DNA of 64,000 nt, taken from Squalus acanthias (Eukaryota). Below the pieces are notes generated by a model. That model did not search any database. It saw only the letters and a list, made by a program, of their open reading frames with translations, and was not told the origin of the DNA. Within the stretch, counting starts at the first letter, position 1, and each line of letters begins with the position of its first letter. The stretch spans positions 28,830,001-28,894,000 of the forward strand of contig CM059430.1 of assembly GCA_030390025.1 (NCBI GenBank), given 5' to 3'. This document shows positions 1-64,000 of the stretch, in pieces. The position numbers and the translations under genes are program-made.

Positions 1-460
1 GTGGGAAGGAGTCAGCTGGACTTGGCAGGCGAGAAGCCCGTGGAACCGGAGGATCCCAAGCTGCATGTGCCCGAGCCCAAGAGTGGTAGCCCCTCAGATG
101 AATCTACGCTCACAGCTACCAGGGCAGCCCAGCGAGCAAGCTGGTGGTACACGTGTTTGACCAATGATAACCCCTAACCCTCATAACCCACAAATCAAAC
201 TCGCCAAATCAAGTGGCATGAGGCTGTCTCAAACAATCTTGTCATGGACTGATCCACATGGTGCTGGGAACTCGAGGAACAACATATGCAGAACCCAGTG
301 AGAACCCCAAGCAGTGTGAAACTATCTACTGAAAATGGTGTCACACCCCTTGCCTTTAGTGCGGTTGCTAACCAGACAGTTAAATTAACTATCAAATTTG
401 CTTTGATACACATTTGAAGCCCTTCTACACCCATTCAGAAGTGGTGCTGCTACTAGCTCA
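1..460 (+). mobile_element. Highly degenerate non-LTR retrotransposon 3' end, possibly Vingi/Ingi-like
   Basis: Frameshifted conceptual translation gives pieces (IKWHEAVSNNLVMD..., NPVRT...KW...CG..NQTV) resembling the LNRLRTG..KW..CxCG..QT C-terminus of Vingi-type ORFs; many stops. Confidence 0.35.
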
Positions 461-855
461 TAAAATTGAGAATATTTATAAATTACTGTTTACTCTCATT
501 GCTTTTCTCTCAATCTCGGAGAAAATCTGCAAATTGTATGTTTTAGTTTGAAAATTTCAATAACCATTTAACACAGACCTTTACTGATTTTTTTTAACCT
601 TCTTATCATCTTTGATGCTCTTACCTGCTCATTCTTCCCCCTCAATTTTTAGATGTTCAGGGTCCACTGCCACTGCCTTTTCCCACTCCCAGTCTTTGAT
701 TCTTTCTCCTGCCTTTTGACCCACTTCCAGGACCTGAGTCCCTCTCCTGTCCTCATCTTTTGGCCTTTTAACCTGCACCTGGAACCCAAATCCCATTCCG
801 GGCCCATCCTCGGGCCTTTTGGTTCATCGACCTCCAAAGTCCTGCGTCTATCCCA

Positions 856-985
856 ATAACAACAACTTGTATTTATATAGCGTCTTTAACGTAGTAAAAT
901 GCCTCACGGTGCTTCACAGGAGCCTTATCTAACAAAATTTGGCACCGAGCCACAAAAGGAGATATTCGGACAGGTGACAAAAAAG
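856..985 (-). mobile_element. L2 LINE 3' tail fragment
   Basis: Matches the 3' end of the L2 copy at 54827-56037 in reverse, including the (TTG)n tail. Confidence 0.8.
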
Positions 986-3900
986 TAATAGAGGGGTGGG
1001 TGGGCACAGTCCACACTAGTGAATGAATAAAATAATAGAGGCAGGAAGAGATCCATGTGTGCTGCCATTATTCTGCAGGTTTGTGATGATCCTGGCTTGG
1101 AGGCAGAGCGAGGCAAAGGCAACGTTAAGAGGACAGACAGGAAAATGGAGGTCAAGAGCTCAGTTCTTAGGCTTTTTGTTTTGCCTCCATGACTGGGGTC
1201 ACGTCCCCCACCTCAGTTTTTTTTCCTCACAAAAACCACAGATGTGTGCTCAGAAGAGCCGACACTTCCAGCCACAGCTGTATACCACCACTGAGCAGCA
1301 GGAAGACGTGGAGCTTAGGGTGGAGGTCCAACTGCAGAGTGAGTTTAAAACATGCTCAAGCTGCAACTTTCCACAGAGCTGCCCCCGTGAAAGAAATATC
1401 AGAAGAGATCAAAGATGTGAAGGAGATGACATGCTCATTAAAAAACAGGGAGGTCAGAAAGGTCACTGGGCGAAGGAGAAGGATGCAGAGATGGGGGAAA
1501 AGAGAGGAGAAATGGGAGAGGGAAGATTCTTGGGAAAGAGAGATGGGGAGCAGATTTCTGGAGAGACATGGGGAGAAAAATGGGGGGAAAACAAAAGCGA
1601 GGGAGACATCTAGAAATGACAGGGTTGTGAAATATTGGTTGGGGGGTGGGGGGGATGTCCCAGCCCTTTTACCTGTATTTTATGAAAGAGACAGTGAGAC
1701 GGGCATGTGAGAGAGAGATCAGTAGGGAACACACAGGCGGGGAAGAGAGAAGAAAGATGGTGAAAATAGATTATGGGCCCTATTCTCCTCATGCACAGCC
1801 AAGGTCCCTTCGGCCCTGCCCTCACTCTTGGGCCTCCAAAAATAACTCGCCTTGACATTAATGTGAACTGTCTGTGACACTGCAATCCTATAAAAGAACT
1901 GCTTTGAGTCTGCATGAAGTTGCAGACTCTGGCCACTGGGTAGTGATGTGGAGCAGATGAGGTCTTTCTCAAAGCTTTGACACTAGCTTGGATTTTTTTC
2001 ACAATCAATTTCCTCCTCAGTTAAGTTCATATTGAAGTTTTGAAGTTCAAAATTTGCTGTCTTTAATTTCATGTATATTAAAATGTAAACTTTCTATCTT
2101 TCTTGCTGTTTTCCTCTCCCCCCTGGTGTTTTATCACAAGTTCAGAACCCTGCTCTGCTACTGCCCTTTGTGCTGTTGTGCTGACTGCCACGGCTCCTAC
2201 TGGCAGCCTGGTCTGCCTCTTCTTCCCTCCTTACCTTCCCATCAGCCTCTAACCTACTGTGTGTCTGCAGCTGCTGGCCCCACCAGTTGGCCAACCCGTT
2301 CACGACCCCTGGCTGGCTCTCTGTCCATTTCCTGGTCTTTAACATACTGCCAGCTGCCCCATGGTCTGATTCCCAGCTCCACTAACCGATCGGCGAACCT
2401 GCTATCAGTCCTACTGTCGCACTTCTGTGTTGCCAGTTGACTAGCCACCCTGCCCTGGACCCCAGTGCTCCTCTCCAACCAATGTCCCCTTAAACTGCCG
2501 CTCATGACATGAATAATGTTTTTAAAGTTATGAAAGAATTAGATAATGTAGATGCAAGTAAGTTATTTCATTTGCACTGTGAGTGCAGAAGTGGACGAAA
2601 AGAACATTACAAGATGACATTTTACTAATTTGAGTTCATCCTTACAGATTACCCACCTTACTATCTGACCATTGCAATATTCCAGCATTCTCAAACAAAT
2701 GGAAGGAAGGGTGGGAAAAGACCATCATGCCCATAAAGTCCACCCCATCAAGCTATGGTACAATGATGCACATCAATGACATATCCCCTAACCATGCAAT
2801 CTCCTGGGAGATGCAAAAAAAAATCTTCAGCCAATTCAGGAAAATCTCTCGAAAATTTCTGTGAGGAACAACATTTTGTTCGAAGTGTAGAAAGCCTAGG
2901 ATCCTTTGAATTGCATCAGAGAAAAACATGCTGAGGAAAACATGCAGATAAATATTAAGGAGAACAGAGTTGTATCTGAAAAAATGGGGACTTGTGTGGC
3001 AAGTAGTAAAGGCATACTAGGTTGAAGAAGCAAGAACAAACTTGAGTCACTGGAGAGAAACAAGCCTAGGTGATAGAATGTATCATGAAATAATTTGGAC
3101 TATTAATATTTTTTATTTGGAGGCTGGGACAGAGAGGAACATGGCACTGATACTGATTTCATATAATTTGGTGCAAAATCTCCCAGATTAAAATTATTGG
3201 GTGAGATGTGCCAGTCTTCAGAAAGGCAGAAGTGGGCTCCATCGGGATTTCCAGGCCAGGGCACCAGCCTGGACCCCTGAACGTGTGGAGAGCCGCAAAT
3301 GTATAAATATTTAATGTGAAATGAGAGTTAATCTAAGGTGGGCTTCATTGGAGTGGAAAAACTTAATTAACTTGTTCACACAAAGATGGTAATGGAGGTG
3401 ATTGATGACACATTGAAAACACCACTGCCTGTTTTAATTTTCATGCATACGCAATGTAGTTGTGCAAATGTTTGAATTTGAACTAAGCTTAAGCAGTGCT
3501 TGCTGTTGCATCATTTATCTGAAAGGAAACAGACAGGATCAACTTTTCAGAATTTTACGAGCAGTCTTCAATTACCACTGAAGTCTCTCATATATTTTGT
3601 CTAATGCTGTCTCTGTTACAGTTCTATGTTTACAACCAGGTCAGAGGAGAGATATATAATTTTTTCATTTCCTGAAAGTAATTTGCAAACTAGAGTAAAA
3701 GTGGAATGAAAGCACGGTTTCTAGCCAACACTCTACTTGCAATATAAACAGTGAGGCTTTATCTTTCATTCTGCCTTTAAGTTACAAATTTCTTCTTTAC
3801 CCAAATTAACTCGTTGAAAGACCATATAAAACTAATTTCTAGGAGCCAAGGGTAAAGTAGAGTAAAGAGTTTCTGTACTTTGTGGCATTTTTGGTTTGCT

Positions 3901-4304
3901 TGTACATGAGATGGTTTTGTTTCTTGTTTATTCTCAATTAGGAGACAATTTGCTATAACTTCTGTATCATTACTTTTCCTTTTCTCATATCCTCAAATTC
4001 AAAATGTTTCAAAATTAAATAAAAATGGTGATACTTGTAATCAGTGCTTCAACTAAATTCTGAAGCAGACCCCCAAACAAACACATCAATCGATCACTTT
4101 GCCCACTTGGGTCATTTAAGATTCACGTTTTTAATATTTCGAGTAATGCAAAATTGCTGAGCTTTACCTTACAAGACACCAGCATTTTTAGGAAATGTTT
4201 CATATGCACTATCAAAAATCCGTATTCACACCTAAATAGTCACAAGAATAACACAATGATATGTAAAGAACATTTTGGGTGGCTGCTCAAAGGAATAATC
4301 TTAT

Positions 4305-5375
4305 AGGTAGAAATATAGTAGTTACAACACAGAAGCAGGCCATTCGGCTCAACAAATCTGTCAGCGTTTACCCTGCATGTGAGCAAACAGTCCTGATCAC
4401 ATTTACCAAGCCTGTTCCCATATGCATTCATCCTCTTTTCCTTCATTCACCTATCCAATTGAATTTTGAAAGTTGACATGGGGGTAATGTTAACATGGGT
4501 GAGTGGGTGGGATTGGGTGCGGGTTAAATCGGGAAAAATTCCAATCTGCCGACTTCCGGGTTTTACTGAGGTGGGACAAGGGATGGGCAGCCAACCCACT
4601 CCCAGGAGGCAGGTGGCATTCTAAATATATTAATGAAGCTTGCAGCCTTTAATTTAACTTGCTTTGCTAGTTTTACAGTGGGCGGCCGTGTTTCCCAGGC
4701 CTCGGGAAACCCGGCAGCTGAAGCAAGGCGAGGACAGCTTCAGGAACAGGTAAGTGCCTTTACAGCACTGCATGTGGGCCAGGAGGAGCAGCAGTGCTTC
4801 CCATCGGTCCTCCAAGCCCCCTGCCATCAGACACCCCCATACAAAGACCCTGGGGGTCGGGGATCGGATCCCCGCTCCCCCCCCCCCCCACCAGGCTCTG
4901 GGATCGGACCTATCTGGACCTGCGGCCTGCTCCAGAGTGCTCCCTGCCCAACTGGAAGCCAAGCCCGTCAATCAGGCTGACTTTCAGGCGGGGAACCTGT
5001 CAGGGCCAAAAGATGCACGCTGTGGAGTTAAAACTCCACAGCATGTGGGGAAACCCAGACTTCTGAGTTTCCCGTCGAAACTCCAGCCCCCCACCACCAC
5101 CCCGCCCCCAGCCTACGTAACCCGCCCAAGTAAATATCCAGGCCATAGTTTCTGCTTCAACCACTAACCCTGGAAATGAAACGCATGGCCTCACACCTCT
5201 CTGTGTAAAGAAGTTTCTCTTGCTCTCTATTCTAAATTTCTTGCATTTAATCTTGTTATCTATGGCCCCTCATTCTAGATCCCTCAACGACTGGAAACAG
5301 TCTGCTTCTGTCTACCCTGTCCCAGCTTTTCATAATTATAAACACTTCTATCTTCTAACCCCATAATCTCCTGGA
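4305..5375 (-). mobile_element. Old CR1 3' fragment interrupted by a TIR element
   Basis: CR1 tail motif aggccattcggc at ~4337; CR1-like sequence (gtgtaaagaagtttctc, tatggcccctcattct) resumes at 5145. Confidence 0.7.
4480..5144. mobile_element. GC-rich non-autonomous TIR element (MITE family A, PIF/Harbinger-group-like)
   Basis: G-rich left end and ...atccaggcc right end, short CAT/AT duplication, splits a CR1; homologous to 31141- and 57841- (shared ccgacttccggtttta, gccaacc..ctcccagg). Confidence 0.7.
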
Positions 5376-5926
5376 TCTCTTATTAATGTAATTCTTGAAC
5401 TGTCCGCGAAGAGATGAGCAAAGAGTTTCCTGGAGTGCCTGAAACATGAGCTGCCTCAACAGTCTGATTAATTTAATCCCTTTGAAAACTCCGAAAAGTG
5501 CAGTCGGTAGGCTGGCAATTAAAAGAATTATGAGGAACATATAAGGAATTGAAAGACTTATGTCTGGAGGCATATAGTTCATTTTGTTAATTTTTATATG
5601 AAAGAATAAGATGATGTGATACAACATCTGTGAAATTGCAAACAGTTAGGGATTGCATGCATTATTTGGTGAAACACATCCAATGCTAGAAATGTGTACA
5701 TTTTTAAAGATCTTCCTAGAACACAAGGACCCTGAAAATCCACAGGGGTTCTCCTGGTCTCTCTCCAAAGTTATGGCGGCAGATCTTGGAAAATCTCCAT
5801 GAAACTTCAGGGTCAAGAGCTGCTGGAGCTAAACCTCGACATCCTGCATTAAACGGGTCGACATGTAATATCGTTACTGAAACATTGCCACTCCAGTGCC
5901 TGCAGAACTCTCTCTTTGACATTGAT

Positions 5927-6050
5927 ACAAAAGCAGAATATTGCGGATGCTGATGAAAGGTTATCAGCCTGAACCGTTAACTCTGTTTCTCTCTCCACAG
6001 ACGCTGCCTGGCCTGCTGGGAATTTCCAGCATTTTCTGTTTTTGTTTCTC
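5927..6050. mobile_element. Penelope-like element terminal fragment
   Basis: Inverted-end arrangement acaaaagcagaatattgcgga...ccagcattttctgtttttgt with gttaactctgtttctctctccacaga, recognised as a short Penelope-derived repeat. Confidence 0.55.
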
Positions 6051-6171
6051 TCTTTGACACGCTGTATTGTGCAGCTTTGTTTTTTTTTCTTTTAAAGGAA
6101 AACAAACAATTCAAGAACTACCAGCATACCTTTTGTACATTTATAATTTCTGATTGTATTCCCAAATGTCA

Positions 6172-6870
6172 CATATAGTCTCCATCGCTTATATCGGGCG
6201 CATTTGTGCTAATAAGGTGGACAGTAAAACGAGCAGCACTGTTCAAACATTAATCAGAGATTTTAAAAGCACCTAATTCACCAATGAATAAAAGTAAACC
6301 AGCGTGTATGCAGTTTCACAAACTTTATTTAAGATGCACTTGCTAAAAAGTAAAAAACAGTCATTTCTACACAGCAGAGCATAAAATTGTACTGAAATTT
6401 ACAGTTTACACCTTAGCAGTCCTACTCATCTCTGATGAAGAACTCTGTACTCCACGTCTGCACTGCCTTTTTCTGGCAGTATGGAAGCCAAACTTTGTCC
6501 ACCTTTCTTAGTGTGTCGCAGTCTGACTCTATATCGGGATGCTGCTCCATAGCGTGCCACAATCTCACAATGGCAGAGCGAACATCAGCCAGCGTTACCA
6601 TAATCTCTTTACTGTTTCCATCTGGGTTGTGTTCTGCCTCACTATCATTGTCCGTGACGTTGGCTAACATGGCTCTGATCACCTCTCCTACGTTATCGGG
6701 ATCAGTTTCAGGTGGAGCGCCGTGGTCACCAAGGTGACACAGCTGAGAGAATTCTTCCTCTAACACCCGTCTGGTGCTCTCAGAGTATTCAACCTATAGA
6801 AAACTCCAGAAGCCATTTTCTAACCACTGCTCTGTACTTGTGGCATCTAAGTTAAGTTTTTCTGTGTACA
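6172..6870 (-). mobile_element. Tigger/pogo DNA transposon 3' fragment
   Basis: ORF 6422-6766 is acidic and ends KKAVQTWSTEFF, like the QxxIxxFF C-terminal motif of pogo/Tigger transposases; poly(A) signal and a TIR-like end near 6172. Confidence 0.6.
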
Positions 6871-6971
6871 CGGCCACACTGTGTTGTGGCAAGACTTCCA
6901 TCTCTGAAGCCACCCTTTAGAGGGATTAAAATCAAGCCTGCCAAGTGTTTCAGCCAACGGCTTGGCTCTTT

Positions 6972-7958
6972 GAAAGAAAGAGAAAAAAAACCCTTGCATT
7001 TATATTGCACCTTTCATGACCTCATGACGACACAAAGTGCTTTACAACCAATGAAGTACTTTTGCAGTGTAGTCACTGCTGTAGGGAAACGCGGCAGACA
7101 ATTTGCACACAGTAAGGTCCCACAAACAGCAGTGATGCTGGTTGAGGGATAAATACTAGCCAAGACACTGGGAAGAACTCCCCTGCTCTTCTCGAATAAT
7201 GCCATGGGATCTTTTATGTCCAACATTTCATCCGAAAGATGGCGTTTCCAACAATACAACAGTTTCTTAGTCCTAGATTAGGAGTTCAAAGCGGAGATTT
7301 TAACTCGCGAGCAGAAAGCAGGGGAGAGGCACCAGACTTACTGCCCAGGAGTTGCTGTGGAAAGCCTGGTCAATTTTAACGACCATGCCTCATTAGCATT
7401 TCCCCTGCCAGCTTCCCACCCGAAACAGGTGAAAATAGGCATGCAAGCTGGCTGCTGCCCTGCTAAGATCGAGCAGCCCAGAGGTCACCCGCCGGCACTC
7501 AGGTAAGTCACGGAGGGTTTCGTGGGTGAGATGGGGGAGACCCAGGATGGCAGAGGCCCATACTGTCTTTGTGCAGCACAGACAAGCACCCCTGGCTCCA
7601 CAAAGATAAGTTTTGCAACCTACCTATTCAGGCCTCTGCTTCTACTCTGGCAGGTTTTAATGGTCAAGGTGTCCATGGTGGATGCGCCAGTAGGTTGTAA
7701 AAATTGCCCTGAGGTCCTATCTGAGCAATAGGACCCAGATTTGCATATATTTATGGAGAACTTCACCTGACTCAGATGTTAAAACAGCCGCAGAGCGATA
7801 TCCGAGTGGCAAAAAGTACCGCACGGTTTTAACTCCTGTTCCACCTGGTTTCAGTTGGGTGGAGGGAGTTAAAATTTCCCTTCAAGTCTCTGGAATGGAG
7901 TTTGAACCCATCACCCTTCGACTCAGAGATGATAGTACATCCACTGAGCCAAGGCTGA
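6972..7958 (-). mobile_element. DeuSINE (SacSINE1-like), split by a MITE
   Basis: tRNA-like head at 7885-7958 (TGGCTCAGTGG / GGTTCAAACTCC on minus), Deu core gccatgggatctttta at ~7201, L2-type tail at ~6990. Confidence 0.75.
7289..7881. mobile_element. GC-rich MITE inserted in the DeuSINE
   Basis: Imperfect TIRs (ggagattttaactc / gagttaaaatttcc); TCA duplicated at 7286-7288 and 7882-7884. Confidence 0.75.
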
Positions 7959-7974
7959 GGAAAGCCTGGAGAAA

Positions 7975-8300
7975 CCGGTGCTTGAAGAGAGGAGATTGAG
8001 GGAGAATCTTATAGAAGTATGCAAGATATTATAAGGCATTAATAAGATTAATCCAGAGCACTACTTTAAACTATGCCAGAATACGAGAGCAAGGGGCATA
8101 GGTTAAAACTGGAGAAGGGAATGTTTAGGATAGATAGCAAGAAAAATATCTTCACTTCAAATGGTCTTCCATGTAGGGTAGTGAAAGCAAAAACATTAAG
8201 AGTTATTCAAGAGACAGTTAGATGATCTGATGAGTGTAGGAATGTAATTTTTAAAAATTTTGGATGGATGTGCTAAGGTTGGCCAAGCACTCAGCATCCA
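7975..8300 (+). mobile_element. Old CR1 3' fragment
   Basis: LKRGD..NLIEVCKI- and TRARGHRLKL-like remnants of the CR1 ORF2 C-terminus. Confidence 0.65.
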
Positions 8301-8359
8301 TCATATGGTCTTGAGGTTAATGTTATGAAATTTATAAAAAGGAGTACAAATGTGGGAGG

Positions 8360-9971
8360 TGTAAAATTTGCAATTATCGCGATTCGAAATAACGAGATAA
8401 AGCAGATTCGTTTCATCAGTTTTATTTCAACGAAATGCTGTCATGATTAAACAGGACACAGAAGCCTGTAAAATGGCCGCCGCGCCTCGTGGCAGAAGCT
8501 TCCAGAATTTTCAGTGGGCAGACAAGATGGCGTTCGAATAAACATTTCAGTATAAGATTGGTTAATACGCAGCAAACACTGATAAAGACAGGATGCAACC
8601 TGTCTGCATTCGACACAATAGCAAAGATATAAGTGCTGGAATCATTTTCCATGCACAAGTAAGGACCATTGTACTGGGCAATCGAAGGCCCATCCAGATA
8701 CATCAATACGCAAATTCCCCACGGCTCTACAATGAGAGAGCCATTCTCGGGTACTTACACAAGTATTCGGAGGCCCCCAAAACCCCGCCAGGGAGGCTCC
8801 TAGCCGGTTCGACAATGGGGAAAACATTAACGGGTAGTTGGCCAGTTTAAGGTGCTACCAAAACCCATTACAAACAAGAATCACCCCATACTGGGAATTT
8901 TGAGCGCCAAGATTTTACAAAGGATGAACATTAAGATTGGGCAGGAGATAAGGAAAACACAGCACTATAACTGTAGTGAACAAATGTCCATCGCTCTCTT
9001 GACTCTTGACTCTTATCTTGCTGCTGGCTGCGGAACGCTCTTATTCCTCTGATCCTCCCGGGGCTGATTCGTTTGAACTTTGGAACGAGTCACCTCGACG
9101 GAGGCCAGTAACCGGGTGCACCATCCTGAGGGTCGGTAAACGGTGTTCTGGACCCGAAGGCCCGAAGAGACGAGACGAGACGAGATGAGAAGAGAAGAAG
9201 AAGAATCCACGTGCCGCCGCGGTCAGTAAACCCCGACCGCGCCCGTAAATATAAAGACCATTTTTGAACTCTACAGGTTACTGCATGAACTGGTCAAAGA
9301 CTCTTCTTTGAATTCTACCGGCTAACTGGTGTCGGTCCAGAAAGACTTTTCTTTGAGTTCTACAGCCGGGCCCGAGCACTGTCGAGTTCTTCATGACAAC
9401 GGGGAGCCCAGCCTGCTTGCAGCAGCAGAGAAGATAAACAAGTGGGGTACAGAGACCCCTCCAAACACGTGACAGTCAGGTGTTGCAGCAAAACAAGCCG
9501 AGTGCCTCGTTTAAAATTCTCCGAAGTATCACGAGTGGTGAGCATGTTTCCTCGATCCTACAAATCTAGATTAGTGTAGGTATTAATAGGGGAGGGTGGT
9601 TTTATTAAGGATAAATATAATGTGTTCCCCCTTTTACGATGTGCCGTGCGTTCCTCATTACCCTAGACCAAGTTTTATGAATGTATGTATACTTGTACTG
9701 TCATTAATTTGTGCCTATGACATGTACTTCATGATTTTGGACGCTATGCAATAAAGATTTCCATTTCGTACTATTCAACCGGGTCTATTTGAGTTTTCTC
9801 TGCATTACTGCTCTCGCACCTAAGTCCAGTGTTAGAACCGTAAGGGCGAGTGGGTCGAACCACTCACAGGTGCTTATTGCAACAAGGCTGGCCGGAGACC
9901 AGAGCAAGCAATAGTATTAGGCAACGAAGGCCTAACCCCGCACAAGCACCTACGGACCGTAACCCCTTACA
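8360..9971 (+). mobile_element. Solo LTR (1612 bp; Gypsy or ERV type)
   Basis: TGTAA...TTACA termini; TSD GAGG at 8356-8359 and 9972-9975; TATA-like taaatataaa ~9246; AATAAA 9750-9755; CpG-rich relative to flanks. Confidence 0.85.
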
Positions 9972-9975
9972 GAGG

Positions 9976-10320
9976 CCATCGAGCTTATCCTTTCATTGAA
10001 ACTAATGACGTTCCATCAAAACATCCAACTGTCTCTTGAATTATTTACAAGGTTGCAATAGAAATACTGATGAGGGAGGTCATTCAGCCCATCTCTGCTT
10101 ATTTGCACAGAAGCATCCTAAAATCCCCTCACTGCAGCATCCAATTGTTTCTTAAATGATTCCAGGGTTTTCACTTCCACTACTCTATCTGGTAGTCACT
10201 CTTTATGTGAAGAACTTCCCGATATCAGTCCTAAATTTGCCTTTTAATAGTTTAAACTTGTCCCCTGTACTCTCATAGTTTAATTTAAAGTAATTTTCTG
10301 GATTAAATTTTTCCATACCG
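9976..10320 (-). mobile_element. Old CR1 3' fragments
   Basis: ggaggtcattcagccc tail motif and gtgaagaacttcc; similar to 38350-38640. Confidence 0.6.
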
Positions 10321-10321
10321 T

Positions 10322-11140
10322 CTTAAGTGTTCTTTTGCCTACTCTGGTGCTATTCCCAGTGCCTACAACACATCAGGTGGAAGGCTGCTGTTCACACTGA
10401 GGGCACTTGAGATGGTCGTGGTGGCCGACCTCAAGGAGCTCGGGCCTTAGAAGGCCCAGTCGCAGACTGCAGCATCTCAGCGACAGCCAGAGCAGTCTGG
10501 TTCTGTTGGCTGTCTGGCATCAACACAGGCACATGTTCAGGGGCTGTCTGGAGAAGCAGGCATGCTGAGAGAGCACAGCATGTACCTCTCCTATGGTATC
10601 ATTGCCACTCGCGTGTGGCTACGCCCAGCACTCCCACTGCTCTGCGCGAGAACAGAGTGCAGGAGTGATATGATAATCTAGAAGCCTCTATTCATGCTTT
10701 CCTTCACACTTAGAAATCTGGAACAGACGTTGGAACCCAGAGCCTGAATTACAACAGGCTAAGCTTCCACCGAAGCTGCCACTAAAGGGTTCATAACAGA
10801 GGGCCCCGCTGCAGTATTCATAGAGGTGACCACAGCCTCCATGGTTGACTGCATTGTTTCAATGCCCTGCGTGATGACCCCACACAAGTTGGAGGTGGCC
10901 TCCTTCACAATGCCCAACATTGTGTGCAGGCTCCCTGGCAGGAAGTCCAATGCATCAAGCAGTTGGCGGTGCACACACAGCAGTCTTCTTCATCACGGGA
11001 CCACGATTTGCATTTATTAGTGAGGCTCCCACCGCCAAGACCAGTGGCATTAAAATTGCAGATCGGTGTGAATGGAGCCGCTCCATTTTAACTGCTTCCC
11101 TGCTCCTTTTCCGCTGATCAGGAAGAGTTAAAATCGCCCC
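10322..11140 (-). mobile_element. Truncated TIR element with a degenerate coding remnant (Harbinger-group-like)
   Basis: Right end gagttaaaatcgcccc|tca matches the end of the 7289-7881 MITE; amphipathic ORF remnant 10759-10974. Confidence 0.45.
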
Positions 11141-12514
11141 TCAAATGTCTCATCTTGAAAGTGATCTAAGCTAAGAGACGTATATGGAATGATCCCTTGT
11201 TGACTATTCAAGGCATAAGTTGCCCTTGAAGATATTTGTTAGCACTGTGTTTGAAGTAAGCCTATAGCATATAGAGAATACAGAGCAGATTATCCTCTTC
11301 CTGCGCATGGGGGCTATTGCATCACCTGGATGTACCGAATAAAGGAAAATCAGGTAGGGTGGAGCGCATGCCCCCAACGAACCCACCCGATTTCTGTTCA
11401 TTAATTTAAATAGATGCAACATTAGCGGGCTCCCTTACGGGCCTGTGCGCCCCTCACCCAACTTTCCTGTGTTTTGTGCACACAGGTGGTGAAATAGTCC
11501 CAGGCACAGGAACTGGAAAAATCTTTCTTGATATTAGTTGAGATTTGTTCCTGCAATATTTGTAAATGAGCCAAGTGACTTTAGCAAATAAATGCGGCGT
11601 GCAATGCTGGCAGTAAAGGACGGAAACCATAATTGCCAACTTAGGAAAAGCTGGAAAGCAACTGCTTCCAAAATAGTGCACCCCTAATCCAGCATCTACC
11701 ATGAACTTTTACAACCCGATGCATCACCTGCCAATTGCCTTAGGCTCATTGCGAGGTATGGATCAGTGTCCGGATTTGTCGGGTGTTGATCAACTTTTCA
11801 CTTTGTTGATTATGACTGTGTGCAGCTATGTGCTACAGTCATAAAAACTTATTGTGTTTTGTCAATAATATAAAGTAACATCTTACAAATCATGAAATAG
11901 GGTATAGAATGTGTCCCATCTTTGCTTGCTGTGCTTGAAGAAAGTAAATGAATGATTGGTTTTCTGTCTCTTGGAACAGTCATTTCTTAAAAAACATCTG
12001 GGATTTATAAAGGAAAAAAAAATCCTTAATGTCTTCATAAATGATTCTTTCACTTCTTCAAAATGACATGCAAAAGCCAATACTATTTAAGAGGAGGATA
12101 GCAAGGATGAGGGAATCATAATGAGGCATTTGGCAAATGGAAACATGTCGTGCCATTCAAAGTTACTGCATCCAAAGTCTCAATTTCACATTGTGCTACT
12201 CAGTTTCAGCAATCACAACCTTTACCTCAAATGGCCCACTACAATATTGGCAACAGCACTGAGACAAGCCAATGGGGATGGGTGGTGCAATAAATGAAAA
12301 AAATTCACATTGATTGTGTTCTGCCAAATTTGAGGTAGAATAGACTTTGCATCTAATGACATTTAATATTTTCACCAGGTGCCAAATGAAAACACTTCAT
12401 ATTTTCAGAACTGACATCTGTCAATTATCACAAGCTGAACCATAGCTGTTCAAGCATGCGTTGACCCTAATTACCCAGGCACAAACTGTACTGGTCTTTT
12501 TATGCTCTTAGAAG

Positions 12515-12742
12515 ACGCCAGGGTCAATGTGTACCATACCTGTCCTCATCCAATGTCCACACGTACACACTTTCCAGCAGGTGCAACTAGATGGCAAACA
12601 ACTGCAGGAAGCCTGGCTGATTTTTCTTGTCCCTAGCCCATCAACAATGAGGTCAATTATAGCACCCCTCCCACTGCTCTCCTCACTACACTCCTTCCTG
12701 AGATCAGCTCAGTAATGCACAGGCCAGGAATTGAACCTATAA
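12515..12742 (-). mobile_element. LF-SINE-like element (diverged)
   Basis: Minus strand reads ggttcaattcctggcctgtgc..gctgatctcag..ggggtgctataattgacctca..gggctaggga..aaaaatcagccagg..gtgtggacattggatgaggacagg, matching the LF-SINE body as recalled. Confidence 0.7.
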
Positions 12743-13801
12743 CGTTCTTATTCATGGTCAACTTTGGGATAGCACGCCGAAATTTAGAAATTAACCCCTA
12801 ATCATGGTATATTGCTCACTGGCGAATATATGGTTACCCACCATCATCTCCTGCCATTTCTGAAGAAGGAAAATAACGCACAGCTGGATAGCAATAATAA
12901 CAGGCTAAAAATACTAAAACAGCACTAAACTTAAAAAAACCAGAATCAATCCACAAGGGGTAATATACATTTTTAAGAAATATTTCTTACAAACTCTGAT
13001 GAACAACAGGTTCTTGGGAGAAAGTCAGATTTGTCTCCTGGTAGCCCTTCAAGATTACACATGAACAATATGAGGAAAATGTTTGCCTACAAAGTTCAGA
13101 TGTTTTTGACAGAACTGAAAACTAATAGCCCAAATTGTGATTTATGCCATAAAAATTATTTCATATCATAGACTTTTCTTTCCAAGTAAACAAACTGTGT
13201 TTAACAGGTTTTACACCTTGTGAGGTGTGGTTTCAGTCTCTAGAGATTGCCGGTTCCTTTGTATATTCCTTGGTGCAGTTTTGCCTTTTACAATGAATTA
13301 CCTGAATGAATCTATTCAATTCACAGTCTATCAATTTGCATATATTAAAGTTTGAAATGAGCTACTCCAGCTAATAAAGTGACTTTAAATTAATCCATTT
13401 CTGTATTTGGAATCCGATGCGTCAGCCCTGAAATTCTGTGAGAGTTTGTCAGGTCTCCTGGCCCCAGACAAAAGGGATGAAAACTGTATGAAGACAAGAC
13501 AGAAATTTCCCTATTTGCTACATAAGGGTTTCAGATTGGCAAACGTTACAATTTTTAGAGATGCATATTTAAAATTGTAGGGGTGCGGTTGGCTTTGAGG
13601 TTTGACTTTAGAGCCCCTATTTTCCCAGCAACACCAACTGAATGCCAGCATGAGTGTATCCCTGGAGTGCTAAGAAATATAGATGCGTTTTCTCCTGTCC
13701 CCACCAGTCGCATATTCATCACTAGAGTAACAGACTACCACTAGATTACTGAGGATTGTGCACCTCCAATAGAGATACTAAGAAAAAGAAAAAAGGCTTA
13801 C

Positions 13802-13871
13802 CTTTGTTATTGTGATTTCCATGACAGATGACATTATCTGTCGACCGACTGTTATTACGGAAGTAAACTAA
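13802..13871 (-). other. Candidate 70-nt exon of an unidentified host transcript
   Basis: Acceptor ttttctgtattctgcag and donor AAG|gtaagc; one open frame LVYFRNNSRSTDNVICHGNHNNK; local CpG cluster. Confidence 0.3.
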
Positions 13872-16800
13872 CTGCAGAATACAGAAAATCACTTACTTCT
13901 ACAAAATGTCATTTTTCTCACTGTAGATGTGGCAGACATTTTTTTGTTAAACAGGAAATGGTATAAGCAAACATAAGGCACCCAAATTGGCTCTAATTCA
14001 TGAACTGAACAAATTAACCTGAACTGACCTAATCCAGGTCACTTCAGGCTTGCAGTTTTGTTGAACGCTCAGATCTAAAGGTTAAAATGGTTGACAGATC
14101 AAAAGAAAATCAGTCAAGTAATTTTCAGTGTGAGGAAAACTGTGTGAATGTATTCTTGTTTAAGGTAATTAAAACAAATTTAAAAAATACTTAGAACAAA
14201 ACAAATGCCAAAAACGCTCCATAAAATATGTAAAACCTTCATTCATTTACACCACATACTCTGTTGACCAGCCAGATTGATTCATTAACGGGATAAAACT
14301 GTCATTGGAGTTTGGGATTCTTCCCAGTTGGCACCAGATAACCCTGAAAGCTAATGCTCTAACTGGTAGGGTGATCCTAGCTGACAAGCACCAGGAAGCA
14401 TACCAATACTCGGTGTAGGTAAGCTGTGCAATTTTACTTGGTTAAACTCCACTATTACCCGTGAATACTTGTGGATCCTTAAATTCTTCCTCTTGCCAAC
14501 CTGTGCTTAAATTCTTTAGGCTTCGGCAAGTGGGATGCGTTACTATGGGGAGAGTGTTCACTCCATATCAGGCAAACTCTATTTATGTGAATTCCTCAAT
14601 CGTTTGATTTGGAGATTCCTAAGCACAGTGACGTGTTTCACGTGCATCAACTAGCTGACCAAAAACAATACCCAATGCAGATGCTACAGAAGGACCTATT
14701 TTCGTAGTTTAATGCTCCCTAGAGGATTCTCCTGGAATTGCTTTTGTCAAATTTGAAATGTATTGACATACTTTTGAACAGTGCAGCAAAGTCAGAAGCA
14801 TTTTTATTTGGAATCAGGTTTGCATTCTTTTCATCAAATTCTCACCAACGGTTTGAGTGGACTGGAAACACTGGCATTTTTATGAGAACAGCAATAGCGT
14901 TTATGGACTTTCTGGTTCCTCCAGGAAGCTTTCATTCTTTCCTACTCAGTCAAGAGAGAGAGAAGAAAGAGCCACAATTATGTCTAGCAAAACATTCCTG
15001 CAGTAACTGTAACCACAGCATGAAACCACACGTCATTAAATGCAATGGCTGCCAGGTCAGTCCAGAGAGGACAGACAGCTCTATTCATAAGAGAGGTATC
15101 CTGCAACAATGGAAGCTACTGGTTGTGCATTTCTAAGTGCTATAAGAGTGTGCCTAAATGAAAGGCCACTTCAAACATCCCTATCAGAGAGTGAACATGA
15201 TTAAATAATGTCAATATTCATCAGTAAGACAAAGCATATTCTGTTTGGTTGGGAAGGTGCATTACGTTCAAATGCCAGGATAAATCTAGTTTGTGTATTT
15301 TTCTTTCATCAGTGAAAAATATGAAAATGGAATATTTTAAGTCTGAATTTTTTACATAAATATTTTTCTTTCCTGACGTGTTCAGATTTGGAAATATACT
15401 TGGATACAATAGAGAGGCACTGTTCTTTCATGCCGAGCCTGTAAATTAGACAATGAAAATATGACTTACAGTGACCCCTGGCAAAAGTTGTAGCTCAAAA
15501 GGTAAAAATGGAGGTCAGTGCAGCAATTTAGATGGAATGAAGGAAATATTTTTAAAGCTAACATGGATGAGGTACAGACACGGAAACATCTGGTACAGCT
15601 GGGTTACTTAGCGGCAAATAAAATGGGTGACTTCTATATACGGTTTCAGGCCTTTTTCTCCAATAACAGCACAAAAAATGTTGGAATTCCATTTCCAAAG
15701 ACTTAAAGAAAAAGTGAAACACCGACGCTATTGTGATGGGGCAAAAACACTAAAGCTCCACAGAAGATGCAAGATAAGTAAAAAAAAATAGATTCTATCG
15801 CATTTTGGACCTGACAGTACAACAACGAAGCTGAATAGTTCCACTGTCCAATAGGACCAGTGCTTGGGGGGTCAGATTCTGGCGCGGAGTTACTGAGAGA
15901 ATGAGTCGCTGAATAAACACATTGCAGTATTATCAATAAATTCCTTGGAGCTAAATTGTAGTAAAGCCAGATACCTCCAATTTGTAAGATCTTTTGACCT
16001 GGTACAACCTTACAGATGATGGCATTAGTAATTACAGCCTGTACCAGATGAGCTCGCCTTCAAAATATTTTGCTCTGCAATGTTCATTGTGCAATTTTTC
16101 TGCAGCACTTAGAATTTACTTTTCAAGGTTATTGGGGTATTACTGATTGTAGAACCTTTTTGGAAGCAAACTGGACAGAACACTTTGGACTGCAGAACAG
16201 AAACCTAACACAGAGCTTAGACAAAAGGCAAAATACTGCGAGTTCATTATTTTATTGCCCACTCTTTTGAAGGAATATATGTACGTAATACAAATCTAAA
16301 TTATGTGGTTGACCTATTAACTGGAATTTAACTAAATGGTCTGGTCATAACTTACTGAATATTTTCATTGCCTAATAACTAGAGATAAGCACTAAACCAA
16401 TGCATAGTTCAGAATGATACAAATTGAGCCATTTCCAGTTTGTTTGCAAACATGTGGATTTGGCTTATTTCAAATTACACGCGTGGTCAGATGTGCCTGT
16501 CCCTTTAAGTAAATAGAGTAGCACAAATGCACAGAGGGCACAAATATCAGTCTGTACACTGATACAAACATTTTACTGTCTATCATGGTGGCATGAATTC
16601 ACAGTGGGATAACAGCATGCCATTCTTGAAAGTGTTTTCCATGTCCTGCCATTAGTTTCTTGCTGTCATTTATGCAGCATAGAGAAATATCTGTAATAGG
16701 ATTCATTTATAAAATGTTTCTGATCTGTGGTGATGCTCTTATACCCGGTTCAGTAATAAGCAAACATCTGTTACCCGGTGGTCCAGGGACATTGACTTTG

Positions 16801-17739
16801 GACTTGCCATCAGTTTGGGCTTCTGACGCCAAATCTAAAGTCAAAGAAAGCTAAACGATCAAGCTCCGTCTCTTAATTTCCTGTCACCTGGAAATATTTT
16901 CACATGCATTTAAGAATAATTTTTGGCAATACAGAAACCTTTATTGTCAATTTGTGCAGAAAAAAAGAAAACCAGGAGATATTTTGAAAAGCAGCAGTTC
17001 CCAGTATTTTGAGTTAGTATGAGTTCTCCCACTGCGAGTAACTGTTTTTCTTTTCTTTTTGGTTCCAGCAATATCTGTGTACTATGGCCAATGGTTACAT
17101 ACTGTTCTTTGCTTTTTTTTCCCTTTATGTTGCCTACTGCCTCCCACTGCTACACTTCCTTCTCCAACCAGGAAGATAGGACTGTCTAAATCAAAGATTT
17201 CTATACAACTGCTGTGTCAGGCCCAGTTAATTCAACATAGTAGGTATAATCTTGTATTTTTTGACTCCAAGTCTTAGAGAAAACAGAGTTTCTGTGCAGG
17301 ACTCCAATTTACTCTATCTTTTTAATAGTCCAAATGAGAAATGGGAATAAAGGCAGATGAGACTGAACCTTAACTGAAACTGGAACTCATGATTCGTAAT
17401 CCTTAGTAAGGCTGGGATTCAACCCGAGTGATCTCGTTTGGAGTTCAGTGTTCTTCCATTAGACCGACCACCAAATAGGTCCTGTGCCACATACTTCAAA
17501 CAGATGGAAAGATTGATCAACAACAGTAATGGGATAGGGAATTAAACAAGTACTAAAATAGGGAGATAACTTTTTTGGGGTGATTTTTTCCCCATACCTA
17601 TATGTGGTTAAAACAAAGTGCAAGACTTCAATGGAACGGGAAATCACGCGGGGTTTATAATGGGCGGCTGACTGGTTACCACTCATTTTATGCGCATGTT
17701 GAAGTTGCTAAGCTCAGCTCTTTTAACTCATACTCTACG

Positions 17740-19420
17740 TAGAGAAATTTTCTAGTTTCTTTGTTAATTCTTTGTAAATATTGTAAATATGTGCCTTTTC
17801 ATTACTGTCTTGTTGCCCAGTGGAAACGGTCCATCACTGTACCTTTTTGATTGTTTAATATCCTTCATTTAATATTGGGTCGCCTAAACTGCACACAGTA
17901 CTCCAACTGTGGCCTAAGGTCTTGTATCAGTTCAACATTACCTCCTTACGTTTGTACCCTATGGCTCTAGATACAAAGCCAAGAATTCAGTTTGCCTTTT
18001 TATGGCCTTCATCTACTTGCGCTGCCATCTTCTGAACACCAAATTCCCCCTGTTTTTCTACTTCATTTCAAATCTCATCAGCTAAGCTGTATTCCTTCCC
18101 TATTACTTCTAAAATGTGTTACTTCACATTTTGCTACATTGAATTGCATCTGTCAGGTATCTGCCCATCCTGCAAGCCCACCTTTGTCTGTTAGCAGTCT
18201 TTCACAATCTTTGTCACAATTTACCATACATGGAATCATCAGCAAATTGTGATAATATTCCCTCAATTCCCAAGTCCAGATCATTTATTTATTTATATAC
18301 AATTAAGCAGTTCCAAGAGGCACTCCTGTGGAACAATACCCACCACACCCTTCCATTCTTCGAAACTTCCTTTTACCCCATCTTTGCTTTCTGCCTTCCA
18401 ACCATTTCTTTATCCATAGTTCCCTTGATTCCATGTGCCATTATCATTGTCATAAGTCCCTTATGTGGTACCTTATCAAATAGTTTTTGAAAATTCATAT
18501 AAACCACACCCCTGCATTTATATGATCCATTATCTCTTATTTCTTCAAATAATTTTTTTAAGTTGGTATAGCACAACATGTCGTTTAGAAATCTATGCTG
18601 ACTGGCCTTGATGAGCTCCAACTGCTGAGTAAATTCATAATATAGACTCCTATAGTTTACCAACAAATAAAGTAAGACACATTGGCCTATAATTTCTTGG
18701 CTTATCCTGGTCTCCATGTTTGGAGAGGAGAGTTACATTTGCCACTCCCTAGTCCTCTGGCAACATTTTCCTTTCCACAGAATTTTGGAAAATTAGTCAT
18801 GGCCTGCACCATTTCTTTCCTAGCTTCCCTCAAAATCCTCAGATGTAAGCTGAAAGGGCGTGGTGATTTATCTACCTAAGTTTGAGTAACTTCTTTTGTA
18901 CTAATCTCTTTCTGAATAATAACTTTTCTACACCCACCTCTGGTGTTTCTACAATTTCAATAACCATCTCCTCTGTGAAAACTGAGGCAAAGTACTTATT
19001 TAGTATTTCTGTCATCCCCTCACTCACTACTACAAGCTAGTCTCTTTCATCTCTTCATAGCTCTACTTTGACTATCCTCTTACTACTAATGTGCTGTTAG
19101 AATTCCTTTTTATTGTCCTTCATGCTTTCAATTAGCTAATTTTCTATCATACACCCTCTCAGCCTTTTTAATCTCTCTTTTTGTAGCTTTCCAGTTATAT
19201 TCTTCATATTTTCCTTACTTTCTTCTTGCAATCTGCTCTGTAAATACAACTTTTTTCAGTTTCAAAACTGATCTAATCTCCCTAATCATCCATAGAACCG
19301 TAGCCTTTGATACATTCCCTTTTTTAGCTCCTAGAATGAAACCAGATTTCGAGACACATGTCTGCCTATGCCATGTATGGTCACATACCACCAGATAGCC
19401 AATGCCAATAGAGCAAAAAA
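17740..19420 (-). mobile_element. Ancient degenerate CR1 ORF2 fragment
   Basis: ORF 18373-18717 contains VVYMNFQKLFDKVPHKGL..AHGIKG (CR1 RT motif). Confidence 0.8.
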
Positions 19421-22400
19421 CAAAGTGCAAATTGCATACAAGTACTGTATAAACAACATGATAAAATCAGCAAATGTCAACTGAGAACATTGGCCAAAAT
19501 TGTGTGAGTTGGCTGTATGCATGATGCGAATGTGGGGGGGGGGGGGGGGGGGGGCGGGGAGGGGTGAATACCCATTCTTAACAAATTTCACTTTAACTGA
19601 GGGATGAAACCCAGGCCAAATCTATCCTCAGGGAACTATGCAGCTGAAACCTCTGCTCCTCAGTGCCAGCCGTACAGGTGCATGCTGAGTGCAGAAGGAG
19701 TGAAATTCGGGGACAGAGGCTTTGCGCTGCAAAAGCACTGCTTGAGGTTTTCCATCTGGGCAGTGCTGGGAGGGCAGGAGGCTCACACTGCTCCTCATTA
19801 AACATTTAACATCGATGTATTTAGAGGAGGGGCTTCTCTACCCTGCAACTCTTGGTGGTTTGCATGCAGCATTGCTCAGCAGGCACATAGCCACCAGGAG
19901 AGACTCCCTGCCCCTGTTAAATAAAGTTCCACACACTAAGAATGGTATTTTTTATTTTTGGTTTTCTATCATTGCATTTATTTAGGACCTTTTTCAGTAT
20001 TTAAGTTTCATTCACTATTTTTCCCTTTTACCACCTGTCAGTCAGGCATATTTCACTGTAATGTGCAACAGCCTCCGCTGATCAGATGGCCATTTTGGAA
20101 GTCCTCTTGCCCACTGGGAGCTGGAGGAAAGGAAGCTTTCCCGAGGATTCACCAGAGGCATATCAGTCTGTACCTGAGACAGGAGGCAGGGCGACAGATC
20201 CTGCCCGAGCTCCTTGGAGGTGTCACAGGAGACCTGACAAGGGACCATTTTCTAGGCTGAAATTGAGCCCTACAAGCAGATAAGTAATCTTGAGAAGTTG
20301 TAAGTTCAAGGAGCCAAGCACAGTGACAGATGTGCACAACCTGCATGTCAGTCTGGGTGTGAATACGTGCTTGTGCATCATGCAGCTAGTTGTTCTAAAA
20401 TAATTTGACATGTTTTGGGCTTTAAAGGTGCGAGTGTGGGAAGGTTTTAATTCTATGTGGCTTCTTGAAGTTTGTCCATCTGAGGAATGGGTATGCATGA
20501 GATGCAACAAATGAGTTGTATGTTTGCGCGAGCGGCTGGCATTAGTGAAGAGTATACGTGGATCAGACACCACTTCGTAGTAAGCAATCCTTGGGCCATC
20601 CATGAGACACAGGAACTACTGGGTGCTGTTTGTTTGCTGATTCCTTTAAGTGTGTCGTCTTCTTCTCTATCGGTTTCCCCGTCCTGCAGGTAATGTACAC
20701 TGTGTTTAGCCTGCTTACCACCTCCTACTAGGAATGGTGCACTGTTGTCCTCTGGTGAGGATGCTCATAAGAGCCAAATTGGGCAGCCCTCCTTTCAGCC
20801 ACGTCATGCAGCTGCATAACCATTTAGCCATCCATCAAACAGGGGTTGGGTATAATACTACTCTGTCACTTGCCAACAAAATCTGTATCGTGTCTCCACA
20901 CTGGGATTCCTTACACTTCATTTATGCTTCTTCCCCATTTGTCTCCGCCCTCCCTAGCCTTGGCCAAGACTGAAAAATATTTGAAAATGATTTTGAAGCT
21001 TAATAAAGACTGAAATAAATATTTGTCTCCATGTGAAAGCACTTGCCTCTAAGAGTGCATGTCCCTTTAATTAGGATCTGCTGCCCACAAATTCCACTTG
21101 CTCCCTGCACAAGGTTGAAAACTGTATTGGCAGCCATATATAATTATTCACATGCTGAGAAGCGGACAATTTGGGGCAATTACGGCACTGCTCCACTGAC
21201 ATGCTTTGCACCAGCAATGTGTCACAAAATCTCAATTGTATTGATAATGCAATTTCAGTTTCTATACTCCATGATGATAGGATCAATAATGATACTTTTG
21301 GAAAAATAAATGTTTTGCAGCATCAGTATTTGTTGCAGAATATTCCGAGACTTTTACATAGTGATAGAGGCACTATGCCACCCACCCCTGCCCCCCATTT
21401 TGCAATATGAATTCTTTGGAACAGACAAAGGGAAACAACTACAAGCCTCTTTGACAGATATTGAAGTCATTTGTCAGGCCTTCTCCTAAGCCATTAATAA
21501 CAATTCCCCTACCATGGTGCAAAAGATTACCTGCCCCCTAACTGTACAACTATATTCTACTTGGATCAAAAAGAGAAGCCTCACAGTCAAACCAACAGCC
21601 TTCTCCTTTTGCCGCACATTTATTCTTCGTATCCACACTTATTTTCTCTGTTCTTTGACCTACTGCTTGGCACCACGGTATTACCCTATTATCGGCTCTC
21701 TCCAAGGCAGGGTGTCCAAGTCTTGCATGAGGTGCTGCCATCATCGCATCTGCAGCATGCAGATAGTGTCATCATTGGGAACTCTCAGTAATTTGAGCTC
21801 AGAGCTTGGTGCAGCCTACATTAAGATATAGGCAATTTGTTCAAGTTTTTTTCTGTGCTCTCAGTAGCTACCAGGGTTAAATTCTTCATTACATTTGCTT
21901 CCAGTTTTTATGCCACCTAATACATCAAAAAATTAGAAATGGTTGGTGAACATTATTATTAAAGTGCGTCTGCTGAAGCGTAGGGAGGGAAAAACCTTTG
22001 AAATAAAGGTGTTTTTCGGTGTTTTGGTTATGTAAACTCAAGATGTCACTGAGTCCAATGCTCCTGCTGTAGACCTCTGTAAAGTCTAACGTCAAATAAT
22101 GAAGATAATACCAGTGAAGAGACTGGCACTATTGGTAAGTAAGTAAGTAGAACTATGATCTTGCCTTTCAGATAATAACTTACACAAGGAAGAACCAATG
22201 CCAGCTTCATTATGATCTGTCTGCTGATACAACAATTAGATCTGATTTAGTTTTATTCAAGATTATTGACGGGAAACCATTTTTAATGACATTATTCAAA
22301 GAAAGCTGCACAGCAATTCAGTAAGTTCTTGGAAATAAAAAAGCAAAATCATGCAAATTCTTCATCTTACATAAGTTACACAGGAACAGTCTTAAAATAG

Positions 22401-22924
22401 TAGCGCTGAATGTCTTTGATCTTTTGTTTGAGAGTGACTGCAGGATGAGCATTCACACTCACAGGGCTAGAACTGAAGAATGCTTAGATCTTCCTACAGA
22501 AGATCTTAAGGGGCCTTTATGCTCCTGGTTTGCGACAGCAATTCTGTGCGCTGCTCTGCCCCTTATACACTCTGCTGCCAGGAGGGGATCTTTGGGGCAC
22601 TCTGGGTTTTGCTGTATGATTTGGAGACCTGGAGGGGAAATGCATGGGACTGGCTCCCAATGTCTACTCCAAGAGGCAGCCTCATATTTTTGTGAGTTTA
22701 TGATGCCATTGGTGCCTGGAATATTGGGTTGTTAATACCTTGGAGGGCAACTGACTGAGGGAGAATCACACATCTGCAGACGGCTGCAGGGTAAAAGTTC
22801 CTTTACTTACGACTTTAGTGAAATATATTAAGTCATGCTTCTGGTGTCATGGAGTCCTGTTAAAATATATCTCAGATGGTTACAGCTGGCTGGCAACACT
22901 GACCATAAGATGACGATTTTTATA

Positions 22925-23250
22925 GGAATATTGGAACATTAGGAACAGGAGGCCATTCAACCCCTCGAGCCTGCTCCGCCATTCAATTACATCATGGCTG
23001 ATCTGCACCTTAGCTCCATTTACCCGGCTTTGCTCCATATCCCTTGATACCCTCACCTCACAAAAATCTAGCGATCTCAGTTTTGAAAGCTTCAATTGTC
23101 TCAGCACCCACAGCCATTTGGGGGGAATAGAGTTCAAAATTTCTACCACCCTTTGTGTGGAAAAAGTGCTTCTTGATTTCGCTCCTGAAAGGCCTAATAT
23201 TAAGATCATGTCCCCCTTGTTCTTGATTCCCCCACCACAGGAAATAGTTA
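22925..23250 (-). mobile_element. CR1 3' end
   Basis: FSTQRVVEILNS motif and 3' UTR matching 47115-47213. Confidence 0.85.
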
Positions 23251-23514
23251 ACTAGTTATTGGGTGTGGATGTGTATCCCAGCATGAGTCACCATCTTCCG
23301 TACAGTAAGAAAGGAAAAGAGAGAGCACTGAAAGGGGGAGTGAATATACTGTAATGATAATATAATGAACATAAGTAAAGATTTAGCCCCCATATATAAT
23401 TTGCAGAGGTGCAAGAAATGGACCCATTGCATCAATATTAGATTGCTAACTAAAGAAGGGGATTTTAGCAACATGTGGTGCAAAACAATAGCATTCAAAA
23501 AGAAAATAACTTAC

Positions 23515-23529
23515 TAATGTTATGCAAGC
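23515..23529 (-). other. Candidate 15-nt microexon
   Basis: tctgtttcttttctcattcttgcag|GCTTGCATAACATTA|gtaagt. Confidence 0.3.
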
Positions 23530-24575
23530 CTGCAAGAATGAGAAAAGAAACAGATCAACAATGATGTGAGAGCAAAACGAGTTTAGAAATCTTCGTAAAC
23601 TAAGCAGAATTTGATTTTCTTCACCTCGGGTATGTCACTCTCACAATTTTGTAACACACAAATGACACCTGATATTCTACAGTACCTCCCCCATCCCAAA
23701 TTGCGGAAGGATATTAAGTTTCTATTGTGCCACTGGGATGTTAGGGGTCGGAGCCACAGCTCTCACAACCCTCTGGATAGTCTTCGATCAGATATCCCCA
23801 GGTTCTAAAAATGACATTGCTCTTCCGATTCTGGGAGCAATGTGCTCCTTACTTTTATTCTGATGGTGTACTGGAAATGGATACATAGTGGCATGAAGCG
23901 CTGGCACCAAATAAAACACTGTTCTGAGATGTGATAGTGTGGCACTAACATGATAAATAAAAATGATGGTTTTTGTTATTATATAAAGTGAGAATCTCTT
24001 TCCCGTCCCTACTCTACTGCAGGCTACAGCCAAAAGGTTCACTTTGTGCTTGCTGTAATTCCTTTCTCCTTCATTGCCAGTTTAGGATATAATTCAGAAC
24101 ACTGTTGTGATATAAACAAAAGCAATTTTTGCAGGTTATTCACATGAGTTTGTAGCACTTCAGTTTGATGCTGTCAGCCATCCAAATACACCATGCTCAG
24201 CAACAACTTAACGATATGCAATTCCAGACCTGGTTCCACTTTGCTCAGTGTTGCTTAAGATACAAGTTGCTCATTACATTCTAGCAATAGTAAAGATTGT
24301 AACTGCAAAATTTTAATTGAATCCCATTTACAGATAACTACATGTGGCTTAACTTTGCACCTGCTCACATCAACAACTTTGGTTTAAACTGAAATTTAAT
24401 AATCCTCACATGGCATAGGTTACGAGTAAAAGCATTGCTACTTGATTTATACAATACATAACTAAGGTGTCTCATTTCTACACATTACATTAAACCCCAG
24501 TACTGGACTCATTCATGTTGTCAGGCTTCAGACCATTTTGTTCTAGCATTGAAGAAAATTAGGAGAAGATACAAT

Positions 24576-25025
24576 GGGGCAGAAATTCAACTTGTGTCCA
24601 AAACAGGCACAAAGTTGGCAGAGTGACCGCTCTGTGCACCGATCTATGCCATCCTGTTGGGCGTCATTTAAATGTCGCTGGAGAGCACCAAACAGGCACC
24701 CCGCTACAACTCGCTGGGGCATCGGGGGCGGGGGGTGGGGGTGGGAGAGGTGATCCCAAGAACCATTGGTTAAGCCATCCAATGCTTGGTCCAACTAGGC
24801 AGAGCATGCACGGTACACATTCTTCCCGTTTCTACCTGAGTTTTGCAAACAGGATCCTACAATTTGCGTATTTAAGCAGGCTGATGCAATTTACAGGACT
24901 GCCTGAAAATGAGGTGGGCTTTGGGCATCAATGGGGAGGCCGAGGCACGCCAACTCCAATTTCCAACTGATGCTCACCTGTTTTACTGGCACAAAACGGT
25001 CGGCCGTGAATTGAATTTCTCCCCC
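24576..25025. mobile_element. GC-rich MITE
   Basis: TIRs ggggcagaaattcaa / ttgaatttctccccc; AAT on both sides. Confidence 0.8.
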
Positions 25026-25784
25026 AATGGTTCTCCTTGCATAAGCCTGTGCTTCAAAACAGAGGATGCCATCCAGTCCAATCTGATAAACTCATTCTGT
25101 AATCTTTGTCAATCAAATGATTTGCATTTCTGCTACGAACGTTTTCAAAACCATCATCAGGATTACCCACAGGATGGGGGCCATTTCCAGGATAAGCTCA
25201 GGCAGCTTTGTGTCAAAAGCAATTTGTAAACACTAAACATTGCATCACTCAATTGGCTACAAACCTTTATCTCTTATGTCTTTACAGCACCTGCCGATAA
25301 TACTATTTTGGTGGTTACTTTGAACTTTGATGCATTGCTCTCTGAGTAGAGTTATATTGCCATTTTTGTGTCACTGAGAAGTGGTTGATGCTTCGCAATG
25401 ATACAGAAGTAACACATAACTCCAGAGATTCCAACCCTGCTCTGCATCTGTGGAAATCACATCAAACAGTTGCTTTCCTTTGCCTTTAACTACTGCACAT
25501 CATCCCACTCTCCTATTGTGTAGCCTCACTCAACAAGAGTAAGAGCCAGAGAATCAAGGCCACAATGATGTAGCCATAATTTTGTCCTGTGCTCACTTTG
25601 AATGAGGCTTCCATGGTGGCAGTGCAGGATCCCAAATACCCTTGCATTTAAGCCATCTTGAAACAATCTTAAAAGATTCTGTAGAAACCATAATATCCTT
25701 AAGAATGGGGTTAGCTTTCATATATATGCCGACAATACTTATCCTCAGAAAGCAAGGTGTCAATCTTTAATATAAACACTTACT

Positions 25785-25915
25785 AGTGTCAGCTTGTATA
25801 GTTGTTAGCACTATGCAGAAGGCTGTGGATTCTAGTCCCACTGCAGGATTTAAGCATATAACCTAGGTTGACTCAATGCAGTACTGAGGGATTGCACTCT
25901 TAGAGGCACATTCCT
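25785..25915 (+). mobile_element. Degenerate DeuSINE head
   Basis: tRNA-like head followed by tgcagtactgaggga, similar to the 7885-7958 head. Confidence 0.5.
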
Positions 25916-28900
25916 CTCAATGGCTGGTTTCCTTAACCTGCCTTGGCGCCATCAAGTTCCTCTCTTGGGTGATGTCTGCAAGCTGTGGCTTCTATGTCCA
26001 TGCCATACATTGTCTATGGGCTTCCTCCATCCACACCAGGCATTTGTTCTGCTGGTCAGCTCAGTTGCAGCAGAGCATGGCTGATTTCCTGACACATGGT
26101 CCCAGCAGATGAGGTTACATACTGGCACTGTGCGTTCATAAGATCAGTCTTTACATTTTAACATTGATAGTCATATTATTTTTCTCTAAACTGTGGCTAG
26201 GAATTACAGATTAAAAATATTGTAACTCCTTTTTCTATCTTGTAACTTTCCCATTTTAGAAATGTCCTAGACTTTCAATATTATTTGAAGAGGTACTATT
26301 CCCCACTATTGATAGTTTACTTTTTAATTTCTCTCCATCATACCATACAATCATCTGCAGCCAACAGAGTAGGCAAGCAACTTTTATCCAGACCTGTGCC
26401 AGTACCACCCTTGGACTCTCCACCAGACCCAGAATGACTGGTCTCAGATTTTTCCTATCCCTCTACACTCCATTCAGAATCTCTCCTGATAATACAACCA
26501 CAAACAGGAAGTTGCTTTGTGGGGAATCATAGCCATGTAACTATGTCTTTAAACTAAGAAAGTTTCAGTCTAATTTTTGACCAAATCCTTTCTCCCCCTG
26601 ACCCACAACACTGCAGAAGAGTCACATAAATTGTGACTGTCGCATTAATTTCATTTGGCAATTTATGGTGGGTGCTTTATATAATGCACGAAGTATCCAG
26701 AATCCTGCCTTGAACAGTTTCTCGATCACTGTAAACTGCTTATCATTCAGTTTCCCCATATACAAGTAAAACGTTGTTTTTATATTTAGATACTTTTATA
26801 GTTTTAGTAGAGCATATTTTTATTAAACACTAAACTGGGATGATGAAGGTTTCCACTATTTTACTTAAAAAGCAACATTAGAATCATTAGTTGAAAGAAT
26901 AAAAAGTCAGATATTCAATTGAAACTTACTGTAGCAACCCAGTTGAAATGGAAAGGTATGAGAAGACTCTCCCTTTCTGGATCAGAGGCTGATGTTTGTT
27001 TTAAGTAAATGTTCCTGACTTTTTATTCTGAAAACTAAACTTTGAAATAAAGGCTTGCTTTGTTTAAAATGAAGCTGCATGCTGTTGGGGGAGGGAACCT
27101 TCTTCACCATTTAAAGCCCCACAGAATTGGACTGAAGGGAAGTGACAGATGACATTAGGACTGCTTGAAATGTTAACTATGGTTATTGCATGGTTCAAAG
27201 GATAACTTTATTGTGCTATTGACTGTACTATCCACGCATGTGGTGCAAACAGCTAAAGGGTATTTGAATAGAAGCACATCTGGGACCAGGACTCAGATTA
27301 TATTGATACAATGAGATTTACAGCAGCATCTAATCAGCGGAGTGGCTCTTGTTTAAAATATGAATAAACACGATTGGAATTTACATTTTTCTTTACTGTA
27401 CTGTAATTAACAATAATCAATGTAAACCCTAGTACTCAAATTAGTGCTCAATTTCCACATATTAGTAAGCACACTATATAATTAACTTATTTAAAATGTA
27501 TTGAGACCAGTAATTTTCTACATCATCAGTTATCCTACAAGAATCAGATTTTTAAAGAAATATCAAAGGAATATATTTATTTCAAAGAAGACTTTTACAA
27601 AATTAGTTATTTAAAATACATAATAATTCAAAGAACTGTTTCTTAATTCTTTGAATGTAGCAGACTGTTCCGGCTTTAAATTTTTGGAATAGGAATTCAA
27701 AGAAGCTCTGTCAAGCTGCTTGAATTCTGTCCAACAGCAAATATTTTAACACTTGGAATATTGTATTTAAACTGTGCTATATTTATTACTGTTTCAATCT
27801 TCTAATTTCCTTACGAATGTTCCTCAGTGTTAATTTTATGCAGGTAATGGTTTCCTTAACATCTTCTTCACACATTATAGATTACTGACTGAGTGATTGC
27901 ATAGATGCAGGTGTTTGATTATTTGAGATATCTTATTTCTTGGACTTAATAAGTTTAAATTGAATTCTGTTTCTTTAAAAAAAAATAATGGTACGTTTCC
28001 AATAGATTTGAAATTCTGTAATTATTTCACCCCGGGTTATGTTTTTTTACAGGCAATTTCAGTTTATTACACTGATCTACCTATTAAAATGTAGGCATTT
28101 ATCTAGTTTTTCTGCTGTGAAGTGAAACTGAGAGGCAGAATTTCTAAAAATGGAATAAAATGGCCCCAACAGTGCAGACACAACGTTTCCTTTTAAACTG
28201 CTACTACAATTGTTGGTTGTTGTGTTTTGGTAGAAATCCAGACAATGCTTGCATTAGTCATGCAGAAAATGATGTGGAATGCAGCTCTGGGCTGTTTATA
28301 TGATACACCTGGAAATTTGGGCAGCTAACATCATTCTGCTGACTGTAATTGGGCAATGACGTACTACTGAAATGTTACATCTCAATGCACAGAATATTTA
28401 AAGACAAATGGGGCTCGTTGATAAAGTATGCACAAAGTTTAATTTTTAGAATTTTAAAGTAACAAGTAACAAAAAGGATACTGTTTCGTTAATCTTCGGC
28501 ATTTCAAGTCACTTCCATACCTGTAATTTTTTGTCACACTGCCATAAGTGGCTGGCAGCATTAGACGAGGAGATGAATTTTACATTCATAACATTAACCA
28601 TTGCCTACCAGCTCCTTGAAAAGAATCACTGTGCTGTTCCATATATCATGTTACCACAGTACTTCCTCAGGGTATGGAAGCTCAGACAGACAGCTCTGTG
28701 TGTTAGCTATGTGTGAAAAACTGGAAATCAAAATGGAAAATTCAATCGGAGGACAGAACACCATTCATTTTTCTTAAATTCCATGAAATAGCTTTTCAAA
28801 GTTAGCATTACGCTTCAGTATATTAAATTTTAAAGAACAGTATGAGTCATATTTTACAAATAAAAAAAATCTTTTTGAAGGTTTTTAACCTGGCAAGATG

Positions 28901-29339
28901 CCAATAGAGAGATCTACAGAGGTAAACTGTTAAGATGCCTTTATGTTATATCGACCTCGACTGCACATTTTTTTAAATCAAGAAAAGCCTGGAAATATCA
29001 TCCCGCTTGCTACAAAATAAGATATCCAGATGATTGTAGAACTGGGATTGAACTAATACATGATCTGTCTGTAATAAGGCAGATGTCAGTTTCAAGTAAG
29101 ATTATCACGAAGGATCAAAGGTGAAAAAAAACATTTCGGAGCCAATGCTGCTGAACAATGCTTTGAAGTAACAACGTTATGCCTGTATTTCAGTGAAACA
29201 TAATAATCTGAAAATCCCTATGTAGCAGAGGAGGAAAAGCAACGACAGAACACAGGATTAGAATCAACTCTTTCAAGCATAACAATGTCACACAAAGATC
29301 ACAAAACGATCTATCTGATATTTGAGAGGCCACTTCTTT

Positions 29340-29612
29340 GATTGAAGTATCGGCTGTTCAATAAGTATGCAATATCGGGTGCATTTGAGGAATACCAGGG
29401 TATTTCGAATGGGCTGATGCCCAAAACCACTCAATTCAACCAGATTGGCTCTAGGTTTTTTCACCTCTCACAGGAGATTGTACGGCTGCACAGAAGGGAA
29501 GAGTGGGGGGGGGGGTGGTGAAGGAGAATGGGGGTGATGGTGTGCGGAAGTATCACCATGCCTGGATCGGATAAGCTCGATGGATCTTTTCCTGTCCTTT
29601 CTCCTATGTTTG
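29340..29612 (+). mobile_element. Old CR1 3' UTR fragment
   Basis: Ends gctcgatggatcttttcctgtcc...cctatgtt, a CR1-type tail. Confidence 0.45.
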
Positions 29613-29910
29613 GATGAAATTGCTCTAATGCTGCCTCAGATGCACTGAAACTATAATTGTTAGATTGTTTTGTCTTATGGTATAAAATAATTACAGAATC
29701 AAAATAGCTTTAAAAACTATAAATTGTGGAAGATTTTTATTAGGTCAGCAGCCATTTTGTGTATATGGATCTTGCATCAGTGTTTATACTTCACTTATAT
29801 CTTGTACAGTAGCTTGCATGATGATTTCTAGCAGTGAAGGTTGTATGAAAGTATTAGTAGATAAATTGTGTGCCTGAATGTGCTGAAAACCTACAGCGAC
29901 GCCTTATTAT

Positions 29911-30975
29911 GGTGCAGAAATTCTAGGAATTAATGGTGTGAGTGACTTCTGCCATTACTTACGCCACGCCATAGTTTACCGGGACTGCTGCGCCGCTCAA
30001 CCATTACCCTTGCCGAAAACAGTTACAAGGTAATTACAATAGCCCCCCGCCGCCCCCACCCCACCCATTAAAATCAATGGCAATCACGAATTTGCTGAAT
30101 TTAAGCCATTCTTCATGTGGCTGCCACTTAGACTGAAAAATAATGCCGTTGAAAACCTGGCAGCAGCATGATTTACGGACTTGTATCTGAGGAAGGTTCG
30201 GGGTTGTGTCAAAAGACAAAAAAAGTAAATTGATGCACCGGTTACAAAACTGTTCTAATCTTAACGATGTCAAAATGACGAGCGTGTGAATTAATGCGAT
30301 TTAATGCAAGACGAGGTTAATTCCAATGGCGCAAGGCTGCTGTCATTTGCAAGTGAGAGTCCCAAGGTGATGTATGGAGGTTTTCCGGGGCCTATGAGCG
30401 CATACGCGGTCGTACGTGCCCCGCAAGTTCCGGGTTTCCGGTTGCGATGCGCATGCGCGAAAACCCGGAACTTGCGATCTGTCAAGTTTCAGCTTGGCCG
30501 ATCGTACGAATCCAAAGGAAATGGACATTGGCTAGCGCAGGGTTACTGCCCAACGAATGCCCACGAAACTCTTACGTCTGGTAAAAGCAGGCGTAAGACC
30601 TTCTTTAACCAGCGTAAGGGTTTAAATAAATATTAAAATCATTTTTTTAAAGTCATTTAAACATTCAAAAACCTTTAAAATTAGTTTCGGTTATTTTCAG
30701 CCCCTTTAAAAATGTTTACATTTATTTTTCAAAAAATTAAATTTTTGTTTTAAATGTTTAATTAAATTCTATTTTAATTAATTTTAAACATGTGATGATT
30801 TATTTTTATTTAGGTTGTGTGAAAGTGTGTTTTTTAGGGGATTCCTATTATGTTTATGGGGATTCCGTACCTAAATGGAATCCAAGCATAATGGAAATCC
30901 CCTTTTTGATTGGTTGGCCTGGCCTACCTGATCCCAGGGACACTTGCAAACCACATGATTATCTTTACTAACTTC
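29911..30975. mobile_element. GC/CpG-rich MITE-like element(s) with an internal 16-bp hairpin
   Basis: TIR-like start ggtgcagaaatt; perfect inverted repeat 30422-30437 / 30461-30476; AT-rich centre; right end unclear. Confidence 0.55.
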
Positions 30976-31603
30976 AGAGAGGAGAAAAAAGTAAAAGGCC
31001 ATGATGTGTTTATCAGAGAAGGTCATGCTAAATTAACAGACTTGAAGGGTTATCAATCTGTGAGTACTGAAAAGGTCAGCAGCTTGGCAATTTGGCAGGG
31101 TTTTCTGCACCTTCCCGAGTAATTGAATTATAGAATCACAGGCCAGAATTTTCCCCTAAAAAAAACGGGTGGGCTTGGAGCGTGGGGGCAGTTAAAGTGG
31201 TAAAAATGGTATTCCCGACCTGATCCCGCCTCCAACCCGCCGACTTCCGGTTTTATCGGAGGCGGGATGGGGGGCGGGCAGCCAACCCGCTCCCAGGGGG
31301 CGTTACCTCAATTTAAGTATTGTAATGAGGCTGGAAGCCTCTTTTTCCCCGTCCATTTTGTGTTTAACTGCTTGTGGACGGGTTTCACACAATTCGTGAA
31401 ACCCGGCAGTTAAACAGAGGCGGGGACTGCTGCATCCAGGAGGTAAGTAGCTTTATACCTACCTCCTGGATCCAGGGTCCCAACCTACCCACCCCAAGAG
31501 GCCTCTGATCACCTTCCCAGGTTCCCCGCCAGGCCTCCCTCCTCAAACGATGATGAGGCCGGCCCCGATCCTCTCTCCCCCCCGCCGAACCCACCCCCAC
31601 CAC

Positions 31604-32745
31604 GATCCCTGGCCGAACCCCCCCACCAGGATCCCTGGCCGAACCCCCCCACCAGGATCCCTGGCCGAACCCACACCCTTCCCGACCCCTGGCGACCCCT
31701 GCCGATGCTCTCTCCCCCTTCCCGATCCCCGACCCCTGCCGATGCTCTCTCCCCCTTCCCGACCCCTGCCGATGCTCTCTCCCCCTTCCCGACCCCTGCC
31801 GATGCTCTCTCCCCCTTCCCGATCCCTGGCCGACCCCTGCCGATGCTCTCTCCCCCTTCCCGTTCCCTGGCCAACCCCTGCCGATGCTCTCTCCCCCTTC
31901 CCGATCCCTGGCCAACCCCTGCCGATGCTCTCTCCCCCTTCCCGATCCCCGACCCCTGTCAATGCTCTCTCCCCCTTCCCGATCCCCGACCCCTGCCGAT
32001 GCTCTCTCCCCCTTCCCGATCCCCGACCTCTGCCGATGCTCTCTCCCCCTTCCCGATCCCTGGCCAACCCCTGCCGATGCTCTCTCCCCCTTCCCGATCC
32101 CCGACCCCTGCTGATGCTCTCTCCCCCTTCCCGATCCCCGACCCCTGCTGATGCTCTCTCCCCCTTCCCGATCCCCGGTCGATGCTCTCTCCCCCTTCCC
32201 GATCCCCGACCCCTGCCGATGCTCTCTCCCCATTCCCGATCCCCGACCCCTGCCGATGCTCTCTCCCCATTCCCGATCCCCGACCTCTGCCGATGCTCTC
32301 TCCCCCTTCCCGATCCCTGGCCGACCCCTGCCGATGCTCTCTCCCCCTTCCCGATCCCCGACCCCTGCTGATGCTCTCTCCCCTTCCCGATTCCCGCCGA
32401 TGCTCTCTCCCCATTCCCGATCCCTGTCGATGCTCTCTCCCCTTCCCAATCCCCGCCGATGCTCTCTCCCCTTCCCGATCCCTGTCGATGCTCTCTCCCC
32501 CTTTCCGATCCCCGACCCCTGCCGATGCTCTCTCCACCTTCCCGATCCCCGACCCCTGCCGATGCTCTCTCCCCCTTCCTGATCCCCGACCCCTGCCGAT
32601 GCTCTCTCCCCCGTTCCCGATCCCCGACCCCTGCCGATGCTCTCTCCCCATTCCCGATCCCTGCTCTCGCCCCCCCCACCGATCCCTGCCGATGCTCTCT
32701 TCCCCCTCCCAATCCCCGACCCCTGCTGACTGCCGATCCCCCTCC
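31604..32745. repeat. C-rich minisatellite, ~36-37 bp unit (gccgatgctctctcccccttcccgatccccgacccct) with length variants, preceded by a short ~28-bp unit array
   Basis: Directly visible tandem units. Confidence 0.95.
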
Positions 32746-32808
32746 CGCGATCCCTCCCCCAGATCAGCCCCTCGCTTCTGAGGCCTACCCGCCCGCAGCC
32801 AGCCAGCT

Positions 32809-33653
32809 CATTTGACTGGGTTATACACACCTGCCCATTTGACTGGGTTATACACACCTGCCCATTTGACTGGGTTATACACACCTGCCCATTTGACTGG
32901 GTTATACACACCTGCCCATTTAACTGGGTTATACACACCTGTCCATTTAACTGGGTTATACACACCTGCCCATTTAACTGGGTTATTCACACCTGTCCAT
33001 TTAACTGGGTTATACACACCTGTCCATTTAACTGGGTTATACACACCTGTCCATTTAACTGGGTGAAACACACCTGCCCATTTGACTGGGTTATACACAC
33101 CTGCCCATCTGACTGGGTGAAACACACCTGCCCATTTGACTGGGTTATACACATCTGCCCATTTGACTGGGTTATACACACCTGTCCATTTGACTGGGTT
33201 ATACACACCTGTCCATTTAACTGGGTGAAACACACCTGCCCATTTGACTGGGTTATACACACCTGCCCATCTGACTGGGTGAAACACACCTGCCCATTTG
33301 ACTGGGTTATACACACCTGCCCATTTGACTGGGTTATACACACCTGTCCATTTGACTGGGTTATACACACCTGCCCATTTGACTGGGTTATACACACCTG
33401 TCCATTTGACTGGGTTATACACACCTGCCCATTTAACTGGGTTATACACACCTGTCCATTTGACTGGGTTATACACACCTGTCCATTTGACTGGGTTATA
33501 CACACCTGTCCATTTGACTGGGTTATACACACCTGCCCATTTAACTGGGTGAAACACACCTGCCCATTTAACTGGGTTATACGCACCTGTCCATTTGACT
33601 GGGTTATACACACCTGCCCATTTGACTGGGTTATACACACCTGCCCATTTGAC
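32809..33653. repeat. 27-bp minisatellite (catttgactgggttatacacacctgcc), about 31 copies
   Basis: Directly visible; 9-aa periodicity in the overlapping ORFs. Confidence 0.97.
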
Positions 33654-33819
33654 ACCCAGTTATTAGTCTGTTCATTTGATGGGTCATAGGAACATAAGAA
33701 TGCATGGAATGAGAAAAGGTTATTTGGCCTCAAGGCTCTTCCTTCCACAGACCATGTACTAACCATATATACTAGACCCTACTCTATCCCACGATTCTGT
33801 AATATTTCTCCTTGTCTCA

Positions 33820-34385
33820 CTTCAAAGGCAAATCAAGGCCAGTTATCTTGCCCTTGACATTTAATACACCACCATCACCAACTCCAGCATCAAACCTTGG
33901 GAGTCACTAATGATCAGAAGCTTAATTGGACCAGCCATATCAACACATGGCTACAAGCTGGATATCCTACAGTGAGTACCTCACCTGGTCACCCTTCTAA
34001 GCATCTCCATCATCTACAAAGCTCAATTCAGGAGTACTGTAACACTCACCAATCACCTGGATTGGTACAGTTGCAACAACACTCAAGAAACCCAAGAGGG
34101 ACAAGATCAGCAATGTTGTGGGAACACCATCACCTTCAAGTTCCCCTGCAAGTCACACATGCTAACCTGGACAAAATATTGCCATTACTTTGTCATCACT
34201 GCTGTAATATCCTAGAATTCCCTACCTGGAATTCCACCACCACCATTTTGGAAGCACCATCACCACAAGGACTACAGCAGTTCAAAGAGAAGGTCCGCCA
34301 CCACCTTCTCAAGGCAACTAGCGATGGGCAATAAATGCGGCCTTGCCAGAGTCACCTACATCCAGAGTACAAATTAAAAAAAGTC
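33820..34385 (+). mobile_element. Old 3' fragment of the tRNA-headed CR1-group LINE family
   Basis: GVTNDQKLNWTSHIN...HHLLK and tail gatgggcaataaatgcggccttgccag shared with the 39 kb and 60 kb copies. Confidence 0.85.
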
Positions 34386-34389
34386 TCAT

Positions 34390-34980
34390 ACTCGTCACCT
34401 AGCGATATAATTGGTTGTCACCAGATAGATTTATAATACTATAAGAAATACCTTTCTCCAAATCATTTATGATTATTAGCAGCAGAGAATCTATAATGGA
34501 TTCCTGTGGTGCTCCATTAGTCACTGCCCTCTGGCGAGAGTTTTACCCACTTATCATCACCTTCTACTTTCTATTGCTAAGACAGATTTTAATCCAATTC
34601 ACTAATTTACCATCAATTTCATGAGCCTTAGTCTTGTTGAAAGACTCGTGTGTAATCATATCAAAAATATGAAAATCTAAGTAAATTATGTCCACTAAAT
34701 TGCCCTCATCAATGAACTCAGCTACCTCCTCAAAGAATACCAACAGATTTGAGGTATGATCATTCTTTTTACATTCATGATGGCATTCCTTATTTAAATT
34801 AACATTTCCTTATTAAAATGAACTTTGCCAGTAATGCATAAAATGTTCTTGAGCATTTTCTGCACTGCCAATGTCTATAATTCCCAGTATCATGTTTCAT
34901 TCAATTTTTTAAAAAATTGGATAATCTTCAATGACCTTCAGTTCCCAGCCATGTATTTATGAAACTCCGAAAATAGAAGG
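34390..34980 (-). mobile_element. Ancient CR1 RT fragment
   Basis: Degenerate similarity to the reverse of the CR1 RT region (cf. 48420-48800). Confidence 0.5.
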
Positions 34981-35039
34981 ACAAAAGTTTTAAATTTAAG
35001 TTGTTGGGAATAGGGAGCCAATGTAAGTTAATGAGGACA

Positions 35040-35860
35040 AGGGATGATGGGCGAGCAGGACTTACTGTGAGATAGAACATATGCATCAAAAATTATATAA
35101 GATGGAAGACGTGAGGCCTGTAAGGAGAACGTTGAAATGGGTGATTTTGAATGTGATATAGGCATGCATGAAGATTTCAGTGGTAGAAGGGCTGAGGTAA
35201 GGACAAAGGCAGGACATATTGCGGAGCTGAAATTAAGTATTCTTTGTGATGGAGAGAATATGGGGTCTGAAACTCAGCCTAGGATTGAACAGGGTGGTTC
35301 AGCCTGAGACAGTGGCCGCAGAGGATGAAATCTCTCATCCCTGCCATTCCTCAGTCGACTCCTCATCTTCATTCCCTCGAGTAAGAAGACCATGAATTTG
35401 AGCATAACTGCCGTACACAGAGTCTGATCATGGTGATGAATCTAGCTTAACAATATCAAGTATTACTAGCCTTGCTGTCTTTAACCACAAACCACCTACT
35501 ACTCCAGGATCATTCCTGGAGGGCAAGAAAATCCTAAGCACCTTTTCTCCATACCACCTCCGACATGGACTGGTTGGGTCGAATGGCCTGTTTCTGTGCC
35601 GTATATCCTATGTAAACCCGTTTGCCTTACCCTTTCCACTCTCACCTCCAATGCTGAAGGTGAGGAGTTTCTGGATTTCTTCATCTCTAAGACTGAAGAT
35701 CCAAGAAGCTGCTTCTGCCACTACCTGCTGTTCCTTTACTCCTGACCTCTCACCAGTCTCCTATCCATTCTAGCCATGCTCCCTTGTCATGCTGCAGTTT
35801 CTCCCCATCTCTTCTATGTCCATTCCTCACTTATTTCCTCCATGAGAAGCAGCTGCTGCC
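35040..35860. mobile_element. Old L2 fragments in both orientations, with a short CR1/HE1-type tail at ~35560-35615
   Basis: 35100-35330 resembles 56890-57215; gggtcgaatggcctgtttctgtg tail. Confidence 0.5.
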
Positions 35861-35948
35861 CGCTGGATTAAGTGGGCTAGATTGCTTGAAGTTTGTCTTA
35901 CTCTTGATAAATATATAGTTAGGTTCTTGCTTAGACTGTAGATTTTAC

Positions 35949-37078
35949 TGAAGGGATAATTACTAATCCTAGCCCCTTTAGGGCTACCCCGGATCAGGCG
36001 TATTCCTCAGACGTTCACTTTCAACTAATGTTTGAGGTAGCCGAATCCTAAAGACGCTTAATTGGGTCTAAAGGTCCGGACTATCTCTCCCTAAAGGAAA
36101 GGAACAACCTGAAAATGTTACCGTCCTCCAGATAGCACTTTTAATACGTTTAGCTAGACTGTAACGTTCCGGATATTATGAGGGTCCGTAAAACTCCCCC
36201 AGAATTCTGCAACTCCTCACCAAAGAGCGTACATAGATTGAGTTTGCGAGTTTAATACAGAAGTATTATGTGAGACAATTCTAAAAATATATAGATTTAT
36301 TAAAGAACCGACATGTAATTTACAGTTGGTGATTCAATCGCAACATTAACAGTTCCAAAAAGAGAAAGCTTTACAATCTTATCAGAGATCCTATTCTCAA
36401 ATCTTAACTTCGCTACAGTTTTACAGTTCTTAGTCTTATTCAGGATATCCACCAAAATCAAATACAGTACCTTGATCCCCGAGATACAAAGAGTTGTAGA
36501 CTTACAGAGCCGCCTCTGAAGCCTGAGAATCGCTTTGCCTCTTTACAGCGAATCTATCATCCCATTTGAGAGCTCAATATTTATACCCTTTTCCAGTGGT
36601 ATTCCCTTTAAGGTTTTCTGCTGATGTAAGCTAATTATCTCTAGTCATTTTTCTGCTGACTTCTGCAATTCTTTGTCACCTCAGCTGGTAGCAATACAGG
36701 CTCGTGTCTCTCCTCTAGGTGTTCAAAGCTTACCATAAAAAATGGTGTAACAGCAGGTGCATTTCATTTGATGTCATTTTTACTAAGGCCTTCTGTTTGT
36801 GCCTCTTTACGAAGTGTAAATTAGAACACCTTAACCAGGGTGATCTTTTGTTTTGTCCCGAAAGGTTCAGACTGTCAGGAGCCTTTAACCTTCTGTTTCA
36901 ATAAGGTTATTGATTCAGTGTCAACAACTATCTTATCTCTATTGCCAGAATGCTACTACAGCTTTTTCAGTTAGGTTTCCACATTTCCAGACCCAGTTTG
37001 CCATGTTTTAATAAGGCCAGAATTCTTTCATAGAATGGTGTATTTTTCTGAATAGGTTTTATGGCTTATTTCTTCACA
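35949..37078 (-). mobile_element. Solo LTR (1130 bp)
   Basis: Minus-strand termini TGTGAAG...CTTCA; TSD TTAC at 35945-35948 and 37079-37082; TATAAATA at 36578-36585 and AATAAA at 36296-36301 on minus. Confidence 0.8.
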
Positions 37079-37111
37079 TTACCTCGAAGTCCAGGAAATT
37101 GAAAGAGAAAA

Positions 37112-37860
37112 GGGGAGAAATTCGGTTGGTTAGCGCTTCCCGTTAGCGCCTTCAGGGGGCGATAATGGGGTGCTAATGACTTACCGCCCAGGCGCGGCGA
37201 TGTTACTGCCATCCGCGAAATTCACCTGGTGGTTTGCGGTGGCGGCAACCCCTAGTGCCACGATCTCCTGCGCCCGGAGATCGTGATGTCATCCGGCTGC
37301 GCAGCACCCCGGACCTGAAATTCGGTTCCGCCCCCTACAGCATTGCCGGGCGACAACACCGACAGCTGCAGGAGGCGTTGGTTGGGAGGCCGGGCGCTTT
37401 GGGAGCGCTAATTAAAGGTACGGCCGCTGGTCTTCAGGAGAAATGTGTTTCCTTCCTTTAGGGTGCATTTATGAACATTTTTAAATGGCGCGAGTGATCA
37501 GCCCTGCACTCTGTTAGAGTGCGTGGAGCTAATCATTGAGGATCCTGGCTGCTGTCGGCGACGAGGGACATTGTTGAAATCTAGAGCCTGCAGCAATGGC
37601 CCTTTCCTTTAAGGGAGGGAAGGAACCTCGGATCCCGGCAGCGCTGCAGTGGTCATTGTGCAGCGCTGCATCTCTACCGCCCCTCCTGCGTGGTTTAGCG
37701 CTCCAGAAGGGAAGTGGTAGCGCTTGATTTAGTGCTCCACATCCTTCCTGGAGCGCCAACGCTGAATTTACCGGAAGCTGAGAATGATTAGCTCCTGGCG
37801 CTAATTTTTCCAACTTTCAAAATTTAGCGCCCCAAACAGGGCGATACCGAATTTCTCCCC
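37112..37860. mobile_element. GC-rich MITE (family B, rich in TAGCGC motifs)
   Basis: Perfect 15-bp TIR ggggagaaattcggt / accgaatttctcccc; related to 52620-53184. Confidence 0.85.
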
Positions 37861-38349
37861 CAAAGATACATAGATACATAGATACATAGATGCTTAGGAA
37901 TTAAAATGTTAGATTGAAATGACACTCAGTTCATAGAGGACTCAAAGTGGTTGTGACAGTTAAAATAAGTATAGTATAAACGTGTTCAAGGTGGTAGCTG
38001 AAGTTAGAAGATAAATAAAGAAGGGAAGAGGACAACAGACAAATTGCATATGACATACTCCAGAAGCCAGAACCAGTACATTGCAAAGAAAGAATTGTTT
38101 TGATACAGCAGTTGAACTGCTATCAGGAGAAGCCTAAATCTCAATCTATCATTTCTATGGATTATCATGGCTCAATATATCAGGTGGTGTATTCAGACAC
38201 TGAGCTATTAGGGAGCTCTCCTACAGCACTTGGTATGTCTAAATGGTCTTCCATCCAAACACTAACTCGGCCAGACTCCTTTTAACATCTCAAGTCAAAT
38301 ATATTTAGGGAAATATGGCTATAGATAATAATACAATTTGAAACTGACA

Positions 38350-40920
38350 CAAGATCACAAGATAATTACGGACGAGGAAGGCCATTCGGCCCATCTTAGT
38401 TCATTGATCCAGAGAGATCCAAGTGCCTGCATTGTAGCATCCAATTACTTTGTAAATACTCCTCTATCTGGAAGTTTACTCCACATGTTGATCACTCTTT
38501 GTGTGAAGAAAAATTTTCTGATATTAGTCCCAAAGTTACCTTTGACTAGTTTGAATGCGTCTCCTAGTTCTACTTCCACAGTTTAATCTGAAATAATATT
38601 CCGCAGTTTAATCAAAGTATGGAACAATCTTATATACCTCTACAAGATCACCTCTCAGATGCCTCTTTTCTTAGTTGAAAAGCCCATGTTTCTCTCGTCT
38701 TTCCTAATGCCACCGCCACTGTAGATCAGCCTAGTAGTTCTTTTCTGCACTGCCTCCAGCATATGAATATCTATCTCATTTCTTAGTGGCCAGAACTGAA
38801 TGCATTATTCAAGGCACAGTCTGACTAGAGCACTATACAGTTTGTTCCTTACCTCCTCTGACTTATATTCTACTATTTTGGCTGTGTAGGTCAACATTTT
38901 GGCTTTGCTGAATGCTGCTCTGTATTGGTTGGATATGTTTAGCGTCAATCTCCAAGGTTTCTTTCCTTAAATACTTCAACAAATATACGTGCTGTCTATT
39001 ATTCCTACCTGTGCGCATCACTTTACCCTTTTCTGCATTAAATATTGTCTTTTTTAAAAAATCGTTTATGGGATGTGGGCATCGCTGGCAAGGCCAGCAT
39101 TTATTGCCCATTCCCTAATTGCCCTTGAGAAGGTGGTGGTGAGCCGCCTCCTTGAACCGCTGCAGTCCGTGTGGTGAAGGTACTGCCACAGTGCTGTTAA
39201 GGAGGGAGTTCCAGGATTTTGACCGAGCGACGATGAAGGATCGGCGATATTCTTCTAAGTCAGGATGGTGTGTGACTAGGAGGGGAACCTGGAGGTGATG
39301 GTGTTCCCATGCGCCTGCTGCCCTTGTCCTTCTAGTTGGAAGAGGTCGCGGGTTTGGGAGGTGCTGCCGAAGAAGCCTTGGCGAGTTGCTGCAGTGCATC
39401 TTGTAGATGGTACACACTGCAGCCACAGTACGCCGGTGGTGGAGGGAGTTAATGTTTAAGGTGGTGGATGAGGTGCCAATCAAGTGGGCTGCTTTGTCCT
39501 GGATGGTGTCGAGCTTCTTGAGTGTTGTTGGAGCTGCGCACATCCAGGCAAGTGGAGAGTATTCCATCACACTCCTTACTTGTGCCTTGTAGATGGTGGA
39601 AAGGCTTTGGGGAGTCAGGTGGTGAGACATTCGCCACAGAATACCTAGCCTCTGACCCGCTCTTGTTGCCACAGTATTTATGTGGCTGGTCCAGTTAAGT
39701 TTCTGGTCAATGGTGACCCCCAGGATGTTGATGGTGGGAGATTTGGCGATGGTAATACCATTGAATCTCAAGGGGAGGTGGTTAAACTCTTGCTTGTTGG
39801 AGATAGTCATTGCCTGGCACTTCAGTGGTGCGAATGTTACCTGCCACTTATCAGCCCAAGCCTGAACGTCGTCCAGGTCTTATTGCATGCGGGCATCGAC
39901 TGCTTCATTATCTGAGGAGTTGTGAATGGCACTGAACACTGTGCAGTCATATCAGCGAACATCCCCATTTCTGACCTTATGTTGGAGGGAAGGTCATTGA
40001 TGAAGCAGCTGAAGATGGTTGGGCCTAGGACACTGCCCTGGGGAACTCCTGCAGCGATGTCCTGGGGCTGTGATGATTGACCTTCAACCACCACAACCAT
40101 CTTCCTTTGTGCTATGCATGACTCCAGCCAGTGGAGCGTTTTCCCCCCAATTCCCATTGACTTCAGTCTGCCGTTGTACTGCCCACTCATATTTTGTCCA
40201 ACACATTCAGTAATTTCTGAGCTGCTTCCTCTAATTCCAATGCCCTCTTAATTTAATCACTTTGCATTGACTGTCTGAATTAAAGTAATTTATGTAAATT
40301 AGAAACAGTAGGGATCCCAGCACCAAGTCCTTAGGCACTCCACTCGGTACTTCTCCCCACTCCAACACAACTCATCCAATGAGAACTCATTATTTCCTAT
40401 TCTTCAGCCAGTTTTCTATTCATTTAACCTGAATCCCCGCAGCTTTGAGGTTAATTAACAGTCTTACGTGTGGAACTTGTATCAAAAGCCTTTTGGAAGT
40501 TGAGGTGCATACACCACATCATAGGACTTACCAAAGTCCACTTGGGTTGTTACTTCCTTAAAGAAGTCGAGGAGGTTGATCAGGCAGGATCTTCCTGTTC
40601 TGCGTCCATGCTGACTGCTGTTAACTGGATTATTGTAACACAGAAATCCTCAAATTTACTCTTGATAATTGATTTCATTATTTTACATGGAATGGAAGTA
40701 AAATGGATGACTCTGTAGTTTCCTGTGTCTATTTTGTCACACTTTTTGAATATGGGGACCACATTGTGATCTACTGGTACCTCCATAGTGTTCATTGACT
40801 CCCTCATAATGATTGTCAGTGTCTCACTAATCTCCTCCCCAGTCTTTCTAAGAGTGCTTGGATAAACACTCTCCATCCCTGGGGATTTATTTGTTTTGAG
40901 CCCATTTAGCCTGTCTAGGC
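38350..40920 (-). mobile_element. Old CR1 fragment split by a younger LINE
   Basis: CR1 tail at ~38375; VVPIFKKCDKIDTGNYR in ORF 40580-40876. Confidence 0.75.
39050..40165 (-). mobile_element. 5'-truncated CR1-group LINE (tRNA-headed family), RT C-terminal half
   Basis: GVPQGSVLGPTIFSCFINDLP, MFAD, LGVTIDQKLNWTSHI, YKAQVRSVMEY motifs; closely similar to 60322-61320. Confidence 0.93.
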
Positions 40921-42113
40921 TTCCATCTCATTTATAATTAAGTCATTGGTGTTACTTGGGATAGCAACATATGAGAGAGCATGTTGCTCATGTTTTTCCT
41001 TCTGAAAATAAGCCTTCACAAACAAAGAAATCCCAGCATATTGTAAACTAGAAATGTTTCTAAAAAGTTGGAGTTTTTTGCTCAATTCAAACGTGATACA
41101 CAATTTTGTTTGCAGACATGCTGGCTCAGATAGGAAGCTGCCTACACATTACCTACTGATAACTATTCTGTTCACGATGGATTCAGTAGAACTTAGTGTA
41201 TCAGATAAGAGGGTCTACTGAAAAGGGTAACTGCATAACCTGGAACATCCAAAGGGGAAAGCTTGAGTACTGATCAAGGGAACTTTATGAATCCAATGAA
41301 GAAAGCTTTAAGTGTTGTACTATACTTCCTATATGATTATAATGTTGGGGCCTGAAGCGTAATGTTAAATGTCTTGATTAATAAACATAATTATGCAGCA
41401 ATTTTCCCGACTGATATGGAGTTGGGAGGATTGGAAATGCATCTCTATTTTATGACAATCAAAGCAGAATTGTTCAACATCCAGCAGAATACAGTGCAGA
41501 ATTTTCAATTGAACTTAGTAAGAGAATTTCCAAATTTCTTGTTTCCTGCCCTACTTTCCAACGCTCGGCCAGGAGTGGGCCCGGGCGGAGGAGTGCACAC
41601 AGGCTTTGCAAATGGCCTGGGACAGGAAAATTGCGGGATCCTCCAGTGTACCTCAACTATGCCGTGCCTGTCAGGCTCCCAGCAAGCACAGATAGAGTTA
41701 AATCGACCTGAATAACTTGAACTTGCTAGTTTCTGCCTGGTATCTTAAGCAAAAACTTTCTGCAACCCAGTGTTCTAAATGACGCTACCGGCCAATTAAG
41801 TCATTTTTTTTTTTTAGAGCTTGTTTCAATTTGCAGAAATATCTTTGGCTCTCAGAAGCTGGTATGTGTTTGGCCATGCATGTGTGAAGCTCTGCCTTCC
41901 CCAGATATGAGCAGGCAGTAAAGATGTGGCTCCATGTTCACAGTGGAAAGAAAACATGATAATGCATCTTTTGGTGGAGTAAAAAGGCACCAGTAAATGA
42001 AAACTCTCTGCAACCCAAAACCCCAATTTAAAAAATCCTCTCTGATCCACACTATTTTAAGTACAAACTTTCTGACACCCAATAGGTTAAACATAATCTC
42101 TTCAACAGACAGG

Positions 42114-42497
42114 TCACTTATTTAAATCTCAGCAGTATAAATAAGGGAGACTAGAGTACAGTTTGTCACGGAGTGCAGATTTGGAATATAGTGCTAAGCT
42201 GCGAGTTTGGTGAGTGAGGGAGTAACTCTTAAAGGTTAATCTCTTATTTTTATAAGTTCTAGTCTTGTGTGCTTGCAATTAGCATTTAAATTTACTGTTT
42301 CAAGTTTTAAGTTTCTTCCAGGCTTGGGCAGGGCGAAGCAAGCTCTGTGCTGGAGAGCAGGTGATAGTAATTAATTAATTAACTGGTCGAATCGGGTTCT
42401 GTAACTGCCAGAGAGCTCACTTATTTAAATCTCAGCAGTATAAATAAGGGAGACTAGAGTGCAGTTTGTCGCGGAGTGCAGATTTGGAATAGAGTGC
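42114..42497 (+). repeat. 303-bp-period tandem repeat running into the gap, probably CR1 5' UTR monomers
   Basis: 42114-42194 is repeated at 42417-42497 with few substitutions; contains gtataaataag and ttg|gtgagt. Confidence 0.7.
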
Positions 42498-42658
42498 NNN
42501 NNNNNNNNNNNNNNNNNNNNNNNNNNNNNNNNNNNNNNNNNNNNNNNNNNNNNNNNNNNNNNNNNNNNNNNNNNNNNNNNNNNNNNNNNNNNNNNNNNNN
42601 NNNNNNNNNNNNNNNNNNNNNNNNNNNNNNNNNNNNNNNNNNNNNNNNNNNNNNNNNN
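42498..42658. other. Assembly gap (161 N)
   Basis: Run of N. Confidence 1.
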
Positions 42659-43057
42659 TCCTTTTTCCATCTTTGTCAGGTTCCTGGTGTGGCGGCGGAC
42701 CTGTGTGAGGCGAGGCGGCGGCAAAGGGTTTAAAAGGCTCCAGAGACCAGGTAAGGCGGGACCAGTCTCCGAACTCGGAGGGAGGGAGAGAAGTAAAAAT
42801 AATCGAGGTGTGACGTCACCAGAAAGCAGGTAAGTAATTGGTTGGTGAGTATTTCTCTCTTTTTAAACTTAAACTCTGTGGGTTATAGTTAATAAGGCCT
42901 TTCTGGTGCAGAGTGACTGTTGGTAAACCATTTAACTGGTGTAATTTAGAGGGATTAATTTAATTTAAATCCAATTAATTAGAGGGGATACTAGCATCTA
43001 TAATCGAGCAGAGAGTGTCCATAACTAACAATAAAAAAATGTAATTAATTACATAGA

Positions 43058-44011
43058 ATGGAGCAGGTGATGTGTTACTGTTGCGAGATGTGGGAGCCGG
43101 TGGACCCCATTGAGGCTCACAGTGATTACATCTGTGACAAGTGTCTGCTGCTACAGGAACTCCAGCTCCGTATTGATGAGCTGGAGTCTGAGCTTCAGAC
43201 ACTGCGACACATCAGGGTGGGGGAGAAGTACCTCGACTTTGTGTTTCAGGAGGTGGTCACACCTATGAAGTTAATTAATTCAGATGTAGCCCATGGTCAG
43301 GGACAGGACGGTGTGACTACGAGTGAGGCAGGCACGGGGATCCAGGAGGTAGTGTTGGAGGAGCCGCAGCCCTTGCTCTTGTCCAACAGGTTCGAGGTTC
43401 TTACTCACTGTGGGGACTGGAGCAGGGACTGCAGGGAGGATGAGCAACCTGGCCACAGCACCGTGGAATGGGGGGCCATTCAAGAGGGGGGAGTAAATAG
43501 AAATGTTGTAGTGGTAGGGGATAGTATTATTAGGGGGATAGATAGAGTTCTCTGCAGCCGAGAGCGAGAGTCCCATAGGCTGTGTTGCCTGCCCGGTGCC
43601 AGGGTTAAGGACATCTCCTCTGGGCTGGAAAGAAACTTGCAGTGGGAGGGGGTGGATCCAGTTGTCGTGGTCCATGTTGGTACAAATGACGTAGATAGGA
43701 CAAGGAAGCAGGTTCTGTTAAAGGAGTATGAGCAGCTAGGGGTCAAATTAAAAAACAGAACCTCAAGGGTATTAATCTCTGGATTATTACCTGAGCCACG
43801 AGCGAATTTGGCTAGGACAAATAAAATTAGAGAGTTAAATGAGTGGCTCAAAGACTGGTGTGGGAGAAATGGGTTTTTCTTCCTGGGACACTGGCACCAG
43901 TACTGGGGCAGGAGGGAGCTGTTCCGTTGGGACGGGCTTCACTTGGCCAGTGCTGGGACTAGAGTCCTGGCGGATCATATAACTAGGGCTGTGGAGAGGG
44001 CTTTAAACTAA
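43058..44011 (+). CDS. CR1 ORF1p: zinc finger/leucine zipper plus SGNH esterase domain (317 aa, intact)
   Basis: CxxC..CxxC then LQELQLRIDELESEL; esterase blocks VGDS, PGA, HVGTND, DGLHL. Confidence 0.92.
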   Translation: MEQVMCYCCEMWEPVDPIEAHSDYICDKCLLLQELQLRIDELESELQTLRHIRVGEKYLDFVFQEVVTPMKLINSDVAHGQGQDGVTTSEAGTGIQEVVLEEPQPLLLSNRFEVLTHCGDWSRDCREDEQPGHSTVEWGAIQEGGVNRNVVVVGDSIIRGIDRVLCSRERESHRLCCLPGARVKDISSGLERNLQWEGVDPVVVVHVGTNDVDRTRKQVLLKEYEQLGVKLKNRTSRVLISGLLPEPRANLARTNKIRELNEWLKDWCGRNGFFFLGHWHQYWGRRELFRWDGLHLASAGTRVLADHITRAVERALN

Positions 44012-44034
44012 CTAGTGGGGGGGAGGTTCCTAGA

Positions 44035-47000
44035 GTGCAAATAATAAAAATGACAACAGAGAAGGTCATAGACTTAGGTAGCAGTGGGGAAATTAAAAAC
44101 CAGAGTGTGTCAGGAAGGGGCAGACGGTATGGAGTAAAAGGTAAAGTAATAAAAAGGGCAAAAGCAGGAACTAAGTGTCACAAAACATATTTGAAAGTTC
44201 TCTATCTGAATGCACGTAGCATTCGTAACAAAATAGATGAGTTAACGGCACAAATAACTACATATGGATATGATCTTGTGGCCATTACAGAAACATGGCT
44301 GCAGGGTGACAATGCCTGGGAATTAAACATACCAGGTTATTTAACGATCAGGAAGGACAGGCAGGAAGGAAGGGGAGGTGGGGTGGCTATGTTAATAAAG
44401 GAAGGAATCACTGTAATACAGAGAAATGATATTGGGTCAAAAGATCAGGATAATGAAACAGTTTGGGTGGAGATAAGGAATAAGAAGGGGAAAAAAACAC
44501 TAGTGGGCGTAGTCTATAGGCCTCCGAACAGTTGCAACTCTGTTGGACGGAGTATCAATCAGGAAATAGTTGAGGCTTGTAATAAGGGAACATCTTTAAT
44601 TATGGGGGATTTTAACTATCATATTAATTGGACAAATCAAATTGGGCAGGGCTGCCTTGAAGATGAGTTCATTGAGTGTATTAGGGATGGGTTTCTTGAG
44701 CAGTATGTAACTGAACCGACCAGGGGGCAAGCAACCTTAGATCTGGTCCTGTGTAACGAGACAGGATTAATTAAAAATGTCCTAGTAAAGGATCCCCTTG
44801 GAATGAGTGACCATAACATGGTTGAATTCCATATTCAATTAGAGGGTGAGAAGGTTGGATCTCAAACAAGCGTGCTAAGCTTGAATAAAGGAGACTATGA
44901 AGGTATGCGAGCGGAATTGAGTAGAGTGGATTGGGTAAATAGATTAAAGGGTAAGACGATACATGATCAGTGGTGTACATTTAAGGAGTTATTTTACAAC
45001 TTCCAAAAAATATATATTCCACTGAGAAGAAAAGGGTGTAAAAGAAAAGACGGTCATCCATGGCTAAGTAAAGAAATTAAGGATAATATTCGACTAAAAA
45101 CAAGGGCTTATAAGGTAGCAAAATCTAGTGGGAGGATAGAGGATTGGGAAAACTTTAAAAGACAGCAAAAAATAACAAAAAGATTGATTAAGAAAGGGAA
45201 GATAGATTATGAAAGTAAATTAGCAAAAAATATAAAAACAGATAGTAAGAGTTTTTATAGTTATATAAAAAGAAAAAGGGTGGCTAAAGTAAATGTTGGT
45301 CCCTTGGAGGATGAGACCGGGAAATTAATGGTGGGAAATATGGAGATGGCAAATACACTGAATGAATATTTTGTATCAGTCTTTACAGTAGAGGACACGA
45401 AGAATATCCCAACACTGGACAAATAGGGGGCTATAGGGGGGGGAGGAGCTAAACACGATCAAAATCACTAAGGAAGTGGTACTCGGTAAAATAATGGGAC
45501 TCAAGGCGGATAAATCACCTGGACCTGATGGCTTACATCCTAGGGTCTTGAGGGAAGTGGCGGTAGGGATTGTGGATGCATTGGTAATAATTTTCCAAAA
45601 CTCCCTGGACTCAGCAAAGATCCCGGCAGACTGGAAAACTGCTAATGAAACACCCTTATTTAAAAAGGGCAGTAGACAGAAGGCTGGAAACTATAGACCG
45701 GTTAGCCTAACATCTGTGGTAGGTAAAATTTTGGAGTCCATTATTAAGGAGACAGTAACGGGACATTTGGATAATCATAATTTAATAGGACAAAGTCAGC
45801 ATGGTTTTATGAAGGGGAAGTCATGTTTGACAAATTTGCTGGAGTTCTTTGAGGAAGTAACATACAGGGTGGATAAAGGGGAACCAGTGGATGTGGTGTA
45901 TTTAGACTTCCAAAAGGCATTTGACAAGGTGCCACACAAGATTATTGCTTAAGATAAAAAATCACGGGATTGGGGGTAATATTCTGGCATGGATAGAGGA
46001 TTGGCTATCTAACAGAAGGCAGAGAGTTGGGATAAATGGTTCATTCTCAGACTGGCAATCAGTAACTAGTGGTGTTCCGCAGGGGTCAGTGCTGGGTCCC
46101 CAACTCTTTACAATCTATATTAACGATTTGGAGGAGGGGACCGAGTGTAACATATCAAAGTTTGCAGATGATACTAAGATGGGAGGGAAAGTAGTGAGTG
46201 AGGAGGACATAAAAATTCTGCAAGGGGACATAGACAGGCTAAGTAAGTGGGCAGAGATTTGGCAGATGGAATACAATACTGGAAAGTGTGAGGTTATGCA
46301 CTTTGGCAGGAAAAATAGTAGAGCAAGTTATTATCTAAATGGCAAGAAACTGGAAAGTACTGAAGTACAAAAGGATCTGGGGGTCCTGGTGCACGAAACT
46401 CAAAAGGTTAGTATGCAGGTGCAGCAAGTGATTAAGAAAGCCAATGGAATGTTGGCTTTCATTGCTAAGGGGATAGAATATAAAAATAGGGAGGTATTGC
46501 TTCAGTTGTACAAGGTATTGGTGAGACCGCACCTGGAATACTGCATACAGTTTTGGTGTCCATACTTAAGAAAAGACATACTTGCTCTCGAGTCAGTACG
46601 AAGAAGGTTCACTCGGTTAATCCCGGGGATGAGGGGATGGACATATGAGGAGAGGTTGGGTAGATTGGGACTCTACTCATTGGAGCTCAGAAGAATGAGA
46701 GGCGATCTTATTGAAACATATAAGATTGTGAAGGGGTTGGATCGGGTGGATGCGGGGAGGATGTTCCCGATGATGGGTGAAACTAGAACTAGGGGGCATA
46801 GTCTTAGAATAAGGGGCTGCTCTTTCAAAACTGAGATGAGAAGGAACTACTTCACTCAGAGGGTGGTAGGTCCGATGAATATGCTGCCCCAAAAAGCTGT
46901 AGAAGCTACATCATTACATAAATTTAAAACAGAAATAGACAGTTTCCTAGAAGTAAAGGGAATTAAGGGTTACGGGGAGCGGGCAGGAATTTGGACATGA
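44035..47000 (+). pseudogene. CR1 ORF2 (endonuclease-RT) with a premature stop and frameshifts
   Basis: YLNARS, ITETWL, MGDFN, SDH (endonuclease); NYRPVSLTS, LDFQKAFDKV, GVPQGSVLGP, FADD (RT); TAG at 45424-45426 with a nearby G-run frameshift, and a frameshift near 45945. Confidence 0.93.
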
Positions 47001-47437
47001 GTCTAGGTTCGGATCGGTCATGGCCCTGTGGGTAGCGTAGCCTGATCCTGCTCCTATTTCGTGTGTCCAATTCTGTTAGGTTCAGGAGATGGTTCTGTGA
47101 TAGTAGATTGGCGGTTAGGATCAGATCAGCCATGATCTTATTGAATGGCGGAGCAGGCTCGAGGGGCCAATTGGCCTACTCCTGCTCCTATTTCTTATGT
47201 TCTTATATTCTTATAGACTGAGATCTGTTAGCTCTTTCTCTTCTCATTCAGTAGAATGTCTTTTGGCCTGAACTCCATCTGCAGTTTAACCTTAAGGGGA
47301 CACAATCCCAAGCCCTGTTTTGGTGGGTTGACAAACAAAGCAATCTTGGTTGAACCAAAGTACAGTATTGGAATATCAAAATTATCTCATCTCTGCAGAT
47401 GGATATATAAACATGCAGTTGGCCAATACACTGCTTT

Positions 47438-49810
47438 CATAGAATCATAGAATTTAGGAGCAGGAGTAGGCCATTCGGCCCCTCTAGCCTGCTCCGCCAT
47501 TCAATGCGATCATGGCTGATCATCCAAATTCAGTACCCTGTCCCTGCTTTCTCCCCATATCCCTTGATCTCTTTTGCCTTAAGAAATATATCCAACTCCT
47601 TCTTGAATCTATTTAATGAATTGGCCTCTACTGCCTTCTGTGGCAGAGAATTCCACAGGTTCACCACTCTCTGGGTGAAGAAATTCCTCCTCATTTCTGT
47701 CCTAAATGGCTTACCCCTTATCTTTAAACTGTGACCCCTGGTTCTGGACTCCCCGACCATCGGGAACATCCTTCCTGCATCTAGTTTGTCCTGTCCTGTC
47801 AGAATTTTATAAGTTTCAATGAGATCCCCTCTCATTCTTCTAAACTCCAACGAGTATAAGCCCAATCAACCCAATCTCTCTTCATACGTCATTCCTGTCA
47901 TCCCAGGTATCGGCCTTGTGAATCTTCGCTGAACTTCTTCCATGGCAAGAACATCCTTCCTCAGATAAGGCGACCAAAACTGCACACAGTACTCAAGGTG
48001 TGGTCTCACCAAGGCCCTGTACAACTGCAGCAAGACTTCCTTGTTCCTGGACTCAAACCCTCTCGCTATGAAGGCCAACATACCATTTGCCTTCTTCACC
48101 GCCTGCTGCACCTGCATGCTTACCTTTAGCGATTGGTGCACAAGGACACCCAGGTCTCGTTGCACTTCCCCTTCTCCCAATTTATTGCCATTCAGATAAT
48201 AATCTGCCTTTCTGTTTTTGACACCAAAGTGGATAACCTCGCATTTATCCACGTTATATTGCATCTGCCACGCTTCTGCCCAATCACCCAACCTGTCCAA
48301 ATCATCCTGGAGTTTCACGGCATCCTCCTCGCAGCGCACACGCCCACCCAGTTTTGTGTCGTCTGCAAACTTGGAGATATTACATCTAGTTCGCTTGTCT
48401 AGATCATTAATATATATTGTGAATAGCTGGGGTCCAAGGACCGATCCCTGCGGTACCCCACTAGTCACTGCCTGCCACTCGGAGAAAGACCCGTTTATTC
48501 CAACTCTTTGCTTTCTGTCTGCCAACCAGTTCTCTATCCAAGTCAATACCTTGCCCCCAATCCCATGTGCCTTAACTTTACACGCTAATCTCTTATGCGG
48601 GACCTTATCAAAAGCCTTTTGGAAGTCCAAATACACCACATCCACTGGTTCTCCCTTATCTATTTTACCAGTTACATCCTCAAAAAATTCCAGTAGATTA
48701 GTCAAGCATGATTTAACTTTTGTAAATCCATGTTGACTTTGTCCGATCCTGTCACTGTTTTCCAAGTGCTCTGCTATTACATCTTTTATAATGGACTCCG
48801 GCATTTTCCCCACTACCGATGTCAGGCTTACCGGTCTGTAATTCCCCGTTTTCTCTCTACCACCCTTTTTTGAATAGTGGGGTAACATTAGCTACCCTCC
48901 AATCCATGGGTACTGTTCCAGATTCCATCGAATGTTGGAAGATGATCAGCAATGCATCTACTATTTCTAGGGCCACTTCCTTAAGTACCCTAGGATGTAG
49001 ATTATCAGGCCCTGGGGATTTATCGGCCTTCAATCCCTTCAATTTCCCTAACACCATTTCCCTGCAAATACTGATTTCTTTCAGTTCCTCCCTTTCATCA
49101 GACGCTATGTTCCCCAACATCTCTGGGAGGTTATTTGTGTCCTCCTTTGTGAAGACAGAACCAAAATATGCATTTAATTGGTCTGACATTTCTTTGTTCC
49201 CCATTATAAGTTCCCCTGATTGTGACTGCAAGGGACCTATGCTTGATTTCACTAATCTTTTTCTCTTCACATATCTATAAAAGCTTTTACAGTCAGTTTT
49301 TATGTTCCCTGCAAGCTTACTCTCGTATTCTATTTCCCCCTTCTTAATTAATCCCTTTGTCCTCCTTTGTTGAATCTTAAACTGCTCCCAATCCTCAGGG
49401 TTACTGCTTTTTCTGGCCAATTTATATGCCCTCTCCTTGGATCTTATGCTATCCCTAATTTCCCTTGTTACCCACGGTTGAGTCACCCTTTTTGTTTTAT
49501 TCTTATGCCAAACTGGGATGAACAAATTCTGTAGTTCGTCCATGCGGTCTTTGAATGTTTGCCATTGCCTATCCACCGTCAACCCTTTGAGTGACATTCC
49601 CCAATCAATCCTACCCAACTCGCACCTCATACCATCGTAGTTTCCTTTATTTAAATTCAGGACCCTAGTCTCTGAGTCAACTACTTCACTCTCCATCCTA
49701 ATTCTATCATATTATGATCGCTCCGACCCAAGGGGCCTCGCACAACAAGATTGCTAATTAATCCTTTCTCATTGCAGAATACCCAGTCTAAGATGGCCTG
49801 ATCTTTGGTT
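47438..49810 (-). mobile_element. 5'-truncated CR1 LINE (different subfamily), ORF2 from the end of the endonuclease to the tail
   Basis: ORFs 48857-49696, 47866-48888 and 47530-47865 carry RT motifs; (ATTCTATG)n tail. Confidence 0.96.
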
Positions 49811-50344
49811 TTGGTGAAGAAGTCCTGATAAAATACAAACATGTGCTGTGCATCAAAGGAATTAAAGAGAAATGAGATGCAGAATTGAGAAAACAGATTT
49901 ACTTTTTTATTGAACCACGTTTACCTTTTAAAAATCTCCAACAATGAACCACGTTTTCAGATAGTTTGAGTGGCACTGACTAGTTAAGTAGCTCTGCACA
50001 AACTGTGTGTAATTGCTTCTGGCCTCAAAACTGAGCACAATTGTTCCAGTTTTATTATTTTCACGTGTTAAAATGTAAACTCCGAGGTAAACGGATCTAA
50101 TAAAAAGTAATATTTCAACCACAAAGATGTAAACACTTGGATATGAATCAAATAACTATTACAATAACCAACTTTATATGGATGCATAATTGAGTCATTC
50201 AGTAAATTACTAAAATGTCTATTCAACATAACAATTCAATGAAATACAGACAAAAACATCATGGCTACTTTAACTGTTCACAATTAATAATGAGTTTGCT
50301 TCAAGTGACAAAAAAGCACTGAAAACAGTTTTTCTAGGTGATTG

Positions 50345-50450
50345 TAACGAACAAACTTGAATTTATACAGCAGCTGATCACATCCTCAGGACGTCTCAAA
50401 GCGTTTCACATCCAAACAATTACTTTTTGAACTTTTGTCATGTAGCAGTT
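50345..50450 (-). mobile_element. DeuSINE/L2-type tail remnant
   Basis: Similar to 6990-7075. Confidence 0.5.
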
Positions 50451-50646
50451 GCTATTATTTGCTCGCGTGCCTTTTAAATACATTTTTAATAACTGTAAAA
50501 GTTATAGCGCTGACTTATATGCGATAGAATCATGCAGCACAGTGATGATGCTGATAACTGGTACATCATTGCATTGAACTCTGTACAACAGTGTGCCCTG
50601 AGTCAGTAGATGCCATCCAGTCCACAAGCTCACTGTTAGCACTGGT

Positions 50647-51391
50647 CGTCATCACTGGCCTTCAGTGTGCTAGTGCAGCCTTCGGTCGCCTGAGAAAGAG
50701 AGCGTTTGAAGACCAGGACCTCAAACCCGGCACTAAGCTCATGGTCTACAGAGCAGTAGTGATACCCGCCTTGCTGTATGCCTCAGAGACATGGACCATT
50801 TACAGCAGGCACCTCAAAGCACTGGAGAGGTACCACCAACGCTGCCTCCACAAGATCCTGCAAATCCATTGGCAGGATAGGCGCACCAACATCAGTGTTC
50901 TCGCTCAGGCCAACATCTCCAGCATCGAAGCTTTGACCACGCTCGATCAGCTCCGATGGACGGGTCACATCGTCCGCATGCCCGATACGAGACTCCCAAA
51001 ACAAGCGCTCTACTCGGAGCTCCGACACGGCAAAAGAGTCCCAGGTAGGCAGAGGAAACGCTTCAAGGACCCCCTCAAAGCTTCCTTGAAAAAGTGCAAC
51101 ATCCCCACTGACACCTGGGAATTCCTGGCCCAAGAACGCACAAAGAGGAGGAGAAGCATCCGGGAGGGCGCCAAACACCTCGAGTCTCTTCGCTGGGAGC
51201 AAGCGGAAGTCAAGCGCAAGCAGCGCACGTCAACCCAAGCACCCCCCCCACCCCTTCAACCACCGTCTGCCCCACCTGTGACAGAGACTGTAGGTCCCGT
51301 ATTGGACTCATCAGTCAACTGAGAACTCATTTTTAATGTGGAAGCAAGTCATCCTCGGTTCCGAGGGACTGCCTCAGAGAGAGAAGAGAAG
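50647..51391 (+). mobile_element. RTE-clade LINE 3' fragment
   Basis: ASAAFGRLRKR, TKLMVYRAVVIPALLYASETW, QLRWTGHIVRM, GRQRKRFKD; TSD AGCACTGGT at 50638-50646 and 51392-51400; GA-rich tail. Confidence 0.93.
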
Positions 51392-52115
51392 AGCACTGGT
51401 GAAACACAGACTAACTGAAATTTATGTGGTACTAAACTAAAGGGTAAGATAAAAAAATTACCCAACAACCCAAGAGGGAATCATAAAAGGGTTTTAAAAA
51501 GTGTCTACTCAGTAAGTGAAACCACACTGAAGCAAATTAAATTTAACACTTCCACTTACAGAACCATCACAAGATATGCTTGTACCCTCCACACACACAC
51601 AGCAACTGCACCGAAACCTTTGAGAATTATGGTTTCATTTTGCACAATTTTAATTGCAAGGCATATAATGCAATTAAAGTATTTTTTGCAATTATTTCCT
51701 CTACCTTTTAAGAACTATAGGTTGCTGTTGAGAAATGAAACTACCCATGACAGCGTGTTACCACACTTCTGTCATGGATCCAAAGCAGCTCTTATGAGAT
51801 GTGATGATCTTTTACTTAAGTGAAAGTAAGTTAGTTTAATGCCACCAAAGGTACAAAATTGGACCAAGTCGATACAGAAATTATTAATTGTTGTAAAAAT
51901 ATGACAGTGTGCTTTGTGGATCAGTTAGGTGTATGACCGCATCGCTTGGCAAATAACATTGCAGTATCATTGATGCCCAGGATCTCGTTTACATATCACT
52001 TTATAAAAGCACGTTTTGCATCAAAACATTTGATTTCAATTAGAAATTTTATTGGAGATATTTGAACAGAAAGCTTGCATGTTCTGAATGCAAAAGTTTG
52101 CAAGACAATTATATT

Positions 52116-53405
52116 GGCCTGGAATCTGCGGTCCTGATGACGGAGAACTGGCAATGTTCGCCGTCATTGCGCCTTTGAAACTGACCGCAACTTCAGGATT
52201 TAGCCCATGCGCAGCCTAATGCAGAAATCCTGAAGTTGCGGTCCGTAATTCACGGCTCCTCCGCAGGCTGCGCCCCCCCGCCACCCACCACAGAGCCGGC
52301 AATCAGTGACATCTCTCAAATCATGGAAACTGCCGAAAACTTTGGCTCTTCCGCAGTAATTATGCTGTTAAATACCCCATTCAAAGTTAGACCCTTTTGG
52401 ATTAGGTGTAACTGGGGTATTAACAGAGTATTGACTGCTAAACAAAGGTTATGGCCCTGAAAAGCTAATTAAAATGTTGCAGTGTCAAATTTATCAATTT
52501 TAATAAAAATTAACATTTTTAAGAAATTTAGATCGTTAATTTTTATTTCAGGTTTGCCTTTTCCCCATGTGAGAGCCCCAATCTTTGTTTTGTTCTCTCT
52601 AACATTTAAAAAAAGTTAAGGGGGGAAATTGAGTTGGTTTGCAACTCTCGTTAGCGCCACCGGGGGTGCTAACAGGGCGCAAATCTCCTAGCGCCCGGGT
52701 GCGGCACCGGTAACACCTCCCGCGAAACTCAGCGTGAGGTTAGCAGTGGCAGTACCCCGCTTGCGCCCTGGCCGCAAACTTCCCTTGCGTCCCCTGACCT
52801 ATCGCCGGACGATATGTCCGACAGGATCGGGGGGGGGCGTTTTTGCAGCGGCAGCGCTAGTTAAAGGGGCAGGTGTCGGGCAGCCATTTTTATTTTGGCT
52901 GACTGCCAGCACCTGCCCCCTTTCACTTTTTTATGCGGGGTGCCGGTCGCGCTTGCTAGGCCCCTCCCCTTTAACCAAGGGAGGAGGCCTGCAATGGCGC
53001 AGCTGCATGTAGCGCCGCGAAATTCAGTCGTGGCAGCCCAAGCAGGAGGTGGAGCGCTTTCCAGTAGCCCCCCACCTCCTGCTTGAGACGCTGCTACTGA
53101 ATTTATGGCGGAGGTGTGATAACTTTTTTGGGGCGCTAAAATTAGCGCCCCGGCGACGTTAGCGCACCACCCAATTTTTCCCCCTTAGAATTTTAGGAGC
53201 TTACCCACTTCCTGGTTCGCTGTCTGTGAGAATTCTGCATTTTGATTGGCTGCTTAGACAGCTTGTTGACATCACAGCAGCTCTTTGCTGGGAATCCCCA
53301 TTAACTTCTGTTGATTTCAATTACGCAAATTTCTCGCCACAGATTGTGCGAAGCTTACTTCGAGGCAAGCGCCTTTGCTTTGCCGCTGACCGCATATTCT
53401 GGGCC
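52116..53405. mobile_element. MITE with an internal 19-bp hairpin, hosting a nested MITE
   Basis: TIRs ggcctggaatctgcggtc / gaccgcatattctgggcc (15/18 match). Confidence 0.8.
52620..53184. mobile_element. Nested MITE (family B)
   Basis: TIRs gggggaaattg / caatttttccccc, flanked by TAA/TTA; left end similar to 37112-. Confidence 0.8.
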
Positions 53406-53705
53406 AATATTTTTCCTGCTGAAAATAGAAAGTAAAAAGGTATGTGTATAACACAGGCTATCTGTGGGAGACAACTGCTGTCTGGAAGATGTATGTCATT
53501 TGTTTGGTTACTGTATCCAGATATCAGACAGATGAATATTATACCATTTCGTCCATCATGAAAGCAACTTGTTGTATTTTCAAATACAGGCTCCTCTGTT
53601 ACCAACACAGCTTATCCTGCTTTCAAATACATTAACTCTGGCAACCAGAAAACATATTTGATTCTCAGCATAAAATGTGTATAATGGAGTTCACTGAGAC
53701 ATACA

Positions 53706-54025
53706 CAACAACAACTTGCATTTACATATCGCCTTTACCGCAGTAAAACATCCCAAGGTGCTTCACAGGAGCATTATCAGACAAAATTTGACACCGAGCC
53801 ACATAAGGAGATATTAGGATAGCGGTAGGTTTTAAGAAGCGACTTAAAGGAGGAGAGAGAGGCGGAGAGGTTTAGGGAGGGAATTCCAGAGCATCAGGCC
53901 TATGCAGCTGAAGGTGCGGCAGCCAATCGTAGAGCAAATTAAATCGGGGATGCGCAAGAGACACAGAGATCTCAGAGGGCTGAAGGGCTGCAGGAAGTTA
54001 GAGAGAGGGATGGGTGAGGCCATAC
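53706..54025 (-). mobile_element. L2 3' fragment
   Basis: LWNSLPKPLRL motif and (TTG)n tail. Confidence 0.85.
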
Positions 54026-54289
54026 ACAAACCATATAATTCACAGGCTGATCACAGGCAGACATGTACAAATGGTTACCCTCTACATGATGTATTCTATG
54101 ACTTTGGATTTTTAACCTGCTGGAAATCATTTTTAGTTACTGTATAATCGTGTAAGACCCATTGCTGCTGAATGTGTGAATGAATGAGAAATACCAGCGT
54201 ATGAACAAACTAACTGCAAATAGCAAAGAATTTAGAAATGGATGCTTCCACACAGTTCATATAGTTCCTTTTCAAAAAATTCTGTGCGT

Positions 54290-56255
54290 TAAAGGAACAT
54301 ACCAGCTCGTCCATCAAACCTGCCTCTGGAGCATCATTAGACACTTCCTGCCCCCCAGTAGTCATGTAATCTGCTGAGAGAGGCAAAAGAACAGAAAAAG
54401 AAACCCAGGGCCAAAAAGGGAAAAAAATCTGGAAAATTCCCCTCCGACCCCCTCAGGTGATCGAAACCAGTCCAGGAGATTACATTGACCGTGCGTGCAT
54501 TAACTGTTAAACCACTTACCTTTTATAAGATGTGATCTCTGCCCCAGCCAAGAACTAGTCACGTCTCCATTGTGAAGGTGTGCAGAGAGTTAGCACATAT
54601 TGCACAAGCTGGCAATGCATTCCAAAGGTTCACTGCTCTCTAAGAAAAGAACCACCACCTAACATCTAGCCTATTCCTACGCTGGCGTAGTTTAAATCCA
54701 TGACCCCTGGTCCTCCCCAATCTGTCAAACTGAAATAATCTATCAATAGGTACGCAATCCAGTCCTTTCATTATTTTATATACCTCTATTAGGTCGTCGC
54801 TAAGTCTATGCTGCTCTAAAGTAAATCCTCATCCTTCTCGACCTATCTGCAGCCTTCGACACAGTTGGCCACACCATCCTCCTCCAATGCCCCTCCTCCA
54901 ATGTGTGGAACTGCCCTTGCCTGGTTCTATTCTTGTCTATCGAATCGTAGCCAAAGAATCCCCTCAAATGGCTTTTCTCCCCACTCCCGCACCGTTACCT
55001 CTGGAGTCCCCCAAAGATCTGTCCTTGGCCCCGGCCTATTTCCCATCTATATGCTGCCCCCTCGGCGATATCATCCGAAAACACGACATAAGGTTCCACA
55101 TGTACGTTGACGGCACTCAGCTCTATCTCACCACCACCTCTCTTAACCCCTCCACTGTCTCTGATTTGTCACACTGCTTGTCCGACATCCAATATTGAAT
55201 GAACAGAAATTTCCTCCAACTAAATATTGGGAAGACTGAAGCCATTGTCTTTGGTCCCTGCCACAAATTCTGTTCAGTGACCACCGTTTCCATTCCTCTC
55301 CCTGGCAACTGTCTGAAGCTGAGTCAGACCGTTAGCAACCTTGGTGCTGCGTTTGACCCCAAGATGAACATCGACCACATACCCGCTCCATCGCCAAAAC
55401 TGTCTACTTCCACCTCCATAACATCGCCCGACTCCGACCCTGCCTCAGCTGATTTGCTGCTGAAACCCTCATCCATGTCTTTGTTACCTCAAGACTTGGC
55501 TATTCCAATACTCGCCTGGCTGGCCTCATATCTTCCATCCTACATAAACTTTTGCTCACTCAAAACCCGTATCTTAACTCGCACAAGTCCTGTTCACCCA
55601 TCACCCCTGTGCTTGCTGACCTACATTGGCTCCCGGTCTGACAACGTTTCAATTTTAACATCCTCATCCTTGTTTTCAAATTCCTCCATGGCCTCTCCTC
55701 TCCTATCTCTGTAATCTCCTCCGGCCCTACAAGCCATTGAGATCTCTGGGCTCTTCCAATTCTGGCCTCTTGCACATCCCCATTGGCGGCCGTGCTTTCA
55801 GCTGCCTTGCCCCTAAGCTCTGGAATTCCCTCCCTAAACCTCTCCGCCTCTCTACCTCTCTCTCCTCCTTTAAGATGCTCCTTAAAACCTACCTCCTTGA
55901 CCAAGCTTTTGGACATCTGTCCTGATATCTCCTTCTGTGGCTCAGTGCCAAAAATGGTTTTATTGATAATGCGCTTGGCATGGGTCTTGGGATGTTTTGC
56001 TATGTTAAAGGTGCTATATAAATGCTAGCTGTTGTTGTAAAGTAAATAGACCCCGCTCTTTAAGCCTATCTGAGTAACTACGGTACTTTATGCTGGGGAT
56101 CATTCTTGTAGCTATTCTCTGAACCTTTTCCAAGGCTACTATATCACCCATCATGTGAGGTGACAAAACTGGATGCAGTACTCCAGATGCAGTCTAACCA
56201 AGGTCCTGTATAAGGACAGAATGGTGTCCTTTGACTTGTATTGCATTATAGTTTT
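54290..56255 (-). mobile_element. Old CR1 fragment split by an L2
   Basis: LYRTLVRLHLEYCIQF at ~56160-56210; CR1 3' region at 54290-54826. Confidence 0.75.
54827..56037 (+). mobile_element. 5'-truncated L2 LINE
   Basis: LDLSAAFDTV, GVPQRSVLGP, FHMYVDGTQLY, NFLQLNIGKTEAIVFG, APKLWNSLP; TSD TAAAGTAAAT at 54817-54826 and 56038-56047. Confidence 0.93.
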
Positions 56256-56414
56256 GCTTTTCAGGCACAAGACAATATTGAGAGAAGATTTCAACTCATA
56301 GCAGCCCTTCTGAGGAATAAATGAACTCCAGAGGCCAACAAGTATGCAGAAACATATTTTATATTTATTAATAGCAGAGTACAGCTCTGTTTTTGCCTTT
56401 ATGAATAGCAGGCT

Positions 56415-56495
56415 CTCCTTAAGTAAGGTACGAGCCATATGGATCAGAAAATCCCAGGTATGATCTGTGCTTGCTTAGTTGCTCAGTCATGCGGT
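56415..56495 (+). mobile_element. LF-SINE-like head remnant
   Basis: ggtacgagccatatggatcagaaaatcccaggt..tgcttagtt resembles the LF-SINE 5' part. Confidence 0.35.
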
Positions 56496-56536
56496 GGGGG
56501 GCGGAGGAGATTCATGTGTATGCAATAATTCGCTTC

Positions 56537-57220
56537 AACAACAACAACTTGAATTTATATAGCACCTTTAACGTAGTAAAATGTTCCAAGGCACTGCACA
56601 GGAGTGATTATCGGACAAAAAATTTGACACCGAGCCACATAAGGAGAAATTAGGGCGGGTGACCAAAAGCTTGGTCAAAGGTTTTAAGGAGCGTCTTAAA
56701 GGAGGAAAGAGGTAGCGAGGCGGAGAGGTTTTGCAGGGAATTCCAGAGCTTAAGGCCGAGGCAACAAAAGGCACGGCCACCAATGGTTGAGCGATTATAA
56801 TCAGGGATGCTCAAGAAGGCAGAATTAGAGGAGCTCAGATATCTCGGGGCTGAAGGAGATTACAGAGATAGGGAGGGGCGAAGGCCAGGGAGGGATTTGA
56901 AAACAAGGATGAGAATTTTGAAATCGAGGCGCTGCTTAACCGGGAGCCAGTGTAGGTCAGCGAGCACAGGGGTGATGGGCGAACGGAACTTGGTGCAAGT
57001 TAGGACACGGGCAGCCGAGTTTTGGATGACCTCGAGTTTACGTACGGTAGAATGTGGGAGGCCAGCCAGGAGTGCGTTGGAATAGTCAAGTCTAGAGGTA
57101 ACAAAGGCATGGATGAGGGTTTCAGCAGCGGATGAGCTGAGGCAAAGGCGGAGACGGGCGATGTTACGGAGGTGGAAATAGGCAGTCTTAGTTATGCTGC
57201 GGATATGTGGTCGGAAGCTT
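56537..57220 (-). mobile_element. L2 3' fragment
   Basis: Reverse homolog of 55370-56037. Confidence 0.9.
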
Positions 57221-57840
57221 CGGCACCATTAGATGATTGTCTGCTCCACAAGCAGATGTCTGGCAACAATACACACCTAAGGCCATTGGTCTGGAGTTAC
57301 CTTCTGCATTTGTGCTGAGAGAGACGTGTAATCTGGCCGCAAACCAATTATGTGGCTTAAAAGAGCACAGATCTTTGGGCACAAGTGAGTTACGCACGTA
57401 ACTACAATACGCCCAAGTGTCCTCGATCTTTTACATCCGCCCATCAAACCTTTCGTCCAAACCAATCTCTGCCCACAAAACTGGCCATGCCCCCAACTCT
57501 CAAATGTAAGCATCCTCTAATGCTGCTTGTTCGTGAGGGGGGGGAGGAGGGGTGGGTGGGGGGCTGGAGGTGTCTCTTAACATTAAGACCAGATTGTCAG
57601 GAGCAGCAGGAAAGAAAGTAATTCTTGTGATGTTTAATTGCCATTTTTTAGCGTTCGTTTTTAATTTATCCTCACTGAGCGCTGCTCTGTATTTTCTTTT
57701 TCTTTCAATGGATTTTTATAGCATAAAATAAGTCACATTAATAATTGAAAAGCATCCCTGATTGCAGGTTTCTTTACATGCTGTGCCGGCAAGTGAATTG
57801 AAAATTATATTTTCATACTTAAAGAAGAAACATGCGGGGA

Positions 57841-58524
57841 GGGGGAAATTTTAACACCAAAAAAACGGGTGGGTTGTGGTCGGGTGGGAGGTTGAAGTGT
57901 TAAAAATCTGAATTCCAACCCCAACCCTCCTCCAACCCGCCCACTTCCAGTTTTAATGGAGGCAGGATGCCAACCTGCTCCCAGGAGGCGGATTCTTTAA
58001 ATATTATAATGAGGCTGGATTTAACCTCGGATTTAACCTGCTTTGCAGGTTTAACTGTAGCCGGCTGGGGTTCCCGGGCTGCCGGAATCCCGGCAGCTAC
58101 AGTGAGGCGAGGACAGCTTCGGGAGCACTCCTTGTGGGCAAGGAGAGCAGAAGTGCTTCCTCTCGGCCCCCCAAGCTATCCCACGATCGACGTCCCCCGC
58201 CCCCCGGGACCGGAACCCTGCCCCCCCCCCCCCGGCCCCCACACCCCGGGGTCAGGGATCAGACACCTCCCCCCACCCAGGGTCAGGGATCAGACACCCC
58301 CCGCCCAGGGTAGGGACTCGCACCTACCTGGGGTTGCGGCCTTTTGTCCAGCATTCCCCGCCCGACTGGAAGCCAGCCTGACTTCCAGGCGGGAAACCTG
58401 TCCGTGACGGTAAAACTCAACAGCGTGCGGGGATACCTGGACTTGCGCGTTTCCTGTGCTCTACCGGGTCCCCGTCCCCCCGCCCCCCCGCACTCCCAGC
58501 GGGTCTTCAGGTAAAAATTCCGGC
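57841..58524. mobile_element. MITE family A copy
   Basis: gggggaaattttaac...gtaaaaattccggc ends; colinear with 4480-5144. Confidence 0.75.
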
Positions 58525-59786
58525 TATGATATGGGTTCGGCGATTTCCTCGAGCTCCGATTACTGACGTTGATTTACGCCCATCTGATGTTCAAGCGTAT
58601 TCTGATGAAATTGAGAAGATACATGGGCATAACTTGACAATCGCCAAAATGGGCACAGCTAACGGCGCATTGTCGGGTCTAACGTTCGAGTTGTGCCCAA
58701 GGAGGAAATTCCAGCCCACGAGTCTCAGTTTACACACAAAAAATAACTGAATTACGGAGTTATTCCAAAATACTAAGCAAAATGCTGAAATCTAATGTAC
58801 TAAAAAGGAATTTAACTTGTTCAATTGACTTGAAGCAATGGCTTTGGTGATTGGTGTGAATTCAGGGCTGTTTTACAGCTGTAGATTGTTTTTTTTTTGA
58901 ATTGTCAGCTTTTTTAAAGCAGTTAGCTTTTCCAAGCTTGTAAGTTGGCATATATGGCTCAAGTTCGGCATCTTGTGTTACAATCTATTTAATGAAGTAC
59001 TTGATAGCCCAAGATAGATTTGTACTGCAGCGATGTTACATTTAACAATTTTCAGATAGTCACTCACTGATCCTCAGCCTATAAATGTGTTCGTGTAACA
59101 CTTTGCTGCAAGTTCACTACCAATCAAATCTGTTTTTGAGTTCTCTCAGTACCTACATGATCTCATAGGTCTGGATGCTCATCAGGTACTTAGCAGGGAA
59201 TTCAACCACAGGCAGTACAAAGAAGCTTAATTACTTCCGTATGCTGATTAACCCCCATCAGAACCAAACTTTCAGGATCCTACACTTCCTTCACAGTACT
59301 TTCATTTTCTGTATTAATACAATGAAGGCTGACAATTGTGATGAATGAATTCTCTTCCACCGAGCAAGCAAATCAGTGCCCAGCCACTGTCCCACAATGC
59401 AAGCCTCAAAATGCAGGTGGCATGATTCTTCAAACATTTATCGTATTTTATTCAAAACTCATGACAGTAAATTATAGCAAAAGCTATCCTTTTTAGACGT
59501 TCCATTGATACAAGGAATATATTTCTTACGGGAATTTATTGCAGTCCTTCTGTAGTTTTTTCTTCTGGCACAAACTCTCAATGAAAATCATTCTTCTTCA
59601 GTGAAAATAGGACCAGCAATCAAAGAAATGATACACAATGTACACTTCTCTGGTGCTCGTCATCAACAGCATATTTATGGAAGGAGTATTTGGGTTGGAA
59701 ATTTCCAGTTTGTTTATCAGTAATAATATTAATGGGCCAGATCTTGCTGGAAAAATAATGGCGTGTTAACGACACAATCCGTTATC

Positions 59787-60096
59787 ACAGAATCACAGAA
59801 TCCCCACAGTGCAGATAGAGGCCATTTCGGCCCATCGAGCCTGCACCGACACATATCCCACCCTATCCCCGTAACCCCACGTATTTAATCCCCCTAACAC
59901 TAAGGGTCAATTTATCATAGCCAATCAACCTAACCCGCACATCTTTGGACTGTGGGAGGAAACCGGAGCACCCGGAGGAAACCCACGCAGACACGAGGAG
60001 AATGTGCAAACTCCACACAGACAGTCATCCGAGGACGGATTCGAACCCGGGTCCCTGGCGCTGTGAGGCAACAGTGCTAACCACTATGCCACCGTG
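59787..60096 (-). mobile_element. HE1-type V-SINE
   Basis: A-box TGGCATAGTGG, B-box GGTTCGAATCC, V-domain gtggagtttgcacattctc..gggtttcctccgggtgctccggtttcctccc, CR1-type tail; short GTTATC duplication. Confidence 0.92.
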
Positions 60097-60321
60097 TTAT
60101 CAATGTGTAAATCGGCCAGCAAGTTCAGGGGATTAAGAAATACGGTGCAAATCTCCAGAACTTGCTGGTCGCTTTACGCCACTCCGCCATTTGCTTTGTA
60201 CAGATGGCATCTTGCCCTTAGCCTCCCCGTTATTTTTTAAGAACTTGCTGGATTTGCACATTAATTGTCCATTAAAGGAGCAACAGAAAGTTAAGTCTGG
60301 TAATTAAGAGCATAAGCAACA

Positions 60322-63066
60322 TTTTTTTATTCGTTTATGGGATGTGGGCGTCGCTGGCAAGGCCAGCATTTATTGCCCATCCCTAATTGCCCTTGAGAAG
60401 GTGGTGGTGAACCGCTGCAGTCCGTGAAGGTACTCCCACAGTGCTGTTAGGTAGGGAGTTCCGGGATTTTGACCCAGCGACAATGAAGGAACGGCGATAT
60501 ACGACTAAGCCAGGATGGTGTGTGACTTGGAGGGGAACTTGGAGGTGGTGGTGTTCCCATGCGCCTGCTGCCCTTGTCCTTCTAGGTGGAAAAGGTCGCG
60601 GGTTTGGGAGGTGCTGCCGAAGAAGCCTTGGCGAGTTGCTACAGTGCATCTTGTAGATGGTACACACTGCAGCCACGGTATGCCGGTGGTGGAGGGAGTG
60701 AATGTTTAAGGTGGTAGATGGGGTGCCAACCAAGCGGGCTGCTTTGTCCTGGATGGTGTCGAACTTCTTGAGTGTTGTTGGAGCTGCACTCATCCAGGCA
60801 AGTGGATAGTATTCCATCACACTCTTTACTTGTGCCTTGTAGATGGTAGAATGGCTTTGGGGAGTCAGGAGGTGAGACATTGCCGCAGAATACCTAGCCT
60901 CTGATCTGCTCTTGTTGCCACAGTATTTATGTGGCTGGTCCAGTTAAGTTTCTGGTCAATGGTGACCCCCAGGATATTGATAGTGGGGGATTCGGCGATT
61001 GAATGTCAAGGGGTGGTGGTTAGACTCTCTCTTGTTGGAGATAGTCATTGCCTGGCACTTCTGTGGCGCAAATGTTACCTGCCACTTATCAGCCCAAGCC
61101 TGAACATTGTCCAGGTCTTGTTGCATGCGGGCATGGACTGCTTCATTATCGGAGGAGTTGTGAATGGCACTGAACACTGCAGTCATCAGCAAACATCCCC
61201 ATTTCTGACCTTATGTTGGAGGGAAGGTCATTGATGAAGCAGCTGAAGATGGTTGGGCCGAGGACACAGTCCTGAGGAACTCCTGCAACGATGTCCTGGG
61301 GCTGTGATGATTGACCTTCAATCACTCTCGGTCAAATGCTGCCTTGATGTCAAGGGCAGTCACTCTCACCTCACCTCTGGAATTCAGCTCCTTTGTCCAT
61401 GTTTGGACCAAGGCTGTAATGAGGTCGGGAGCCAAGTGGTTTTGGCAGAACCCAAACTGGGCATCAGTGAGCAGGTTATTGGTGAGTAAGTGCCGCTTGA
61501 TAGCACTGTCAATGACACCTTCCGTCACTTTGCTGATGATTGAGAGTAGACTGATGGGGCGATAATTGGCCGGATTAGATTTGTCCTGCTTTTTGTGGAC
61601 AGGACATACCTGGGCAGTTTTCCACATCGTCAGGTAGATGCCAGCATTGTAGCTGTACTGGAACAGCTTGGCTACAGGCGCGGCTAGTTCTGGAGCACAA
61701 GTCTTCAGCACGATAGTCGGGATTTTGTCAGGGCCCATAGCCAGTGAGCTTAGCTGTTTCTTGATATCACGTGGAGTGAATCGAATTGGCTGAAGACTGG
61801 CTTCTGTGATGGTGGGGACCTCAGGAGGAGGCCGATATGGATCATCCACTCGGCACTTCTGGCTGAAGATGGTTGCAAACGCTTCAGCCTTGTCTTTTGC
61901 ACTCACGTGCTGGGCTCCACCATCATTGAGGATGGGGATATTCATGGAGCCTCTTCCTCCCGTTAGTTGTTTAATGGTCCACCACCATTCATGACTGGAT
62001 GTGGCAGGACTGCAGAGCTTTGATCTGATCCGTTGATTATGGGATCGCTTAGCCCTGTCTATAGCATGCTGCTTCCGCTTTTTAGCATGCATGTAGTCCT
62101 GTGTTGCAGCTTGCCCAGGTTGGCACCTCATTTTTAGGTACGCCTGGTGCTGCTCCTGTACACTCCTTATTGAACCAGGGATGGTCCCCTGGCTTGATGG
62201 TAATGGTAGAGTGAGGGATATGCCGGGCCATGAGGTTACAGATTGTCGTGGAATACAATTCTGCTGCTGATGGCCCACAGTGCCTCATGGATGCCCAGTT
62301 TGGAGCTGCTAGATCTGTTCTGAATCTATCCCATTTAGCACAGTGGTAGTGCCATACAACACGATGGAGGGTATCCTCAGTGTGAAGACGGGACTTCGTC
62401 TCCACAATGACTGTGCGTTGGTCACTGCTACCAATATTGTCATGGACAGATGCATCTGCGACAGGTAGATTGGTGAGGACGAGGTCAAGTAGGTTTTTCC
62501 CTTGTGTTGGTTCTCTCACCACCTGTCACAGGCCCAGACTGGCAGCTATGTCCTTCAGGACTCGGCCAGCTCAGTCAGTACTGACATTGAAGTCCCCCAC
62601 CCAGAGTACATTCTGTGCCCTTGCTACTCTCAGTGCTTCTTCCAAGTGGTGTTCAACATGGAGTACTGATTCAACAGCTGAGGGAAGGTGGTAGGTGGTA
62701 ATCAGTAGGAGGCTTCCTTGCCTGATGCCGGGTGGTCCGCCCAGTTTCATTCTTATTATTTTGTTTCGTAGCGGTTTGTTACAACTGAGTGGCTTTCAGA
62801 GGGCAGTTAAGAGTCAACCACATTGCTGTGAGTCTGGAGTCACATATAGGCCCTAATTCCCTAAAGGACATCAGTGAACCAGATGGGTTTTTACAACAAT
62901 TTCATGGTTACCATTACTGATACTAGCTTTTTATTCCAGATTTATTTAATTAACTGAATTTAAATTCCCCAGCTGCCGTGGTGGGATTTGAACTCACGTC
63001 TCTGGATCATTAGTCCAGGCCTCTGGATTACTAGCCCAGTGACGTTACCACTATGCTACCGTTCCC
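60322..63066 (-). mobile_element. CR1-group LINE with a tRNA-derived 5' head and no ORF1 (internally deleted copy)
   Basis: Head 62760-63066, then endonuclease (LLLITTY, VLWVGDFNV, LLDLVLTN, SSDQ), RT (NPANYRPISLLS, DIKAAFDR) and A-rich tail; several small deletions. Confidence 0.9.
62985..63058 (-). promoter_or_regulatory. Type-2 RNA polymerase III internal promoter
   Basis: A-box TAGCATAGTGG (63048-63058) and B-box GTTCAAATC (62985-62993). Confidence 0.8.
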
Positions 63067-64000
63067 ACGTAGTGATGTGATAATTGTTAATGCAATGCCA
63101 ATCAACATCTCTGACCCAGAATGGGTACAATTTAAAGTGTTCAATCTCATTCCTCCATGTAGTCAATTGGTGTTAGAGATTTTAAAAATGCCAAATTAAA
63201 AATGTTTACTTTTTTTTTACTTTTCCTTTCTGTCTTTGTCTTCTGTCTCTTAATCCAGTTTTTCTTTCTCTCTCTTTATTTCTCTTTCTGCACCCGATTT
63301 GACTCTAATTCAGCCTCCTTCTCCATTATTCCTCAATTTCTTTCTCAATCCTTAAATCTCACTGGTTAAGGAGATAGACCACTGATCCCACCATTCACTA
63401 AGGCCCCAGATGCCACGCTGCCCTTGCCGCTCCGTTATCAGCTCGCATTTCCAGGAAGTTACAGCGCAAAAAGTTTTCGAGCTGAAGAGCGGAGAAAAAA
63501 GTCTAACTGGGCGCGCACCGTGAGATGGGCCGGCTCTCTAGTAAGATCAATTAAAACTGAACAAAGTCCGTTATTTCTGTGGTACATTTTAAATTAATTA
63601 ACACTGAATAGACAGAAACACAGTAGCTTGAATCTCACAAACTGGAATAAATCACACACTAACCCTGATTTTCACTGCTTCTGCTGGTGAGAATGGGGCG
63701 ATTGCGCTCCAAAAATTGCAGCACTGAATGTTCACTGCTCCTAATCCGCCTGCCACCATTTTGCAGCCTTGAAAAGGGTGGCCTGAGCCCCCACCTGTTT
63801 CACGTGAGTGCTTTGTTAAGGTTTGCAAATTGGAGTCCTATGACAGACACAGGACCCTGGTGCAATTCTCAGGTACCGCTGCCCATTGGTACTTGGAGTG
63901 GAGCCTTAAAGGGACCACCACAGGCCACTGACAGATGGCCAGAAAAGAAGTGGTGCCACTGAAATCTTCCAGCCTGCTCTCAGTCCTTGTGTCCTGCCTC

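Follow-up and report, generated by a model that had tools for sequence, protein, structure and literature searches.

The minus strand of this 64,000-nt stretch of the Squalus acanthias genome (the window) carries an element at 60322..63066 which raises the question of whether a protein-coding LINE can be transcribed by Pol III from the promoter of a SINE. The first-pass annotation had proposed this because a tRNA-derived head with A and B boxes leads into LINE coding sequence and T runs are nearly absent from the coding strand. The element is a dead copy of an abundant SINE-headed, ORF1-less LINE, and the question was pursued at the level of this family.

The window copy, its family and the short forms

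Two similarity searches of the 3.7-Gb assembly yielded 59 loci, of which 39 have both ends. The least deleted of these 39 is about 3.3 kb long. A yardstick sequence was obtained by taking the commonest letter per column in an alignment of 35 loci and the window copy (36 copies, 3312 columns), and individual copies are 3–5% from it. The features of the family in the window are as follows.

60322..63066, minus strand: decayed SINE-headed, ORF1-less LINE (2745 nt, against a family length of about 3.3 kb)
62967..63066, minus strand: tRNA-like head, the first base of which is the fixed 5' end of the family
63048..63058, minus strand: A box, within the tRNA-like head
62985..62993, minus strand: B box, within the tRNA-like head
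62917..62966, minus strand: AT-rich stretch in which AATAAA occurs twice and ATTAAA once (resembling Pol II poly(A) signals), without a run of four or more T
62779..62916, minus strand: SINE body, common to the short forms; its 3' limit is the last stop codon ahead of the long frame
62723..62778, minus strand: unstructured, A-rich linker together with the beginning of the Arg-rich N-terminal ORF extension, with no in-frame AUG
60383..62722, minus strand: remainder of the single ORF, with the C-terminal half of the APE endonuclease, the reverse transcriptase (RT; Pfam RVT_1) and the C-terminal domain
60590..60593, minus strand: sole run of four or more T in the window copy, a private mutation that is absent from the family yardstick
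60322..60383, minus strand: 3' UTR stem-loop and A tail, common to the short forms
39050..40165, minus strand: 5'-truncated sister copy (90.8% identical over 1030 nt)
33851..34381, plus strand: old 3' fragment with much divergence, belonging either to this family or to a related one (67–68% identical)

The window copy has 16 deletions relative to the yardstick, plus stops. A 338-nt deletion at 62723/62722 is private to it and has removed the first (N-terminal) half of the endonuclease. The head had been annotated as running directly into the endonuclease. The order of head and ORF is real, but the exact junction seen here results from this copy-specific deletion and is not that of the family. 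The remaining ORF part (60383..62722) is interrupted by stops and frameshifts, and the FADD of the reverse transcriptase is found at 61190-61182. Both boxes are present where they had been placed on the minus strand (A box 63058-63048, B box 62993-62985), and no ORF1 lies between the head and the endonuclease-RT coding sequence with its 3' tail. For the head, about 300 bp had been given; where intact, head and body together measure about 330–340 nt. The body (62779..62916) is presumably Deu-domain-like. Relative to a tRNA, the head has an insertion of about 22 nt which, by eye, resembles a duplicated anticodon arm. The 3' stem-loop folds with z=-2.4, equal stability being reached in 3 of 200 shuffles.

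The combination of head and ORF recurs genome-wide, from whichever side it is approached. A query consisting of the head only retrieved 30 loci among the 40 best-scoring matches listed. Without the query locus itself, 26 of 29 run on into the ORF. Of the other three, two form a duplicated pair that is interrupted in the linker, and the third is a short form. From the ORF side, a 30-mer taken from the N-terminal extension has 747 exact genome matches (control: 0). The first 41 of these as listed, minus one locus that had already been collected, gave a set of 40, and the head is directly upstream in 39 of them. In this set, 19 loci reach within 15 nt of the 5' end, 20 are truncated inside the head and one is truncated at the linker. 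The same 30-mer is present in 21 of 83 aligned copies; together with the 747 exact matches, this puts the number of copies that extend as far as the linker at roughly 3000 or more. The family has a fixed 5' end: among the 83 aligned copies, which were selected by similarity, 46 start at column 1 and 57 at columns 1–3. Contigs from other organisms' runs also bridge the head and the linker or endonuclease (X9 records 27-28, X19 records 18-21, X10 record 1), and close protein relatives of the element, named from Heptranchias, Heterodontus and Pristiophorus, are 73–87% identical.

The copies behave as products of LINE retrotransposition, being dispersed and 5'-truncated with a common 3' end and an A tail (86 distinct tails). 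Among 22 copies with a complete 5' end, no target-site duplication was found in 20, and there was a doubtful match of 6–8 nt in two. Target-site duplications are often absent in elements of the CR1/L2 group.

The genome also has short derivatives in which this head is joined to this tail, which the first-pass annotation had suggested looking for. A query across the head-tail junction of L112 retrieved 30 loci among the 40 best-scoring matches listed, and nearly all of the listed matches span the whole query. All 30 retrieved short forms join the head (about 1–340) to the last 135 nt or so of the LINE, and the tails are 79–94% identical to the LINE over about 115–145 nt. One junction pattern has 320 exact matches. 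There are several junction types: in one, the head part terminates in the AAGTAT linker that marks an older LINE subfamily, and a second type agrees with yet another variant of the linker. Since linker letters specific to LINE subfamilies have been kept, several short forms arose from headed LINEs by internal deletion, and did so more than once. The head and the short forms are presumably SacSINE1-like (Deu). In layout and length, the short forms agree with the description of SacSINE1 (PMC5499810). Being short and non-coding, a trait of SINEs, applies only to these short forms and not to the 3.3-kb LINE with its 973-codon frame.

The coding frame and its relatives

The yardstick has a single open frame (columns 330-3248, 973 codons) for endonuclease and RT. 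Natural copies (L033 and L076) match Pfam Exo_endo_phos (E 1e-10) and RVT_1 (E 2e-38), and the catalytic motifs are kept. The APE endonuclease precedes the RT within one ORF, which is the layout that defines an APE-type non-LTR LINE. The ORF1 that lies upstream of ORF2 in a canonical two-ORF LINE was not found in full-length copies, where about 330 nt in all precede the ORF. A 76-codon upstream frame (from column 274) was considered as an ORF1 remnant and rejected, as a stop interrupts it in 27 of 82 copies and its second ATG is missing from 10 of 76. Codon differences between subfamilies in the ORF frame are synonymous in 11 of 21 and 18 of 36 cases (one change leads to a stop), and by this codon comparison, purifying selection has acted on the frame as the subfamilies diverged. 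Phe accounts for 18 of the 973 residues, with TTC:TTT at 15:3.

How this frame would be entered is unusual. The first in-frame ATG is at column 1188, so that 286 codons pass without an in-frame AUG, and nine ATGs lie upstream. Between the last stop and the start of the endonuclease, four of eight subfamily codon differences are synonymous, which indicates that translation probably starts upstream of the endonuclease motif. The start is probably to be sought in or just after the A-rich, unfolded linker. Several more specific candidates were discarded. Almost every copy has TAG and/or TAA behind the in-frame ATG of column 303; in 4 of about 130 long copies, sense codons (GAG and TAC) stand in place of both stops, with a few more single cases possible. 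An ATG at column 339 is seen only at the rate of CpG decay. No conserved near-cognate start emerged: in the AAGTAT subfamily, the ACG of column 339 is replaced by ACA. An IRES-like fold was looked for in the linker, which has no stable fold (z=+2).

A metagenome scan yielded 19 related loci, and in the closer group only L150 and L153 come with their own upstream DNA. Both have a shared leader of about 200–300 nt (judged by eye) ahead of the endonuclease, and no ORF1. There is neither an A/B box nor an Rfam tRNA match upstream of these two, and their T runs are normal. Other relatives have ORFs of 935–983 aa on contigs of 3.2–4.1 kb, which leaves little room for an ORF1. With L150 and L153 lacking both ORF1 and a tRNA head, it was probably an ORF1-less LINE that captured the head, and the order in which ORF1 was lost first and the head was gained later is likely on the evidence of these two loci. 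As the absence of ORF1 would predate the head, it is no argument for Pol III. ZfL2-2 and UnaL2 are further ORF1-less LINEs of the APE type.

The nearest invertebrate-type ORFs are 36–40% identical, one of them named from Branchiostoma lanceolatum, and a PDB search matched only L1 ORF2p and R2. Two of the nearest proteins, P0022 and P0024, have a Phe content of 2.3% and 1.5%. In a quick IQ-TREE search of 35 RT domains, computed without named Repbase references, the family falls, together with invertebrate-type elements, into a clade of 27 rows (SH-aLRT 97), apart from the three L2 rows of this genome (SH-aLRT 99) and from its one CR1 row. It does not group with L2 or CR1 members in this quick tree, and because of this separation the family is probably not a canonical L2.

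T tracts and transcription

The first-pass annotation rested its case for Pol III partly on the coding strand, and its counts are reproduced. The window copy has exactly one sense-strand run of four or more T (60593-60590). At the matching position, the sister copy (39050..40165) reads GGAAGAGG, and its only such run sits in the 3' tail, its body being free of them. TTT is scarce and AAAA is common in the window copy (8 runs of T>=3, 13 of A>=4), and the neighbouring CR1 ORF2 sequences in the window have 8 and 5 runs of T>=4. The yardstick has no run of at least four T and seven of at least three; the corresponding figures are 15/47 for A, 11/51 for C and 9/38 for G (3312 columns).

Composition and codon usage do not fully account for the shortage. 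When the protein and its codon usage are held constant, the ORF has 5 runs of T>=3 against 11.4 expected (P=0.003). At least four T in 5 nt are non-canonical terminators of human Pol III (PMC3141230), and windows of this type, a statistic that was chosen post hoc, number 1 in the ORF against 9.5 expected (P=0.002), those of A, C and G being at expectation. The non-coding head has none against 5.4 expected (P=0.03). The sole remaining window is TTCTT, which belongs to the weakest terminator class (PMC3141230). As in a SINE, an internal Pol III terminator is absent, there being no T>=4 run and a single TTCTT in the 3312 columns. The depletion is specific for T and about 10-fold. The proposed selection against terminators is thus borne out in so far as TTT and 4-of-5-T windows are depleted, but not by T>=4 runs alone, of which the ORF has 0 against 1.9 expected (P=0.11). 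Pyrimidine tracts (36 against 31), 3'-splice-like sites (8 against 6.5) and 5'-splice-like sites (5 against 2.6) are not depleted and two AATAAA are kept, so the shortage is not an effect of splicing or polyadenylation.

Other LINEs put this into perspective. In the window, 4-of-5-T windows number 43 against 48 expected for CR1a, 27 against 32 for CR1b and 30 against 23 for L2. An RTE control has 5 against 8.1, and 8 runs of T>=3 against 8.1. Ten metagenome relatives lie at 0.59–1.15 of expectation, the SINE-headed family at 0.1. Three of these ten, all unheaded, show a mild T-tract depletion (L157, 68 against 97, and L161, 80 against 100, both P<0.005; L159, P=0.045). A yardstick of the L2 from the same genome has 44 against 59 by composition, with 7 runs of four T in 2488 columns, and all 15 of the 19 metagenome loci that gave testable frames have at least two such runs. 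All of 13 natural RTE copies (0.84–1.5 kb, T 16–19%) are also without T>=4, so that the absence of T>=4 is not diagnostic by itself.

Variants common to at least three copies gave no signal of selection (2 of 151 sites that create a T window, against 40 of 2359 elsewhere), and one shared variant creates TTTCT in 7 of 36 copies. Older subfamilies have no window in 1.8 kb; they are only a few percent divergent and are not independent. A search with L145 for an independent old subfamily as a replicate returned mostly the same family. Three fragments of 66–68% identity are T-poor (T>=3 runs 3 against 10, 2 against 5 and 15 against 17) and are decayed singletons.

The head itself has A and B boxes at its 5' end, as tRNA-derived SINEs do. 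The boxes are conserved and the start is fixed: the B-box 12-mer is unchanged in 54 copies, and every variant occurs in at most two. The resemblance to a tRNA as such is weak (Rfam tRNA, 22.2 bits, E 0.26, under the gathering score of 29), and ARAGORN reported no tRNA gene in 8 of 8 loci.

Taking two routes of translation together, it is likely that Pol III makes the full-length RNA. In the first of these routes, which is our preferred reading and which we consider to have an even chance of being correct, the A and B boxes of the head would drive transcription of the full-length RNA by Pol III, and one endonuclease-RT protein would be made from it by internal, non-AUG initiation. An already ORF1-less LINE would have acquired the head by template switching. 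TFIIIC and Pol III would transcribe from +1 through 3.3 kb, and because Pol III must read through this length, source elements that gained a T tract would be lost. Transcription would terminate at a T run, either within the A tail or downstream of it. The entry site of the ribosomes would be the A-rich linker, which separates the last stop (column 327) from the Arg-rich extension. The encoded protein would bind the 3' stem-loop and copy the RNA by target-primed reverse transcription, and repeated internal deletions would spawn Pol III SINEs that retain both ends. Engineered Pol III RNAs can be translated, inefficiently. As a rule, Pol III RNAs, which have no m7G cap, are untranslated (PMC2666806), and this counts against the preferred reading. 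For the retrotransposition of Pol III-made RNAs, ORF2p alone is reported to suffice, as shown for Alu and B2 (PMC2666806).

The head might instead be an ordinary Pol II 5' UTR and promoter, with boxes that are vestigial or used only by the short forms, and with a strand whose shortage of T has a different origin, for instance an earlier period of Pol III use or a bias at the RNA level. Internal Pol II promoters are described as usual in LINEs (PMC2666806, PMC5786205), and a capped RNA would ease translation. The lack of significance for T>=4, the T-poor RTE copies that are equally without it and the lack of ongoing selection among shared variants also fit. Against these stand the 5' end, which falls exactly on the first base of the tRNA-like part, and the T-specific, roughly 10-fold depletion that leaves pyrimidine tracts and splice-like sites untouched. 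Two AATAAA are retained in the first 140 nt of the element, and a Pol II transcript would need to survive these poly(A)-like signals. With nine upstream AUGs and no in-frame AUG, cap-dependent scanning would miss the ORF too. We regard this explanation as possible yet doubtful.

The second route with Pol III divides the labour. Pol III would make the RNA that is copied, and the protein would be translated from capped read-through transcripts, made by Pol II where copies lie within transcription units of the host, and act in trans via the 3' stem-loop. This accounts for all Pol III signatures (fixed 5' end, T avoidance) without the translation of an uncapped RNA, and the short non-coding forms are mobilised in trans through the same tail. 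A pure supply in trans would, however, let the ORF decay, yet half of the subfamily changes are synonymous and the frame is open; the AUG-less start would still require internal initiation. On balance we consider it unlikely.

It is very improbable that the long form travels as a non-autonomous passenger, having originated as a SINE that took up a LINE ORF and relying on the enzyme of another LINE for its spread. The absence of a start codon would suit such a passenger, as would the finding that none of the 39 of 59 loci with both ends is fully intact (longest stop-free stretch, 744 aa); the copies were, however, picked by similarity and not by intactness, and between subfamilies the ORF frame evolves under purifying selection, with its catalytic motifs kept. 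That a SINE inserted by chance beside a truncated LINE at the window locus, as the mid-endonuclease junction of the window copy could suggest, is refuted by the recurrence of the head-linker-ORF order (26/29 and 39/40 loci) and by the bridging contigs of other organisms, which leaves it a negligible chance.

Comparison with known elements

In the preferred reading, the family would be an autonomous "coding SINE" that is driven by Pol III and has been purged of terminators. Its RNA would be translated without a cap, from an internal start other than AUG, and internal deletions would repeatedly turn copies of it into the shark DeuSINEs. We hold this whole to be evenly balanced between right and wrong. 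A literature search, which covered neither Repbase and Dfam nor most subscription papers, found no description of an autonomous LINE with a tRNA head; a consensus that has not been discussed may exist. The divide between LINEs and SINEs is commonly drawn by statements such as "SINEs cannot encode a protein" (PMC5786205) and by defining SINEs through Pol III (PMC4494074). If the reading is true, an autonomous element with a SINE promoter breaks this divide of polymerase and coding capacity, and a vertebrate possesses a natural Pol III unit that is several kilobases long and encodes a protein. Two questions would become testable: the translation of uncapped RNA, and the source of conserved SINE bodies and of their partner LINEs. 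Even under Pol II, the LINE with which the short elements of sharks probably partner, and from which they probably descend, is identified, and SINEs are seen to emerge from a LINE other than RTE, Ingi, Vingi and R2.

The DeuSINEs SacSINE1 and LmeSINE1 of sharks, chimaera and coelacanth are reported to consist of a tRNA-related head, a central body and a LINE-type tail of about 140–160 nt, with lengths of up to 463 bp (PMC5499810, PMC4824008, PMC3747384). These sources describe them as non-coding and give the donor of the tail as L2-2_CM (78.6%) or as "CR1-4_DR-like" (PMC5499810, PMC4824008, PMC3747384). Compared by description, the short forms found here (about 340 + 135 nt) have the same layout; in addition, head and tail here also bracket a 973-codon endonuclease-RT frame.

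Bipartite derivatives are described for several LINEs: Bov-A and Bov-tA from BovB, SINE2-1_ACar from Vingi-2 and RIME from Ingi (PMC5786205, PMC4494074). Like these non-autonomous elements, the short forms combine the 5' and 3' portions of a LINE without ORF1, its interior having been lost by deletion. Unlike in derivatives of the Bov-tA type, where a tRNA head was added later to the short form and the LINE is headless, it is the autonomous element that is headed here. The sources of bipartite elements given in PMC5786205 are RTE, Ingi, Vingi and R2 only, whereas the source here is an element of CR1-group type.

With its single APE-RT ORF, 3' stem-loop and 5'-truncated copies, the family resembles RTE, Ingi/Vingi and the 2A-bearing elements of the CR1 group (PMC3894237). 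It differs from its own ORF1-less relatives, L150 and L153, which have no tRNA head and have T runs in normal numbers. Like Alu and B2 as described in PMC2666806, it has internal A and B boxes, no internal terminator and an A tail, and ORF1p is not needed; unlike these, which are non-coding and 0.2–0.3 kb long, it is coding and extends over 3.3 kb.

3' ends and internal deletions of the SINE-headed LINE

The number of T residues immediately 5' of the A tail ranges from 1 to 10 among copies of the SINE-headed LINE, the ORF1-less element with a tRNA-like head; examples of this variability are the 3' end at 39050-39060 of the window and those of the family copies L080, L089 and L138. In 13 of 86 tails of this family, a run of at least four T lies within 22 nt. 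The variation could be a trace of Pol III RNAs that ended in oligo-U and were subsequently polyadenylated. Alternatively, it could merely reflect mutation by hairpin formation or slippage.

Internal deletions of at least 5 nt were scored in 36 aligned copies (130 deletions, median 15 nt), which corresponds to about 3.6 per copy. This seems high for copies that are merely 3-5% diverged. Microhomology of at least 2 nt is present at 76 of the 130.

Related elements

The ORF product has its nearest non-shark relatives in P0022, which starts with Met and carries an Arg-rich N-terminal extension, and P0024, attributed to Branchiostoma lanceolatum. Their Phe content is also low (2.3% and 1.5%, respectively). 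Both are candidates for additional headed lineages. Further related elements (LINE loci L157, L159, L160 and L161, and protein P0011) appear to lack an ORF1; their N-terminal extension is long and hydrophobic, and a 2A-like NPGP motif stands at its end.

Other repeats in the window

31400-33700: G/C-skewed tandem repeats with long spurious ORFs on both strands
43049-47000 (+): near full-length CR1; ORF1 is an esterase (GDSL), ORF2 is EN-RT
47530-49711 (-): second CR1 ORF2
50558-51430 (+): RTE family member
60093-59780 (-): second tRNA-headed SINE, of a different kind, that carries an A box, a B box and short repeats at its 3' end

Both CR1s were included in the controls. Copies of the RTE family are about 94-95% identical (L229-L248), and all 20 that were fetched are 5'-truncated, with lengths of 0.8-1.6 kb. 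The second tRNA-headed SINE is situated about 230 nt downstream of the SINE-headed LINE, and we take it to be similar to the shark V-SINE HE1.
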